Shown here: piece after piece, positions 1 through 64,000 of the stretch | Numbering within the stretch: the first letter of the stretch is position 1 | Layout of the letters: each line of letters begins with the position of its first letter | Source: a virus | DNA length: 64,000 nt | Strand: one strand, 5' to 3' | Virus record (IMG/VR): IMGVR_UViG_3300036790_000270 | Coordinates: 32,001-96,000 of that record | Program-made: the position numbers and the translations under genes | Notes under the pieces: generated by a model | Seen by the model: the letters and a program-made list of their open reading frames with translations, nothing else | Databases searched by the model: none | Told to the model about the DNA's origin: nothing

Positions 1-1
1 A

Positions 2-946
2 TTCCCGAAGGACCACCCGTACTCGACAGGAAACTCTGCGGCGCTGCGCGAGCATTACGGCCGTCTAGCCCGGGACCTCGCTACAAACCTGTTCACCGAT
101 GACGTCGTCGTTGACATCGGCGCCAACGACGGGACGCTGCTAGCCTGCTACCCGCCGGGCGGCCTGGTGAAGGTCGCCGTTGAGCCGACGGACCAGGGAA
201 AGAAGATCCCGGCGGGCATCACCTGGGAGAAGGGCTCCTTCACTGCGAATCTCGCCATAGGTATTCGCGAGGGATACGGCCCGGCCAAGGTGATCACCGC
301 GATGAACGTTCTCGCGCACGTGCCCGACGTGCACGATTTCCTCGACGGCGTTGCTGAGCTGCTGCACGACGACGGGGTGTTCGTCACTGAGAACCACGAC
401 CTGTACAGCATCACCGAGGGCCTGCAGATCGACACGATTTACCATGAGCACCTGCGCTACTACACCGTCGGCACTCTCGCTCACCTGCTAGAGCAGCACG
501 GGCTGCACGTCACCCGCTCAGAGCCGACCCCGATGCACGGCGGGTCGTTCCGCGTTCGGGCGCGCAAGGTCGCCCCTGGTTTCCAGAGGCGGGCCAGGTC
601 CGCGGCGACCGCGCTGCGCGGCATGCTGTGGCAGCTCGTCGACAAGCACCAGGCTGTCTACGGTATCGGCGCAACCACCCGCGCGACCCCGCTGATCCAT
701 TACGCCGGCATCAAGGACCTCGTCGACTGCGTTTGCGAGCGGCCAGGTAGCGACAAGATAGGCACGTGCATCCCAGGTACCGCGATCGAGGTAGTCGACG
801 AGGCCCGGCTCATTACCGACCAGCCGCCGTACGCCCTGCTGTTCGCCTGGCACATCGCTGACGACATCGTTCCGAAGCTGCGCGCGGCCGGGTACAAGGG
901 GAAGTTCATCGTGCCGCTGCCGAGCCCGGAGGTCCTTGATGACTGA
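2..946 (+). CDS. NDP-sugar C-methyltransferase (SAM-dependent), 5'-truncated by the window edge
   Basis: Frame is open from base 2 and reads ...VVVDIGANDGTLL...NVLAHVPD...IDTIYHEHLRYY...HGGSFR...YGIGATTRATPL...LLFAWH...GKFIVPLP. These motifs are typical of NDP-hexose 3-C-methyltransferases. Confidence 0.85.
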   Translation, partial: FPKDHPYSTGNSAALREHYGRLARDLATNLFTDDVVVDIGANDGTLLACYPPGGLVKVAVEPTDQGKKIPAGITWEKGSFTANLAIGIREGYGPAKVITAMNVLAHVPDVHDFLDGVAELLHDDGVFVTENHDLYSITEGLQIDTIYHEHLRYYTVGTLAHLLEQHGLHVTRSEPTPMHGGSFRVRARKVAPGFQRRARSAATALRGMLWQLVDKHQAVYGIGATTRATPLIHYAGIKDLVDCVCERPGSDKIGTCIPGTAIEVVDEARLITDQPPYALLFAWHIADDIVPKLRAAGYKGKFIVPLPSPEVLDD

Positions 947-1310
947 GCTAGGCCGCTTCGAGGACGAGCGCGGTGTCATTCAGGACCTGCTAGCCGGCCC
1001 TGTCGATTCCGTCACCGAGATCTTTACGCGGGCCGGGGCCGTCCGTGGTAATCATGTGCATGCTGAGACTGTCCAGTGGACTTACGTTGTCTCCGGCAGG
1101 CTCCGCGTAGTGCATCAGTCGGCGGGCGCTGAGCCGGCTGCTAACGAATGCGGTTCCGGCGAGCTGATCTGCGATCCGATGGGCGTTGCCCACGCCTGGC
1201 AGGCAGTGGAGGACACGACAGTTCTCGTCTTCACGCGGGGCCCGCGCTCGGGGGCGGACTACGAGGACGACGTGCAGCGGCTAGCCCCGGGGGACAGGCT
1301 GATTCCGTGA
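939..1310 (+). CDS. cupin-fold sugar epimerase/ketoisomerase-like protein
   Basis: FEDERG start, cupin motifs RGNHVH and GVAHA. Overlaps the stop of the previous gene. Confidence 0.7.
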   Translation: MTELGRFEDERGVIQDLLAGPVDSVTEIFTRAGAVRGNHVHAETVQWTYVVSGRLRVVHQSAGAEPAANECGSGELICDPMGVAHAWQAVEDTTVLVFTRGPRSGADYEDDVQRLAPGDRLIP

Positions 1311-2011
1311 GCACTGCCGTTATCATCCCTACCTTCGGCCGCGCGGGCAAGATGGCGGCCGTCACCCGGAACATCCTGGAGGCCAGCCACGCGCCGCTGA
1401 ACGTGTTCTTCGTGGTGGAGCGAGACGACGCGGAGTCTGTAGCGGAAGCCGGGCGGCTATTTGACGAGAACATCGTCAGCGTAGTAAACACCCGGAAGCA
1501 GTCATATGCCGGTGCGGTCAATACCGCCGTCAGTGCGCTGCTAGACCTAGAGTGGGAGTACTTCTTCCTGGGCGCGGACGACCTCGACTTCAAGCCCGGC
1601 TGGGATACCGAGGCCCTGCGGGCAGCTCAAGACGGCGCGCTGGTGATCGGCACTAACGACCTGCATAACCCTTACGTCCTAGCCGGAACTCACGCCACGC
1701 ACGTCCTGGTGCACCGGGATTACGTCACTGACCCGCGTTATGCCTACGACCCGGATATGGCGGGGCAAGTGATGTTCGAGGGTTACGATCACAACTTCGT
1801 CGACACTGAGTTCGTTGACGCGGCCAAGGCAGCTGGTGTCTTTACCCCGTGCATGACCTCCGTAGTGGAGCACCTCCACCCCGACTGGGGCCTGTCCCCG
1901 TGGGATGCCACGTACGCGAAGACCCGTGCGCGTATTCATGATGATCACGGGCTATTCCGGTCTCGCGAGCACTTGTGGACAGCGCACCCGGACGGAAGGC
2001 AGCTGCTGTGA
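1307..2011 (+). CDS. GT-A (family 2-like) glycosyltransferase
   Basis: GTG at 1307 overlaps the upstream TGA. Motifs AVIIPTFGR, YAGAVN, FLGADD (DxD-like), HNFVDTE, VVEHLHP. Confidence 0.8.
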   Translation: MSTAVIIPTFGRAGKMAAVTRNILEASHAPLNVFFVVERDDAESVAEAGRLFDENIVSVVNTRKQSYAGAVNTAVSALLDLEWEYFFLGADDLDFKPGWDTEALRAAQDGALVIGTNDLHNPYVLAGTHATHVLVHRDYVTDPRYAYDPDMAGQVMFEGYDHNFVDTEFVDAAKAAGVFTPCMTSVVEHLHPDWGLSPWDATYAKTRARIHDDHGLFRSREHLWTAHPDGRQLL

Positions 2012-2637
2012 CCATTCCACTCGTCAGCATCATCACCTCGACCTGGCAGCGGAACGAGCGGCTGCTCAACCGGTGCATCCCGTCGGTCCAGGCACAGGCG
2101 TACCCGAAAGTCGAGCACGTCATCGTCTCCGACGGCCCTGACCCGGACCTCGCTGACCAGATTGCCCTCCTGGACAGCCGGCTCGCATTCGCCCACCCGG
2201 TGCACTTCCTCGAACTGCCCGAGCACGACCCGGAGCGGCACTGGGGGCACCATGCGCGGCTGGCGGCCCTCGCGCGTGCCAAGGGTGACCTGATCGGCTA
2301 CTGCGATGACGATGACTCGCTGCGCCCGGACCACATCCGGCTGCTCGCGCAGGCACTGAAAGACGACCCGTCAGCTAGCTGGGCGTACTCCGTCATGGCG
2401 TCCTACAGCCACGCGGGTGTCTGCGAGATCGGTCACGGCGCTCCCGCGGGCGGCCAGATCGGCACACCGGTGATCATGCACCGCCGCGAGGCCCTGCAGC
2501 ACGGCACCTGGGGGCCGGCCTCGCCGATGGAAGACTGGCAGCTGGTGCAGCGCTGGACGGAAGCCGGGCTTACCCACGCGCATATCCAGGATGTCACCGT
2601 TGACGTCTGGCCCTCTGCGTACCATGAGCATTTCTGA
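2008..2637 (+). CDS. glycosyltransferase family 2
   Basis: GTG at 2008. Motifs PLVSIITSTWQR, HVIVSDGPD, ARAKGDLIGYCDDDD, EDWQL. Confidence 0.88.
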   Translation: MTIPLVSIITSTWQRNERLLNRCIPSVQAQAYPKVEHVIVSDGPDPDLADQIALLDSRLAFAHPVHFLELPEHDPERHWGHHARLAALARAKGDLIGYCDDDDSLRPDHIRLLAQALKDDPSASWAYSVMASYSHAGVCEIGHGAPAGGQIGTPVIMHRREALQHGTWGPASPMEDWQLVQRWTEAGLTHAHIQDVTVDVWPSAYHEHF

Positions 2638-2639
2638 CC

Positions 2640-2813
2640 ATGGAGCGTGTTGTCCTGCCGGTGTGGCTCGTGCTCATGCTCGGCATGCCCGGGTTCATGA
2701 TCGTGATGCTCGTATCCGGGTACCCGCAGGGACTCGCCATGATCTTCGTCATGGTCATCATGAGCTGGGTAGCAGGGCAGATACTTGAAGACTTGTCCCG
2801 GGGGAATTCCTGA
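2640..2813 (+). CDS. small membrane protein (57 aa)
   Basis: Translated by hand from ATG 2640 to TGA 2811-2813 (MERVVLPVWLVLMLGMPGFMIVMLVSG...). Two hydrophobic stretches. Confidence 0.5.
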   Translation: MERVVLPVWLVLMLGMPGFMIVMLVSGYPQGLAMIFVMVIMSWVAGQILEDLSRGNS

Positions 2814-2992
2814 GCCGCGTGGTAGCGTGACCCCATGAGCACGCCTGAGCCACTTGACGAAGAGCAGGCACCCAAGGTAGAGGTCCGTGGCGGCGACCGG
2901 GAAGCCGACTGGAACACGCCGCTGTCGTACCTGCCTGCTTACGAGGATGCCGGTGCCGGCTGCGGTCCGGACTGCGCCTGCCACGAGGATGA

Positions 2993-3583
2993 GTGAGCGG
3001 GCAGGTACGGCAGCGGCGTGACCAGCTGTTCCTTCAGGCTGCCCTCGTAATCCGGCAGGTTCAGCAGGCTGAGCACCGGTGGTTCGCCCAAGGGGACCCG
3101 GCTTCTCCTACGCTGCCCTGGATGCCGTTCCAGCCCGCCGACTTCCTCTCGATCGTCTTCGAGTGCGTCCCGGAGATGAAAGGCGGCCGGTGGTTCATTG
3201 ACGTCGGGTGCGGGCCCGGTACCAAGATGCAGCTTGCCCGGCAGTTCTTCGGGCTTGAGGCCGAGGGCATCGAGATCGACCGGCCGATGGCGGAAGCGGC
3301 GGCTGCCTACGGCACTGTCTTCGCGGCTGACGCCCTGGACACGCCTCCCGGTTTCTATGCCGAGTACGACCTGGTCTGGCTGTACCGGCCGTTCCGTGAC
3401 GTGCAGCTGGAAGAGAAGCTTGAGTCCCGCGTCATGAACGAGATGAAGCCCGGCGCGATCCTGGCCGGCGGCAGCTGGGAGCACTGCCCGGCGGAGTACG
3501 GCTGGATACCCGTCATGGACGACTGGGAGCTGCGCCGCGGCGCCTGGATGAAGCCACGCCCGGTTGCTGACCTAGTGCTGTGA
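2993..3583 (+). CDS. class I SAM-dependent methyltransferase
   Basis: Motifs FIDVGCGPGTK, GIEID, ADAL, YDLVWLYRPF. Confidence 0.8.
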   Translation: MSGQVRQRRDQLFLQAALVIRQVQQAEHRWFAQGDPASPTLPWMPFQPADFLSIVFECVPEMKGGRWFIDVGCGPGTKMQLARQFFGLEAEGIEIDRPMAEAAAAYGTVFAADALDTPPGFYAEYDLVWLYRPFRDVQLEEKLESRVMNEMKPGAILAGGSWEHCPAEYGWIPVMDDWELRRGAWMKPRPVADLVL

Positions 3584-3861
3584 AAAACCTGGCGACCTAC
3601 CTGGCGCACTTCCACCTAACGGGATTCGGCTGGTACTGGGTCGTCTGGTTCGTCTTCGGTTTCGGCGTGCCCGAAGCGTACGGACTGCTCCGCAACACCC
3701 AGGACACCCTGAGCTGGCAGTTCTGGGGACTTGAGCGCATTAACTTCCAGCATCCTTTCGATTTCTCTGACTGGACCTGGGAGCACTACCTGATCGGCGT
3801 CATGCTGCTAGCCGGCTTCGTGTGGCTTTTCTTTCACCTGGTTGACGGTATCTGGCGCTAG
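3580..3861 (+). CDS. small membrane protein
   Basis: Two Trp/Phe-rich hydrophobic helices. Coupled to the previous gene by a GTGA overlap. Confidence 0.6.
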   Translation: MKNLATYLAHFHLTGFGWYWVVWFVFGFGVPEAYGLLRNTQDTLSWQFWGLERINFQHPFDFSDWTWEHYLIGVMLLAGFVWLFFHLVDGIWR

Positions 3862-3882
3862 GTACGCGCCCTGCTGACCAGC

Positions 3883-3927
3883 TAACCTTGAGCTGAACCG
3901 CCCTACGGCCGCATCCGGAGCTAGGGC
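3883..3927 (+). promoter_or_regulatory. putative late promoter -10 plus leader RNA motif, copy 1
   Basis: TAACCT (3883-3888), then GCCCTA-C-GGCC-GCATCC-GGAGC-TAGGGC (3900-3927). The same architecture occurs at four other loci. Confidence 0.6.
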
Positions 3928-3947
3928 ACCCGACGAAGGGTGTCCAC

Positions 3948-4268
3948 GTGCGTGATATTCCGCTGATCGCTCCGCAGCCGCAGGGCTGGTACTGCCCCAA
4001 CTGCCTCGTCACCGACGTCACCGCGCCGCTGCCACCGGGCCAGTCGCGCTATCACGCCTGCGCGGGCCTGCACGGGCTGAATGCTCCCCTGATCCGGTCG
4101 GGCCTGGACGCCAAGGTTGAGGCTGAGGAGCGCCAGGACTACCTCAACGGCGACCAGCAGGCGACCGGTGACGACGGCAAGGTCTACATGGCCGTGCGGA
4201 CCACCCGCGATGACGGCGACGACGTGACCGTATTCGCGGGCCTCGCCCACGCAGAGATGAAGGTGTGA
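3948..4268 (+). CDS. hypothetical phage protein with CxxC and HxC motifs
   Basis: ORF track; WYCPNC...YHAC. Confidence 0.6.
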   Translation: MRDIPLIAPQPQGWYCPNCLVTDVTAPLPPGQSRYHACAGLHGLNAPLIRSGLDAKVEAEERQDYLNGDQQATGDDGKVYMAVRTTRDDGDDVTVFAGLAHAEMKV

Positions 4269-4272
4269 CCTA

Positions 4273-4647
4273 ATGGCTTATGTTTCCTTCACGGCGTTCC
4301 CTCGGCGTCATGACCTAGTGGACGAAATTTTCGACGCTTTCAACTCGAACGGGATCTATACCAGTGGCTACTACGACAGTTCCGGTATCGACCGACTCCG
4401 GGTAGCTTCTTACAACCTCAACGGCACGGATATTACTTTCCAGGTGCAGGAGAGTCAGCTCAGTTCAGGGAGTGATTCTGGCGAGGTAGATGAAGGCGCC
4501 GTACAGGTTGTCCGCCAGCAGAGTCTGACCGTAGCCACTGACAACTCGGTGTACTGCGAGGTTCCATTGACGGGAAGATTTTTCTGTTTGGTTCTACAGA
4601 ACGGTGAAGTAGATTCACCCATCGTGATCACGCTTAGGGCGGTCTGA
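4273..4647 (+). CDS. hypothetical protein, possibly a virion beta-sandwich
   Basis: ORF track; tightly packed between neighbours, visibly lower GC. Confidence 0.55.
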   Translation: MAYVSFTAFPRRHDLVDEIFDAFNSNGIYTSGYYDSSGIDRLRVASYNLNGTDITFQVQESQLSSGSDSGEVDEGAVQVVRQQSLTVATDNSVYCEVPLTGRFFCLVLQNGEVDSPIVITLRAV

Positions 4648-4648
4648 A

Positions 4649-5173
4649 ATGTCCTGGTCTGTTAGTGCCATCTTCCAGCAGTCACTGCTGAACCCGCTGA
4701 TGGGCAAGGCCACCGGGTCTACCAACCCCACCACTTTCGGGAGCTGGACGGCCGACACCATCGACGTCGCCCTGTTCCTGACTGGCGCTACCCCGGATAA
4801 AACGGCGGCGTTTGCCTCAATCGGTTACAACACAGGCAGCGTTTGGACTACGGCGAATGAGGCCCCGGGCACCGGCGGGTACACCCAGGGCGGCACGGCG
4901 CTCGCGTCCAAGGCGAACACCGTTGACTCAGGTTCTTCTTCCCTGTGCTTCACGGCGGCTAACCCAAGCTGGACGAGTGCCACCATCTCCGGCGTGTTCG
5001 GGGACTTCGTCTACGATGCCTCGATCACCGCTACCGGCAGCACCGTCACCAAGCAGGGGCTCTGCTTCAACTACTTCGGCGGCTCGCAGTCGGTCACCTC
5101 GGGCACCTTCACCATTCAGTGGGCCACCCCGCCCAGCGGCGGCGTTACCGCGGTCTTCAACGTCAGCGTCTGA
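4649..5173 (+). CDS. putative virion structural protein (S/T/G-rich)
   Basis: Motifs DTIDVALF, NE..GTGGYTQGG, SVTSGTFTIQW resemble small phage fibre/decoration proteins. Located in the structural block. Confidence 0.6.
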   Translation: MSWSVSAIFQQSLLNPLMGKATGSTNPTTFGSWTADTIDVALFLTGATPDKTAAFASIGYNTGSVWTTANEAPGTGGYTQGGTALASKANTVDSGSSSLCFTAANPSWTSATISGVFGDFVYDASITATGSTVTKQGLCFNYFGGSQSVTSGTFTIQWATPPSGGVTAVFNVSV

Positions 5174-5208
5174 CCTTCCCTCCGCTTTACCCCGGGAGGC
5201 GGTGAGGC

Positions 5209-6708
5209 ATGACGATCGCCGCCGTGCCGTCGGGTGGCGCGCTTGGTTCCGCGACCGCCAAGACATTCACCCTGACGCCCAGTACCGTCGGCGACTTCAT
5301 CCTGCTCTGGGTGACCGCGGAGACCGTTGCGGATTATGCCGTTTCGATCAGTAGCAGCAACATCAGCTGGGTTGTCACGCCCCTGGTCGCCCATCACGCG
5401 TTTACGAACAACCTGGTCGTTCAGTCTGTTTTCATCGGTGAGGTCACCAGCACCAGCGGTGCCACGCAGACAATCGTTACGGCCGCGGGCAGCCCGACGC
5501 TCCGGATCGCCTGGCAGGAATTCAGCACTACGGCCGGGTACGCGTCGATCACCCTCAACGTATCGGGTACCACAGACACCCTTTCTAGCGGCACGATGCC
5601 GCCGGTCACCACCACCGTTACCGGTTGCACTTACGCGGGCTACGTCTACGACAACGGCTCCGGTGTCATCGGTACTACCAGCGGTTACAAGTACCAGCTA
5701 GACACCAACAGCAACCAGTACGCGTACAGCACGACGCCTCTGGGCATTAGCACCTACACCCCGAATATCGGTGACGCGAACGGCACGTCCGGTATCGCTG
5801 TCGCCGTCTACGAGGCCGGGGTCACAGCCAGCGCCGGCCTCGCCCACGGCACGGGCGCCGCCCTGCAGCCGCAGGCAGGCTCCGTCGGCCTTCCGGCCGG
5901 CACTGGCACCGCCCAGCCGCCGACAGCGCAGGTCACTGCCCTTGCGGGGCTCGCCCACGGTGCCGGCACCGCGCAGCAGCCGCAGTTCGGCATTGCTAAC
6001 CCGCCTGCCGCCACGGGCACCGGCACCGCGCAGCAGCCGGCCGCTCAGGTCACTGCCCTCGCCGGGCTCGCGCACGCTGCCGGTACCTCCTTCCAGGTGC
6101 CGGCGCCCGCGGGGCTCGCGCACGGCACCGGCACCGCGCAGCAGCCGTCAAAGCTCGTCGAGCCGTCTGCCGGGCTAGCCGCCGGGGCCGGCAACGTGTT
6201 CCAGCCGACACCGCGCATCCTGCGCAACCCGCAGAACCTCGGTGCCGTCGTCACCCCGCTCGGTCCTAACGCGACCGCCGAGCTTCCGGTCACCGGCGGC
6301 ACCCTCACCCTCGCTGACCTGGGCGCGACCTTCGCCCTGGCTAACCTCGGCGCAAGCCTGACGGGATGGACCATGCAGACAGCCACGCTGAACATCCTTG
6401 AGTTCAACGACGTGACGATCAACCTCGCCATTACCAACAACGGCAGCGCGTACAACCTGGCGTCCGCCACGCTGAACATGCTGTTCAAGAGCGCCGCCGG
6501 CACGCCGGACGCGGACGCGCTGCTCTTCTCCTCCGCGGGCGGCTCCCCGGCCATCACCATCACCAACTCAGCTGGCGGCCTGGCGACCGTGCAGATCCCC
6601 AACGACGACCTGGATACCGAGGCGTACAACTTCTACCGGGTCGACGTGGTTGTCGGCGGGTTCCAGAACACCTGCATCAGCGGGTCGGTCACCTGGACGA
6701 GCCTGTAG
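5209..6708 (+). CDS. putative virion fibre/decoration protein with internal repeats
   Basis: Thr/Ser-rich N-terminus, repeated AGLAHG(T/A)GTAQQP units, C-terminal beta-rich attachment-like domain. Confidence 0.6.
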   Translation: MTIAAVPSGGALGSATAKTFTLTPSTVGDFILLWVTAETVADYAVSISSSNISWVVTPLVAHHAFTNNLVVQSVFIGEVTSTSGATQTIVTAAGSPTLRIAWQEFSTTAGYASITLNVSGTTDTLSSGTMPPVTTTVTGCTYAGYVYDNGSGVIGTTSGYKYQLDTNSNQYAYSTTPLGISTYTPNIGDANGTSGIAVAVYEAGVTASAGLAHGTGAALQPQAGSVGLPAGTGTAQPPTAQVTALAGLAHGAGTAQQPQFGIANPPAATGTGTAQQPAAQVTALAGLAHAAGTSFQVPAPAGLAHGTGTAQQPSKLVEPSAGLAAGAGNVFQPTPRILRNPQNLGAVVTPLGPNATAELPVTGGTLTLADLGATFALANLGASLTGWTMQTATLNILEFNDVTINLAITNNGSAYNLASATLNMLFKSAAGTPDADALLFSSAGGSPAITITNSAGGLATVQIPNDDLDTEAYNFYRVDVVVGGFQNTCISGSVTWTSL

Positions 6709-6734
6709 CCTTTCCCGGCTGCCTGACGTGCCGT

Positions 6735-6777
6735 TAAACTCAAGGGGAACTGCCGCGGCCTGAACCAGGAGCCGGCA
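6735..6777 (+). promoter_or_regulatory. putative late promoter -10 plus leader RNA motif, copy 2
   Basis: TAAACT (6735-6740), then TGCCG-C-GGCC-TGAACCA-GGAGC-CGGCA. Confidence 0.6.
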
Positions 6778-6806
6778 TCGGGATTGACCACGATGCCGGA
6801 GTCCTG

Positions 6807-7223
6807 ATGACGATCCTCCTGTCCAGCACTTTCACCGACAACCTGCTCGGCACGGGAACTGAGGGCGTCGCCACCCAGATCGGCAGCGGCACGCTCATTA
6901 TTTACAGTGGCGCTGCCCCGGCGGGCCCGAACGAGTCCCTGTCCGGCAACACGGCGCTGGCGACTTTTACGTTCTCAGTTGCGGGCAGCCAGGGCTCTCC
7001 GGCCGGCGGCGTGATGGACCTGGCGTTCTCCGCTACCACTGTCACCGCCGCCGCCTCCGCGACCGCGACGTTCTTCCGCATTGCCAGCTCGGGCAGCACC
7101 GCCCTGATCCAGGGGACGGTAGCTGTCAGCGGCGGGGACTTCAACCTGTCCAGCACGGCCATCACCTCCGGCGACAACGTAACCATTACCGGCACGCCGA
7201 CGATCTCCTGGCCGGTGAGCTAA
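6807..7223 (+). CDS. putative virion structural protein
   Basis: GTLIIYSG..P, LATFTF, ATATFFRI, IQGTV pattern, as seen in small phage structural proteins. Confidence 0.6.
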   Translation: MTILLSSTFTDNLLGTGTEGVATQIGSGTLIIYSGAAPAGPNESLSGNTALATFTFSVAGSQGSPAGGVMDLAFSATTVTAAASATATFFRIASSGSTALIQGTVAVSGGDFNLSSTAITSGDNVTITGTPTISWPVS

Positions 7224-7225
7224 CC

Positions 7226-7840
7226 ATGGCCAACCAGCAGTGGGTCTGCCTGCTTAACGGCGGCAACCCGTACAGCGCCGGCGCCGGCGCCGCCCTTAGC
7301 TCGGCTGCCACGGCCACCATCTCGCCGGTTAACGGCGTCGCCTCCAACCCGCCGGACATGGCGCAGGTTCAGGCAGCCGGCCAGTCTTACGGCTGGTACC
7401 CCGGCATGCTGGTCCGCGTCACCGCCCGCGGGTACCTCACCACCACTGGCACCAGCGGCACCGTCACGTTCTTCCTCGCTAGCCGGGTCGGTAACTCCGG
7501 CAGCACCTGGGTCACCCTCGCGACCGCCGCCGCCCTGACTACCGGGACGGGCTCGCTAGCCGGCCTGCAGTGGGAGCTGGACGCGCTGTCCCAGTGCACT
7601 GCGGTCGCCGCCACCGGGAACACGGTATCGACGCAGGGGAACCTCACCCTTGTCCCCGTCGCCGCCCAGACGATTCCCACTGGCACCGCGGACATCGTCC
7701 TGTCCCTGCCGAACGCCTCCGGTGTGACCGCGGCGGCGGTCGACACCACGCAGCTGCAGGGGATCTCCATGCGCTGCACCCAGGCGACCAGCGCGTGCAC
7801 CGTCCAGCTCACCCAGTGGCTTGTAGAAGCACTGGACTAG
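7226..7840 (+). CDS. putative virion structural protein
   Basis: ORF track; T/A/G-rich beta-type composition within the structural block. Confidence 0.55.
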   Translation: MANQQWVCLLNGGNPYSAGAGAALSSAATATISPVNGVASNPPDMAQVQAAGQSYGWYPGMLVRVTARGYLTTTGTSGTVTFFLASRVGNSGSTWVTLATAAALTTGTGSLAGLQWELDALSQCTAVAATGNTVSTQGNLTLVPVAAQTIPTGTADIVLSLPNASGVTAAAVDTTQLQGISMRCTQATSACTVQLTQWLVEALD

Positions 7841-7872
7841 CCAGGCCGCCCGTGCCCGGAGGGCGGTGACGC

Positions 7873-10260
7873 ATGACGACCTACCGGCTGTTCCCGTCCA
7901 CCAGCGGGCCGTCGGCCGCCACCAGCTTCAGCGGCGCCTACGGGACCGGCACCAAGTTCCAGGTGACCGCGGGCGGCCTGTGGCTGGCCGGCTTCTGGTG
8001 GTGGGTGTGCGCAACGGGCTCGCAGTCCACCGCGGCGCAGCCGTTCTGCCTGTGGCAGGTGACTGCGTCAGCGGCAGGAATACTCCTGTCCCCGGGTGTG
8101 TCCGTCACTTCCGGCACCTTGTCCGCCGGGTGGAACTACGTCCCGCTGGCCACCCCGGTTGCCCTTACGCAGGGTGCCACTTACCAGGCGGCGACTGCGT
8201 TCAGCAACGCGTTCCCGCTGACCAACAGCCAGTACGCCACCGGTGGCGCCTACGCGGCGGGCATCGTCAACGGGCCGCTCACCGCGTTCAGCGACGGCAC
8301 CGGCACCAACCCGGACCCGTACAGCAACAGCCAGTGCGCCTACCAGACCTCAAGTACCGACCCGACGGTCACGTTCGCCACCGACGGGGACTCCGGGTTC
8401 AACGGCTGGCTGGACGTCCAGGTCACCGACCAGGCGCCCGCCGGGGCCAGCTACCGGATCTGGCCGGACTACCCGGACGTGCTGGTCGGCGTCAGCAGCG
8501 ACACCACCGGCTACATCCTGGCCACCGAGTTCTCCGTGTCGGCGGCCAGCGCGCTCGACCGGATCTGGCACTACTCGCCGTCCGGCGCCGCCTCCCTGCC
8601 GACCCGCTGCAGTATCTGGAACGTCTCCACCACGACGGAGCTCAGCGGCGCGGGTAACACCTCACCGGCGTGGCTGCTGCCCGGCGGCGCCAGTGCCTCG
8701 GCCGGCGGCGGCTGGGTCTACTGCGACTACACCTCTGCAGGGGTAACGCTGGCTGCCGGCACCAGTTACAAGGTCGCCACCTACCACGCCAGCGGCAGCG
8801 AGTGGATGGCGGTCACCCCGGACTACTGGTCAACCGGCGCCGGCACGTCCGGGATCACCAACGGCGTCATCTCCGCGCCGAACAGCGCCTCGGCCAGTCC
8901 CGGGCAGGGCTCGTACGAGACGACCTGGTCCTATCCGTCGCTGTTCATCACCGGCGGTGAGAACTACTGGGTCGACGCGGAGGTCACCCCGCTCACCGCT
9001 ACGGCCGTGCTGCCCGTCCCGCCGCTGCCCGTTCCCCCCGGGCGCCTGTCCCCGGCGGCCTTCCGCTTCTACGCCCGCCCGGTGTCAAGCCCCGCGGCGG
9101 CGGTTAACGCCGAGTCCGGCTCGCTTGCTGTCGCACTGCCCGCCCTCACCACAGCCCTGGCGGGCGCGACCGGGCACAAGGGCCCGCTTGCCGTCACGCT
9201 GCCCACCCTGACGACGTCGCTGGCGGGTACTGCCCAGCACACCGAATCAGGTTCCCTCGCTATCGCGCTGCCGACCCTGACGACGACGCTGACCGGTGCC
9301 GACGGGCATAACGGCGCACTGGCGGTCACGCTGCCCGCCGTGGCGACCAGCCTGGCCGGAACCGCGCAGCACACGGAATCCGGCTCTTTCACGGTCACGC
9401 TGCCGACGCCGGCGACCTCGCTGACCGGTGCCGACGGGCACGGCGGCGCGCTTTCCGTCGTGCTTCCCGCAATGGTGACGTCGCTGAATGCGGCGCGGGG
9501 CGGCGGCGGTGCCTTCACGATCACGCTGCCGGCTCTTGTCACCTCGCTGGCGGGTACCGCGCAGCACACCGAGTCGGGCCCGCTTGCCGTCGTGCTGCCC
9601 GCGCTAGTTAGCAGCCTGACGGGCGCGGCCGGGCACAAGGGCCCGTTCACGGTCACGCTGCCGACCCTGGCGACATTGCTGGCGGGCACGTCGCAGCACA
9701 CCGAGTCCGGGCCGTTCACGGTCACGCTGCCGGCTCTCGTCACGTCGCTGACCGGAACCAACGGGACGCCAGGCGCGGTAACCGGCGCGTTCCTGATCGA
9801 GCTGCCCCCCGGCAAGCGTGACCAGGCGGAAACCGGGCCGCTCGCGCTGCCGCTGCCGGCCCTGTCCCTGAGCCTGACCGGGGAGCACGGCCGCCAGGGC
9901 GCCCTGCAGCTGGCACTGCCGGCACTCGTCACCGGGCTGGCCGGCCACGCGCCGGTCGTGATCCCCGGGGCGTTCACCCCGTCGCTTCCCGTCCCGGTAA
10001 CCGGCCTGACCGGGAAGGTCGCGCACTGCGGCCCGCTAGGGATCTCGTTCGGGATACCCGGTGACGGCCTGACCCGCTTCCAGATGTTCGGCGCTGAGTC
10101 TCGCGGCGCCGCCGTGCTAACGCTTCCCGTGCCCCGGCTGACCATGGCCGCGCAGGTACCCGACGAGCCAGGCACCCGTTCCCATTTCCGGCTCGGCCGC
10201 TGGATTTCCGCCCGGCTGCCCCGCAAGTACAGCCAGACCGAAGAAGAGGAGACACCGTGA
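7873..10260 (+). CDS. virion fibre-like protein: two aromatic-rich beta domains plus an approximately 20-aa repeat stalk
   Basis: Duplicated GTKF/ATEF...W.DV.V domains (DUF4082-like by inspection), followed by tandem (E)SG.L.V.LP.L.TSL.G repeats at about 9110-9940. Confidence 0.6.
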   Translation: MTTYRLFPSTSGPSAATSFSGAYGTGTKFQVTAGGLWLAGFWWWVCATGSQSTAAQPFCLWQVTASAAGILLSPGVSVTSGTLSAGWNYVPLATPVALTQGATYQAATAFSNAFPLTNSQYATGGAYAAGIVNGPLTAFSDGTGTNPDPYSNSQCAYQTSSTDPTVTFATDGDSGFNGWLDVQVTDQAPAGASYRIWPDYPDVLVGVSSDTTGYILATEFSVSAASALDRIWHYSPSGAASLPTRCSIWNVSTTTELSGAGNTSPAWLLPGGASASAGGGWVYCDYTSAGVTLAAGTSYKVATYHASGSEWMAVTPDYWSTGAGTSGITNGVISAPNSASASPGQGSYETTWSYPSLFITGGENYWVDAEVTPLTATAVLPVPPLPVPPGRLSPAAFRFYARPVSSPAAAVNAESGSLAVALPALTTALAGATGHKGPLAVTLPTLTTSLAGTAQHTESGSLAIALPTLTTTLTGADGHNGALAVTLPAVATSLAGTAQHTESGSFTVTLPTPATSLTGADGHGGALSVVLPAMVTSLNAARGGGGAFTITLPALVTSLAGTAQHTESGPLAVVLPALVSSLTGAAGHKGPFTVTLPTLATLLAGTSQHTESGPFTVTLPALVTSLTGTNGTPGAVTGAFLIELPPGKRDQAETGPLALPLPALSLSLTGEHGRQGALQLALPALVTGLAGHAPVVIPGAFTPSLPVPVTGLTGKVAHCGPLGISFGIPGDGLTRFQMFGAESRGAAVLTLPVPRLTMAAQVPDEPGTRSHFRLGRWISARLPRKYSQTEEEETP

Positions 10261-11291
10261 GCGCCCAGGTGTATTACGATTCGCCGACTGAGGCGTCTGC
10301 GATCGTCCCGGTCACCTTTACCGCTGCAACGGGCGTCGTCACCGACCCGAGCTCGATTAGCTGCGTCGTCGTCGACCCGACCGGCGCGCAGGTCACCTAC
10401 ACCTACGGCGCGTCGGGCCCGGACAACACGATCACCCGCACCGCGTCGGGAAACTACGCGCTGAACCTCACCGGGATCGACCTGGCGGGGCTGTACACGA
10501 CGATCTGGGTCGGCACCGGCAACGGCGTCCAGCAGACGAGCCCGTACACGGTGCGCATCGTCCCGCTGTCTGCCGTCGGTACCGGGATGCAGTACTGGTA
10601 CACCGGCCGGGAAGAACTCAAGTCCCGGCTGAACATCACCGACAGCAACTCGGACTACGAGATCCAGATTGCCATCCAGGCGGTCACTAACTGGATAAAC
10701 TCGTACGCCGGCCGTCACTTCTACCAGCTCACCGAGACGCGGACGTACTGCCCGACGAATATCTGGGAGCTGGCAGTCGACGATATCGTGTCGACGCCCG
10801 CTGTCGCCGCGGCCACCCAGGTCAACCTGGATTATGACGGCGACGGCATCTACGAGGTCAACTGGGGAAACCCGGCGCCCCCGGTCGGCACCGGCCTCAA
10901 CTACGTACTGAAGCTGGGCACCCCGGGCAATTACGAGGACAACTACAACGTCAACTCAGCTGGCGTCCCCCGGCCGTACACCCAGCTGCAGGCCCTCATG
11001 AGCGGGCAGGGCGAGGACCCCGCAGGCGGCGGCTGGCTGCCCTTTATCTGGCCCTACACCCACCTTAACCGGGTGCAGGTCATCGCCACCTGGGGCTGGC
11101 CCGTTATCCCGCCGAGCGTCGCCCAGGCCTCGTTGCTGCTGTGCACCGACGTCTTCAAGTCAAAAGACGCGCCCTGGGGTATTGCCGGGACAGCCGAAAC
11201 CGGGCTGATGCGCGTGCAAAGTAACCCGTGGGCAGTCGAATTCCTGCACGATTTCATCAACACGCGCAGGAAGGTGGGAGTTTTATACTAA
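10257..11291 (+). CDS. head-tail adaptor-like protein with N-terminal extension
   Basis: YTGREELKSRL...INSYAGRHF...VQVIATWGWP.IP..V.QASLL, an actinophage adaptor pattern. Confidence 0.7.
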   Translation: MSAQVYYDSPTEASAIVPVTFTAATGVVTDPSSISCVVVDPTGAQVTYTYGASGPDNTITRTASGNYALNLTGIDLAGLYTTIWVGTGNGVQQTSPYTVRIVPLSAVGTGMQYWYTGREELKSRLNITDSNSDYEIQIAIQAVTNWINSYAGRHFYQLTETRTYCPTNIWELAVDDIVSTPAVAAATQVNLDYDGDGIYEVNWGNPAPPVGTGLNYVLKLGTPGNYEDNYNVNSAGVPRPYTQLQALMSGQGEDPAGGGWLPFIWPYTHLNRVQVIATWGWPVIPPSVAQASLLLCTDVFKSKDAPWGIAGTAETGLMRVQSNPWAVEFLHDFINTRRKVGVLY

Positions 11292-11340
11292 GGCTTTTCG
11301 TATGCTGTTCTCATGCGCGAGGTTCAGTTGCACGGGAAGG

Positions 11341-11394
11341 TGCGGTCCCGGCGTGCATCCTTTGGGTTACGTCCGTGGGGTGGCCGGGACCGCA
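11341..11394 (-). ncRNA. solo TIGR-like unit closed by a perfect 12-bp stem
   Basis: On +: tgcggtcccggc-g-tgcatcctt-tgggttacg-tccgtgggg-tg-gccgggaccgca. Confidence 0.7.
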
Positions 11395-11442
11395 GCCTGT
11401 ACAGCACCGGGCTTCCGTGTTTTAGTCCCGTAAGGTGAGGTC

Positions 11443-12453
11443 ATGGCGCCGAAGGCTAAGGTCACCGCGGTCTCGTCGAAGACCACGTCCACGGCGGCCA
11501 GCGGGCTGCAGCTGTCGGCCGCGCAGTGGAAGGTGTACAGCTCTGTTTACACCGCTACCCAGCGCAGGCTGGCGATCGCCGCTGCCGCCAAGTCGCTGCG
11601 CAAGTCCCGGCTGAGCGCCGCCTACGCGACGCAGAAGAAGGCCGCGGTGGCGCGCTCGGTTGCCTCGGCGGCGGCGATCGCCGCGAACGCGACCCGGGTG
11701 TCCTACCGGAACTCGGTGCTGGCGCACCAGAACACCGCGCTGAAGAACCGGGTGTACGCGGACATGGCGCAGCACATGACGATCGCCGGGCGCGCCCAGT
11801 ACATCGCCGGCGGCGAGAAGTCCTACGCGCAGGCCGCCGTCTTGCGGACGCTCACCACCGCGCAGGCCACCACCATCGAGGCGGCCACGTTCGCGAAGGC
11901 CGTCAAGACGGCGAAGGTAGCGGCCAGCGGCGCGAAGGTAACCGTGGCGGGCGCTGCGATAGCGAAGGCAGCCAAGGCCGCCGCGACCGCTGCCGCGAAA
12001 GCCTCCCCGGCCGGCCGTACCGCGCCCCGCCCCGCTCACCTGATGCTGCCGCTGTTCCGCGAGCCGTTCGGCGACCCCGAGGGCTACGACTGCGTCGCGG
12101 CGGCGATCGCCACCCACCTTGACTTCCGCACGGCCTACCGGATGACGCCGCAGGAGTACGGCACGCTGACCGCCCGGCTCGGGGACGGGCCGGCCCTGGA
12201 GGACGCGCTGAATGTCGTAGCCGGGGACGGCCTCAGCGGCTCCTACCGCCTCAGCAGCTTCGGCCTGACGGAGCCGCGGGCGGGCACGCGCCTGGTCGCC
12301 GGCTTTGCCACGGCTAACGGGCCGCACGCTGCGCTGCTGCTGTCAGACCTGCTGGTCTTCAGCTGGGGTGAGGTGCTGAGGCTGCAGGACGTGATGCTCC
12401 CGGGAACCGCGATCGAGGAGGCCTGGGACCTGACCTGGGAGCCGCTAGGCTGA
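11443..12453 (+). CDS. Ala/Lys-rich protein with a possible C-terminal cysteine-peptidase-like domain
   Basis: Basic helical N-terminus. C-terminal YDCVAAAIA...GPHAALL...FSWG. Confidence 0.5.
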   Translation: MAPKAKVTAVSSKTTSTAASGLQLSAAQWKVYSSVYTATQRRLAIAAAAKSLRKSRLSAAYATQKKAAVARSVASAAAIAANATRVSYRNSVLAHQNTALKNRVYADMAQHMTIAGRAQYIAGGEKSYAQAAVLRTLTTAQATTIEAATFAKAVKTAKVAASGAKVTVAGAAIAKAAKAAATAAAKASPAGRTAPRPAHLMLPLFREPFGDPEGYDCVAAAIATHLDFRTAYRMTPQEYGTLTARLGDGPALEDALNVVAGDGLSGSYRLSSFGLTEPRAGTRLVAGFATANGPHAALLLSDLLVFSWGEVLRLQDVMLPGTAIEEAWDLTWEPLG

Positions 12454-12523
12454 GCTACATGGGAAGTTCCGGGAACAAGAAGCCATTCGACGCCGCTGCC
12501 GCCCGCGATCTCGACGAGACCCG

Positions 12524-12997
12524 GTGAACCTGACGGTTATCAGGGCCGCGCTCGCCGCGCAGGTCAACGCGGTAGCCTCGCCCGCGCTGCGCATGCTGCC
12601 CGAGCCCGAGGACCAGATCAACCCGCCCGTCGGGATCGTCATGCCGGGGCGCCCGTACGTTGACTACGCCACCACGCTGCAGGGCGAAACGGGGTTCGGG
12701 CCGGTTCTCGGCGGTACCGCGACCCCGCTGTCGGAGACGAACTTCAACCTGGACATCCTGGTCCTGATCTCGCACGCCTCCACCCTGGAGCGGATCGAGC
12801 AGAACCTGGACGCGTGGCTCGGCCTGGAGAACGACGGCACGGCCGTGTCAGTTGCCGCCGCGGTCTTGTCTGACATCACCCTCGGCGGTACCGTCCGCTG
12901 GTGCATCCCGACGACCGCTGACGCACCGGGTCCCCTTGCCTGGAGCGGCCCCGAGGCATTCGGCAGCCGCGTCCACCTGCAGTTGTCCGCCTTGTGA
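12524..12997 (+). CDS. tail terminator/completion-like protein
   Basis: Size and position before the tail tube gene; IRAALAA...PPVGIV...D.TLGGTV pattern. Confidence 0.6.
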   Translation: MNLTVIRAALAAQVNAVASPALRMLPEPEDQINPPVGIVMPGRPYVDYATTLQGETGFGPVLGGTATPLSETNFNLDILVLISHASTLERIEQNLDAWLGLENDGTAVSVAAAVLSDITLGGTVRWCIPTTADAPGPLAWSGPEAFGSRVHLQLSAL

Positions 12998-13290
12998 TGG
13001 CGCACGCTTACCTGTCGACCGCCTGCTATCACAGCAAGCACGGCGTCTTGTGCCGCCAGACGTGCAAGTACTGTGACGCGCCCTGCTCGTGCACCTGCCA
13101 CCGGGGCATTCTCCCGGTACCGTGGGTCGATCAGGCGCGAGCCGTTGCTGCGGAGCTGTTCAGCGCGATTTACCCGGCTGACGTGCCCGATGCCCTAGCG
13201 CAGCGAATCGAGACTGACCCGGCCTTGTTCTGGCTGCGCGGCGAGATAGCACCGGACGGGCAATGGCACGAACCTGGGGACGAGGGTTAG
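12997..13290 (+). CDS. Cys/His-rich hypothetical protein
   Basis: YLSTACYH..H..CRQTCKYCDAPCSCTCH. Confidence 0.55.
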   Translation: MAHAYLSTACYHSKHGVLCRQTCKYCDAPCSCTCHRGILPVPWVDQARAVAAELFSAIYPADVPDALAQRIETDPALFWLRGEIAPDGQWHEPGDEG

Positions 13291-14363
13291 TGGCGCGCAT
13301 CCTGCTGGTGCAACCGGGCCCGGACTTCTCCGTTGCCGACGTTTACCGCGGCTGGCAGAAGGCGCTGACCGCGCTCGGTCACACGGTGATGGCGTACAAC
13401 ACCAGCGACCGGCTGACCTTCTACGGCCGCACCCGGATGCCCGAGCACGACAAGCCCGCCTGCGAGCACTGCGGTGAGGTGCCGACCAGGCAGGCGGTGC
13501 CCGACAGCAACGGCATCCTGGCCCTCGGCATGGACGGGCTGTACGCCACCCTCAACAAGTTCTGGCCGGACATCGTGTTCTTCATCTCGGGTTTCTACCT
13601 GACCCCGGCGATTCTCCAGTTCATCCGCACCCGGCGGCACAAGATCGTCTTCCTGCACACTGAGTCGCCGTACCAGGACGAGGAACAGCTGCAGCGCGGT
13701 GAGTTCGCGGACCTGAACCTGCTGAACGACCCCGCGAACATCAGCGCGTGGAAAGACCTGGACGTCCCCGTCGCGTACATGCCGCACGCCTACGACCCGG
13801 GCATTCACTACCCGGCCAGCCCGCGTAACTATGAGGCTGACTTCGCGTTCGTCGGCACCGGGTTCCGCTCGCGCCAGGAGTTCTTCCACCAGATGGACCT
13901 GGACGGGCTCAGCGTCGTCCTCGGCGGCAACTGGGCGAACACCGAGCCGGAGTACCGCCACCTGCTGAAGTACCTTGGCCACCCGCTGGAAGCCTGCGTC
14001 GGCAACGAGGAAACCGCCCGCGTCTACCGGCTCGCTAAGGCCGGCATCAACTTCTACCGGCGGGAATCAGAGGACGCGCACGCTGGCGAAGGCTGGGCGA
14101 TGGGGCCACGGGAAGTGGAGATGGCCGCCTGCGGCTTGTTCTTCCTGCGTGACCCGCGGCCGGAGTCCGACGAGGTTTTCGGCCGGTGCCTGCCCGCGTT
14201 CGGCTCAGCTGACGAGGCATCTCAGGAACTCCGTTACTGGACGGGTAACGACGCCCTGCGCGAGCGCTATGCGGCGCAGGCACGCGAGCGGATCGTAAGC
14301 CGCACGTTCAGCAACAATGCCAGGGCGGCACTCAACCTGATGGAAGAGGCGGGAATACTGTGA
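13290..14363 (+). CDS. GT-B glycosyltransferase (CgeB-like)
   Basis: GTG at 13290. Motifs TESPY, YMPHAYDP..H, DFAFVGT, KAGINF, R..EMAACG.F.L. Confidence 0.85.
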   Translation: MARILLVQPGPDFSVADVYRGWQKALTALGHTVMAYNTSDRLTFYGRTRMPEHDKPACEHCGEVPTRQAVPDSNGILALGMDGLYATLNKFWPDIVFFISGFYLTPAILQFIRTRRHKIVFLHTESPYQDEEQLQRGEFADLNLLNDPANISAWKDLDVPVAYMPHAYDPGIHYPASPRNYEADFAFVGTGFRSRQEFFHQMDLDGLSVVLGGNWANTEPEYRHLLKYLGHPLEACVGNEETARVYRLAKAGINFYRRESEDAHAGEGWAMGPREVEMAACGLFFLRDPRPESDEVFGRCLPAFGSADEASQELRYWTGNDALRERYAAQARERIVSRTFSNNARAALNLMEEAGIL

Positions 14364-14682
14364 GCGACAGCTGGATGTGCGGGTACCGGTGGCAGGACGG
14401 GGATAACACCGAGCTGCACGAGACGCATGTCTGCGGCCTGCTGACCAACGGCGGCCAGCACACGCACGACTGCATTGTCTCGGTGTGCCGGGGGACGCAG
14501 TGATCTGCCAGCCGTGCCGGGACAACGCCCACGACGTGTGCCCCGAAGTAGCGCGCCGGGAGCACCGGGCTGACCTGAACGCCATTGAGCTTAAGGGCGG
14601 CCCGTGGTGTGACTGCCAGCACAAGCCGCGGGCTGAAGTGCAGCGCCGCATGTAGCCCTATCCCGGCAGGCAGAGCGCCGCT

Positions 14683-14731
14683 TACACTAGATAAGTAGAG
14701 CCGAGGCCACGTGTTACCACGTCGGAGCCGG
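14683..14731 (+). promoter_or_regulatory. putative late promoter -10 plus leader RNA motif, copy 3
   Basis: TACACT (14683-14688), then CCG-A-GGCC-ACGTGTTACCACGTC-GGAGC-CGG. Confidence 0.55.
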
Positions 14732-14763
14732 ACCCGTTCCTTTTTTCGGAAAAGGGGTCTGAC

Positions 14764-15216
14764 GTGGGAAGAATCCACGGTCGCAACGGCATGGTCTATA
14801 TGGCCCTGCTCGCTCAGGGCACCGCGCAGCCACTCGCTTACGTCAGTGACTGGACCATGAACTTCACCGTGGCGAAGGTGGACGTCACTGCCCTCGGCGA
14901 CGCCAACCTCGTCTGGGTAGCCGGCCTGCCCGACGCCTCCGGTGACTTCACCGGTTTCTTCGACACGGCGACTTCGCAGACCTACCAGTCCGCGGTTGAC
15001 GGCCAGCCTCGTAACTTCTACCTGTACCCGACGCTCGTCGCGGTCAACGGCGGCCCCGGAAACGCGACCGTCAACGTCGGCCAGTACTTCTTCGGCACGA
15101 TCCTCCCCGACTTCAGTTCCGCTGGCGGAGTTGCCGCCGCGGTCACCATGAAGTCAACCTGGAACGCTGCCTCCCAGGTGCAGCGGTACCCGAGCACGGG
15201 CGTTCCCGGAACCTGA
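14764..15216 (+). CDS. major tail (tube) protein
   Basis: RIHGRNG, WTMNFTVAKVDVTALGD...VAGLPDASG. Located before the chaperone and tape measure genes. Confidence 0.75.
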   Translation: MGRIHGRNGMVYMALLAQGTAQPLAYVSDWTMNFTVAKVDVTALGDANLVWVAGLPDASGDFTGFFDTATSQTYQSAVDGQPRNFYLYPTLVAVNGGPGNATVNVGQYFFGTILPDFSSAGGVAAAVTMKSTWNAASQVQRYPSTGVPGT

Positions 15217-15228
15217 TCCTGACGTGGC

Positions 15229-15262
15229 GACGGCCCTTTCCCCGGACAGGAAAAGGGCCGTC
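15229..15262. terminator. strong hairpin after the tail tube gene (putative terminator/attenuator)
   Basis: GACGGCCCTTTC...GAAAAGGGCCGTC imperfect inverted repeat. No U-tract. Confidence 0.45.
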
Positions 15263-15263
15263 T

Positions 15264-15310
15264 CCGGATGGCGTTGGAACGCTGGGTTTCGTGTGCTCTT
15301 TGGCCTCCGG
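15264..15310 (-). ncRNA. solo TIGR-like unit
   Basis: On +: ccggatggc-g-ttggaacgc-tgggtttcg-tgtgctctt-tg-gcctccgg (bulged stem). Confidence 0.65.
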
Positions 15311-15325
15311 TGAAACTCACCCTAT

Positions 15326-15823
15326 ATGAGCGAACCGGAGAATTCAGTGCCCCCTCGCAAGACCCGTACCGTCGCGCCGCGCCCCGTTCAGGACGTCCCG
15401 CTGGAGGGCGAGGAGCCGGTCAAGGTGGACGGCCGGACCAGTGCCGCCCGGCAGGCCCGCCGCCTGCAGATGGCGACCGCGGAGGAAAAGGTGCGGCTGC
15501 CCGAGGAGGAGCGCGCCGTTGAGGTGACCGACGGGCAGCTGGTCGCGCCGATCAAGGAGAAGTACTTCCGGCTGCAGGAGTCCCTCGGCCTGATGCCGCT
15601 GATGGAGTGGGCGGCGGCGCAGGACGACCTGGACGCCGACAACCAGGTGCAGCTGGCCGGCCTGTTCCGGTTGCTGAAGGACCTGGTCGCGCCGGAGGAG
15701 TGGGCGGAGTTCCGCAGCTTCACCCGGGAAGCCAAGTGCATCGATGAGGACTTCATCGGCTTCGTCAACGCCGGGATGGAAGCGATGGCGGCCCGCCCTA
15801 CCGGGGAGCCCGCAGCCTCCTGA
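15326..15823 (+). CDS. tail assembly chaperone (G-like)
   Basis: Lies between the tail tube and tape measure genes. Acidic, ends ...ARPTGEPAAS. Confidence 0.7.
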   Translation: MSEPENSVPPRKTRTVAPRPVQDVPLEGEEPVKVDGRTSAARQARRLQMATAEEKVRLPEEERAVEVTDGQLVAPIKEKYFRLQESLGLMPLMEWAAAQDDLDADNQVQLAGLFRLLKDLVAPEEWAEFRSFTREAKCIDEDFIGFVNAGMEAMAARPTGEPAAS

Positions 15824-16272
15824 AGTGGCTGCTGGCGAACTTCGCCAAGGTAAACGGTGACTTCCTGCGCGCTCACGGGCACGGCGTCGAGATGCTGTCG
15901 GCCCGTGAGCTGTGCGACGTCGCCTACGCCGCGATCATCGCGGACATGGAGCGTCACCATTACGCCCTGGTGGCTGCCGGGGCGCAGTGGAAGGACAGCC
16001 GGGACCCGCTCGGGGACGACATCGCCCGGTTCGAGGAGCGCATCGGGCTGCGGGACAACCCGGAGGCCCTCGCCCTCGCCCTGCACAAGCAGTTCCTCGC
16101 CGACCAGGGCAAGGAATGGGATGACACGCCTGTCGGCGCCGGGAACGGCGAGTGGTGGGACCAGGACGCCGAGTTCACTGACATGCGTGACCTGGACGCC
16201 GAGGCGAAGCGGCGCGCTGCGGCAGCGAAGAACTACGGGCTGTTCGCCAAGGACCGGAAGGGTAAAAAGTAG
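15796..16272 (+). CDS. tail assembly chaperone second frame (GT-like, probably reached by a -1 frameshift)
   Basis: The frame of ORF 15892-16272 is open back to 15748 and is -1 relative to 15326-15823. It reads PYRGARSLLKWLL... across the first stop. The start shown is the inferred shift site. Confidence 0.55.
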   Translation, partial: PYRGARSLLKWLLANFAKVNGDFLRAHGHGVEMLSARELCDVAYAAIIADMERHHYALVAAGAQWKDSRDPLGDDIARFEERIGLRDNPEALALALHKQFLADQGKEWDDTPVGAGNGEWWDQDAEFTDMRDLDAEAKRRAAAAKNYGLFAKDRKGKK

Positions 16273-16274
16273 TC

Positions 16275-16673
16275 ATGGCAGAGGTGAACCTGGACGCGGT
16301 GGCGATGGACTGGCTGCTGAACGACCCGGCCGGGCCGGTCGGCGTGCTGATCGCGGACATGTCGGAGAAGGCAGCCGCGATTGCCCGGACCGCTGCACCC
16401 GTCATGGTGACCGGCTCGCGCTGGCCGCCGAGCAACTTCTCGCACTGGGGGAAGGCTTTCAACCCGCGCTTCCAGTACGGTGACACGGGCCCGGGTGACA
16501 CGCGGGCGAGTGTGCGGTGGTCCGGGTTCCTGTACAACGGTCTCGGCCAGATGTACTCCGGGGTGAACGTCAACTACGGGCCGACGCTGTACCTGCAGCA
16601 GGGCGGCGGCCGGCACGGGCACGCGATCCGGCACCCGTTCATGACCACGGCGCTGGATACGGTGCAGCTGTGA
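16275..16673 (+). CDS. neck protein (HK97 gp10-like)
   Basis: LLNDP.GPVG...ARTAAPV...HPFMTTAL pattern. Confidence 0.55.
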   Translation: MAEVNLDAVAMDWLLNDPAGPVGVLIADMSEKAAAIARTAAPVMVTGSRWPPSNFSHWGKAFNPRFQYGDTGPGDTRASVRWSGFLYNGLGQMYSGVNVNYGPTLYLQQGGGRHGHAIRHPFMTTALDTVQL

Positions 16674-16676
16674 GCA

Positions 16677-16724
16677 CTGCCGGGCGTAGGTCGTATGGGT
16701 TCCGTAACTGCATTGGCCCGGCAG
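16677..16724 (-). ncRNA. solo TIGR-like unit closed by a perfect 9-bp stem
   Basis: On +: ctgccgggc-g-taggtcgta-tgggttccg-taactgcat-tg-gcccggcag. Confidence 0.7.
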
Positions 16725-16749
16725 CTACGCAGTAGAGCGCCCGTCCCCG

Positions 16750-16792
16750 TAGGGTTATTCCGAATGCCGCGGCCTGAACTCCGGGAGCCGGC
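16750..16792 (+). promoter_or_regulatory. putative late promoter -10 plus leader RNA motif, copy 4
   Basis: TAGGGT (16750-16755), then GCCG-C-GGCC-TGAACTCCG-GGAGC-CGGC, ahead of the tape measure RBS (AGAGGAG). Confidence 0.6.
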
Positions 16793-16823
16793 CTGATCCC
16801 CGCTCCAGAGGAGATGGCGACCG

Positions 16824-19800
16824 GTGGCCAGGCTAATTGGCGACGCTTATATCGTCATCTACCCGCAGACGGACCAGTTCGGGCCGCTGCTCAAGGCGGC
16901 TGTCACCGCGCAGGTTAACGCGATCCGGCCGAAGGTCAACGTCACCCCGCAGCTGGATAAGGCCGCCGCCGCGGCGATTGAGACCGAGCTGAAGTCCCTT
17001 GGCGGCCAGGAACTCACGCTGGACGCGATGCTGTCGGCCTCGTCGATCGCGGCGATCCGGGCCGAGCTTAACGGTCTCACGAGTGACGTTAAGCTCGGTG
17101 CCGACCTGGACCCGGCTGCCCTGGCCCGGGTTGAGGCGGAGCTGAAGGCGGTCTCGGACAACCTGCAGCTGGGCGCGTCCGTTGACCCGGCGGCGCTCGC
17201 GCGGATCGCGTACGAGCTGCGGGCGATCGGGCAGAACGTGCCAGTGGACCTGCAGCTGGACAGCCCGAGCCTTTACGCGGCGCGGGTTGAGATGCAGAAC
17301 GCGCTCGGCGAGATCCGGCCGGACCTTGACATTGACCCGGCGTCGCTGGCCGCCGCACGGGCGCAGCTGGCCTCGGTTATCGCGAACGTGCCGCTCAACT
17401 TCAGCCCGGCGCAGGTTGCCGCGGCCGTTGCTGACCTGAACATGGACCTGCGGACGGGCATCACCACCGTTAACATCCCGGTCGGTCTCAGTCTCCCGGA
17501 GCTGACTGCCGCCGCCGCGTCGCTTAACGCTTACATGCGGAGCAACACCGCAACGGTGCAGGTGCCGGTGCAGGTCAGTCAGGCGCAGCTTGCAGCGGCG
17601 GTTGCCTCCCTTGACGCTTACCTGCGGACCGGTATCACCACGGTCAACATCCCGGTCGGCTTCAGTGCCGCGCAGGTCGCAGTCGCCAGCATCGCGCTGA
17701 ACAGGTACATCCAGTCGGGCATCACCCCGGCGACTGTCCCGGTGCAGGTCAGTAAGGCGTCCCTGGCGGCGATGAACGCGTCCATCAACGCCTACCTGCG
17801 CACGGGCACCACTGCCGTTAACATCCCGGTGCAGCTTAACCAGGCGCAGCTTGCCGCGATGCGCGCGTCGCTCAGTGCCTACCTGAACGCCGCCCCGGTT
17901 AGCGTGAACGTCAGCACCGCCAGCGCGATGACGAAGGTTGCCGCCCTGGGCGCCTACACCTCCCAGGTGATGGGCAACGCGTTCAGCAACGTCAACGTCG
18001 CCGGGGCGCTCGCCAAGATACTGTCGCTGCAGGCTGCCGCGGCGAGCATCGGGGCGACGTTCAGCGCGATGGCTAATACCAGCAACGTGCTCAACATGAG
18101 CCTGTCACTGGCGGGCGCAAGCGCTAACTCACTGATGAAGGCGTTCATCACGATGGTGAACGGCGGCGGCGCCTGGGGCGTGCTGACGTCCCGGATTACC
18201 TTGTTCGCCGGCGCGCTGAACCAGGTGCTGCCCGAGGTGCTGTCGAGCGTGTCCGTCTGGCACCTGGCGACTGACTGGGTGCTGGAGTTCGCCGCGGTCC
18301 TGGTGCCGGCGTCCCTGGCCGTCACCGCCTGGGGCGCGGTCATGGCATTCGTTGCAGCGGACGCGCTGACCAAGTTCCAGGCGATCTCGGCAGCGGCGAC
18401 GGTGACCGGCGAGAAGATCGGGTCGTTCAACTCGAACCTGAAGAACGGCATCGGGCCGCTTCAGTCGCTGCAGAACTACCTGAACCCGACGGTGTGGGAG
18501 CTGTACGGCGACGCTATGACGGTCGCCACGTCGAAGAGCAGCGTCTTCACCGGGATCGTGAAGCAGGTCAATACCGTCGTGGAGGACCTGGCCGCCCGGA
18601 TGACGGCGGCGTTCTCCTCAACCGGGGTGCAGACGTTCATGCAGAACGGCGCCCTCGACTTCCAGCGGTTCGGCACGATCATCGGCAACCTGGGCGGCGC
18701 GTTCGGTAACTTTGTCAAGGACGTCCCTGGTTACGCTGAGATTATAGAAGAACTGTTCGAGAAGATAACGGCTGGTATCGAGGCGTTCACGGCGTTCGCC
18801 GGGCCCGTTATCCAGGCTGGCCTCGCGATGCACGGCTTCATCCTTTACGTTGGCCTGGCGCTGACCGCCGGGGTGTCCCTGATTGCCGGCATCGGCAACG
18901 TCACCGCCAAGTTCTTCACCTTCGCCGCCTCCGCGGTCGACCTGAGTACCATCAGCGAAACCATCCAGATTGCCTTCCTCAACGCCGGGCTCGCAATTAC
19001 CGGGTTCATCGAGCGCATCGCGCTGCTGGTGAGCAACCCGTACGTCGTCGCGCTCGCCGCCATCGGCCTGGCAGCGTACGACATGGTGGAGGATTTTGAC
19101 TCCGCTTCCTCGGCGGTCAGCAACTGGGCGCGGAACCTGACGCAGGGCATCGCCCAGATGCAGGGCGGCGCGGCGCTGCAGTCAATCTCTGAGGCGTTCG
19201 GCAAGATCACCACGCAGATCCAGCTAGCCTCCTCGCCGGCCGCGTACAACCAGATCGCGGCGAACTGGAACAACCTGTCCAACACGGGGAACGCGTTCGC
19301 CAAGGACTCGACTTACGACGCGAACGAGTGGATCAGCGCCTGGTCGGACCTGGGCAAGGCCCTGCTCACCAGTTCCGGCTGGGCGACGACGGTCTCCAAG
19401 TTCGGTAACGCCATCGCGGACATGTTCGTCACCGGCAAGGGCGTTACCCTCCAGGTAGCCGCTAACGTCGGCGCCCTGGAAAACGCGTACCAGCAGCTCT
19501 CCGTCCAGCAGCAGAACCTGCTCGTCGTGACCGGGCAGCTGATGACAAGCACCCTGAAGATTCCCGGCACCAACCAGCTGGCCACCACCACCACCTACTC
19601 CTACGCGCAGAGCCTCGGCATCCTGAACGCGGCCGGCGTGCAGTCCACTGACAGCCTGGCGACGATGGAAACCAAGGTCGCCAGCCTGCTGCAGGGCTAC
19701 CAGACGCTCGGGCTGACCGCCGGCCAGGTCGGCAACGCCGTTAACGCGATGACGTTCGCCACCCAGCTGGGGCAGACCGGCATCACCAAGATGACCCAGG

Positions 19801-22334
19801 GCTACTCCAGCTTCATCTCCACCATTACCGGCGGCGAGACCGCGTTCACCACCTTCGGCGAGGGCCTCGCCACGCTCGCGCAGGCATTCAACTCCGCCGG
19901 CATCGCAACGTACACCGACAAGCTCGGCACCCTCCAGGTGAAGACCAATGAGGCCGCCACGTCGATGGACGGGCTGTCTGCCGCCGACCTGAACGTCCGC
20001 GGCGCGTTCGCCACGGAGATCACCAACGCGACCAACCTGTACAACAGCCTGCTTACCCTGGCCACCGTCTCTGACGCCGGCGCTAAGGGACAGGGGCTGC
20101 TCGCCCAGGCGGGCAAGGACATGGTCGCGACGCTGCTGCCACTCGCCAAGGGCAGTGCCACCGCGATGTCTGAGGTGTCCGCGCTCGCGCAGATCGCCGG
20201 CGGCCCGGCTACCACCTCGTTCCAGACGCTGTCTAACTGGGTTGGCAAGGTGCAGAACCCGATGCAGCAGCTGAATAGCATCGAGGGCAAGCTGACCGTC
20301 TCCTCCGTTAACCTGGAGACCGACGCCAACAACCTGGCGGGCGCGTTCGGCGTCACCTTGACCAGCGCTATCTCCGGCGCCCTGTTCGCCGCGGAGAAGG
20401 GCCCGCAGGCACTGCAGGGACTTGCGACCGCCCTGGCGGCCATGGTGAACGGCACTGGTTCCGCGACTGACGTCGAAGCGGCGCTGCGGCAGCTGATCCC
20501 GGCGCTCACCCTGATGACGGGCAGCGGCAAGAACGCGGAAGCCCAGTTCCTGGCGATGGGCGGCGCGCTGCATATCAGCCAGAGCGAGCTGGCCGCCATG
20601 TGGGACGCGGCCCAGCCGGTTCCCGGCACCCTGATCAACGCTGCTGCCGCGGCGAAGAGCTTCACGGCCGCGGTGCAGGACACCGGCAACGTGCTGAAGG
20701 GCATCCCCGGGGTTCTTACCAGCAACCTCGCCGGGTACACCCAGCTGCAGGCGATGCTCGCCAAGACCGACACCGGCCTGACCAACAACACCAGCGCGGC
20801 GAACCTGGGCAAGCAGGCGTTCATTAACTTCGCCGAGCAGGGCCTGCACCAGACGGCCGCGCAGGCGACCGCGCTGTGGGCGAACATCAACGACCAGAAC
20901 CTGGTGAAGCTGGGCGATGAGGCCACCACCACCAAGACCCTGTTCATCCAGCTAGCCGAAAACGGCATGGGCCTCACCAAGACCCAGGCGACCGCCCTGT
21001 GGACCACGCTGCGCCTGCAGTACCTGGATACCCTCGCGTCTAAGGCAGGCACGACGGAGTCGTCGTTTGTCGCCCTGGCCAAGAGCGGCCTCAACCTGTC
21101 GAACACGGCGGCTGAGAACCTGTGGACCTCGATGCGCCAGCAGTACCTGGACACCCTGGCGTCCAAGGCGGGCGAGACCGAGACCGCGTTCGAGGGCGTC
21201 GCCAAGCAGTTCGGCCTCAACCAGACGGCAGCCGAGCAGCTGTGGACGGCGATGCACACCCTCGCCTCCGGCAGCCCTTACAACGCGAACGTCAACGCCA
21301 CCATCGGCGCGTCCGGTGAGGTATCGGTGCTGGAGGACATCGCCGCGCCCGGCGTCGCCGTGACCAAGAACATCCTCGGCGAGCTGACGTTCTCCGCGGC
21401 GGGCGGCATCATCAACGGCAAGGGCCCGTCCGGCAAGGATTCCACCCTGGTAATGGCGGCGCCTGGTGAGGCCATCATCCCGACGGCGCACGTGCCGAAG
21501 ATCGCCGACATGGCGCGCAAGGCCTCCATTCCCGGTTTCACGGCCGGCGGCCTCGTTGCCGGCGCACCCGGGCTGGAAACCCAGCTCGGCCAGATCGTGC
21601 CGACGACGGCGAAGGACGTGGGCAGCTACGCGCAGTCGGTTATCCAGGCGTTCGTCACCGGGGCGTCTAAGACCGCGGACGCGTCCGCCACGGCGATGCT
21701 GCCCACTGTCGGCGCGCAGACGTCCACCCAGATCGTGTCAATCCTTGAGCAGGCGCTGAAGATCACCAACACGCCGCTGTCCTGGCTGCCCGCCCTGGAA
21801 ACCCTGGTGAGCAAGGAATCGTCCGGTAACGCGTCCGCGGTCGACCCGATCTCGGTTGACGGCCAGCACGCTACCGGCCTGTTCCAGACGCTGCCCAGCA
21901 CTTTCGCGCAGTACGCGATGCCCGGGTACGCCGCCGGCCCCACCAACGCGCTGGACGACGCGATCGCGGGCATCCGCTACATCAAGGCCGAGTACGGCAC
22001 GCCCGCTGCCATCACCGGTATCGGCAAGCCCGGCACCTACGAGGGCTACAGCGCCGGCGGCATGGTCAACGAGCCGGTGTTCGGCTACGGGAAGTTCTCC
22101 GGGATGCCGTACTCATTCGCGGAGAACGGGCCCGAGCAGGTCATCCCCGGCGGCGCGGCCACTCAGTCGCAAGCAGGGCTCCCGGGGCTCACCATGTACC
22201 AGGGAAACACGCTCATTCAGCTGCTGCAACAGCAAAACAAGCTCCTCGGGCAAATGCCGTACACGCAAGCACAGGCGATCAACCAGGCCAATGCGACCGG
22301 CGTGCGCAGGGGATACTTTGCGACGAGTGGCTGA
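16824..22334 (+). CDS. tape measure protein with C-terminal lytic transglycosylase (SLT-like) domain
   Basis: 1836 aa, Ala/Leu-rich and helical, follows the chaperones. C-terminal KESSGN...ATGLFQ...AGIRYIKAEYG. Confidence 0.9.
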   Translation: MARLIGDAYIVIYPQTDQFGPLLKAAVTAQVNAIRPKVNVTPQLDKAAAAAIETELKSLGGQELTLDAMLSASSIAAIRAELNGLTSDVKLGADLDPAALARVEAELKAVSDNLQLGASVDPAALARIAYELRAIGQNVPVDLQLDSPSLYAARVEMQNALGEIRPDLDIDPASLAAARAQLASVIANVPLNFSPAQVAAAVADLNMDLRTGITTVNIPVGLSLPELTAAAASLNAYMRSNTATVQVPVQVSQAQLAAAVASLDAYLRTGITTVNIPVGFSAAQVAVASIALNRYIQSGITPATVPVQVSKASLAAMNASINAYLRTGTTAVNIPVQLNQAQLAAMRASLSAYLNAAPVSVNVSTASAMTKVAALGAYTSQVMGNAFSNVNVAGALAKILSLQAAAASIGATFSAMANTSNVLNMSLSLAGASANSLMKAFITMVNGGGAWGVLTSRITLFAGALNQVLPEVLSSVSVWHLATDWVLEFAAVLVPASLAVTAWGAVMAFVAADALTKFQAISAAATVTGEKIGSFNSNLKNGIGPLQSLQNYLNPTVWELYGDAMTVATSKSSVFTGIVKQVNTVVEDLAARMTAAFSSTGVQTFMQNGALDFQRFGTIIGNLGGAFGNFVKDVPGYAEIIEELFEKITAGIEAFTAFAGPVIQAGLAMHGFILYVGLALTAGVSLIAGIGNVTAKFFTFAASAVDLSTISETIQIAFLNAGLAITGFIERIALLVSNPYVVALAAIGLAAYDMVEDFDSASSAVSNWARNLTQGIAQMQGGAALQSISEAFGKITTQIQLASSPAAYNQIAANWNNLSNTGNAFAKDSTYDANEWISAWSDLGKALLTSSGWATTVSKFGNAIADMFVTGKGVTLQVAANVGALENAYQQLSVQQQNLLVVTGQLMTSTLKIPGTNQLATTTTYSYAQSLGILNAAGVQSTDSLATMETKVASLLQGYQTLGLTAGQVGNAVNAMTFATQLGQTGITKMTQGYSSFISTITGGETAFTTFGEGLATLAQAFNSAGIATYTDKLGTLQVKTNEAATSMDGLSAADLNVRGAFATEITNATNLYNSLLTLATVSDAGAKGQGLLAQAGKDMVATLLPLAKGSATAMSEVSALAQIAGGPATTSFQTLSNWVGKVQNPMQQLNSIEGKLTVSSVNLETDANNLAGAFGVTLTSAISGALFAAEKGPQALQGLATALAAMVNGTGSATDVEAALRQLIPALTLMTGSGKNAEAQFLAMGGALHISQSELAAMWDAAQPVPGTLINAAAAAKSFTAAVQDTGNVLKGIPGVLTSNLAGYTQLQAMLAKTDTGLTNNTSAANLGKQAFINFAEQGLHQTAAQATALWANINDQNLVKLGDEATTTKTLFIQLAENGMGLTKTQATALWTTLRLQYLDTLASKAGTTESSFVALAKSGLNLSNTAAENLWTSMRQQYLDTLASKAGETETAFEGVAKQFGLNQTAAEQLWTAMHTLASGSPYNANVNATIGASGEVSVLEDIAAPGVAVTKNILGELTFSAAGGIINGKGPSGKDSTLVMAAPGEAIIPTAHVPKIADMARKASIPGFTAGGLVAGAPGLETQLGQIVPTTAKDVGSYAQSVIQAFVTGASKTADASATAMLPTVGAQTSTQIVSILEQALKITNTPLSWLPALETLVSKESSGNASAVDPISVDGQHATGLFQTLPSTFAQYAMPGYAAGPTNALDDAIAGIRYIKAEYGTPAAITGIGKPGTYEGYSAGGMVNEPVFGYGKFSGMPYSFAENGPEQVIPGGAATQSQAGLPGLTMYQGNTLIQLLQQQNKLLGQMPYTQAQAINQANATGVRRGYFATSG

Positions 22335-22446
22335 CCGTCGCGGGCGCAGCTCCTGTGGGCCTCGTTACGAAGTTGGCCTGCGGCGGTCAGCTGCGAGCAC
22401 TGCGGGCGTTGGCTGACTGGGTTTCGTTTCGAGAGTGGCCCGCGGT
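22330..22446 (-). ncRNA. two hairpin-closed TIGR-like units
   Basis: On +: cagctcctg-tgggcctcg-ttacgaagt and ttggctgac-tgggtttcg-tttcgagag. Each lies between GGGCG and TGGCC and is enclosed by inverted repeats. Confidence 0.7.
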
Positions 22447-22534
22447 AGTCGCAACAGCTGAGTAGCGGCCGGTATTCCGCCCGTATAGGGTCAGCGTAGG
22501 GAGCGCTCGGCAGACCGCTGAGCTGGCCTGAGTC

Positions 22535-25500
22535 GTGTCGCGCGGAGGACGTGTGGCCGCCTACTCAGGCAGCTCGTACCCATACTGGCTGACGTTGCAG
22601 GGCAACGGCTCTGTCGCCAACGCCGGGGCGCAGTCGGAGAACATCCCGGTCACGCCAGGGACGGACTACGCGTTCACCGTCGTCGCGGCGTACTCGGGGT
22701 TCTTCTCGGGCGGCATCAAGCTGACGCTCGCCTGGTACGAGTCGGGCGGCACGCCGATCAGCTCGGTGACCGCCACCAGCGGCGCGATGGCCCCCAACGA
22801 GCTGGTTGAAGTTGCCACCGCCTCGACGGCCGCGCCCAGCCTCGCGTCTTACGCGATCGCGACTGTCGCCCAGGACGGGCTGCCCGGGGCGTCTAACGTC
22901 CTGTCGGTCTTCGCCGCCACGGTTACCCCGGCGGCCTCGATCCCGGTCAACATCAACTACGCCTTCACCTGGACGTTCTGGCCCTGGGAAGGAGTTAACG
23001 ACGCGACGCTGGGCTGGCAGGCGGACCAGTTCCTGGTCGACAACAACGACTCGCTGGTGCTGTCCGGGGTCATTGAGCTGATGGGCGGCGCGGGCGGCGT
23101 TGAGTGCACGGCGATCCCCGAGCTGCTGGACGCCAACGGGGTCGGCCCGCGGTACCGCATCCTGGCGGCGCCGTCGCTGAACACCGCAGCGTACGGCTAT
23201 GAGGCGTCTTACGACATGAACGCCCCGCAGCCGACCCAGGACGTCGTCGCGTCGATGCTGCTGGACGGGGAGCGGCCGTTCGGCACCCGGGCGTCCAACC
23301 GGACGATCTCGCTGCCCATCATTATCTTCGGCACGCTCAACGGCGGCATGAAGCAGGTGCTGGCGGCCCGCGAGTACCTGATGAGCCTGATCGACCAGCA
23401 GGTCTGGCAGATTACCTGGACCTCGTCCGGCAGCGGCCTGCCGATGCTGTACGACTGCTTCCGGGCGCTGCCGTCGATCCCGCTGTACGGCTTCAACTAC
23501 TCCTCCGGCGGCTCGGCGGTCGGGTCGGCGGCGGCTGCCACCCACGGCGGCGCGCTCGGGCGGCCCAACTACCCGATCGCCATGATCACCGTCACCCTCC
23601 AGGCGCTGCCTTACGGCCGCAGTGACATTGACGGCATCCAGAACCTGGCGATCGCCAACAGCCTGATCAACTCCCCGGTGCCGCCGGGCAGCCAGGGCGT
23701 CGACAACTTCTCCTCGGTCACCGGCGGCCAGGGCTGGGTGCAGGACGACACCAAGTTCGTGCAGGGCGGTACCGCGTCCATCCGCTACGACGCGCCCGTG
23801 CCGGTCAGCTCGCCGTACCCGGCCGCCATTTACGCGCATAGCCTGTCCGCACCGGTCAGCGTCATCGGGCTGCCCGCCATAGCGGTCTGGCTGGGGCAGG
23901 CCTACGACACCCAGTGGGCGCCGTCCCCGTCGTTCGTCTCTAACGTCACCCTCGCCTGGACGCTGACCGACGGCCTGGGCCGCACCCTGTCGTTTTCGGC
24001 GACGCAGAATGCGGCACCCTGGGGGGCGCTGCCGTCCACCCCGCAGTGGACGCTGGTCAGCGCGCCGATCCCGCAGGCAAGCGCCAGCTTCTCCTACGGG
24101 GACGTCACCGGCTACTCCGTCGTCGTCACCAACTGGGCGGGCTCCGGCAACACGGGGCTCGTGCGGATGCACGCGTGGCTGAACGACCTGGTCGCCGTGC
24201 CGCAGACGGTGGCTAACCAGCCGTCCCCGCGCGGGGTGCTCTACAACCTGTTCTCGCTGCCCGGCAGCGCCCGCGCCCCCATCAACGTGCAGTGCCAGCT
24301 GCCCGCTACCGCGCCGGTCGTGCAGGAGATCACCACCCCGGCCTCCGGCAGCTGGATCGTGCCGCCGTCGGTCTACCAGCTTGAGGCGGAAGCCTGGGGG
24401 GGCGGCGGCGGCGGGGCGACCGTCAACCAGGCACGGCCGACCGCGGGCGCCGGCGGGGGCGGCGGCGAGTACGCGGCTGAGCCCCTGCTGAACGTGATCC
24501 CCGGTGCCGTCGTCCCTTACAGCCTCGGCTCGGGCGGTACGCCGTCCCAGGTGCAGGACACCGTCATCGACATCACGACGCCCGGCGCGCACAGCTGGCT
24601 CTGCCCGCCGAACGTCACCTCCCTGCTGGTGGAGTGCTGGGGCGGCGGCGGGGCGGGCGCGGCCGGGTCGGGCGGCGGCGGGGCGGGCGGCTACTCGTCC
24701 TCCACGGTCACCGTCGTGCCCGGCCAGTCGTACAACCTGTCGGTCGGCGCGGGCGGCACCGCTAACTCGGGGACCACGTCGGCGGATAACGCGGCCCGTA
24801 ACGGCGCGGCAACCTGGTTCGGCAACTCCAGTGCCACCGGGATCAGCAACGCCCTGGTCGCCGCGTCTGGCGGTACTTCCCCGACCACCGGCAGCACCTC
24901 GGGCGGCTCCGGCGGCAGCAACTCCGGCTGCCCCGGCACCACGCAGTACCCCGGCGGCAACGGCGGCTGGGCCCCGGGCGGCGGCGGGGGCGGCGGCGGC
25001 GGGTGCGCGGGGCACAGCGGTCGCGGCGGCCACGGCCGGGCGCCTGCCTCCAACGGGTTCGGCGCGGTGTGGTGCGGCTCCGGTTCCGGCGGCTCCGGCA
25101 GCGGCCAGGGCGGTAACGGCGGTAACGGCTCGTCCTGCCCGGGTACCCCGTCGGGCGGTTTCTTCCCCGGTGGCGGCGGCGGCGGCGGTTTCTGCGGCAC
25201 CTACTTCCAGTACGCGGCGCAGCCTGTGCAGGCGACTCCCGGTACCGCCCAGGTCAACTACATGGGTGCTAACGGCGCCAACGGCATGGTGCAGCTGACT
25301 TACGCCATCGGCAACGGCATCGCGGTCAACGGCGGGGCCACCATCTTCGGGTCGGCCGGCACGACGGGCACCGTGGTTACCGCCAACGGCGGCGCGAGCG
25401 CGGCCCTGAACTCGGTGACCGGCGCGGCGGGCGGCTCGGGCAGTGCTAACACGGTGCACGAGAGCGGCGGCGCGGGCGGCCTTAACACCTCCGGCACCTA

Positions 25501-27814
25501 CGGCAGCTGGATGCTCGGCCCGTCGGTCAGCAACCTGTTCCAGACGCTGAGCTCGTTCACCTACAGCGCGGGCAGCCACACCTCCGCGGCGGCCAGCAGC
25601 TCCTGCGCGCAGGGCGGCGGCGTCGTGCTCATTGAGTCGGCTGCTCCCGTCTTCGACCTGGTGGTCACGGACTCCGCGGGCAACACCTACGTCAACCAGC
25701 AGCAGCAGGGCGGCGGCAGCGGCGGGGCGACCGGCTGCATCTACGTTTTCAGCACCCCGCTGGCCTTCCCGGTTACTACCAGCACCACCCTGACCGTCAC
25801 CTCGGCGACCAGCCAGGAGTACGGCGCCATCTGGTACGCCTCGCCGTGGATCACCGACGCCACCGGCTCCAACAACGGGCAGGGCAACGGCACCGGGACC
25901 GCGGTCAGCGGCCAGTTCGGCACTGCCGACAACGTGTCCGCGCAGTATGAGCTGGTGCTCGCGTTCAACGCCACCAATCAGACCTTCGGGACCCCCACTT
26001 ACGGCGGCAAGCTCTGGTACGCACCCGGCTCGACCAGCTCCCTGGTGGCGGGCGGCAGCCTGTCCATGCAGGCGTACGTGGGACTGAACTCCGGCGGCGG
26101 CACCGGCTCGGCTAACGGGGACGCCTTCGCGCAGGCCATCGGCGGCAGCTCCTCCTGGGCGGTGCTGTGCATCCCGCTCATGGCGGCCAGTCAGCAGGCG
26201 TACGCGCCGCAGCTCGACTGGCGGGCCGGCACCACCCCGGGAGCGTCGACCACCTGGGGCACTGACTGCTCCATCTCGGCGGAGGGCATGATCGCCGTCG
26301 TCGGGATGGCCGGGTCCGGCAGCGGCATCACGGCGGGGCCGTCCGCGTTCAGTGACCAGGGCGGCAACGTCTACACGGTGCAGAACACGACGGTGCTGCC
26401 GTCTAGCGGCGGGGTGATGTTCCTGGCGACCGCGCCGGTCACCGCGGCGATGACGCAGGGCGCGTCGGGCACGGTCAGCTGGGGGCACGCGTCGGCCGCG
26501 CCCAACTACTGGACGGCCGCCTACTGGATTCCGAACGCCACCGGCCTGGACGGGGTCTCTGCGGTGACCGGCAGCAGCGGTACGCCGTCGGGGGTCTACG
26601 CGCCGTCTGCCAGCAACGACATGACCCTGGCGGTGCTCGGGAACGCGGTGAGCGTTACGGCGTCAGGCACGATGGCCGCGCCGTGGAACTACCTGGACGC
26701 CAATAGCCAGGCGTACCTGTCGGGGCAGACGTGGGCCTGCCAGGTGACTGACCGGACGGCGGTTACCGCCGCCACGACGATGACCTCCGACCCGTGGGCG
26801 ATGCTCCTGGCCGGGTTCACGATGAACGTGCGGGCAGGCGGCGGCGGCGCAGCCGGGGGTCCTGGTAACACGGGCTACCCGTCGACCTTCTACGGCGGCG
26901 GTCCGGGTTACGCGGGCGGCGGCAAGGGCGGCCTGGGCGCGCAGTCCCTTAATACCAACGGCGGCGGCGCGTCACTGCCCGGCGGCGGGGGCGGCGGCTC
27001 CTACGGGGCGACCACCACCTCGATCGAGGGCGGGCAGGGCGGGCAGGGCGCCGCGCGGATCACCTACTCGCCGCCGCTCACCCCGTTTAACACGCTGATC
27101 GTGCACCGGCCGGGGACGACCGCGAGCAAGAACCTGAACCCGCTGTGCCCGATCCCGATCACCGACGTGCCGAACAACACCGAGTACACGGTGACCAATG
27201 CGGTGCAGGCGTCGATCCCGGCGGCGTTCAACAGCACCTACACCGTCATCCTGGTCAACCACGCCTGGGACTCGGCCACCCTCGGTACCGCGCGGACGAT
27301 CACCGTGACGATCTCCCAGTACGAGTACCCGGGCGGCCCGGCCTCGTCAGTGCAGGTCAGTCGCGCCGTGACGCCCTCAACTGACGTGGTCAACGGAATT
27401 CTCAACATGGGCGAAGTCACCTTGCCGGTCAAGGATTACGCCAAGTTCAATAACCAGGCGTACTTCACGGTGAGTATCAACGACACTGACGCCAGCGACC
27501 GGTTCATGGACGTCCTGTTCCTGGACACCACCGGGCAGACCGTCCTGCTGAACATCGACCCGAGCCAGCCTGGCTACAACACCTACGTCAACTTCTACAT
27601 TGACGAGCCGACCGCCGACCGCGACCTCGGCTTCATCGGCGGCACCTGCCAGGACCGGCAGCACAACGTCTCGCTGATGGAGTACACCTTCGTCTCCGGC
27701 GGCCCGCTGTACATCGGCGCGGGTGACAACCTGCTGCTCACCTACAGCCCAAGTGGCGCGCCGAGTCTCGGGCTGAGTTATAGCCCGCGCTGGTACCTAG
27801 ACAGGATTGTCTAG
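22535..27814 (+). CDS. large minor tail protein with glycine-rich domains
   Basis: 1759 aa directly after the tape measure gene. Repeated E.WGGGGGG...GGGGG.Y Gly-rich modules. Confidence 0.8.
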   Translation: MSRGGRVAAYSGSSYPYWLTLQGNGSVANAGAQSENIPVTPGTDYAFTVVAAYSGFFSGGIKLTLAWYESGGTPISSVTATSGAMAPNELVEVATASTAAPSLASYAIATVAQDGLPGASNVLSVFAATVTPAASIPVNINYAFTWTFWPWEGVNDATLGWQADQFLVDNNDSLVLSGVIELMGGAGGVECTAIPELLDANGVGPRYRILAAPSLNTAAYGYEASYDMNAPQPTQDVVASMLLDGERPFGTRASNRTISLPIIIFGTLNGGMKQVLAAREYLMSLIDQQVWQITWTSSGSGLPMLYDCFRALPSIPLYGFNYSSGGSAVGSAAAATHGGALGRPNYPIAMITVTLQALPYGRSDIDGIQNLAIANSLINSPVPPGSQGVDNFSSVTGGQGWVQDDTKFVQGGTASIRYDAPVPVSSPYPAAIYAHSLSAPVSVIGLPAIAVWLGQAYDTQWAPSPSFVSNVTLAWTLTDGLGRTLSFSATQNAAPWGALPSTPQWTLVSAPIPQASASFSYGDVTGYSVVVTNWAGSGNTGLVRMHAWLNDLVAVPQTVANQPSPRGVLYNLFSLPGSARAPINVQCQLPATAPVVQEITTPASGSWIVPPSVYQLEAEAWGGGGGGATVNQARPTAGAGGGGGEYAAEPLLNVIPGAVVPYSLGSGGTPSQVQDTVIDITTPGAHSWLCPPNVTSLLVECWGGGGAGAAGSGGGGAGGYSSSTVTVVPGQSYNLSVGAGGTANSGTTSADNAARNGAATWFGNSSATGISNALVAASGGTSPTTGSTSGGSGGSNSGCPGTTQYPGGNGGWAPGGGGGGGGGCAGHSGRGGHGRAPASNGFGAVWCGSGSGGSGSGQGGNGGNGSSCPGTPSGGFFPGGGGGGGFCGTYFQYAAQPVQATPGTAQVNYMGANGANGMVQLTYAIGNGIAVNGGATIFGSAGTTGTVVTANGGASAALNSVTGAAGGSGSANTVHESGGAGGLNTSGTYGSWMLGPSVSNLFQTLSSFTYSAGSHTSAAASSSCAQGGGVVLIESAAPVFDLVVTDSAGNTYVNQQQQGGGSGGATGCIYVFSTPLAFPVTTSTTLTVTSATSQEYGAIWYASPWITDATGSNNGQGNGTGTAVSGQFGTADNVSAQYELVLAFNATNQTFGTPTYGGKLWYAPGSTSSLVAGGSLSMQAYVGLNSGGGTGSANGDAFAQAIGGSSSWAVLCIPLMAASQQAYAPQLDWRAGTTPGASTTWGTDCSISAEGMIAVVGMAGSGSGITAGPSAFSDQGGNVYTVQNTTVLPSSGGVMFLATAPVTAAMTQGASGTVSWGHASAAPNYWTAAYWIPNATGLDGVSAVTGSSGTPSGVYAPSASNDMTLAVLGNAVSVTASGTMAAPWNYLDANSQAYLSGQTWACQVTDRTAVTAATTMTSDPWAMLLAGFTMNVRAGGGGAAGGPGNTGYPSTFYGGGPGYAGGGKGGLGAQSLNTNGGGASLPGGGGGGSYGATTTSIEGGQGGQGAARITYSPPLTPFNTLIVHRPGTTASKNLNPLCPIPITDVPNNTEYTVTNAVQASIPAAFNSTYTVILVNHAWDSATLGTARTITVTISQYEYPGGPASSVQVSRAVTPSTDVVNGILNMGEVTLPVKDYAKFNNQAYFTVSINDTDASDRFMDVLFLDTTGQTVLLNIDPSQPGYNTYVNFYIDEPTADRDLGFIGGTCQDRQHNVSLMEYTFVSGGPLYIGAGDNLLLTYSPSGAPSLGLSYSPRWYLDRIV

Positions 27815-28158
27815 TGCGCGGCCTTTCCCCAGCGCCCCGGTGGCTTCTGCTTCCGCCACACCAGGTTGCCCGGCGAGGCGTCCAGCTTGCCCCCGGGCCC
27901 GTGCCCTGCCTCGTACCCGGGGGGCCGGGGACGGTCAAAAGCCTCCAGCACCAGGTGGTGAACGTAGCGCCGGAGCATCGTGCCGTTCCGGTACAGCCGG
28001 ACCTCGGGGTACCCGTCGTTCTCCCGGATGTACCAGTTCATCAGCTTGCCGCCGCGAACTCCCCGGAGGGTTTTCCGCGGCAGGGAGCGCACGCTGCCCA
28101 GGCTGCTGACCTCGTACAGGCCCTCCCAGCCGTACACCGGCCGCCACTCTTCGTCCAT
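27811..28158 (-). CDS. NUMOD4-HNH homing endonuclease-like protein (possibly degenerate)
   Basis: EEWRPVYGWEGLYEVSSLGSVRS (NUMOD4), VHHLVLEAF...EAGH...NL.W. Confidence 0.8.
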   Translation of the reverse strand: MDEEWRPVYGWEGLYEVSSLGSVRSLPRKTLRGVRGGKLMNWYIRENDGYPEVRLYRNGTMLRRYVHHLVLEAFDRPRPPGYEAGHGPGGKLDASPGNLVWRKQKPPGRWGKAAH

Positions 28159-28205
28159 GCAGGACGTAACTGCCCGCGTGCCGGGTGTATTCCGGGTGGT
28201 GAGAC

Positions 28206-31200
28206 GTGACCGCGACCCCCCCGAAGCCGAGCCTGGTCAAGACCACCGCGCTGTCGATGGCGCAGGCGGTGACCGACCGGCTGACCGCGCTGCTGCCGAC
28301 GGTACCGAGCGCCGAGTCGCCGGTAACCGTCTACCAGGCGGGCACCCTGGGCGTCGGCGGCCAGCTGAACGCGCCCACCTCGGTCTTCCCCGCGGGCGCC
28401 GGCTACTACGGGGTGTGGACCGCACCGGACCTGAACGACGGCAACGCCTACACGGTGCAGGTGGAGTGCTTCGGCGGCGGCGGGGGCGGCGGCGGCGGCT
28501 CGACCACGACCGGCGGGGGCGGCGGCGGCGGGGCGGAGTACGCCAGGGAAACCTACTACCCGGTCAAGCCCGGCGCGGACTACGTGTGGACGGTCGGGGT
28601 GCCGGGCAGCGCGGGCACCGCCAACAGCGACAACAACCAGGGCGGGACCGCGGGCGGCAGCGGCGGCGACACGGTCTTCGACATCGCCGGGAGCGGGGTG
28701 GCGGGCGGCATCACGGCGCACGGCGGCCAGGGCGGTGACGTCGGTAACACCGGGATCGGCGGGACGGCCGGGTCGGGCAGTATCAACACCACCGAGTTCA
28801 GCGGCGGCGCCGGAGGTACCAATCTTCCCGGTTCTGGCGGCGGCGGGTCCGGCGGCCAGGGCGGTACCGACAATCCCGTTAGCCTGAACCAGGGAGGCAT
28901 GCTGAGCGCGCCGCCGCTCGCCTGGCTGGTGCTGAACGACGCCTCCTCCAACGGCCAGCTGAACGACAACAGCGGGAACAACAACACCGGCGCGGTCGGC
29001 AACCCGGGCGGCGGCAGCGGCGGCTTCACCTATGCCCAGCCGGGCGCGCCTGCCCAGGTGCCCGCCTACTCCAACGGCGCGAGCCCGCCGAGCTCACCCA
29101 ACCCGAGCGCCGCCGGGGACCAGCTGCGCTTCACGCTCAGCTCGCTGACCTCACCGTCGGCGTACTTCTACACGCCCGGCTACAGCGCCAACGGGTCGCA
29201 GTTCACCGTCTCCGGCTGGTTCACCCCCGACCCGACCGGCACCTGGGGCAACACCGCGACCGGCTCACGGGCCGTGCTGGTCGGCAACAACGCGGGCTAC
29301 GCGACCGCCAGCCGGGCCGGGGTCACCTTGTACCTGGTGAACAACGGGACGCCTGCCAACCAGAGCTGGCAGCTGGTCTACTACTGCTCCGACTTCTACA
29401 ACTACCAGACGGTCAGCACACCGCTGAAGCCGGTGGCGGGCACCGCGGTCTACATCGTCGCGACCTTTAGCTCCGGCACCATGAAGCTGTACGTCAACGG
29501 GACGCTCGCCGGCAGCGCCAGCGCTGGCTTCAGCAGCATTCCCGGCTGGCCGACCACGCCGTACTCGATGCTGGCGGGCGCCAACCCGACCCTGACCGGC
29601 GACTGGTTCTTCGGCTTCATGAGCAACCTCTGGTTCGCTGACGGGGTGCTGAACGCGGCGGGAGTCAGCCAGGCGTACGCTGGCTCGGGCGGCAGCTCCA
29701 CCGAGGGCGGTGCGGGCGGCGGCGCATCGGGCGGGCCCGCTGCCAACGGGGGCGCGGGGGCTGCTGGCAGCGGGTCCTCCGGCGGGGCAGGCGGTACCCC
29801 GGCAACGCAGCCCGCAACCTCGATCGGGCTGAACACCCCGGCGTCGGCTGGCATCGCGGGCGCGGCCGGCAGCTCCGGCAACTCCGGCATCACCGGCGCG
29901 GCCGGCGCGGGCGGCGGCGGGGCAGGCTCCAGCTCAGCGCCCCCGGTGATCACCACCGTGCAGGTCCCGTTCGTCACCGCGGCTTCCTACTGCGGGACGG
30001 ACGCGGGCGGCGGCGCGGCGGGCGCGGTCTACAACCCGGTCATCCAGGGCACCACGGGGCGGCTGTTCACCGGCGGCCTGGCCAGCGACACCGCCAGCGG
30101 CTCAAAGAACTCGCTGCTGGTCCTGCCGCCCAACCTGGCGGCCAGCCTCGCCAGCGGCAGCTACACGGTACTGCGGGTCACCCTCACCGTCACCAATGCC
30201 AACACCCAGGGCAGTCAGGCGGCGCTGATGCAAGTCGGCTGGAGCGCTGACACGTTCCTGCCGATCACCTATGAGGCCGGCGACATTGCCGGGTCTGCCG
30301 GGGTGATGGAGATCCCGGCCGGGGCGTACACGGTGACCGCGGACCTCACTGAGTCCCAGCTGGGGCTCTACCTGCAGAACGGCGGCGCGACCGCCCTGGT
30401 GCTCGGGCCGGGCAGTACCCCCACCTTCGCTGCCTACAGCGCGGACACAGCGGCTGACTTTTACACCGCGGTCTACGGGCCGGGTGCCACTGATAACGCG
30501 GGAAACTCCCTGCAGCCCTACCTGACCGTCACCTACGCGCAGGCGACCACCGTCCAGCAGGGCTCCCCGGGCGGGGCCGGCGCCATCCTGCTGACCTACC
30601 TGAACCAGGCGCAGACCCTTGTCGGCACCTGGAACTCCACTGACGGGATCAATGCCAGCGGCGGCCAGCTGACTGAGACGACCGTTGTCCTCGGCTCGAC
30701 GATCACCGACGCGGCCCTCGACGGCGCCCGCACGCTGAACCGCGGTGACGCCCGGCGCAGCATGCGGGCAGCTCGGGCACGGGGCCGGGCACTGGGGGCT
30801 CGCCCCGGCCGCCGCCTCGGCGCTGTTCCCGGGGCGCCGGGCACCATCCTCGGTTACACCGCTGGCACCACTACGGTTACCCAGGCGACCGCCGGAAGTT
30901 ACACGTTCACCGTGCCCGCGGACGTCACCTCCCTGAACGTGCAGTGCTGGGGCGGCGGCGGCGGTGGCACGGGCGGCAGCAACACGCAGGGGCAGGCAGG
31001 CGGCGGCGGCGGGGGGTACGCCGGGGAACCGAACTACGTGGTCAGCCCGGGGGACGTCATCAGTTACGTCGTCGGGGCGGCCGGCGCGGGCGACCACGTC
31101 GGGACTTCCACCAGCGCTAACGGGGGCAATACCCAGTTCGACACGACCGGCGTGGCGGGCGGCGGCGTGCTGGCTAACGGCGGCAAGTCGTACAGCAGCA

Positions 31201-32183
31201 GCCTCAACTACGGGCCCGGCGGCAGCTCGTCCGGCAATACGGTCAGCTTTGCCGGCGGCAACGGCGGTCCGCTTTACTCCGGTCAGTCCAACGGCTCGGG
31301 CGGCGGCGGCTCCGGCGGCACCACGGGGAACGGCGGCGGCGGCAGCAACGGCGGCGGGGCGGGCCGGGCAGGCAACGGCGGCGGTGAGCCGGGTGGCGCG
31401 GGCGCGGGTACCGGCAGTGGCTCCGGCGGCTCGGCGCCCGGGGGCGGCGGCGGCGGCGCGAGCAAGGGCACCAGTTCTTATACCGGCGGCTCCGGCGGCG
31501 CGGGCCAGGTGCTGATCACCTACGCATCGTCCACCGCGCTGGCCACCTCGATCGCGACCGCCTCCGGCAGCGACGCAGCGGGCAACACCTACCCGGCGGG
31601 CGTGATGACCGCGGCGCTGCAGGTGAACGGCACCACCACCACCGAAAACCAGACGGTGTCCAACACCACGACCACCGACATTCTGGCGGTCACCGCTAAC
31701 GCGACCGTCGGCGGCAACCACACGGTCACCGGCAACGTCGCCGCGGCTACCTATACCGGTGCGTCCGGCGGCGCGATGGAGAACAGCACCGGCATTCACT
31801 CCTCCGGCACCGTGGAGGCTGACGGCGGCCTGACAACCGGGGGCGGCGCCAGCATCAGCGGTGGCGCGAGCATCTCTGGCGGCATCGAGAACGACAGCAT
31901 GCACGCCTCGGCGAACGTGCAGATCGACGGTACCGGAAGCGTCAACGGCACGCTCACCGCGAGTTCCGGCATCGAAACCTCCAGCATGCACTCCACCGGG
32001 AACGTGCAGATCGACGGCACGCTCAACGGGCAGCCGGTCGGGGGCGGCGTAACAGGCGGCCAGGCGGGCGTATCGACGGTGTCCTCCGGTGAATCAAGTT
32101 ACGACCAAACACAGATGACCTCTTACGCGTCAGCAATTAACGGCATCATTTCCCGGCTAGAGTCATCCGGGCTTATCGGGTAA
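28206..32183 (+). CDS. minor tail/fibre protein, Gly-rich with LamG-like domain
   Basis: Gly-rich modules. FTVSGWF...YIVATFSSGTMKLYVNG...FFGFMSNL is a LamG-like pattern. C-terminal beta-helix-like repeats. Confidence 0.75.
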   Translation: MTATPPKPSLVKTTALSMAQAVTDRLTALLPTVPSAESPVTVYQAGTLGVGGQLNAPTSVFPAGAGYYGVWTAPDLNDGNAYTVQVECFGGGGGGGGGSTTTGGGGGGGAEYARETYYPVKPGADYVWTVGVPGSAGTANSDNNQGGTAGGSGGDTVFDIAGSGVAGGITAHGGQGGDVGNTGIGGTAGSGSINTTEFSGGAGGTNLPGSGGGGSGGQGGTDNPVSLNQGGMLSAPPLAWLVLNDASSNGQLNDNSGNNNTGAVGNPGGGSGGFTYAQPGAPAQVPAYSNGASPPSSPNPSAAGDQLRFTLSSLTSPSAYFYTPGYSANGSQFTVSGWFTPDPTGTWGNTATGSRAVLVGNNAGYATASRAGVTLYLVNNGTPANQSWQLVYYCSDFYNYQTVSTPLKPVAGTAVYIVATFSSGTMKLYVNGTLAGSASAGFSSIPGWPTTPYSMLAGANPTLTGDWFFGFMSNLWFADGVLNAAGVSQAYAGSGGSSTEGGAGGGASGGPAANGGAGAAGSGSSGGAGGTPATQPATSIGLNTPASAGIAGAAGSSGNSGITGAAGAGGGGAGSSSAPPVITTVQVPFVTAASYCGTDAGGGAAGAVYNPVIQGTTGRLFTGGLASDTASGSKNSLLVLPPNLAASLASGSYTVLRVTLTVTNANTQGSQAALMQVGWSADTFLPITYEAGDIAGSAGVMEIPAGAYTVTADLTESQLGLYLQNGGATALVLGPGSTPTFAAYSADTAADFYTAVYGPGATDNAGNSLQPYLTVTYAQATTVQQGSPGGAGAILLTYLNQAQTLVGTWNSTDGINASGGQLTETTVVLGSTITDAALDGARTLNRGDARRSMRAARARGRALGARPGRRLGAVPGAPGTILGYTAGTTTVTQATAGSYTFTVPADVTSLNVQCWGGGGGGTGGSNTQGQAGGGGGGYAGEPNYVVSPGDVISYVVGAAGAGDHVGTSTSANGGNTQFDTTGVAGGGVLANGGKSYSSSLNYGPGGSSSGNTVSFAGGNGGPLYSGQSNGSGGGGSGGTTGNGGGGSNGGGAGRAGNGGGEPGGAGAGTGSGSGGSAPGGGGGGASKGTSSYTGGSGGAGQVLITYASSTALATSIATASGSDAAGNTYPAGVMTAALQVNGTTTTENQTVSNTTTTDILAVTANATVGGNHTVTGNVAAATYTGASGGAMENSTGIHSSGTVEADGGLTTGGGASISGGASISGGIENDSMHASANVQIDGTGSVNGTLTASSGIETSSMHSTGNVQIDGTLNGQPVGGGVTGGQAGVSTVSSGESSYDQTQMTSYASAINGIISRLESSGLIG

Positions 32184-32194
32184 AGGCTGGATAG

Positions 32195-33934
32195 ATGGCA
32201 CTGGAGAAGCTGGACGCCACCCAGATCTGCACCTGGGCGCCGCCGTTGCCGCGACGGGCGTTCCCCGTTCAGGCGGCCGGGGTGACCAGCGACAGCGTCG
32301 GGGTGAGCCTGGGCGGGGCGACGGTCAACGGCGTGCAGTACGGGTACTTCCTGCTGAACACCAGCCAGTGGGGGGTCAGCCCGAGTCTTAACCTGCCGCC
32401 GGTCAGCGTCGGGGAGCGGTTCCAGCTGTGCACGGCGGTTTCCGGGCGCTCGTTCCTGCCGATGCCCGGGTTCGAGGGCGGTGAGGCGCTGCCGCCGTCG
32501 CTGGTTGCCGATGCCGGGGCGGGGGGCACTACCTACGCGCCGGACCTGTTCAACGTGTCGATGATGTTCCCGACCGCGTACGCGGTGAAAGACCCGACGC
32601 TGTGCTCGGTGGTCTCCACCCGGCAGGACGGGGCTAACTCCTGGTACGTTTACTACTCGCCGTACAACCCGGCTATCTCGGTTACCCCGGGCGGCGACGG
32701 CCTGGTGACGGTGCCGGAGCTGTCGTCCCCCAAGTGGCTCGGCCAGATCGGGCACGTGGCCGGCGTGGACTACTCCTACTCGATCCCCGGCGGTCCTGAC
32801 CAGCTGACCTGCGTGCTGCAGACCGAGCCGGACTACCGGACCGACGCGATCAACCCGGGGCGGGTCGTCACCGCGCACCGCGGCGGCTCCTGCATCTGGG
32901 AGGGCGTCCTGACCGAGCCGGTCCCGGCCTCTACCACCGGGTGGACGCTGACCGCTAACGGCTGCGGTACCTACGGCACCAACTTCGGCGCCTGGTGGCA
33001 GCTTGACTACCCGGACTCCTGGTCGGTGGACGGCCCGATTGACCTGGCGATCGGGCGCGGCCTGCGCTGGGCGAACCCGGGCCAGTACTCGGCGGGCGGC
33101 AGCGCCTACCTGGGTCCCGTCCAGGAGCCGGGCAGCCTGACCCTCACCGACTTCATGAACCTGCTGTGCACCGGCGGCGCCCTGTCCTGGCAGCTGGTGC
33201 AGCCACCGTCGGCGAGCTCGTTCCCGCCCGGCCCGTGGGTACTGAACCTGTTCCCGCTGCCCACCGACTCCTCGGGCAACCCGATCGCGTCGCAGCCGTC
33301 GGACGTGCTGGCCTCCGAGCTGTTCACCTTCGACCGGTGGTCCCGTTCCGACTTGTCCGCTACGTCCTCGCGCCGGCCGCCGGACCTGTACATCATCAAC
33401 ACCAACCCGGTCGGCCGGACGATCGCCGCGGACATTAACACGGTCATCGTCTACTACGAGGTAACCGACGACACGACGGCCACCTCGACGACGACGGCAG
33501 CGGCGGCCACCTACGGCACCACGTTCGCGGACATTCCCGGCTCGGTAGCCCGGCACGGGCGCCTGGAGTACTTCCTCGACGTGAGCTCCGCCGGGGTGAT
33601 GACGCAGCCGCAGGCCGCCCAGATCGCGCAGAACGTGCTGAGCAAGTACGTGCGGGCGAACTTCTCCGGCAGCTTCAGCGTGCAGCCCGGCCAGCTGCTG
33701 AACGTCGGCGGCTACCCGGTTGACCTGGGTTGCAACTGGGGCGGCTACATGGCCTCGCTGCAGGTGGAGAACTTCGCGGCCGGCGGTGAGGTGGGCTTCG
33801 GCCCGATCACCTTCCAGATCGGCGAGTACGAGTTCAACGACGATTCCCAGACAGCCATGATCACGCCGTACCAGAATGCGCGCACGGACATGTCGTCGGT
33901 GATAGCCCAGCTTTACCCGGGTAAGTTCACGTAG
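32195..33934 (+). CDS. minor tail protein
   Basis: Position. YSIPGG, IWEGVLTEP, S.ARHGRLE patterns resemble tail hub proteins. Confidence 0.65.
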   Translation: MALEKLDATQICTWAPPLPRRAFPVQAAGVTSDSVGVSLGGATVNGVQYGYFLLNTSQWGVSPSLNLPPVSVGERFQLCTAVSGRSFLPMPGFEGGEALPPSLVADAGAGGTTYAPDLFNVSMMFPTAYAVKDPTLCSVVSTRQDGANSWYVYYSPYNPAISVTPGGDGLVTVPELSSPKWLGQIGHVAGVDYSYSIPGGPDQLTCVLQTEPDYRTDAINPGRVVTAHRGGSCIWEGVLTEPVPASTTGWTLTANGCGTYGTNFGAWWQLDYPDSWSVDGPIDLAIGRGLRWANPGQYSAGGSAYLGPVQEPGSLTLTDFMNLLCTGGALSWQLVQPPSASSFPPGPWVLNLFPLPTDSSGNPIASQPSDVLASELFTFDRWSRSDLSATSSRRPPDLYIINTNPVGRTIAADINTVIVYYEVTDDTTATSTTTAAAATYGTTFADIPGSVARHGRLEYFLDVSSAGVMTQPQAAQIAQNVLSKYVRANFSGSFSVQPGQLLNVGGYPVDLGCNWGGYMASLQVENFAAGGEVGFGPITFQIGEYEFNDDSQTAMITPYQNARTDMSSVIAQLYPGKFT

Positions 33935-34577
33935 TTTTTACTTCCGGGGGCGGACCTGTTGCTAGTACGCATTCAGCGGGGTCGAGAGGGACTGACGGGT
34001 AATGGTGCACTGTAACTTCACCGGCTGATGTATAAGGGATGCCAGCTTCCAGCCAGGACTGCACGAGCAGCCAGTCTTCCGCAGGATGCGCCTGCTCCCA
34101 GGTAGCTGTCTTCAGTACCCAGCGCCGGTGCATGAGCATTGAGCTTTGCACGCGTCCGTGGGCAGGTCGCCCGTCTCCGATCCGGACTACCCCGGATGTC
34201 ATGTGGACCAAGGCCCGGGAAAAACCGAAGCCTGCGTCAGGCTCGTTAATTAGAGCTTTAGCTAGGACTTCCAGGTGCCTAGGCTCCCAACAGTCATCGT
34301 CGTCCAAGTAGGCAATGAACTCACCCCGGGCTAGTTCAAGGCCGCGTAGTCGTGCGAGGTGCCCCCAGTGCCGCTTCGGGTCATGCCCAGGTAGTTCGCT
34401 GTACTTAATGTGCGCTGGCCAGTCGATGGCAGCCAGGACCTGGTCAGGGCCGTCCGATACGATGACATGCTCGCACGGCCATTGCTGTGCCTTAACCGAC
34501 GGGACGCACCTACCTAGAAGTGTGCTGTGCCGCTGCCACGACGGGGTAATAACGGAAACTAGCGGCTCGTCCGTCAC
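33927..34577 (-). CDS. glycosyltransferase family 2 (paralogue of 2008-2637)
   Basis: PLVSVITPSWQR, HVIVSDGPD, RHWGH.ARL, ARGEFIAYLDDDD, EDW.LVQ.W.EAG. Confidence 0.88.
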   Translation of the reverse strand: MTDEPLVSVITPSWQRHSTLLGRCVPSVKAQQWPCEHVIVSDGPDQVLAAIDWPAHIKYSELPGHDPKRHWGHLARLRGLELARGEFIAYLDDDDCWEPRHLEVLAKALINEPDAGFGFSRALVHMTSGVVRIGDGRPAHGRVQSSMLMHRRWVLKTATWEQAHPAEDWLLVQSWLEAGIPYTSAGEVTVHHYPSVPLDPAECVLATGPPPEVKTT

Positions 34578-34972
34578 GAGGTGTTAGCGACGACCATCCA
34601 GTAGGTGACGTCCATACTGTAGCCGTCACCTCCGCTTTGCAACTTTACTGACCCCTGAAATCGCCACTTTGTGTTATCTGTAGGGTGAGGGCCGTCTGCG
34701 GACAGCCACGCATTACCAAATCCGGATACCTGGATGCCCGAGCCTAGAACCGTGGTTCCCGCTGGGATAGCCATGTCGTACGTCGTATTCGACGTAACAG
34801 TGTCGTCGTAGGTAAGCAGCTGCAAGCCGAGTGCGCCAATCCAGCTGACTTCGGCCTGTCCGTCAACTACAGACACCGTGTCCGGGTCAACGATGTTAAG
34901 CGCCGTACCGCAGGAAAGTGCCGAAGTCTGATAGACAGCGTGAAGCAGCCCGTTAGCGTCAGGAATAGCCAT
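34574..34972 (-). CDS. hypothetical protein (beta-rich)
   Basis: ORF track; RBS AGGAAGG upstream; coupled to the glycosyltransferase gene. Confidence 0.6.
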   Translation of the reverse strand: MAIPDANGLLHAVYQTSALSCGTALNIVDPDTVSVVDGQAEVSWIGALGLQLLTYDDTVTSNTTYDMAIPAGTTVLGSGIQVSGFGNAWLSADGPHPTDNTKWRFQGSVKLQSGGDGYSMDVTYWMVVANTS

Positions 34973-35209
34973 AACGTGCCTTCCTAATTTTAATCGTTGT
35001 TTGCCTTAAAGTTTAATCCAGTTACCGTCGTTAGGGCCGTGGTCGTTCACGTCAACCAGCGGCCACTCGGGAACGTCAACGCGGGCGGGCGCCACCTGGC
35101 CGGCCCGGGGCCAGTGCTCCTCGCCGTTACCGAGCTTGCCGTCCAGGCCTGATACGTCTTTCACAAGGCCAGGGTACGCGCAGGCCTCGCTGTGGATCAG
35201 CACGCCCGG

Positions 35210-35250
35210 CATACTGGTGAGTAGGTCCTGCGGCCGTGCCCGGAGCCAGG
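35210..35250 (+). promoter_or_regulatory. putative late promoter -10 plus leader RNA motif, copy 5
   Basis: CATACT (35210-35215), then CCTG-C-GGCC-GTGCCC-GGAGC-CAGG. Confidence 0.55.
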
Positions 35251-35283
35251 TCCCCGCTAGAGCATGACAGTGAGGGAGAAGCC

Positions 35284-35655
35284 GTGCCAGGGACCGAAGA
35301 AAGCCGCGCGATCCCGGCGGTGCCCCCGGAAAGAACGGGCGTGTCCCGGAACGGGAAGCTGCTCGCCGCGGCGCTGCTACTGCTAGCCGTGATCCTTGGC
35401 GCGACCAACCTGTGGTCCAGCTATGTTGAGAACCACCAGTTCGAACAGCAGTTCACTACGGCTCAGGCCAAGGCCGCGGCGGCACAGCAGAAGACGGCGG
35501 TAACCGAGATCCAGGCGCTGTGCAAGGACCTCGGCACCATGGCGGCGATACCGGCTCCTGCCGGGCCCGCCCAGTCGAACCCGTCCCGTGGCTACGAGCA
35601 GGCTGAGCACCTGGCGTGGCAAGGGCTGTACACGAGCATCCGCTGCCGCCCGTGA
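35284..35655 (+). CDS. single-pass membrane protein (lysis-cassette type)
   Basis: GTG at 35284 after GAGGGAG. One TM helix (LLAAALLLLAVILGA) and two Cys in the outer part. Confidence 0.55.
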   Translation: MPGTEESRAIPAVPPERTGVSRNGKLLAAALLLLAVILGATNLWSSYVENHQFEQQFTTAQAKAAAAQQKTAVTEIQALCKDLGTMAAIPAPAGPAQSNPSRGYEQAEHLAWQGLYTSIRCRP

Positions 35656-35996
35656 ACCCGGAATGGCTCACTGCGCTAGCCGCGCTGATCACGATCGTCG
35701 CCGGGATACTCGCCTGGGGTGCACAGAAAGTCTGGTACGTCTTCCGGCGCACGGATCAGTTCCTGGAAGACTGGAACGGTGTTTCAGCTGACAAGGGTCA
35801 CGAAGGGTATCCCGGTGTGATGACCCGGCTGCTAGCGCTAGAGCACAGCATGACCGACATCCAGGGGCAGGTGCACCTGAACAGCGGGCACTCAATGCGA
35901 GATGAAGTACAGCGTACCGAGGCCGCCGTGGAAGAGCTGACGATCAAGCTAGGAAAAGTAGAGCTGACGGTTAACGAGCTGAATGGCCGCCAGTAA
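35652..35996 (+). CDS. membrane protein with coiled coil (lysis-cassette type)
   Basis: N-terminal TM helix. DW.G...PGV..RL..LE...NSGHSMRD motif, common after actinophage tail genes. Confidence 0.6.
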   Translation: MNPEWLTALAALITIVAGILAWGAQKVWYVFRRTDQFLEDWNGVSADKGHEGYPGVMTRLLALEHSMTDIQGQVHLNSGHSMRDEVQRTEAAVEELTIKLGKVELTVNELNGRQ

Positions 35997-35999
35997 CGC

Positions 36000-36117
36000 G
36001 CCGGCGTCTGGGAGTTGGGTTTCGTAAACGACTTGGCCGGGCGTAGATTGATTGGGTCTCGCATGCGATATGGCCCCGGCGTAAGTAAGCTGGGTTTCGT
36101 GACCTGATTGGCCGGGA
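36000..36117 (-). repeat. TIGR-like mini-array, 3 units
   Basis: Spacer pairs on +: tctgggagt/taaacgact, tagattgat/catgcgata, taagtaagc/tgacctgat. Loops tgggt(t/c)tcg; edges tggcc..ggcg. Confidence 0.8.
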
Positions 36118-36124
36118 GCCCGGG

Positions 36125-36283
36125 TCAGAGCAGCTTCTGCAGTTCCGCCAGGATCGCGGTGAACTGAGCCGTTACGAACTTCACGGCAAGCGCTACTTCG
36201 GTCTTGCCCTCGGTCACCATCTGCTGCTCCAGTGCCTGCAGGTCGGCAATCAGGCCTTGCAGGTCGGTGATGATCTCGTTCAT
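36125..36283 (-). CDS. small helical protein (52 aa)
   Basis: Translated by hand: MNEIITDLQGLIADLQALEQQ...AELQKLL. GGAAGGG upstream. Confidence 0.55.
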   Translation of the reverse strand: MNEIITDLQGLIADLQALEQQMVTEGKTEVALAVKFVTAQFTAILAELQKLL

Positions 36284-36446
36284 GAGCGCCCTTCCGGGAA
36301 GTTAGCTGCTGTGACAGGTACCGCAGACGTGCGTGTGGCTTTCACCGGGGTAGATCCACACCCCGCACACGTGAGAGTAGACATTACCTTTCACCGGCTG
36401 CCCGCACTGCCCCCAGGTGACGCCGCACATGACCTTATGCGGCATG

Positions 36447-36959
36447 TCAGCTGTCGTCTCCCGGCTGCGGTGGCAACCCGAGTTCCGTGTGCGTTACCGG
36501 GCCGTGCCGCGGCCGGTAGTCAGCCGCGTTAGAACCGTGGCCGGGAGCTGTTTTCCGGGCAGCACGGTCACGCTGCGCCTTTTCCTTCTGCGCGCGGACG
36601 TTAGCCGCGTGCTTCACCTGGCCGTTCGCCTGCCGGGACAGCTGGTGCCCCATCTTCAGGAACAGCCGGGCCAGGGCGAGGGCGGTGCCGGTCTCCGGAT
36701 CGTAGATGTCCGTGTTGTCCCGCTTGGACGAGCCGGTTGCCGTCAGGAACGGGTCGTACATGTTGTCCGCGGTAGACAATGTTCCCCGCGCGACGGTTGC
36801 GCCCGGGTCGGCCAGCACGGTCACGTGGACGGTGAAAGAATCCGGGGTGCCGGGTGCGCGAACCGGCTGCGGCGGCAGCGGGTAATAAGGGGACGGGTCC
36901 GGGGGGGCGAAGATGCCCGGGTGCTGCTTTTTCTGCTGCGACACAGTGCTCCTTGTCAT
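36447..36959 (-). CDS. Rv2632c/DUF1876-like (dsRBD-fold) protein
   Basis: ATGSSKR...D.YDPETG.ALALAR motif. Confidence 0.5.
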   Translation of the reverse strand: MTRSTVSQQKKQHPGIFAPPDPSPYYPLPPQPVRAPGTPDSFTVHVTVLADPGATVARGTLSTADNMYDPFLTATGSSKRDNTDIYDPETGTALALARLFLKMGHQLSRQANGQVKHAANVRAQKEKAQRDRAARKTAPGHGSNAADYRPRHGPVTHTELGLPPQPGDDS

Positions 36960-36965
36960 GCGGAT

Positions 36966-37023
36966 CGCCCGCGCCCGGCGTTACATGTTTGGGCCCCGCA
37001 AGTGGAATGGCCGGGCGCGGGCG
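36966..37023 (-). ncRNA. solo TIGR-like unit closed by a perfect 14-bp stem
   Basis: On +: cgcccgcgcccggc-g-ttacatgtt-tgggccccg-caagtggaa-tg-gccgggcgcgggcg. Confidence 0.75.
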
Positions 37024-37034
37024 GGCGGGTAAAG

Positions 37035-37805
37035 TCAGGCGGCCATCAGCTGGACGTCGAGCGCGATCTCCGCCGGGTCGGACACGCCGGTCAGCGCGAC
37101 CACGGAGATGTACTTGTTCTTGGCGGCCAGCCGCTTGTAGCTGCTGACGGCCGCGTCGTGCCCGGGGCCGTAACCGACCACGGCGACGCCGACGACGCAG
37201 AACTCGTCGGCCTGCGCCAGCCACTCCTCGAAGTCAGCCTCGTCGTTCAGCTTGCCGTCGGTCCAGATGACCACTTCCATCGTGGGCCGCTTGCGCATCG
37301 CGATGCTGCTGAACTCACCCTGGAAGGCCTTCTCCGCCGCGTGGATCGCCGGCATGATGTACGTCCGGCCGCCCCATGGCGCATTGCCCAGGGATTCCTG
37401 GACATTGGCCTCGGAGACGTCCTTCAGGTCACGCGTGTCACCGAACTCGGCTTCCTCCTCGTCGTAGTCCTCGAACTCACAGGGCTCGTTGAACGCGTAG
37501 CTGCGGACGCCGCCCTTGCCGGTACCCTCCTCGCTCTTCGCCTGCGAGTCGTCACCTGCCAGCTTGCCAGTGGCGAGGGGAATGGCCGTCAGCAGCAGCT
37601 GCTGCTTGGTCATCGGGGAATCCGGGGACGCTGCCTCCCCGTTTGAGGCGGAGATGTCGATCAGGAAGACCGGCTCCTTGTCCCGGCCGCCGTTGTCCGG
37701 CTTCTCCTCGATGATCTGCTCGCGCGGGGTGCGGCCCGGCAGCCCGGTGACCGGGGCCTCGACGATCTCCCGGACTGCCTGCTCGCTCAGTTCAGAACTT
37801 GGCAC
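37035..37805 (-). CDS. vWA (MIDAS) domain protein
   Basis: FLIDISASN (DxSxS), GGRT, VIWTDG. Confidence 0.75.
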   Translation of the reverse strand: MPSSELSEQAVREIVEAPVTGLPGRTPREQIIEEKPDNGGRDKEPVFLIDISASNGEAASPDSPMTKQQLLLTAIPLATGKLAGDDSQAKSEEGTGKGGVRSYAFNEPCEFEDYDEEEAEFGDTRDLKDVSEANVQESLGNAPWGGRTYIMPAIHAAEKAFQGEFSSIAMRKRPTMEVVIWTDGKLNDEADFEEWLAQADEFCVVGVAVVGYGPGHDAAVSSYKRLAAKNKYISVVALTGVSDPAEIALDVQLMAA

Positions 37806-37921
37806 CTTGTTCTCCTGTCCGCTGGGCGGTGTTGCCCGTGACTGACCTCAACCAGGCGCCTGCGGCAGGTATTCCGCTCCCGTCCGGCCGTAATGTCAGG
37901 GGCCGGCGATAGCCTGCCGTC

Positions 37922-38338
37922 ATGACTTCCATTGACAAGGCGATCGCCAACGCGCTGACCGCGGACGCCCAGGCGCACGCCGCGCCGGAACGCCCCGAGG
38001 TGGTGATCGTGGTGGTGCCGCCGGACAGCAAGCTGGAAGGGTGGCTGTGCCTTGGTGACCCGCGTAAGAGCGCCCTGGAGGCAGCGGAGGCGGCGCACGG
38101 CGAGTGGAAGGACGCGGTCATCGCCGAGCTGCAGCGGATGTACCCCGGTGAAACCGCTCCTACTAAGGGGTACGAGATACCCGGCGGCCCGATGTGGTCA
38201 TCGCTGAGTGTCAGCTGGCAGAACGGCAAGGAGTACCTGCCGACCGACCTGATCAAGCAGCACATCCCGCAGGTGTGGTCGGCGTTCAAGAAGCAGTCGA
38301 GGGGTTTCTGGATTATCCGGCGGAAGGCAAAACGGTGA
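37922..38338 (+). CDS. hypothetical phage protein
   Basis: ORF track. TAGCCT 6 nt before the ATG suggests a leaderless start of the rightward block. Confidence 0.6.
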   Translation: MTSIDKAIANALTADAQAHAAPERPEVVIVVVPPDSKLEGWLCLGDPRKSALEAAEAAHGEWKDAVIAELQRMYPGETAPTKGYEIPGGPMWSSLSVSWQNGKEYLPTDLIKQHIPQVWSAFKKQSRGFWIIRRKAKR

Positions 38339-38559
38339 GCGGCGGCCGGTGGAACTACCAGGAATGGCGCATCCGGGATTTCGGTGAGGACGTCACCAGG
38401 TTCATCGGTCAGTTCGCCGGGGCGATCGCGCAGTCCGAGCACATCGTCGACTGGGCGGAGTCCGGGGACACGACGCGGCGGCGCGAGGACGGGTCGGGAG
38501 CTGAACGTGACTTGTACGACCTGTGGCTGAAGACCTTCGATGACGTGTACGGCGACTGA
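38335..38559 (+). CDS. hypothetical protein
   Basis: GTG at 38335 overlaps the upstream stop; MSGGRWNY...IVDWAESGDT. Confidence 0.55.
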   Translation: MSGGRWNYQEWRIRDFGEDVTRFIGQFAGAIAQSEHIVDWAESGDTTRRREDGSGAERDLYDLWLKTFDDVYGD

Positions 38560-38564
38560 TCCGG

Positions 38565-39386
38565 GTGCCTGGCGCAGCGGGTGAGTTCATGTCGGCGGCG
38601 CCGCGGTCGACGTCGGGGTCGGACGCGTGGGCAGAAGGCTACGGGAACGAGCTGAAGGGCATCGTCACCCGGTACGCGAGCCAGCAGCCGCGCTCGGTGC
38701 AGCGGCACCTGGGGCCCTCCGAGCTCGGGCACGCCTGCGACCGCCAGGTGGTGGCGAAGATGGCGGGCAGCAAGCCGACCAACCACGTAGCCGACCCGTG
38801 GGCGTCGATCGTCGGGACCGCCATTCACGCGTACCTGGCGGACGCGTTCGAGTGGGACAACGCGCACAACAGCTACCTGCGCTGGCTGACCGAGGCGCGG
38901 GTGACTCCCGACCCGGGGCCGGACGAGCACCCGGGGACGGCCGACCTGTACGACTGCCACCTGCGGGCGCTGGTCGACCACAAGGGGCAGGGTGAGTCAA
39001 CGCGGGCGAAGCTGAAGGCTAACGGGCCGCCGCGGCATTACTTCGTGCAGCTGCTGCTGTACCGGCGGGGTTACCAGAACCTGGGGCTGCCGGTAGAGCG
39101 GATCGCGATCGCCAGCTGGCCGCGGACCAAGTCCACCCTCGACGACCTTTACGTCTGGTCACACGTGCCCACCCCGCAAGACGACCAGTTCATCGAGGAC
39201 GTGCTCACCCAGACGCAGTTCCGGCAGCAGGTCGCGGGGCTGGTGCACGCCGGGCAGCTGGGCATTATGGACGTGCCCGCGCAGCCGGAGGACACCGAGT
39301 GCTTCTTCTGCCTGCTGTACCGGCCGCAGGCTGCCCACGACGGCCTCTACGGCTGCCCCGGCACGCTGCTGAGAAAGGAACAGTAG
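38565..39386 (+). CDS. Cas4/RecB-like PD-(D/E)XK exonuclease
   Basis: LGPSELGHACDR, GTAIH, GTADLYD, LVDHK, QLLLY, C-terminal CFFC...GCPG. Confidence 0.85.
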   Translation: MPGAAGEFMSAAPRSTSGSDAWAEGYGNELKGIVTRYASQQPRSVQRHLGPSELGHACDRQVVAKMAGSKPTNHVADPWASIVGTAIHAYLADAFEWDNAHNSYLRWLTEARVTPDPGPDEHPGTADLYDCHLRALVDHKGQGESTRAKLKANGPPRHYFVQLLLYRRGYQNLGLPVERIAIASWPRTKSTLDDLYVWSHVPTPQDDQFIEDVLTQTQFRQQVAGLVHAGQLGIMDVPAQPEDTECFFCLLYRPQAAHDGLYGCPGTLLRKEQ

Positions 39387-39541
39387 ACGACCGCTCGTAG
39401 TTACCAGGCTCATGGGAAGCAAGGGAACTAAGCACTACATTACGGTAACGTGCCCGACGTGCAACGGCAGCGGGACGCGCGGTAACAACGTGTGCCCGCT
39501 GTGCAAGGGCGACAAGGTGATCAAGGTCCCGCAGGAGTTAG

Positions 39542-39808
39542 GTGCACGAAGAGCTGAACGTGAACGCGGCGCGGGCACTGGTCGCGCTGTCCACCCTAGG
39601 CGAAGTGCAGCCCGGTGACGTCTTCTACCTGGTTAGCGACCCGTCTGCCGTATGGTTCCGGGACATCCCGGACGGCGGGTACGACGGGTACGCCTTCACG
39701 TCGTTTGCCGCTGACAGCTGGCGCACTGCAGGAGAAGTCGGCACCGGCGACCTGAGGCAGCGGGTGGTTATCCTGCACAACACCGGAACACAGAAGAAGG
39801 AGCAGTAA
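39542..39808 (+). CDS. hypothetical protein
   Basis: ORF track; GGAG upstream. Confidence 0.5.
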   Translation: MHEELNVNAARALVALSTLGEVQPGDVFYLVSDPSAVWFRDIPDGGYDGYAFTSFAADSWRTAGEVGTGDLRQRVVILHNTGTQKKEQ

Positions 39809-39810
39809 AG

Positions 39811-40494
39811 ATGGCGCAACCTGGTTACCGGCACCGCATCCTGGTGATCGACCGCTCCGGCAGCATTGCCGACATCCTCAGCGGCCAGCAGTCAGGCATG
39901 CGGGAGTTCTTCGGCAGCGAGGCGGGAGTGCCCGGGAAGGCGACGTACTCCCTGTGGGACTTCGACCACGAGATCCGCTGCCTGCATTCCTTCGCGGCGA
40001 TGGAGGAGGTGCGCGGTTACCAGATCGAGCCGCGCGGCACTACCGCGATGTACGACGCGATCGGCCTGGCCGTAGCGGCGGAGCGCGCCCGGATCGCCGG
40101 CATGGAAAAGGGCGCGCAGCCGGAGGACGTCACCGTCATCGTGTCTAGTGACGGCCTTAACAACGTCTCGGACCAGCTGCACAACGCCACGCGGCTCAAC
40201 GCGCTGCTCGCGGCCGTGCAGGCGGGCGGCGGCGCCCGGTGGAACCCGTGGCGCGTCCTCTACATGGGCTGCAACCAGGACGCCATTAAGGAGGGCGGCT
40301 ACATCGGCACCCGTTACGGGATGACGGTGAACACGGTGTCCACTGACGACGGCCAGCGTAACGCCTGGAAGATGTCCGCGGACTACCTCCGGCGCGCTCC
40401 TGTCGCGGCAGCCGCGGCCGGGGGCTACGAGGTCACCCCGGAGGAGCGGTCGCTCGGGGAATCCGCCGAAACTAATGACGCGCCAGCCGGGTAG
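39811..40494 (+). CDS. vWA domain protein
   Basis: LVIDRSGSI, PRGTTAMYDAIG, VSSDGLNN, YMGCNQDA. Confidence 0.8.
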   Translation: MAQPGYRHRILVIDRSGSIADILSGQQSGMREFFGSEAGVPGKATYSLWDFDHEIRCLHSFAAMEEVRGYQIEPRGTTAMYDAIGLAVAAERARIAGMEKGAQPEDVTVIVSSDGLNNVSDQLHNATRLNALLAAVQAGGGARWNPWRVLYMGCNQDAIKEGGYIGTRYGMTVNTVSTDDGQRNAWKMSADYLRRAPVAAAAAGGYEVTPEERSLGESAETNDAPAG

Positions 40495-40756
40495 CTGCTA
40501 GGTTCACCCCACGGAGCACCTGAACCAACGCCGCCGGGAACCTGCAGAACCCGGCGGCTGGCAGGTCAGGCAAAAGCTCCGGGCAGGAGGCAGATCCCCA
40601 GCGTCTTCGCAGGACGCCAGGGCCGTTAGTCCTCCAGGGCCAGGAACAGTAGGGGGTACCGCCCGACCTCAAGGACGGTACCCCCGCCAAGGAACAGTGA
40701 CAGTACCCAGTTTCAGTGACCTTTTAGTGATCATGGCAAGGGACAGTGACAGTTCA

Positions 40757-41968
40757 GTGACTTATCCTCAGGCGCCTTACCCGCAGCAGCCGGGGTACCC
40801 AGCACCGCAGCCGAATTACGCTCCCGCGACGCAGGGGTACCCCGCTGCCGCACCGCAGTACGCACCTCCTGCGCCTCCGCCCGGCTACCCCGCGCAGCAG
40901 GGATACGCGCCGCCACCCCAGCCTGGCTACGCCATGCAGCCGTACGCCCCGCCGCAGCAGGGATACGCGCCGCCACCCGAGCAGCCGACTGCCCCGCCGC
41001 CCCCGCGCGGGACGGTCAAGGACTTCTGGGAGCAGCCTGCTACCGGCGGCGGCCCCTCACTCAGCTTCCCGGTGGCCGGCACCGAGTACACCGGCGTCGT
41101 CATCCGGGACGTTACCGACGCGGACACTGAGATCCAGACGGACATGCGCACCGGTGAGTTGCGCAAGCACCCGGACGGCCGCTACAAGCGGCACATGAAG
41201 ATCCCGCTGGCGATCCCGCCGTCCCCGCAGTACCCGGAGGGCATCGGCGTCTGGTACGTCAAGGGCAACGACCAGACCGAGCTGGTGCGCGCCATGACCA
41301 TGGCCGGCTGTGACGTCGACCCGGATACCAGCAGCCTGTACCCGCCGCGGGCCGGCGACGTCATCCACGTCAAGTTCACCCATGAGCGGGCAGGCCGCGC
41401 CGGGTCAGGCATGAACCCGACCAAGATCAAGCAGGTTAGCTACAGCAAGGGCAACGGGCAGCCGCCACAGATGGCATCGCCCATGGTGCAGGGCCAGGTT
41501 GTCGGCTCGCAGTACCAGCCGCAGCCTCAGTACCAGCAGCCTATTCAGCCGCAGCCTCAGTTCCAGCAGCCTATTCAGCCGCAGCCTCAGTTCCAGCAGC
41601 CGCAGAACGGGTACGCCCAGCAACCTGATCCCGCGCAGGCTTACCAGCAGGCGACCGGGCAGCCGATGCAGCCTTACGCGGGCAACGGCCAGTACGCAGC
41701 CAGCCCGCAAGTGCAGATGGCCCAGCCTGCCCCTGCTCAGCAGCCGCAGTACCCGCAGCAGTTCCCTACGCCTGCACCGCCTGCCCCGGGCGCGCCGCCT
41801 TCGGGTCCTGTGCCGCCCTCGGCTGCGCCGTCCCCTTCTAACGGGCAGCCGACTGCGCCGGACGGATCAGCATGGCCTGCTGACGTGCCGTTCATCGCTG
41901 GCCTGACGCCGGCCCAGGCACAGATGGCCGCGGCCATGCACCTGAACCAGCAGGCACCCCAGCAGTAA
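40757..41968 (+). CDS. putative ssDNA-binding/recombination protein with Q/P/Y-rich tails
   Basis: Central GGGPSLSF...GTEYTG.V...Q.D..TG...YVKG...P.KI..V.Y core resembling actinophage SSB-like proteins, flanked by low-complexity regions. Confidence 0.55.
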   Translation: MTYPQAPYPQQPGYPAPQPNYAPATQGYPAAAPQYAPPAPPPGYPAQQGYAPPPQPGYAMQPYAPPQQGYAPPPEQPTAPPPPRGTVKDFWEQPATGGGPSLSFPVAGTEYTGVVIRDVTDADTEIQTDMRTGELRKHPDGRYKRHMKIPLAIPPSPQYPEGIGVWYVKGNDQTELVRAMTMAGCDVDPDTSSLYPPRAGDVIHVKFTHERAGRAGSGMNPTKIKQVSYSKGNGQPPQMASPMVQGQVVGSQYQPQPQYQQPIQPQPQFQQPIQPQPQFQQPQNGYAQQPDPAQAYQQATGQPMQPYAGNGQYAASPQVQMAQPAPAQQPQYPQQFPTPAPPAPGAPPSGPVPPSAAPSPSNGQPTAPDGSAWPADVPFIAGLTPAQAQMAAAMHLNQQAPQQ

Positions 41969-41974
41969 AGCCAG

Positions 41975-42017
41975 CGGGGCCACAGAAGCAACGAGACCCA
42001 CAGTGCTAGCGCCCCGG
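41975..42017 (+). ncRNA. solo TIGR-like unit (+ orientation)
   Basis: cggggcca-cagaagcaa-cgagaccca-cagtgctag-cgccccg. Confidence 0.7.
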
Positions 42018-42126
42018 TTAGGTATCGAACTGGTAACAGGAGCAGCAGGCAGCATCAGGAGCAATAGACTCGCTGCTTGTTGTCCCTGTTACCGGCCATG
42101 TCCCCTATCACAGGAGATCCTTATTC

Positions 42127-43443
42127 ATGTTCCGTAAGCTCATGATCGTAGCCGCGCCAGTCGCGGTGACCGCCCTGATCCTCGGGGGCGCAGCTGCCTC
42201 CGCGGACGCGAGCGTCGGCCCGATCCAGTACACGCCCACCGGGGCGGACTCGATCAGCGGCTACTACGCGCACGCACTGAACGACAGCGTTGACTTCACG
42301 CACATCACCAGCTACGCCGGCAGTGACGGCAGCCACACGATTGAGCAGCTTCCCGTCACCAGCATTTCCGGCGGCAAGCTAACGGGCGTCATCGGCGGCG
42401 CGGCGGGCATCGGGCTGTGCAACCAGGGCACTGGCGCCGCGGCCCAGGTCGGCCTTGTCTACGCGGGCTCCGGCACCGTTGACGTCGTTTACGGGACTGG
42501 CAACTTCTCGGCTGGCAACAACGGTGACCTCTGCCAGGGCGGCATCGTCAACCCGAGCGGCCTGAACGGCACCCCGACTACGGTGAAGCCGAACCCCACC
42601 GCTGAGACGACCAGCTTCTCGTACACGCCGAGCTCGGACGTACTGGTGGTCACGCCCGGCGATGTTGTCCCGCCGACCGGGACGCCCGTTAACTTCACGC
42701 TCCCCGGCACGCTGACCGGCGCTGCCCTCACTGCCGCGCAGAATGCCCTGACGGCCCTTGGGCTCACCCCGGCGGCCGGCGGCGTCTACACCCTGTACGT
42801 CGTGCACACCACCGCGACGACGTTTGAGGTGTCCAGCAACAAGGGCGCAGTGCCGCTGACCGTGCCGGCCGCCTCTGCCGGGGTGATGGCCGGAACCGCG
42901 TCGGTTACCTGGTCGAAGCCCGGCTTCACGATCGTGCCCGGCGGTAACCTGGACGACTCGTTCGGCGTGCTGGCCACCGGCATCCCGGACAACAACACGG
43001 TGTCCCTCGATGTCCTTTACGACGCGGCGCACAGCTACACGTTCAAGGGCAAGGTCCACGCGGCTGGCACCATCACGTTCTCGGCGACCAACCTGGGCGC
43101 CCCCGGCGTGACCTACCAGGCGGGCGTGTCCGCTCCCGGCCGGTCGTTCAACGAGGCTGACACCGGGGTCATCGCCGACACCAACTCGATTACCGCGCTG
43201 ACCGGGACGGCCCCGCTGCCGGACGGCAACGCCAACCTCCTGGAGCGGTTCGCGCACGTCACCCTGGCGGGCAACCCGGTGGGCGGCGGCGCGGCGGTTG
43301 AGGGGTCGCTGCAGGACAACGCCAACTGGACGGCGTTCCCGGTGGCCTCCGCTAACGGCGGCGTGCTCTACCTCGCGCCGTCGGTGTTCCTCAACGACCA
43401 CTTCTCCGAGCTGGTCGGGGCGCCGGTCGCCAACGCAGGGTAG
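42127..43443 (+). CDS. secreted protein
   Basis: Sec signal MFRKLMIVAAPVAVTALILGGAAASADA; G/T/A-rich. Confidence 0.7.
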   Translation: MFRKLMIVAAPVAVTALILGGAAASADASVGPIQYTPTGADSISGYYAHALNDSVDFTHITSYAGSDGSHTIEQLPVTSISGGKLTGVIGGAAGIGLCNQGTGAAAQVGLVYAGSGTVDVVYGTGNFSAGNNGDLCQGGIVNPSGLNGTPTTVKPNPTAETTSFSYTPSSDVLVVTPGDVVPPTGTPVNFTLPGTLTGAALTAAQNALTALGLTPAAGGVYTLYVVHTTATTFEVSSNKGAVPLTVPAASAGVMAGTASVTWSKPGFTIVPGGNLDDSFGVLATGIPDNNTVSLDVLYDAAHSYTFKGKVHAAGTITFSATNLGAPGVTYQAGVSAPGRSFNEADTGVIADTNSITALTGTAPLPDGNANLLERFAHVTLAGNPVGGGAAVEGSLQDNANWTAFPVASANGGVLYLAPSVFLNDHFSELVGAPVANAG

Positions 43444-43471
43444 CAGTCGCCCCGGAAACACAGCGGAATAG

Positions 43472-43513
43472 AGCGACCGTGTCAGGAGTTGCACCTGGCA
43501 CGGTCGCTTTTTT
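43472..43513 (+). terminator. intrinsic terminator
   Basis: AGCGACCGTGTCAGG-loop-CCTGGCACGGTCGCT followed by TTTTT. Confidence 0.75.
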
Positions 43514-43614
43514 GTGGCCACATAACAACGGAGACCTGCGTGAATGATGCAGAAGCGCTAACCTACCGGCGCTGGGCGCGAGATACCTGCGTCCGCAATA
43601 TCAGTACCCAGCCA

Positions 43615-44706
43615 ATGGAAGCACTAGACACCACACGCGATATCCCGCGCATCGTCGCACTGGTGCCCGCGCACAACGAGCAAAAGTCACTAGCCGGAAC
43701 TCTCGCGTGCCTGCAACGGCAGAGCATCCGGCCTGACCGCGTGATCGTCATATGCGACAACTGCACGGATAATACCGAGGCGGTCGCTGCCAGCCAGGGT
43801 GCGGACGTCTACCTGACCCGTGAGAACACGTTCATGAAGGCGGGGGCACTCAATCAGGCGCTTGAATGGCTGGCGCCTTTCGCTGACGACCGGGATGTTG
43901 TCGTCATAATCGATGCCGACACTTACGTTACGGAGAACTTCACCACCGAAGCGGTCGCCAGGTTCACAGCTGACCGGCGCTTCGGCGGCCTCTCCGGTGT
44001 CTACGACGGGAAGCGGGGCAGCGGGTTCGTCGGCTGGTGTCAGCGGAACGAGTTCGCGCGCTGGGGGTTTGACGCGCGGCAGCAGAACGGTAAGGCAATC
44101 TGCCTGTCAGGAGCTGCTTCTGCGTTCACGGTGGGCGCGCTCCGGGCGGTTAAGGCCGCGCGTGTTTCCGGGGAGCTAGGCGGCGGGAGCAGTTTCTACG
44201 CCACTGACAACTTCACCGAGGACTTCGAGCTCACCCAGGCACTGCTGCACTGCGGTTACCACATCCAGAACATGATGAACGTGACTATCACCACGGCTAT
44301 CAAGCCGACCTGGGGCACGCTGCACATTCAGCGCCTGCGGTGGAACCGTGGCATCACCGAGACGCTCCTGGCGTACGGGCTAACTAGGCATACCCGCCTG
44401 ATGTGGACGAAATGGTGCATTTACGTCGCCTCGGTCGTCTCCATTCCGCTGTCGTTCTTCCTGATCAGCTACCGGCTTTCCTCCGGCGAGGGCTGGCACA
44501 TGAACGACTGGATGGTGCTGTGGCTAGGTGTCACCGGCGTTATCTCGCTTTACAAGTCGGTAACCGTCATCCGTACCAGGGGTGCTGCCTCAGCTCTCGT
44601 AGCAGCCGTACTGCTACCCGAGATCCTCTATGACAGCTTCCTGCACCTTACGTTCCTGCGCTCACTTGCTCAGGTAATCCAGGGCGCTAATAAGTCCTGG
44701 CGATAG
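43615..44706 (+). CDS. processive membrane GT2 polysaccharide synthase-like protein
   Basis: VPAHNE, DNCTD, KAGALN, IDAD, TED, QRLRW (QxxRW), C-terminal TM helices. Confidence 0.88.
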   Translation: MEALDTTRDIPRIVALVPAHNEQKSLAGTLACLQRQSIRPDRVIVICDNCTDNTEAVAASQGADVYLTRENTFMKAGALNQALEWLAPFADDRDVVVIIDADTYVTENFTTEAVARFTADRRFGGLSGVYDGKRGSGFVGWCQRNEFARWGFDARQQNGKAICLSGAASAFTVGALRAVKAARVSGELGGGSSFYATDNFTEDFELTQALLHCGYHIQNMMNVTITTAIKPTWGTLHIQRLRWNRGITETLLAYGLTRHTRLMWTKWCIYVASVVSIPLSFFLISYRLSSGEGWHMNDWMVLWLGVTGVISLYKSVTVIRTRGAASALVAAVLLPEILYDSFLHLTFLRSLAQVIQGANKSWR

Positions 44707-44854
44707 CAGCCAAAAACACCGAGAGAGAAGAGCAGTAAATGCATGTCATGATCGACATCATCGGGGTCATCGTCGTGACAACGGCGGTGAGCACCTCGCT
44801 CATGGCCTTGTGGAGCCTAGCTCCCCGGCTGAGCCGTATCCTGCGGGCGGCGCA

Positions 44855-45745
44855 ATGACACTGCGCAGCGTCATCGCGATCGCGGTTGGGGCCGTCTTCG
44901 TCATAGCCGGGGGCGGCGCTTACGCCGGGGAAGCTACCCGGACTGCCGCCAGCACAGCAGCGCCTTCCCTGCACAACTTGACGGTCGCAGTACCCGCCGC
45001 CGCCCCGCTCAGCGAGGCCCGCGTAACCGGAAATGTTGTCTTCACCTTCGACGACGGCCCGGACGCCTACACCCAGGCCCTGCTCACCGAGCTGCAGCGG
45101 CTGCACGTGCCGGCCGTGTTCTTCGTCTTCGGGTGGAAGGCCGAAGCGTACCCGGCCCTGATCCGCGAGGAGCTGGCCGACGGCGACCTGATCGAGAACC
45201 ACACGTGGGATCACCTCAGCTTCACCGGTGCCTCAACGGATACGCCGCCGCTTGCGCCAGCGAAAATACGCGCGGAGCTTTCCGTGACACAGCAGGCCCT
45301 GACCAGCCTGGGCGTGCCCGCGCCCCAGTACTACCGGCCGCCGTTCGGGGACGTGACACCGCAGGATAACGCCATCGCGGTCTCACTCGGTCTGAAGATA
45401 ATCCAGCCGTTCGCCGTCACCAGCAACGGCAACGTTACCGACAGCCGGGACTGGACCGGGATCAGCGCCGCGCAGATCGTCAAGGACGTGACGCACGGCT
45501 ACACCATCACCCAGAACGGGAAAACAGCCTACCGGGCCGGGATCAGCGCGGGCTCGGTCATCGGGTTCCACGACTCCTCCGTCGGTGACTGCGTAACTAC
45601 CGACCCAACGTGCGCTGACGTTAAGCAGACAATCCTGTCCCTGCCCGGGATCGTCGCCTGGATGAACGCGCACCACCTCGGGGCAACTGTCCGACTGGCC
45701 GGTGCTATGACTGGGGGGATGAACCTCGCTGTCCCCGCTTCGTAG
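44855..45745 (+). CDS. secreted polysaccharide deacetylase (NodB/CE4)
   Basis: Signal peptide; TFDDGP, NHTWDH, YRPPFG, DSRDW, GFHD. Confidence 0.9.
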   Translation: MTLRSVIAIAVGAVFVIAGGGAYAGEATRTAASTAAPSLHNLTVAVPAAAPLSEARVTGNVVFTFDDGPDAYTQALLTELQRLHVPAVFFVFGWKAEAYPALIREELADGDLIENHTWDHLSFTGASTDTPPLAPAKIRAELSVTQQALTSLGVPAPQYYRPPFGDVTPQDNAIAVSLGLKIIQPFAVTSNGNVTDSRDWTGISAAQIVKDVTHGYTITQNGKTAYRAGISAGSVIGFHDSSVGDCVTTDPTCADVKQTILSLPGIVAWMNAHHLGATVRLAGAMTGGMNLAVPAS

Positions 45746-45749
45746 TTCC

Positions 45750-46568
45750 TTGTCGCGCCGTCAGGTGATCACGGTCGCACTGGCGGCGCTACTCAGTTAC
45801 AAAGCAGAGGAGTACCTTATGCCGCACCATCCTGTTCACCCGCAACCGGTCGTTACCCCGGTGCCGCTGCCGTCGTCGGGTAAGTTCGCGTTTAACGATG
45901 ACTTCGACGGGGCAGCCGGGACACCCCCGAACCAGGCTAACTGGGCCTATGACGTAGGGCCCGGGTCAGTGGTCGGCGGCAACAACGAAACGGAAACGTA
46001 CACGGACTCAACGCAGAACGCGTACCAGGACGGGGAGTCGCACCTTGTCATCGCCGTTACCGCCGCGGCAGCCGGCGGCACCAACAGCGCCCGGATCAAG
46101 ACGATGGGCAAATTCACCCAGCAGTACGGGTCCTGGCAGGCATCGATCGCCGTTGACAACACGCCGGGCTGCTGGCCGGCATTCTGGTTTCTTGGCGCCC
46201 GCGGAGACTGGCCCGCATGCGGTGAGGCCGACGTCATGGAGAACTACGGGTCGGGCTTCACGGAAGGAACCGTCTGGAACACGCGTGCCTCCAAGAGCAC
46301 GGTCGGACGCGCACTGACAGCCGTGGACCAGGACTTCCACACCTACCAGATGGACTCCTCGCCCAGTGGGATCAATTACTTCGTGGACGGGGTAGCCTAC
46401 GTTCAGGCCACGCCAGACGCAGTCAGCCCGTGGCCGTTCAGCGACAACGGCGGCGTGTACGCTATCCTCAACATCGCGGTCAACGGAACGGGGACTGGTG
46501 GCATAAAGCCCGCGGCCTCCGCCCTTCCGGTTCTCATGAAGGTTGACTTCGTGCGCGCCTGGAGCTGA
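45750..46568 (+). CDS. glycoside hydrolase family 16
   Basis: WPAFWFLG, WPACGEADVME (ExDxxE), DFHTY, ILNIAV, MKVDFVR. Confidence 0.9.
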   Translation: MSRRQVITVALAALLSYKAEEYLMPHHPVHPQPVVTPVPLPSSGKFAFNDDFDGAAGTPPNQANWAYDVGPGSVVGGNNETETYTDSTQNAYQDGESHLVIAVTAAAAGGTNSARIKTMGKFTQQYGSWQASIAVDNTPGCWPAFWFLGARGDWPACGEADVMENYGSGFTEGTVWNTRASKSTVGRALTAVDQDFHTYQMDSSPSGINYFVDGVAYVQATPDAVSPWPFSDNGGVYAILNIAVNGTGTGGIKPAASALPVLMKVDFVRAWS

Positions 46569-46580
46569 CCGTATTTTCAG

Positions 46581-46632
46581 GTTAGCGAGGCCAAATTGGT
46601 GACGAGACCCATCGACCACACGCTCTGCTAAC
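46581..46632 (+). ncRNA. solo TIGR-like unit (+ orientation)
   Basis: gttagcgaggcca-aattggtga-cgagaccca-tcgaccaca-cgctctgctaac, with outer stem gttagc/gctaac. Confidence 0.65.
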
Positions 46633-47945
46633 CGGAGCCCCGGGCTGCATACGGGATGTTGCCGCCTGCCAAGTAGGTTCCAGCGGTACCCCGGCTGTGT
46701 GCAGCGGTGAAAGTCCGTGCCAGCCCGGAATACGACGGCCGCTCCTGTAGCTGATACAGGGGCGGCCGTCGGCGTCTGCCCGGGAGGCAGCATGGACATC
46801 GAGAACTTCGCGTGGATGGCGCTGTACCAGCCGGACCAGATCGGCTACGCGGAAACAACAGGCATACCGGAGGCCAGCATGCGCAGGCGCGCAACGGTCA
46901 GCCCGGCCGAGCAGGATGCGTTCGGCTCGTGGGGGCGCCGCTTCATGTGCTATATCCAGCGGGCGGGGACAAGAAGCTCAATCAAGAATGGCGCGATAAG
47001 GCGGGAACGCCGTGAGGCTAAGGCCCGCATCCGCCGCGGTGAGGACAATTAGGAGGAAAGCATGAGTGACAACCTGCCCCCGCACGTCAGGTCAGGTAAC
47101 AAGGGGCAGTCCTATGAGGAGCGGTTCCCGCGCTACGCCGCTAACGCCGACCGGGAGACCGCGCTGCTAGACCTGGCGGCCGGTAGCTGGAAGCGGTCAG
47201 CGGACTTTTACAAGAAGGCGGCGCGCAATTCCCTGCTGCACCATGACGAGGCCGCCGCGGGTTTTTACGAGGAGATGGCCGAGGCAGCCCTGGATGCCAC
47301 CGCGGCCCTCCGCGACGCGATGCGGGCTGCACAGCGGGTAGCCGAGCACTACCGGTCAGCTATGCGTCCAGGGGCGCCAGGCGAACACGACCTCGGCGGT
47401 GAGGCAGGCGAGGCCCGCGTAGGCGAGCGGCGCCGCGTGCGGGTTGCCGTTCCACCCGATGACCGCCGCGACGATGAACAGGATGAAGGCGAAGATGCCG
47501 AACATGCCCGCTTACCTACCCGGAAAGGAGCGCCGGATGCCGGAAATCATCGACCAGCAGTGGTTGCGCACCCTGGACGAGGCCGTTGCCCTGGAGAACT
47601 CGCTGTCCGGGGCCGCCAAGTACCAGAACCTGGTGATCGGGCACAAGCCGTTCGGCGGCGGTTACCTGGTGACCGTGGAGACGCAGGAGTGAGCAAGGCT
47701 GCCAGGCTGCGTAAGTGCCGCTGCGGGGACGGCTGCCCGCTGTCGGCGGCGTGCGAGGACGAAGCCACGCAGGAGGACCTGCTGTGCGACTACTGCCGGG
47801 CCGCCCGGGACGGGACCGGGGCCGAGGAAGGGCCGCTGCACTGCCATGAGTGCCGCAATGACGGAGAGGAAGCAGAAGAGATGTCCCCTGATGAACTGTC
47901 CGCGTTCACCCGGATACTGCGCCGGGCACTGAGAGGGCCGTCCCG

Positions 47946-48395
47946 GTGAAGTACCGCAAGCTGAGCATCAAGGCGGTCATCGCCGTCGAGGACGACGCCG
48001 ATGACGGCGAGGCGCAGGGACGCGCCTACCTTGAGGTGATGCTGCTGCTGAAGACGATGGCGACCCGCTCGTTCCTGCGCCGCGACCCGGCAGACCAGCT
48101 GATCGGGATGGACTTCCCGGTGGTCTGGTTCGACAGCCGCAGCGAGGACACCCAGTGGCCGCCTGCGCCTGTTAAAGCACGCCAGGCAGCGACCGCCCCG
48201 TCGTTCGGCCGGTTCCTCAGCTGGCTGGAGGGGCGCGGCTACAGTGACCGCGACTGGAAGTACATCGGGCGCGAGCATGACCTGAGCGGCTTCCCGCCGG
48301 GAACGGAGCTGCACGTCATCGACGGGTTCCCGCACAGCCTCGAATTCAGCCGGGAAAGCCTCACGGAACTCACCGTTACCTGGGAGCTGCCGTGA
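47946..48395 (+). CDS. hypothetical protein
   Basis: ORF track; GTGA-coupled; plausible composition. Confidence 0.5.
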   Translation: MKYRKLSIKAVIAVEDDADDGEAQGRAYLEVMLLLKTMATRSFLRRDPADQLIGMDFPVVWFDSRSEDTQWPPAPVKARQAATAPSFGRFLSWLEGRGYSDRDWKYIGREHDLSGFPPGTELHVIDGFPHSLEFSRESLTELTVTWELP

Positions 48396-48661
48396 GCCGG
48401 CCGTCACGCGCTACTTACGCGGAAGGACTGCTGTAATGGCTTTCGGTGTTCCCCCCTGCACCTGCACGCCCGGTGAGATTATCAACGGGCACCAGACGTG
48501 GCTGATCGCCCGGGACTGCCCCGAGCACGCGGACGCGGCGTGAGCGCGCCGTCCCACCCGTGCTGTGATCACTGCGACCACCCGGACGCGGACTCGGAGG
48601 GAGCGTGGCTGCAAGTGCACGACGAGCCCTGCCCGCACGGGTGCAATGACCCGGAGGAACC

Positions 48662-48910
48662 GTGACGAGCGTATTCAACGACGTCTACCTGGTGGTCGCC
48701 TCGTTCGCGCTTCTGCTGCTCGTTACCGGGCTGCTGTGGCCGGACCGCTTCCCGAAGTACAGCCGGGTGAGCAGCGGAGACCTCGGGCCGCTGCTGATCA
48801 TGACCGTCCTGTCGCTGCTACCCGGCTTTACCTGGCCCTGCCGCGAGCTGCTCCTGGGCACTACCCTCGCCCACGGCGTGGTCTTCATCCGGCAGCGGCG
48901 GCACCGGTGA
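48662..48910 (+). CDS. small membrane protein
   Basis: GGAGG RBS; hydrophobic helices. Confidence 0.5.
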   Translation: MTSVFNDVYLVVASFALLLLVTGLLWPDRFPKYSRVSSGDLGPLLIMTVLSLLPGFTWPCRELLLGTTLAHGVVFIRQRRHR

Positions 48911-49128
48911 CCCCCGTGCAGGCGCTCGCCGGCTGCCTCTTGCTGTTCGCGGCGTACTGCACGGTGATGATCTGCCTTGCGGTCGCCGGGGTGCACGCCC
49001 CGTGGTGGGCGCAGTGACCGGGAACGAGACGACCCAGGCGGTCATCCCGCCGGAGGCACTCGGCCCGGGTGCGGAGGGCAACCTGCCCGCGTACATCATC
49101 GGGTTCAGGTAAGCGCTGAGGAGCTTAA

Positions 49129-50955
49129 GTGAGTGCAGTATTTGGCGAGCTGGACGAGGCCGGGCAGCACATCCTGGTCACCTGTACCGGGGACGCGCAC
49201 GACGTAAACGCGTTCGTCGCGGTGCTGCGCGCCATCACCCCGAACGTGACGCCCACGGACAACCCGAACGTGATGGCGGTGCCGCTGTCCTGGGCGGCCG
49301 TCGTCCAGCTGGCGCACGGCTTCCCCGGTGAGCCGCAGTGGGACGGCCGCCCGGGGCTCACCTGGGTACCGGGGGAGCAACTCGGCAAGTGGCTGATCGC
49401 CGAGATCATCCGGCGCTCCTGCGAGGGCGACTGGGCCGGGGAGTGGCCGGCCCTGGAGCCGATGAAGCACCAGCGCAGCGGGGCGATCGCCGTCGGGATG
49501 AACGGCCGGTTCCTGTTCGCCGACGATATGGGCACCGGCAAGACGATAACGTACTTCATGAGCCTGGCCGCACTGGAGGGCCGCAACCGGAACCCGTGGC
49601 CGGCGCTGCTCGTCACCCCGGCGAGCGTCGTCGACACCATCCTGGAGGAACTCCCGCGGTTCTACCCGGGCTGGGAGGCGGTCGCCTACCGGGGTACCCA
49701 CCGCCAGCGGTTCCTGCGCTCCAACGCGCGCCTGCTGGTCATGGGGTACGAGACGATGCGCACCGACACCGGGGACAGCAAGAAGCCGGGGCCGCTGATG
49801 AAGTTCCGCGCGGGCACCGTCATCTACGATGAAGCGCACTTCCTGTGCAACTTCGACTCACTGCAGTCCCGTGAGGCGCGGAAGCTGGCGGCGAAGGTCC
49901 CTAACGTGATCGCCGGGTCCGGCACCCCGATCACTAGCAGCGTGGTCGGCTTCTGGCCGCTGCTCAGCGCGATGTACCCGGGCAGCTACCCGTCCCGGCA
50001 GCGGTGGAAGGACCTGTACACCATCGGCCGCCGGGCACAGTACGGCAACGGCGACGCGGAGGTAAGCGGGCTGGACCCGCTGCGGGAAAAGCAGTTCCGC
50101 GCCGAGATGCAGGGCGTGTTCCGCCGGGTGGCGGCCGACGACGTGCTCGACCTGCCGCCCAAGTCCTACCAGGCGCGGTACGTGGAGATCCCGGCCGCCT
50201 GGCGGGCCGCCTACAACCAGATGGAAGCGGACATGCTGGCGGAGCTGCCCGACCAGATGACCCCGCTGGAGGCGAACGTCGCCGTCGTCAAGATGATGCG
50301 GCTGCGGCAGCTGGCCTGCTCGGCGTGCGACGTGGAGGTCACCCGGGGCATCGAGGGCAACCCGCGGTCCCCCAAGTTCGGCCAGGAGGTGGCGCACACC
50401 AGGGTCACCCTGAAGGAGCCCTGCTGGAAAGGCGCGGCGCTGGTATCGCTGCTCGACGAGATCCACCAGGCCGACGGGGAGCTGGACGACCGGGGCGTTC
50501 GTCACGGGCACCGGGTCGGGTCACGGCCGGTCCTCGCGTTCGCCGAGCACGCGCAGCTGACCAGGCTGGCCGGGGCGATGGCGGAGAAGAAGGGGTACGT
50601 CACCGGGTACATCGACGGGGACGTCAGCCAGAAGGACCGCACCAGCACCCGGCTGGCGCTGCAGGCCGGCGAGCTCGACCTGGTTTGCGTGACCACCGGG
50701 GCGGGCGGCGTCGGGCTGAACCTGACGGCGGCGGCCGACGTCGCGTTCCTCGCCAACCCGTGGGGGTTCGTCCCCCGGACCCAGTCGGAGCGGCGGTCGT
50801 GGCGGCGCGGGCAGGACAAGCCGGTGCGGGTTTACGATTTCGTCGCCAAGGACAGCGTGGAGTCGCGGATCGCCGCGCGGCTGAAGCAGAAGGCAGGCAA
50901 CCTCGCTGACCTTGTCATGGACCGCCGGATAGTAGAAGAGTTCCTCGGCGGGTAA
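49129..50955 (+). CDS. SNF2-family (SF2) helicase
   Basis: ADDMGTGKT, DEAH, SGTP, AGGVGLNLT, QSERRSWRRGQ. Confidence 0.92.
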   Translation: MSAVFGELDEAGQHILVTCTGDAHDVNAFVAVLRAITPNVTPTDNPNVMAVPLSWAAVVQLAHGFPGEPQWDGRPGLTWVPGEQLGKWLIAEIIRRSCEGDWAGEWPALEPMKHQRSGAIAVGMNGRFLFADDMGTGKTITYFMSLAALEGRNRNPWPALLVTPASVVDTILEELPRFYPGWEAVAYRGTHRQRFLRSNARLLVMGYETMRTDTGDSKKPGPLMKFRAGTVIYDEAHFLCNFDSLQSREARKLAAKVPNVIAGSGTPITSSVVGFWPLLSAMYPGSYPSRQRWKDLYTIGRRAQYGNGDAEVSGLDPLREKQFRAEMQGVFRRVAADDVLDLPPKSYQARYVEIPAAWRAAYNQMEADMLAELPDQMTPLEANVAVVKMMRLRQLACSACDVEVTRGIEGNPRSPKFGQEVAHTRVTLKEPCWKGAALVSLLDEIHQADGELDDRGVRHGHRVGSRPVLAFAEHAQLTRLAGAMAEKKGYVTGYIDGDVSQKDRTSTRLALQAGELDLVCVTTGAGGVGLNLTAAADVAFLANPWGFVPRTQSERRSWRRGQDKPVRVYDFVAKDSVESRIAARLKQKAGNLADLVMDRRIVEEFLGG

Positions 50956-50962
50956 GACCCAG

Positions 50963-51016
50963 GGGGATGGGGGGCCAATCAGGTAACGGGGCCCGTATGC
51001 CGCACGCCCGGTCCCC
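50963..51016 (+). ncRNA. solo TIGR-like unit (+ orientation, divergent loop)
   Basis: ggggcca-atcaggtaa-cggggcccg-tatgccgca-cgcccggtcccc. Confidence 0.55.
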
Positions 51017-51574
51017 GGGGCGCCGTCAGCGTGCCCGTAAAATCAGAGCCAGCAGCCCGCGACTAAGGAGGACGGATGAGCAGCCGGGAACCCGATGACG
51101 ATGCGCGCGTGCCCTGGGATGACCTGCGCGTCCTTACCCTGGACGCACTGCACCGGTACGTGGCGGTCCTCGGCCTCAAGCCCGGTGACGTCCTTTACCC
51201 GGCGATCCTTGACCGGCTGGAGCGCGAGGACGAGCTGGCGCGAGATGCTGATGACGAGTAAGCGGCGCCGCAACAAGCACCGCACGCACACCTACCACAA
51301 GCCGCCCGCGCAGAACAACCGCAAGGTCCGCGGGCACCACCACTGCGCGCGGTGCGGCAAGTGGTGCTACGTCAGCCGGGCCGAGGCGGAGGCCGCCGTG
51401 CGCACCCTGCACCCGGGCGCCACCGTGCACTTCTACAAGTGCGGGGACTGGTGGCACTTCACCAGCATGACCGCCGAGCAGGTGGAGGGCATCCGGCAGC
51501 GCCAGGCGCAGGCCGCGGAAGACGAGGATGACTGGCCGGAACAAATGCCCGCGTGAGACGGTTGCACCAGGCAC

Positions 51575-51620
51575 GTCCCGGCCAACAAAAAAACGAGGCC
51601 CACAGCGGGAACGCCGGGGC
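51575..51620 (+). ncRNA. solo TIGR-like unit (+ orientation)
   Basis: gtcccggcca-acaaaaaaa-cgaggccca-cagcgggaa-cgccggggc. Confidence 0.7.
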
Positions 51621-51913
51621 ACCCGCCTACCCAAAGGAGAGCACCGTGAGTAACGACGAGAGAAGCTTCGCTAACGGCGGCGGCGCGATGACCGGCAACA
51701 CCGGCGCTATCGTATCCCTGCACCTGCGCCGCCTCTGGGAGTACGAGCAGGTACACGCGGCACAGCACAGCTTCTGGACCGTGCAGGCGTGAGCGGCCAC
51801 AGCTGCTCTTACACCGTGGAGATCGAGAGCTGGGAAGACAACGTGACCGGGGTCAAGTGGGTCCGGCTGCAGTGCTCGCATCCCGGTTGCGTTAATCAGA
51901 CGGTCGACCGGGC

Positions 51914-52582
51914 GTGAGTAACCGCGGGCCTTTCCACCGGGCTTTTAACTGCGGGGTCGCCGCCGCGATGGCGGGCGTTATCGGCTTCTTGCTCGCCGAC
52001 CCGCAGTCCTACGCGGCCACGCAGTACATGGGGACAGCCATTCCCGTCGGTGGGCTCGCCCTGATAGCCGCGGACATCGTCAGCAAGCAGCTTGCGGCCC
52101 GGCGCGGACGGATCGAGGGGGAAAAGCAGCAGCAGGAGACTGAGCGCAGGCGCCAGGAACTGGGCCTCGGATGGCGTATCCCGCCGCAGAAGCAACTGAT
52201 GGCGCTGTCTGAGAAGTACGGGCTGCCCGTCGTCACGCTCCTGCAGAAAAGCGAGCCGCTGCCTGACTTCGTGATGGCGCTGCCGCCGGAGGAGAAGGCA
52301 GAGCAGGAGTACGTGCCTGACGGCCAGTCGGAGCTAAGCGAGAACCTGTTCGACTCCCTGTTCACGCAGCACTGGGACCGGGACCGCGGGACCGCCGGGT
52401 ACCACTGGGAGATGAATGCCGAGTGGGCGGCCGAGGTGAAGAAGCTGAAGGACAAGGACGGCAGGCCGCTGTGGACGCAACGGCAGCGGATCATGCCGCC
52501 CGGCTACCCGAGTGATTACCTGTTCGGCTGCCCGGTCCGTACCGGGAATGAGTTCGGGGCGCCTAACCTGGTGGCAACGTGA
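51914..52582 (+). CDS. membrane-anchored protein with a C-terminal HK97 capsid-like segment
   Basis: Two N-terminal TM helices. C-terminal WEMN...VKKLKDKDGRPLW...LFGCPV. Confidence 0.5.
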   Translation: MSNRGPFHRAFNCGVAAAMAGVIGFLLADPQSYAATQYMGTAIPVGGLALIAADIVSKQLAARRGRIEGEKQQQETERRRQELGLGWRIPPQKQLMALSEKYGLPVVTLLQKSEPLPDFVMALPPEEKAEQEYVPDGQSELSENLFDSLFTQHWDRDRGTAGYHWEMNAEWAAEVKKLKDKDGRPLWTQRQRIMPPGYPSDYLFGCPVRTGNEFGAPNLVAT

Positions 52583-53424
52583 CCAGGCACCAGCGGGGGA
52601 TCACTGACGATGACGAGTACGACGCCTTTATCACGCAGCTGCCGTCTGCGGAGGAACGCGTCATGCTAGCCCTGCGGGAAAGCCGGTACGTGACAGGCTT
52701 CTTCCCGCCGTACTCCTCAGGTGCTACAGGCATGATCACGGACCTGCTAGCGGAACTGAAAGAAGAGTGGACCTCGAAAACATCATGATGATCGTGGGCA
52801 TCGCCGCGGTCTCGGTGGCACTGGTCATGCTCAGCCTGATGCTCGCCGGGATCTGGGACGCCGGCCCGATGGCCGGGTGGTGGCTCAGTTAACGGGTTCT
52901 ACCATTAGTTATGCCTTTGACGCATCATCCGGTGCGGTTGTTCCGGTTGTCGTGCGGCTGCCTGCGCGAGTACCCGATGATGTCAGCGACCGTGCAGCAC
53001 CTAGTGCTCTGCATCACCTGCCGCCAGGCAGTCATGACGGTACTCGCCTACCCCGAGCGCCGGTGCGGGGCCCGCGGGCACGCTGACGCCCGGTTCCCGC
53101 TGTCCTGCACGCTACCGCGCGCCGAGTGTAACGGGCGCTGGCACTTCGACGACTGCGCCAGCACCTGGTTCGCTACCGTAACCCCGAAACTAGCAGCCGT
53201 ACGCGAGGGAAGGACAGGACGGGCATGAGCACGACCAGGCTTTGCGGTGCCCCCAGCACCACCCGGCCGGGCTGGTCCCTTAACTTCGCGCAGTGCCTGT
53301 GGGAGCTGCACGACGAGCGCGGCACAACGGTAACCCGGGTGACCGCCGAGCTGCTGGCACTGGGCCCGGCCGTGGAAGAGCTCCTGGAAGCCCGGTTCGG
53401 CGTGCCGTTCCCGAAGGAGGGCCG

Positions 53425-54231
53425 GTGACCCGCAAGCTCCGCATGCTGGCGGCCTGCGAGTGCTCCGGCCTGGTCCGCGACGCGTTCGCCGCAAGAGACT
53501 GGGAGGCGTGGTCGGCGGACATCCTGCCGAGTGAGACCCCGGCCCGGTACACGCGGCTGGACGACGACTGCTACGTCCGCGACCAGAGCATCGACGTGCT
53601 GTCCTGCCACTACCAGGGCGACGTCCGCGACCTGTTCAGCCCGTGGCACCCGATGAACGAGGAGCGGCGCAAGCGCACGCAGGAGCTGTGGCCGCTGTGG
53701 GACCTGGTGATCGCGTTCCCGCCGTGCACGCACCTGTCGCTGGCCGGGGCGGTGTGGTGGAAGGTGAAGCGGGAGCCGCAGCTCGACCAGGACAGCGGCC
53801 AGTACACGCTGCCGTCGGTGCAGGACGAGGCCGCCGCGTTCTTCATGGAGATGGTTCGCGCCCCGGCGGCGCACGTCGCGGTGGAGAACCCGCGCGGCGA
53901 CATGACCCGCCGTTACCGCCCGCCTGACCAGTACGTGCAGCCGTGGATGTTCGGCGACCCGCTGATCAAGGCAACCGCCCTGTGGCTGGAGAACCTGCCG
54001 CCGCTGTACCAGACGTCCGCGCGGGAGGACTTCCCCGGACTGGGCCGGGTGGCGACCGGCGGGGGCAGCTGGCGGACCGACAAGGCAGCCGGGAAGAAGG
54101 CGATGAACACGCACGAGGACGGCAAGGGCCGTGAGCACCGGCAGCGGGAACGCAACCGCACCCTGCCCGGCCTCGCCCGCGCGATGGCACAGCAGTGGGG
54201 CGCCTTCATCGAGGAGCAGCATGGCAACTAA
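53425..54231 (+). CDS. phage DNA cytosine methyltransferase-like protein
   Basis: GTG at 53425 after GGAGG. Motifs LAACECSG.VRDAF, DLVIAFPPCT (PC), AVENP, QPWMFG, KATALWL. Confidence 0.75.
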   Translation: MTRKLRMLAACECSGLVRDAFAARDWEAWSADILPSETPARYTRLDDDCYVRDQSIDVLSCHYQGDVRDLFSPWHPMNEERRKRTQELWPLWDLVIAFPPCTHLSLAGAVWWKVKREPQLDQDSGQYTLPSVQDEAAAFFMEMVRAPAAHVAVENPRGDMTRRYRPPDQYVQPWMFGDPLIKATALWLENLPPLYQTSAREDFPGLGRVATGGGSWRTDKAAGKKAMNTHEDGKGREHRQRERNRTLPGLARAMAQQWGAFIEEQHGN

Positions 54232-54514
54232 GGAGATCGAGCTGCGGGTGACCGTCGTCGTCAGTGAGGAAACGGACCTGCAGATCGTGCCGACGAGGGT
54301 GTGGCTCGCGCTGGACGACGCCTTTACCTTCGGCGTTAAGACCGTGGAGCTGGCCGATGCCGAGTGAGATCACGGTGAAAACAGCATTCGGCGAGTACAC
54401 GTTCCGTGAGTGCATCGCGTGCCGCCTCTGGAATCACTGGCACGATACCCTAGACGGTTCCTGCGAGGACCCGCGGTGCGAGTGCCCGTACCGGCCCGGA
54501 GAGGTGAGGTTCAC

Positions 54515-55015
54515 GTGATCGACAGCTGCGTCGGGTGCGACCCGGGCCCGGCCACCGGCCTGTGCTTCCTCGACTACCAGGACGGCAGGCTTGTCGGGCG
54601 CACCCTCCTCCAGGCGGAGGGCAGTACCGCGGTCATCGTGCTGCGCGGGCTGCTGCAGGCGTACTACAGCGATGGCGCCAGGCACTACAGGCGCGTCGGG
54701 TCGGTGGAGAAGTTCCTTACCGGAGCAGGCGCCGGGTCACGCGGGAAGAACGCTGACGTCACCCGGCAGCTGGTCTACGAGCTGGCCGAGGTACTGCAGC
54801 TGTTCGGCTACCAGGTAGCCATCCGGCCGGCCGCCGACGTCAAGCCGTGGGCGAGCAGCAAGCGCCTGGTGGCCGCGGGCATCGTCAGCTCGGAGAAAGG
54901 CATGCACGGCGACATGAACCACAGCTACGACGCGGCCCGGCACTGCCTGTACGGGGCGCACGAGGCCGGCGTCATCCGGGACCCGCTGATCCGGGGCGCC
55001 CGTGCCGAAGCATGA
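54515..55015 (+). CDS. RuvC/RNase H-fold nuclease (Holliday junction resolvase-like)
   Basis: VGCDPGPATG, VEKF, AADVK, H..DAARH. Confidence 0.7.
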   Translation: MIDSCVGCDPGPATGLCFLDYQDGRLVGRTLLQAEGSTAVIVLRGLLQAYYSDGARHYRRVGSVEKFLTGAGAGSRGKNADVTRQLVYELAEVLQLFGYQVAIRPAADVKPWASSKRLVAAGIVSSEKGMHGDMNHSYDAARHCLYGAHEAGVIRDPLIRGARAEA

Positions 55016-56080
55016 GGAACAGCGGCAGTGCAACGTGACCTGGGGGAGCTGCGACAAGCGCAGCCTGAGCGTGCCCGGGAAGAAGTCACTGCCGCACATC
55101 TGCAGCCTGTGGGGCGGGCACCGGGTACATATCTGCGACTACTGCCTGGTGCTGCAGCGGTAACAAGGGAAGAGGAACACGTGAGCGAGGAACAGTGCGC
55201 GCTGTGCGGCGGCTCCGGTCAGCGGGACTGCCCGTTCTGCAATAACTGCCCGTCCTGCAGTACAGCCTGCCGGGCGTGCAACTACACCGGCAAGGTATCG
55301 TGCCCGGACTGCAAGGGCCGGGGCTCCCGGTAACAAGGAGGACTAGAAGCTCATGACGGAAACCCCGTTCGGGCACCAGTGGGGGGCGTGGTCGGAGTGG
55401 GCGTACGCCTGCGGTGACCAGGACACCCGCCATCGCGCCTGCACCCGCTGCCCCGCGGTCGACCCCGGCTACCGGCGGCACGCGCACCAGTGGAAGGAGC
55501 ACCCCGACGTCTTCGCCCCGGTCGGTACCGGCGCCACCATCAGCGTGTGCAGCGCCTGCCGTACGGTGAAAGGCAGCTGATGGCCTTTCAGGTCCTCGTG
55601 AAAACTACCCCGGGGATGCTCGGCTCCTACTCCTACGACGTGGTCAGCCGGGAGGTCGCCGAGGTTTTCGTGCGCCGCTCCGACGTCTGGTGGTACGCGT
55701 TCCCCGTGGAAGACGAGACACTAGACGGCAGCAGCTGGAAGAAAGGCGGCGCGTGGGCTCAGCCGCCCGAGGCCGGCAACGACGTCGCCGCGGCGGTCCC
55801 GCTGGAAGCGTACGGGAACCGGGTTAGTGACGGGCTCGACCGTGAACGTCCCGCTGTACCGCGGGGGAGCCAGGTCGTAACAGAGGAAAACGAGGACGAC
55901 GAGGATGACGGCCGATGGGGCTAGCTGGTGCGCCCGCTGCCAGCACATGATCCGGGTGGCCGACGGCATCTGGGTGCACGTCAGCAGCGACGACTGGGCG
56001 GCCGGGGACTGCTACTGCACCTCGCAGCTGGCCCGCTGCGTGCCCGCGGTCAAGTTCCGCCGGGCTCGTATACTCCGGGA

Positions 56081-56935
56081 ATGAGCTTCACGTTCGCGTT
56101 CGACGTCACCGCCCCGTTCTTCAGCCAGGTCCCGCAGGGCTACCAGCTGGCCGGGTACGACACCGGCGACGGCGTCGCCTGGACCCCGGCGATGTGGGCC
56201 GCGCACCCTGGCGCCGTGCACATCGACCAGGACCCGGGCGCGGTCGTTACCACCGCGGACGTGCTCGACTGCGAGAACGGGGCGGTACCGGTCGGGTCAC
56301 CGAGGATCGCCGCCTGGGCGCGGGACGCGCAGGTGTCGTACGCGGAAGCCCGGCGCCCCGGCCAGCGCAGCCCGCTGCTGTACTGCTCGGCCTCCAACGT
56401 CACCGCCAACGTGAACGCGCTGGTCGCCGGCGGGGTGAGCTCCGGGACGGGCCTGTGGGTGGCGGACTGGAGCCTGTCGTCGGCGCAGGCGGTAGCCGAG
56501 CTCGCCGCCGCGGCCGGGCCGTTCCCCGTGCAGGGCATCCAGTTCAGTGACGACGGTGACTTTGACGCCGACATCTTCTCCACCGCCTGGCTGGATGACG
56601 TCTCCGGGGACGGCTGGGTATTCGGGCCGGTCCGCAACGCCGCCTTCTGGCCGGGGATCACCACGTTCGGGGTGAGCGGCAACTCACCGGGCACCCCGCA
56701 GGCCCTCGGCGTCGGGGACTACGAGGTCGCGGTGTTCCCCGGGTCGTCATTCGGGTCGGGGCCGCAGGTGCCCGGCTACCCGGTTTACCTGCCGAAAGGC
56801 CCGGAGTCCGCGTTCAGCTACACGGGGCACGACATCGGCCAGCACGCGCGGGTCACTATCGGGGTCCGGGCGATCGCCACCGACGGCGGCCATGCCTCCC
56901 CGTGGGTGACCGGCACCATCACGACGGGCACCTGA
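56081..56935 (+). CDS. GH25-like muramidase (endolysin-like) with C-terminal Fn3-like domain
   Basis: AGYDTG, DVLDCENG, PLLYCSAS, LWVADW, IQFSD...DADIF. TATACT just upstream of ATG 56081. Confidence 0.6.
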   Translation: MSFTFAFDVTAPFFSQVPQGYQLAGYDTGDGVAWTPAMWAAHPGAVHIDQDPGAVVTTADVLDCENGAVPVGSPRIAAWARDAQVSYAEARRPGQRSPLLYCSASNVTANVNALVAGGVSSGTGLWVADWSLSSAQAVAELAAAAGPFPVQGIQFSDDGDFDADIFSTAWLDDVSGDGWVFGPVRNAAFWPGITTFGVSGNSPGTPQALGVGDYEVAVFPGSSFGSGPQVPGYPVYLPKGPESAFSYTGHDIGQHARVTIGVRAIATDGGHASPWVTGTITTGT

Positions 56936-57029
56936 TGCGCGCGGCGCTGCGCAGGCTTGACCCCGGCCTGGTGCTGATCGGGGTGTTCCTCGGCTTCGCG
57001 GCCCTCACCCTGGTCATCCTGCTGTAGTA

Positions 57030-57518
57030 CTAAGCGGGCAGGTCGGGGCGCTTGCGGCGGTACCCCTGCCTGCCGGTGACCGGCGGCTTGCGCGGCCAGC
57101 GGGAACGCTGCGCAGTGACCTGGGCCTCGGCCTCAGCTCGCTTCTCCTCGATGACGGCGCGCTCGGCCGCGGTGACCTCATGGAAGTCCGGGCACTCCGT
57201 AGCGCCGATCCAGGAGCGCAGCACCTTCCCGCAGCCGGCGCAGACCTCCTGGTGGTCGCAGTACCAGGCCAGCTTGCCGTTGCTGCGCCAGCCAGCCGAC
57301 CACTGGCACCGGCCGGGACGCGGCCCGGGGTAGACGCGCATCCGGAGCTGAGGCTGGTGCGGTCCTTTCCAGTGGGCGGCCTTGCACAGGTCCCGGTCTT
57401 TCTTACCGGGCGCCTTCGCCGCGGGCTCGGTCACCGCGCGGGCCACCTCGTCACGCCGGGAGCCGGGGGTCCCCCGTTCCCAGGCGGAGCGGGCGTGCCG
57501 CTCGAAGCGCTTCGGCAT
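57030..57518 (-). CDS. basic Cys/His-containing hypothetical protein
   Basis: ORF track; WYCDHQEVCAGCGK. Confidence 0.5.
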   Translation of the reverse strand: MPKRFERHARSAWERGTPGSRRDEVARAVTEPAAKAPGKKDRDLCKAAHWKGPHQPQLRMRVYPGPRPGRCQWSAGWRSNGKLAWYCDHQEVCAGCGKVLRSWIGATECPDFHEVTAAERAVIEEKRAEAEAQVTAQRSRWPRKPPVTGRQGYRRKRPDLPA

Positions 57519-57651
57519 GTTAACCCCGCTTCAGGTTCCGGGTGTGAACCCGGTGATCTTAAACATGACTTCCGGTATCCCGCAGTGCACGCTAGCCGGC
57601 TGCGTGAGCGCAAGATCGGCGTAAACGGCGGAGCAGCCGCTGCGGCAGCCG

Positions 57652-57960
57652 TCACACAGCAGGTCCTCCTGCGTTATCGCCAGCGTGCACCGCACCGCCC
57701 CCCACCTCGGGCACCGGCACGTGCGATCGGGAATGCTCACCTGGCTCCTCCTGCCGGACGATGTGCGCGATCAGTTCCTTGCTGCAGCCGATCTCCCTCG
57801 CCAGCGCGCCCAGCGTCCAGGTGACCGGGTCAGCCGCGCGCAGCCTCCGGACAATATGGTCGCGGGTCGCCCGGCGCCGTCGGGCCTCACTGTCACTGGA
57901 GGCAGCCGACGCGTGGCAGGTACGCGCCTGGGCGAGGAGAATACGATCGGTTTCAGTCAC
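57652..57960 (-). CDS. helix-turn-helix protein
   Basis: WTLGALAREIGCSKELIAHIVR; AAGGA RBS. Confidence 0.6.
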   Translation of the reverse strand: MTETDRILLAQARTCHASAASSDSEARRRRATRDHIVRRLRAADPVTWTLGALAREIGCSKELIAHIVRQEEPGEHSRSHVPVPEVGGGAVHAGDNAGGPAV

Positions 57961-58002
57961 CTGTCCTTGTTACCCTGCTTTACCGCTGGTTACCAGCACT
58001 GC

Positions 58003-58116
58003 TTAGTCGTGCCACCCGTTGCCGCAGTTACCGCAGACGTGGCCGCTGTGCGCGCCGGACCCCTGGCAGGTACCACCGCACTTGCTGCACGTCGCCGTGC
58101 AACCTGAATTCGCCAT
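58003..58116 (-). CDS. tiny Cys/His-rich peptide (37 aa)
   Basis: GGGAGGGAG RBS; MANSGCTATCSKCGGTCQGSGAHSGHVCGNCGNGWHD. Confidence 0.55.
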   Translation of the reverse strand: MANSGCTATCSKCGGTCQGSGAHSGHVCGNCGNGWHD

Positions 58117-58175
58117 GACCTGCTCCCTCCCGGAAATTGGTGGGCCCCCGCCCATGCCCAGGACGGGGGCCCGAT

Positions 58176-58246
58176 GACATCGGGGGACTTGAACCCCCAA
58201 CTTCAGTCTCCTAATGACTGCGCGCTACCAATTGCGCCAGGTGTCT
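58176..58246 (-). tRNA. atypical tRNA, anticodon UAG (Leu), short variable loop, weak acceptor stem
   Basis: On -: AGACACC TG GCGC AATTGGTA GCGC G CAGTC ATTAGGA GACTG AAGTT GGGGG TTCAAGT CCCCC GATGTC. No encoded CCA. Confidence 0.7.
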
Positions 58247-58290
58247 GTTTGGTGCCCTCAGTGTCGTTAAGGAACGGCAGGTCTTGCGAC

Positions 58291-58364
58291 GGGTAACGCT
58301 CTGCCGGCTGAGCTAGGGGACCATGCGGAGGTCCCCCGGGGGGTCGAACCCCGGACCTTTACCC
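58291..58364 (-). ncRNA. circularly permuted tRNA mimic (YrlA/Y-RNA-like module)
   Basis: On -: GGGTAA AGGTC CGGGG TTCGACC CCCCG GGGGACC TCCGCAT GGTCCCC TA GCTC AGCCGGCA GAGC G TTACCC. This gives T arm, loop-closed acceptor stem and D arm inside a GGGTAA/TTACCC stem. Confidence 0.75.
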
Positions 58365-58386
58365 TGGTACTACCGTCCTCGCGGGG

Positions 58387-58471
58387 AGGACCTAACGGCT
58401 AACGGCGCGAAGGACAAGGAGCGAACGGCTAAGCAGTCCGGCTCACGGCTAACGGCTAAGTGCTAGGTCCT
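58387..58471 (-). repeat. heptamer (TTAGCCG) repeats enclosed by an 8-bp stem
   Basis: AGGACCTA (58387-58394) and TAGGTCCT (58464-58471) enclose about 5 copies of ctaacgg-like heptamers. Confidence 0.65.
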
Positions 58472-58516
58472 TACGTGTAACAGCTTACACGGTCACCTGG
58501 TAAATGCAACCTGTAC

Positions 58517-58648
58517 GGCGGGCAAGGCGTCGCCAGTTTGGGTTTCGCCGTCGTCATGGCCTCACGCGCCGCACAAGCCGTTCCGCAGGCAGGGAGTAAG
58601 GCGTGTGGTTATTGGGTCTCGTCAGGTAGGTAGCCTCACGCCCCGCCT
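58517..58648 (-). ncRNA. two separate TIGR-like units
   Basis: On +: aggcg-tcgccagtt-tgggtttcg-ccgtcgtca-tggcct and aggcg-tgtggttat-tgggtctcg-tcaggtagg-tagcct. Confidence 0.65.
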
Positions 58649-58650
58649 TG

Positions 58651-59415
58651 CTACGGCCGCAGCAGCCAGGAGAAGATCTCCGCGCCCTCGTTCCGCTCGG
58701 TCACCGTCGCCGAGTTGGCTTCCTCCCGGGCCATCTTCACCGCGGTGCGCAGTGCCGACAGCCGGTCGAGCAGCTCCGCCTTCCGCTTCGCCTCCAGGGC
58801 GCCGGAGAAGCTCACCGTCGTGTTGTACTCGACGATCTCGTCGCGGGTCATCACGTCGACCTGCTCCTGGATCGTCGGGGTGCCGTTGCCGCGGTGCCAG
58901 TTGAACATGACCTTGTCCTTCAGGTCACCTTCCTGCGGGCGCACCGAGCGCCACTGGCCGGGCTCGGTGTTCTCATTCGTCCAGTCCTGCACCCCGTTCA
59001 GCACCGGGAGCGCCTGCACGATGGCGTGCAGCTTGGTGAGCTCGCCTTCCAGGTACACCAGGTGCCGGACCGGGACGTCGTGCATGACGGTGTGCGGCCC
59101 GACCACGACGTCCGCCTTCGCCGCGCCCTGGGCGGTGTCCAGGGTCAGCGCGGTGTCCCACTTGGCAGTCAGCAGCGTCTTCACGTCATCGAGGACCTGA
59201 ACCGCGGTGTAGGCGACCTTCTTCTTCACGTCGGGGGTCACCCGGCGGCGCTGGTGGTTCGGGTCGACGGAGTCACTCGCCGCGACCGACTCCTTCTCCA
59301 TCCCGCTGAACAGCTCCGGCTTGGCGACCACCTGGGACACCCGGGCGAGCGCCGTGTCGGTCTCGGTGTTAACCCCGCTGATGATCGCAAGCAGCTGGTG
59401 AATCCGGACGGGCAT
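58651..59415 (-). CDS. conserved hypothetical coiled-coil protein upstream of the ncRNA cluster
   Basis: AAGGAG RBS. AKADVVV...DVPV..L.YLE..L...LPVL...FSGAL...ELLDR...AVK.AREEAN recalls a widespread uncharacterised bacterial/phage family. Confidence 0.75.
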   Translation of the reverse strand: MPVRIHQLLAIISGVNTETDTALARVSQVVAKPELFSGMEKESVAASDSVDPNHQRRRVTPDVKKKVAYTAVQVLDDVKTLLTAKWDTALTLDTAQGAAKADVVVGPHTVMHDVPVRHLVYLEGELTKLHAIVQALPVLNGVQDWTNENTEPGQWRSVRPQEGDLKDKVMFNWHRGNGTPTIQEQVDVMTRDEIVEYNTTVSFSGALEAKRKAELLDRLSALRTAVKMAREEANSATVTERNEGAEIFSWLLRP

Positions 59416-59450
59416 CCTTGCTCTCCTTTATACGTTTACGTTTACACGAG

Positions 59451-59606
59451 ACCGGGCGTTACTACCTTGGGCCTCGTGTCTCGGGTGGCCCGGCGTCGTA
59501 CGTTTGGGTTACGTCTTGCTGGCCGGGGCGTTACTACCTTGGGCCTCGTGTCTGCGTTGGCCCCGGCGTTTGTGCTGTGGGCCTCGTCATGATGCTGGCC
59601 GGGACG
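59451..59606 (-). repeat. TIGR-like array, 4 units (one with a 6-nt spacer)
   Basis: Pairs on +: ttactacct/tgtctcggg, tcgtacgtt/tcttgc, ttactacct/tgtctgcgt, tttgtgctg/tcatgatgc. Confidence 0.8.
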
Positions 59607-59993
59607 CCACGGCCCCGGGAGGCACTACACCATGCCTCCCGGGGCCTTTCCCTCCTCCGGCGCGCGTACCGGCCGTCCCGGCAGGGTGCCTTCAGCGTGC
59701 CGGAGCTTTATGCCGCGCCGGGTCAGGCAGCCTGCGCGGGGAACGGGGCGGTGCTGGTGAGCCGCTGGTAAAGGCCGTGGAGGGCCTCCGTCGCGGTGAC
59801 CTCGGGGGCCTGCGCCAGGCACGCGCCCTGGCTGTTCGACCAGTTCATGCTTTCCTCCTGATAAGTCGGCCCGCGGTACCCGTCCCGGGATTAGCCCCCG
59901 TTATGAGCAGGGCCGCTGACTGGCCCGGGAACGGGTTCGCTGCGGGGGCTGCACCGCGGTACTGGCGGCGTCCCTCCGCCGTCGTACAGCATC

Positions 59994-60275
59994 TTACACG
60001 CTCTCGCCGGGCCGTGTCAGCGACTTAACCGAAGGCGCAGGCGATTTTGGTCTCGTGTCATCGTTGGCCTCCGTCTCGTCGCCGAGCACGCTGATTACCG
60101 CGTCCAGCACGTCGTCGGGCCGCTTCTCCGCGACCTTCAGCAGCACTGCCAGCAGCACCTCGCCGTCCGCGTCCAGCGCCAGGCGCCCGGATAGCAGCAG
60201 CCGGATCTTCTGCCGCACGTGCCGGTACGGTATTCCCTTGTCCGGGTCCGGCGCCCCGGCGTAACCACGTGGCAT
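59994..60275 (-). CDS. hypothetical protein
   Basis: ORF track; AAGGA upstream. The 3' end overlaps a degenerate TIGR-like unit at 60030-60073. Confidence 0.5.
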   Translation of the reverse strand: MPRGYAGAPDPDKGIPYRHVRQKIRLLLSGRLALDADGEVLLAVLLKVAEKRPDDVLDAVISVLGDETEANDDTRPKSPAPSVKSLTRPGESV

Positions 60276-60285
60276 CGCACTGTCC

Positions 60286-61242
60286 TTACCGGCGGGCCTG
60301 CTCCAGCGCCTGGTGCGCCTTAGACAGGGCCAGCAGGTTGCCGTCCTTGCCGGGCAGCGGCAGGAAGTCCGGCACCGAGCTGGCCGCGAAGTACTTCAGG
60401 CCGGTCCGCGGGCGCACGTCGAAGTTCGGGTTCACCCGGGCGTAGTTCTCATTGCGGGCGTGCTTGTTCCACGCGGTGGTGAACGCGTACAGCTCCATCA
60501 GCCGCTTGTCGGCTGGCAGCCGGTCCCGGACCGTGCCGAGCAGCAGCCAGTTGTGCAGGGTAAGCGCCGGGTTGCCCCGGTCCAGGTTGGCGCCGGTGCG
60601 CACCGACTCCCAGAAGCCGTCCGGGTCAATCTTGGTGACCGTGCCGTCCTCGTCGCGCTCCGCCGTCCGCATGATCGCGTACCCGGCGACCGACGGGTTG
60701 GCCCGCACCGCCCGGTACAGCGCCTCGCCCCGGTGGATCGCGTCGGTGATTCCCGGTGCGTCCACCCACGCGTCCTGTGACGCCCGGGTCAGCGCCTGCT
60801 TGCCGGGGTTACGCACCCCGTCGATGCCGTAGTTCTCGTACAGCGCCATGTACTTGGCGAGCACCGAGGCCCGCTTGTAATCGGGTATCGCCAGCATCCG
60901 CAGGGTGTCCGCGTAGGTGCGCTTGCGGCCCGTGTCGATGTACTCGGCCTCCTCTGTGGTGATGCCCCGGATGAACGGCAGGTACGTGGCGATGCCGGTC
61001 CGGATGATCGCCGCGAAGCGGTGCTGGCCGTCCCAGGCCCGGTCCGCGTCGTCCAGGTAAACGGGGCTGATCCCCGGGAAGAACGTGCCCTCCCGCAGGT
61101 TCAGCTCCATCACCGCGGTATCCAGCTTCGACTGGCTGCGGTTGGCGTGCATCGTCTTCAGGTACCGCTCGGCGTCCTTCGGCGTCACCAGCGTCATCTC
61201 AAAGGTGACGTGCGCCGGGAACGGGACTTCGGTACTGGTCAC
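60286..61242 (-). CDS. ParB/Srx-fold DGQHR-motif protein
   Basis: GTG at 61242 after AGGAGG. VTP..AE.YL...NR...DGQHRFAAI...IDTGRKRT..D.L. Confidence 0.8.
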   Translation of the reverse strand: MTSTEVPFPAHVTFEMTLVTPKDAERYLKTMHANRSQSKLDTAVMELNLREGTFFPGISPVYLDDADRAWDGQHRFAAIIRTGIATYLPFIRGITTEEAEYIDTGRKRTYADTLRMLAIPDYKRASVLAKYMALYENYGIDGVRNPGKQALTRASQDAWVDAPGITDAIHRGEALYRAVRANPSVAGYAIMRTAERDEDGTVTKIDPDGFWESVRTGANLDRGNPALTLHNWLLLGTVRDRLPADKRLMELYAFTTAWNKHARNENYARVNPNFDVRPRTGLKYFAASSVPDFLPLPGKDGNLLALSKAHQALEQARR

Positions 61243-61341
61243 GCGGTCCTCCTGAAAAGGGGATAGCAGAAGTTGTGTCATGGCTGCTCGGAACAAGCTG
61301 GCTGCGGTATCTATTCCGCGTCAGGGCCACCGCCCTCGCGA

Positions 61342-61594
61342 GCCCCGCAGGCGTCACGGGAATGGGTTTCGTGTCGACTTTGGCCTGCCAGGGGCCGGCG
61401 TTCTACCTGTGGGTTCCGTCCTCGGTTTGGCCGGGCGTTACTTGTTTGGGTCTCGTGAAGGCGTTGGCCCGGCGTGGTTCAGGCGGGTTCCGTGCTCGGT
61501 TTGGCCTGGCGCTGTGCCGCTGGGTTCCGTGAAGTAGTTGGCCGGGCCCGGCGTAACATCATTGGGTTCCGCCTCACTTTTGGCCGGGCCCGCG
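61342..61594 (-). repeat. TIGR-like array, 6 units
   Basis: Six tgggt(t/c)(c/t)cg-type loops, each flanked by two 9-nt spacers and tggcc..ggcg edges. Confidence 0.85.
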
Positions 61595-61600
61595 CCAGGC

Positions 61601-61741
61601 TTACTGCATCGCCCCGCAGCCGTTAGCCAGGCAGATATGGCGCCCGTCGTGGTTAACGTCGTCCCCGCACCGGTGCAGGCTGCCCGGGTGGGCCGGCTCC
61701 TTCAGCGTCCCCCAGCTGTGCCCGCATGCTCTTACTGCCAT
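61601..61741 (-). CDS. tiny Cys/His-rich peptide (46 aa) between two arrays
   Basis: GGAGAAGGAG RBS; MAVRACGHSWGTLKEPAHPGSLHRCGDDVNHDGRHICLANGCGAMQ. Confidence 0.6.
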   Translation of the reverse strand: MAVRACGHSWGTLKEPAHPGSLHRCGDDVNHDGRHICLANGCGAMQ

Positions 61742-61760
61742 CAGCTTCTCCTTCTCCGGG

Positions 61761-62088
61761 TGCCCGGCGTTTGCCTTTTGGGTCTCGTAGGCCGTATGGC
61801 CGGGCCCGGCGTGGCGACATTGGGTCCCGTCAAGCTTGATGGCCGGGCCCGGCGTTTGTGGACTGGGTCTCGTGAGGACTATGGCCGGGCGTGATGGATT
61901 TGGGTCTCGTGTCTCAGATGGCCCGGCGTTGTCCTGTTGGGTTCCGTGTCGACTTTGGCCGGGCGTTACTGTCGTGGGTTCCGTTGCTCGGTTGGCCCGG
62001 CGTGCATCCAATGGGTTCCGTGAACTTGATGGCCGGGCAGCACGGCGGCGGCGTTCCAGGAATGGGTTCCGTTACTACACTGGCCGCC
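61761..62088 (-). repeat. TIGR-like array, 8 units, directly downstream of the Tas-like gene
   Basis: Eight loop repeats with 9-nt (one 10-nt) spacer pairs. Edges tggccgggcg, tggcccggcg or tggccgggcccggcg. Confidence 0.9.
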
Positions 62089-62094
62089 TGCCCG

Positions 62095-62982
62095 CTACCG
62101 GCCGCGGTGCCGTCCCCGGTTCTCCTCCCCCACCCGGACCGTCCCGTACACCGGCGCGTCCCCGGCTGCCGTCAGCCACAGGTCCCGCAGGATCTCCTTA
62201 CCGGTGTGCCGCAGCCCGATCGCGTGCACGTGCGACTTCTGGTACGGGTCCCCGGCCAGGGCGTAACCGAGCTTCACCTTGCCGCCGGCCGCGTCATCCG
62301 GGGTTGCCAGCGGGTCAGTGTCATCAGGGACGTGCGTCTTGCACTTGACGTACAGCTTCCCGCTGTACCCGCCCACGCAGTCCCGGGTGTGCACCCGCCC
62401 GCTGTAGGCTGCCTTCACGTCGTCGTAGACCTTCCGGTACCCGGTACCCGCCTTCGCGGTGCTCTTCACCTGCGCGACCGACATCAGGTAGACCAGCTTC
62501 TTCGCGTCGGGGCGCCCGTTGGCCATCAGCGCGTCCGCGTCGCCCTTCACGTTCCGGTTCTTCGGCGCGCCCACTGAGCAGTATTGCCACAGCTCGCCCA
62601 CCCCCCGCGGGTGCTCCTCGTCGTCGATCAGGTGCCGCCCCGGGCCCTCGCCCTCCCAGTGCCGCGGGGAGGCCGTCCGCGGGTCACCGGTGATGCCCAG
62701 CAGCCGGGCCAGGGTATGCTCGCCGATCCCCGCGCTCTCCTGCTGCCAGCGCTGCACGCTTTCCGGCACCGTCATCCGGTAGCAGGCCGTCAGCTCCGCC
62801 TCCAGCCGCTTCTCCGCCTCCTTGTACAGCTCCAGCACCGGGCCGAGCGCGTCCAGCGTCACCGTCCCCGACCGCTTGGTGTTCTCGAACGCGATCCGGG
62901 CGGCCTGCGCGTCCGCGAACTCCTCCGCCCACATCCGCAGCTCGGTGTACGAGCCCGGGTTGGTGCGCCTGACATTCGTCAT
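62095..62982 (-). CDS. tasA: TasA-like IS110/Nop-domain RNA-binding protein without nuclease domain
   Basis: N-terminal coiled coil (D.Q..RIAFEN), GIGEHTLARLLG, LWQYCSVG, YRKVYD..K, H..GLR..GKEILRDLW. No RuvC (DEDD) or HNH region. Flanked by dual-spacer arrays. AAGGAG RBS. Confidence 0.8.
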   Translation of the reverse strand: MTNVRRTNPGSYTELRMWAEEFADAQAARIAFENTKRSGTVTLDALGPVLELYKEAEKRLEAELTACYRMTVPESVQRWQQESAGIGEHTLARLLGITGDPRTASPRHWEGEGPGRHLIDDEEHPRGVGELWQYCSVGAPKNRNVKGDADALMANGRPDAKKLVYLMSVAQVKSTAKAGTGYRKVYDDVKAAYSGRVHTRDCVGGYSGKLYVKCKTHVPDDTDPLATPDDAAGGKVKLGYALAGDPYQKSHVHAIGLRHTGKEILRDLWLTAAGDAPVYGTVRVGEENRGRHRGR

Positions 62983-63000
62983 TTCCTTTTCTCCTTGCGA

Positions 63001-63645
63001 TGGCCGGCGTATTGTGTACGGGTTCCGTCGTGTGCATGGCCGCCGGGGCGTTAACAGGGTGGGTTCCGTGAGGCAGTTGGCCCGGCGTTGTTCTCTTGGG
63101 TTCCGTTGCTCGATTTGGCCGGGCCTGGCGTTAGCTAGTTGGGTTCCGTGAGGCAGTTGGCCGGGCGTTAACGTGGTGGGTTCCGTGACTCGGTTGGCCG
63201 GGCGTTACTGCCCTGGGTTCCGTGTGCCTGTTGGCCCGGCGTCGTGATTTTTGGGTTCCGTACCTGAAGTGGCCGGGCGTCATGTTTTTGGGTTCCGTGG
63301 AAGCGGTGGCCCGGCGTCATGGCATTGGGCCTCGTTACGGTGGTGGCCGGGCGTGCAGTCATTGGGTTTCGTTACTCAGTTGGCCCGGCGTGCGTCCAAT
63401 GGGCTCCGTTGGAGTGGTGGCCGGGCGTTCAGCCATTGGGTCTCGTTAACTCAGTTGGCCCGGCGTGACCAGTATGGGTTCCGTTACGTAGCTGGCCGGG
63501 CGATACCTGATTGGGTTCCGCGGGAGTGGTGGCCCGGCGTGGGTCGCATGGGTTCCGTAACGGGTTTGGCCGGGCGTAACACCGATGGGTCTCGTTGCGT
63601 GGTTGGCCTGGCGCCCGGACACCGGGTTCCGTCATGCGGCCGGCC
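63001..63645 (-). repeat. TIGR-like array, 17 units of about 37 nt, directly upstream of the Tas-like gene
   Basis: On +: (tggccgggcg or tggcccggcg)-N9-tgggttccg-N9. 34 spacers, of which 31 are 9 nt and 3 are 10 nt. Confidence 0.93.
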
Positions 63646-64000
63646 TAGGCGCCCACCGGGGCGTCCTGCCCCAGCAGGCTGTCCGGCAGCGCGCCGAACC
63701 GGTCCGCGTAATCATCCAGGTCGGGGCAGCCCGCCTGCGCCAGCAGCGCCGCCGCGCTCTCGTGCCGGGCGATCGTCGCGTCCGCCCCGCTGACGTACCG
63801 GCGCTTGCACTCGCGCAGGAACGCGGCCCGCAGCCGGTGGTGCTCCGGGGTCAGCCGCCCCCAGGGAACCTGCCCCTGGCCCGGCACGTAGCAGGTCTCG
63901 CCGAGCAGCCGCCGCATCGCGTCCTCCGCCGGGTTGGTGTAGGCGGCCAGCTCACCGCGGACCGCCGGCGGGGCGGAGCTGAACGCCCGCTTCTCGCTGC
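63645..64000 (-). CDS. hypothetical protein, probably 5'-truncated by the window edge
   Basis: ORF 63645-63917 stays open upstream (...VRGELAAYTNPAEDAMRRLLG...). Its stop abuts the array. Confidence 0.55.
   Translation of the reverse strand, partial: SEKRAFSSAPPAVRGELAAYTNPAEDAMRRLLGETCYVPGQGQVPWGRLTPEHHRLRAAFLRECKRRYVSGADATIARHESAAALLAQAGCPDLDDYADRFGALPDSLLGQDAPVGA

Follow-up and report, generated by a model that had tools for sequence, protein, structure and literature searches.

Why would the edge repeats of a guide array alternate strictly between two sequences that are reverse complements of each other? The question is raised by a locus on a soil virus contig of 117,211 bases (67% G+C), of which we analyzed bases 32001 to 96000; this stretch of 64,000 nucleotides is referred to as the window, and all coordinates are positions in it. 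TIGR-Tas systems were first described in 2025, and the accessible text of Faure et al. describes dual-repeat arrays, stem-loop arrays, possible intermediates with conserved loops, and TasParB loci. We consider it quite likely that the stretch in question is a TIGR array with shared hairpin arms, supplying tandem guide units that mature in two registers to a nuclease-less TasA-like Tas protein with a ParB/DGQHR-like partner. The locus is not a new kind of system, and overlapping stems already appear in one preprint legend. The arrangement bears on the maturation of stem-loop arrays, on array growth, and on the relationship between the two array layouts.

The edge repeats and their locus

The original prediction was that 11 consecutive edges alternate strictly between two forms, and we confirmed this at all 11 coordinates from 63195 to 63567. 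The edges read TGGCCGGGCG and TGGCCCGGCG in turn, all conform to TGGCCSGGCG, and their central bases follow the order G, C, G, C, G, C, G, C, G, C, G. The flagged run (63195 to 63576, minus strand) thus consists of 11 shared edges of the form G-CCSGG-C that differ in the central base, lie 37 to 38 nt apart, and bound 10 tigRNA-like units. The cores GCCGGGC and GCCCGGC are mutual reverse complements. By simple arithmetic, strict alternation is one of the 462 possible orders of six G edges and five C edges. The motif TGGCCSGGCG occurs 22 times in the window, exclusively on the plus strand; dinucleotide shuffles of the window contained 2.27 copies on average and 6 at most, with 22 or more copies in 0 of 100 shuffles.

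Outside the run, the alternation breaks on both sides. On the plus strand, the edge upstream at 63158 also carries G, which makes 63158 to 63195 a G/G unit, and the edge that follows 63567, at 63604, is TGGCCTGGCG, which carries a T. Compact edges from 61882 to 62030 likewise alternate (G, C, G, C, G). Long edges of the form GGCCGGGCCCGGC lie at 61540, 61798, and 61841, and each holds both arms, in agreement with the earlier observation that the longer edges of the arrays at 61342 and 61761 contain both halves. The stretch from 63193 to 63700 was also assembled from a different soil run (X2, record 14); this assembly differs from the window at two positions, 63285 and 63288, both of which fall in one spacer and neither in an edge. 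Because the alternation is kept in a contig from a separate soil run, it is not an artifact of a single assembly.

Read on the minus strand, for which we argue below, a unit consists of CCA, 9 nt, CG, GAAC, CCA, 9 nt, and CG, and the next unit starts 5 nt further on, so that the layout of the flagged run is 14 + 4 + 14 + 5 = 37 nt. The loop reads CG-(GAAC/AGAC/AAAC/AGGC)-CCA with invariant box columns; a conserved loop repeat, which is a feature of dual-repeat arrays, is present. Box motifs and spacers look intact in odd and even units alike. The closing stem begins at the box C/box D pair and extends outward for 7 bp (G-CCSGG-C), and its outermost pair is made by the box bases of the neighboring units. 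We counted 51 canonical units (CCA-N9-CG-N4-CCA-N9-CG) on the contig. Of 31 pairs of adjacent units, 20 are separated by exactly 5 nt, with stems of 7 bp. The box C/box D geometry of the units, together with a Tas homolog encoded between the arrays, upholds the earlier identification of these repeats as TIGR arrays.

The tas gene (P0001, 295 aa, 62095 to 62982) has arrays on either side, on the same minus strand. The flagged run belongs to the upstream array (62998 to 63650), which holds approximately 17 units, the terminal one degenerate at either end, and includes several irregular edges: a 4-nt palindromic edge at 63011, a long double edge at 63116, the G/G break at 63158/63195, and the T edge at 63604. 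Between tas and a small open reading frame lies an array of eight to nine units (61761 to 62095, minus strand), in which two long double edges (61797 and 61840) precede compact edges in the order G, C, G, C, G; a contiguous stem of at least 7 bp was present in seven of its eight detected units and a 6-bp stem in one. The small open reading frame (61601 to 61750, minus strand) encodes a Cys/His-rich product of 49 aa, for which a family search returned no match, and separates this array from one of approximately seven units (61342 to 61600, minus strand), with compact, T-bearing, and long edges mixed, that lies upstream of a DGQHR/ParB-like gene (P0002, 336 aa as listed, 60286 to 61296, minus strand). 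A mini-array of four units, one of them degenerate, follows at 59447 to 59612 on the minus strand, with 6-nt gaps of the CCGGGG/CCCCGG type.

Further units, all read on the minus strand, are scattered far from tas. They comprise a three-unit mini-array (35995 to 36125), a solo unit with a 14-bp closing stem (36969 to 37020), a solo unit with a 9- to 10-bp stem flanked by plus-strand genes (16675 to 16726), and two solo units between two very large plus-strand genes (22335 to 22448), one of which has a 16-position stem with two G-U pairs that form only when it is read on the plus strand. Solo-unit stems on the contig range from 9 to 16 bp, and each has a sequence of its own. A megablast search of 60000 to 64000 against phage records and an Rfam scan of 59000 to 64000 at E values up to 1 returned no match, and a promoter and terminator scan of 59300 to 64000 performed no better than on shuffled sequence and did not indicate a strand.

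The Tas protein and its ParB-like neighbor

On its own, P0001 had no Pfam match even at an E value of 10, and a single-protein phmmer search against the PDB gave nothing useful. We built a family profile from 60 of its 119 database relatives, and this profile matched the TasR structure of Faure et al. (9mty, E = 2.1e-15) and TasH (E = 2.1e-12) in the PDB. The NCBIfam model NF052498 (TIGR_Tas_endo) matches P0001 with E = 5.9e-23 and 82 bits, under its curated cutoff of 100. The AlphaFold (AF2) model of P0001 has a pLDDT of 88.9, and the best 10 Foldseek matches of this model in the PDB were TasH and TasR chains (probability 1.00), followed by IS110-type recombinases. The protein falls in phrog_4285. 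It starts at the coiled coil, continues into a Nop-type domain, and has no nuclease domain; because of this start and the absence of a nuclease domain, we place it with TasA. Going by its sequence and predicted fold, P0001 is a nuclease-less, TasA-like Tas protein.

The C terminus of this family has a bearing on how its guides could be processed. In SpTasH, catalytic residues Y289 and H296 on a C-terminal tail cut the edge repeats, as described in the accessible part of PMC13421893, and according to the available text of the Xu et al. preprint this Y/H dyad is missing from every stem-loop clade. Most members of the 119-member family end 4 to 10 residues past a conserved LRDLW motif. The clade of the window has a C-terminal tail of 25 to 45 residues, in which Phe often replaces the Tyr and the His is unconserved. 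With tails that are either short or unconserved, a conserved Tyr/His processing dyad is absent across the 119 members.

The second gene, P0002, lies on the tas strand approximately 800 nt downstream of tas, with arrays in between. Its translation contains a DGQHR motif, its structural look-alikes in the Atlas are annotated as "DGQHR domain-containing protein" (TM 0.70 to 0.72), and 14% of the members of one Atlas cluster of these look-alikes carry ParB_N. It falls in phrog_5931. Pfam (even at an E value of 10) and NCBIfam gave no match to P0002, and single-protein phmmer against the PDB gave nothing useful. Homologs of P0002 adjoin tas in the close relatives L010, L011, and L063 only. P0002 is likely the counterpart of the tasParB gene of Faure et al., its likeness to ParB being that of the motif and the Atlas look-alikes. 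The tasA-tasParB operons of Faure et al. (2025), as far as their accessible description goes, combine a nuclease-less Tas with a ParB-like gene, an arrangement that this locus may share, and have arrays ahead of, behind, and between the two genes, as is the case here. In that text the arrays are termed dual-repeat, with no mention of alternating complementary edge forms, and the accessible portion of the supplementary tables yielded no ParB, stem-loop, or dual labels.

Shared arms, possible folding registers, and the two array layouts

The alternation follows from the geometry of the units. Three parts make up the 7-nt arm: the G of box D in one unit, the gap, and the initial base of box C in the unit that follows. 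A stem takes up 6 nt and a box base, more than the 5-nt gap provides, and so a single arm serves as the 3' arm of one hairpin and the 5' arm of its neighbor. If an arm X closes both the unit to its left and the unit to its right, each flanking arm has to match it as a reverse complement, and the order along the array becomes X, reverse complement, X, reverse complement. A 7-nt arm that keeps GCC at one end and GGC at the other can vary only at its central base, which in an odd gap must flip between G and C; longer shared arms call for alternation at two positions. Full arm sharing demands such alternation, which gives a simple and checkable rule: wherever an arm is fully shared, a sequence and its reverse complement take turns as edges.

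We evaluated this rule in six sequences (the window's contig G000, L010, L011, L062, L063, and L073), counting detected units only and excluding those with degenerate boxes. Among units bounded by two compact edges, the edges were complementary in 26 of 28 cases with 5-nt gaps, 10 of 11 with 6-nt gaps, and 3 of 3 with 4-nt gaps. On the window's contig, complementarity is missing from two of 17 such units with 5-nt gaps. Where gaps are 6 nt, a change at one of the two variable positions is always accompanied by a change at the other. The L010 locus, whose protein is 68% identical, has three arrays, which alternate CCGGG/CCCGG, CCGGGG/CCCCGG, and CCGCCG/CGGCGG, respectively; the L063 array alternates CCGGGG/CCCCGG; and L073, an unrelated contig of 1,648 bp with no tas gene, alternates CCGGG/CCCGG. 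In L062 every edge is the palindromic 4-nt CCGG with a 36-nt period, and alternation is not needed. L073 is the only array among the 10 loci recovered by a pattern scan of a genome collection; the other nine have fewer than three units each and look like chance matches. A metagenome scan with a single protein gave only two short loci, and a viral scan with the exact two-edge pattern recovered only two already-known contigs.

Covariation points in the same direction. We aligned 76 ungapped units, 37 from the window and 39 from relatives; these rows are not independent, since edges are shared and arrays are related. In the closing helix, 83.7% of cells were paired, compared to 69.5% in shuffles. 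The covariation score of 0.288 was reached by 0 of 500 shuffles, which gave 0.079, and slid controls gave at most 0.105; given the dependence among rows, these figures are descriptive. The central pair was C-G in 40 rows, G-C in 26, and A-U in 2, and was unpaired in 8. RNAalifold, run with no structure supplied, arrived at these seven closing pairs too, and compensatory changes occur in five. Solo units, whose stems are unique, also covary. Taken as sequence evidence, the alternation in relatives and the covariation support selection for pairing. The 7-bp closing stem that had been proposed for every unit is present in 10 of 10 units of the flagged run.

Relatives of P0001 at 25 to 45% identity are associated with classical stem-loop arrays, with stems of 7 to 13 bp, unit-specific sequences, gaps of 18 to 45 nt, and no overlap of arms. 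Arms of adjacent units overlap in 24 of 31 pairs on the window's contig, 12 of 12 in L010, and 4 of 4 in L011, and in part in two other lineages (8 of 17 in L027 and 2 of 7 in L014). One Tas clade holds edges of 4, 5, 6, and 10 nt. Within this clade, the arrays form a graded series from separate stems through double edges and shared 6- and 5-nt gaps to a 4-nt palindromic edge that is formally dual-repeat, and the series makes an evolutionary link between the two TIGR layouts testable.

Known stem-loop TIGR arrays include those of Peromyscus gut TasA, PateTasR, and CsTasR, in the accessible texts of Faure et al. (2025) and of the preprints by Xu et al. (2026) and Guan et al. (2026). Like those arrays, as far as they are described there, the locus has dual-spacer units closed by complementary flanks beside box C and box D, the CCA/CG pair, a Tas protein without the Y/H processing tail, and scattered solo units and mini-arrays, and distant members of the P0001 family carry arrays of this type. 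Complementary flanks of at least 5 bp are characteristic of stem-loop arrays, and all 10 flagged units have 7 bp. The variable stems and linkers of stem-loop arrays are found in the solo units of the contig and in distant relatives but not in the flagged array, which is linker-free, has the same 7 nt as the arms of both neighbors, uses only two alternating arm sequences, and has short stems of 7 to 8 bp. It differs also in having a conserved 9-nt repeat as its loop and in its edges, which read CG-CCSGG-CCA and have no CTT where the available text of the Xu et al. preprint places a CUU at the stem base.

Compared to the dual-repeat arrays of TaTasR, SpTasH, and FpTasA, the flagged array is alike in its regular period (37 versus 36 nt), its conserved edge and loop repeats of approximately 10 nt, its 4-nt loop gap, its 9-nt spacers, and the position of arrays on the flanks of tas. 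It differs in an edge gap of 5 or 6 nt instead of 4, in having two complementary edge forms, and in a Tas protein without the conserved Y/H dyad. The dual-repeat combination of one edge form, a 4-nt gap, and a 36-nt period is absent from the flagged run; it is found in L062, and the single edge at 63011 has the gap. As a control, we used the dual-repeat array of Salicola phage CGphi29, which TRF did not detect. Parsing at a fixed 18 nt went out of register after 11 repeats, and the first four units of each phase were therefore counted. The natural G/G unit and the L062 array likewise served as controls for identical edges. This array has a single edge form, AAGCGAGCCA, and a closing stem of 2 bp in the four in-register units, compared to 7 bp here. 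The evidence from sequence supports a stem-loop-type system compacted to one base off dual-repeat geometry. The original prediction of an intermediate between the two layouts is supported: the family has no conserved Y/H tail, its distant members are classical stem-loop systems, and the layout is one base off 14 + 4 + 14 + 4.

In the literature full text, the only relevant match for overlapping TIGR stems was the accessible part of the Xu et al. (2026) preprint, in which the legend to Extended Data Fig. 2f mentions "overlapping stems" of neighboring units. This is a single legend phrase; the alternation rule, competition, phase-resetting double edges, and two-unit steps do not occur in that accessible text. 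Reverse-complement edge repeats were not found in the full text of the tigRNA literature, where figures and supplementary PDFs may show the alternation.

The rule predicts that neighboring guides compete and that arrays change in two-unit steps. Because neighbors share a whole arm, competition is unavoidable in the folding of the 7-bp stems. The original prediction that neighboring units compete for a shared edge agrees with a partition function calculated for naked RNA, the minus-strand transcript of 62990 to 63660, in which the helices 63426-63389 (P = 0.40) and 63389-63352 (P = 0.59) both use edge 63389. The same tas-strand calculation gave helices between edges three units apart, with P up to 0.54, so a picture of only two registers is idealized. 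RNA hairpins of the attenuator type provide a familiar parallel, in which one segment pairs with either of two partners and the resulting structures are mutually exclusive. Pairing with either partner is alike here, with the difference that it is iterated along a guide array instead of forming a single regulatory switch.

We favor a maturation pathway that would run as follows. Two adjacent units on one transcript could not both hold a full 7-bp stem, and the precursor would fold in one of two registers, with either odd or even units closed. TasA dimers would load onto closed units, and, because the Y/H processing tail is absent, trimming would fall to a host RNase and not to Tas. Across the population of transcripts, both the odd and the even guide sets would be produced. 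Long double edges, with both arms side by side, would allow both neighbors to fold and would reset the phase. Growth or exchange that keeps the phase would proceed in two-unit steps of approximately 74 nt, or by way of a double edge.

We hold a stricter form of this model only tentatively. Each transcript might mature only odd or only even guides, with co-transcriptional folding biasing the winner and double or mismatched edges resetting the phase; guides might be gained, lost, and exchanged in two-unit blocks; dual-repeat-like arrays might have arisen from stem-loop arrays by progressive overlap of stems; and new guides might come from duplication, half-unit shuffling, and point change instead of capture of foreign DNA. 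The alternation rule itself also offers a guideline for designing linker-free multiplex arrays for TasA-based repressors or activators.

The main alternative, possible though doubtful, is that the shared arm is split. The 7 nt would divide 3 + 1 + 3, 3-bp half stems would close all units simultaneously, and cleavage would fall midway along the edge, as it does in dual-repeat arrays, in which case the 7-bp stems would be transient or irrelevant and odd and even units would not compete. The 14 + 4 + 14 + 5 layout, one base from dual-repeat, is consistent with this, as are the true 4-nt palindromic edges and 36-nt period of L062 and the intact boxes and spacers of odd and even units; moreover, approximately 2 bp suffices for dual-repeat tigRNAs, according to the accessible text of Faure et al. 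and the Salicola control. If the arm were split, however, the central base or bases should vary freely, but full complementarity is kept in 26 of 28 and in 10 of 11 units, including those with changes at two positions. In addition, this Tas family does not have the conserved Y/H tail that cuts dual-repeat edges, and solo units of the same genome have stems of 9 to 16 bp.

The functional strand and change in the array

The repeats had originally been written as they read on the plus strand, which is probably not the strand of the RNA. We searched 52 IMG/VR loci encoding relatives of P0001 for CCA-N9-YG-N4-CCA-N9-YG units closed by 4 bp or more; the tas strand has 271 such canonical units and the opposite strand 4. 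CCA as box C with CG as box D is one stem-loop motif pair of TIGRFinder in the accessible text of the Xu et al. preprint, and a plus-strand reading would need CGU as box C, which is outside the motif set published there. Judged by unit counts and box motifs, the functional RNA is most likely transcribed from the minus (tas) strand. A search for RNA runs that contain 61300 to 63700 listed none. Internal mismatches of the closing stems bear on the level at which pairing acts. On the tas strand, G-U pairs outnumber A-C by 49 to 14 across the family and by 46 to 6 outside the window's contig, and this family-wide excess of G-U indicates pairing at the level of RNA and not DNA; edge pairing thus most likely acts in RNA.

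The window's contig alone shows the opposite of the family trend, with 3 G-U and 8 A-C on the tas strand, and its three T-bearing edges pair with G edges on the plus strand only. Decay at array ends or small numbers could possibly account for this contrary count. A different explanation is that the plus-strand transcript is the functional one or that the repeats act as DNA, either as sites for the ParB/DGQHR-like protein or as cruciform palindromes. We regard this as unlikely. It would accommodate the greater number of G-U pairs on the plus strand of the contig (8 versus 3), the wobble pairing of T edges on that strand only, the four solo units between plus-strand genes, and the presence of a ParB-like gene in the locus. 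The CCA/CG boxes, 9-nt spacers, and 4-nt loop gap fit the tas strand only, however, as do 271 of the units in relatives compared to 4, and pairing in DNA predicts equal numbers of G-T and A-C, whereas outside the contig G-U exceeds A-C by 46 to 6 on the tas strand.

The suggestion that the true duplication period may be approximately 74 nt found weak support. The three most alike of 1,275 unit pairs on the contig lie 75, 72, and 80 nt apart, which agrees with it; the mean similarity of units at lag 2 (P = 0.066) does not establish a general trend. A variant contig from the X3 run has a 75-nt loop-to-loop stretch replaced, with the G edge kept at the G position. In L062, whose edges all share one palindromic form, a unit and its duplicate are direct neighbors at a distance of 36 nt, and no clear unit duplicates were seen in L010, L011, L063, or L073. 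Growth in 74-nt steps is plausible from these sequence comparisons, which support it weakly. That the run is instead a neutral relic, grown by tandem duplication of a 74-nt two-unit block with one G edge and one C edge and without selection for pairing, is very improbable. TRF does score period 74 at least as high as period 37 in 63269 to 63541, and a distance of two units separates the members of each of the three most alike pairs. Yet the spacers of the run are mostly unrelated, with mean matches of 7.9 to 8.6 of 18 whatever the lag and 7.8 when shuffled, so that edges have persisted longer than spacers. Independent arrays (L010, L063, and L073) whose spacers and arm sequences are different obey the alternation rule too, the two variable positions of 6-nt gaps change jointly, and solo units with unique stems covary.

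We also compared the guides with the contig itself. No self-matches were found at two or fewer mismatches; at three mismatches there were five within the contig, compared to 1.6 per shuffle.

Distribution of tigRNA-like units and neighboring genes

The 117-kb soil virus contig (G000) carries 51 scattered tigRNA-like units, found at 11342 to 63616 in the window and beyond it, all of which have one common sense strand. Nearly all of these units are intergenic (49 of 51). Minus-strand genes flank 39 of the 51 and plus-strand genes flank 4; the latter units are therefore antisense to their neighboring genes. Beyond the 51, two further units lie in the opposite orientation, at genome positions 74013 and 83615. 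Many of the 51 occur singly, and the stems of these solo units span 9 to 16 bp and are unique in sequence.

On the minus strand, an open reading frame encoding a Cys/His-rich protein of 49 amino acids (window 61601 to 61750) is located between two arrays, and family searches returned no match for it. A minus-strand DUF7873 gene (window 58651 to 59415, E = 6.8e-53) has the mini-array at 59450 to one side and the solo units at 58526 and 58600 to the other.

Unit consensus, closing stems, and spacers in common

In the ungapped alignment of 76 units (37 from the window and 39 from relatives), A precedes box D in at least 70% of units (columns 22 and 40). Box D is thus effectively ACG, which leaves 8 nt of each spacer free to vary.

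Considering G000 alone and reading the tas (minus) strand, the single non-Watson-Crick positions inside closing stems, which pair the arms flanking one unit, were A-C in eight cases and G-U in three, at sites including window 22335 to 22386, 61503, 63121, and 63604, among others. Outside this contig, the trend in the family is opposite, with 46 G-U compared to 6 A-C.

Among all 1,275 unit pairs of the contig, 4 have an exact 9-mer in common. Identical 9-nt spacers occur in units of separate arrays at window 61958 and 61383, and also at window 61921 and genome 108312 (window coordinate 76312). Within pairs having one exact spacer in common, the second spacers are unrelated. Exact 9-nt spacers common to units of different arrays suggest either that half-units have been shuffled, with exchange at the conserved loop or edge, or that targets have half-sites in common.

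Edges in relatives and an array variant

In L062, a close relative (67% protein identity), every edge of the array at 2784 to 2930 reads CG-CCGG-CCA, the gap being a 4-nt palindrome. This array has a period of 36 nt and stems of 6 bp, includes two near-identical units side by side, and formally has the dual-repeat layout. A low-G+C relative, L027 (32% identity), likewise has 5-nt gaps, CTNAG, at 1040 to 1150 and 5919 to 6100, with G, T, or A as the central base; these gaps pair partially with neighboring gaps, by G-U or U-A. Such 5-nt, partly pairing gaps hint that compaction of arrays arose more than once.

At window 63430 to 63556, a contig from another soil run, X3, retains the array length, but the spacers and loop of one unit differ. 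A 75-nt loop-to-loop stretch is exchanged for sequence with a copy resembling 63344 to 63392, and all edge centers covered by the X3 contig are unchanged.
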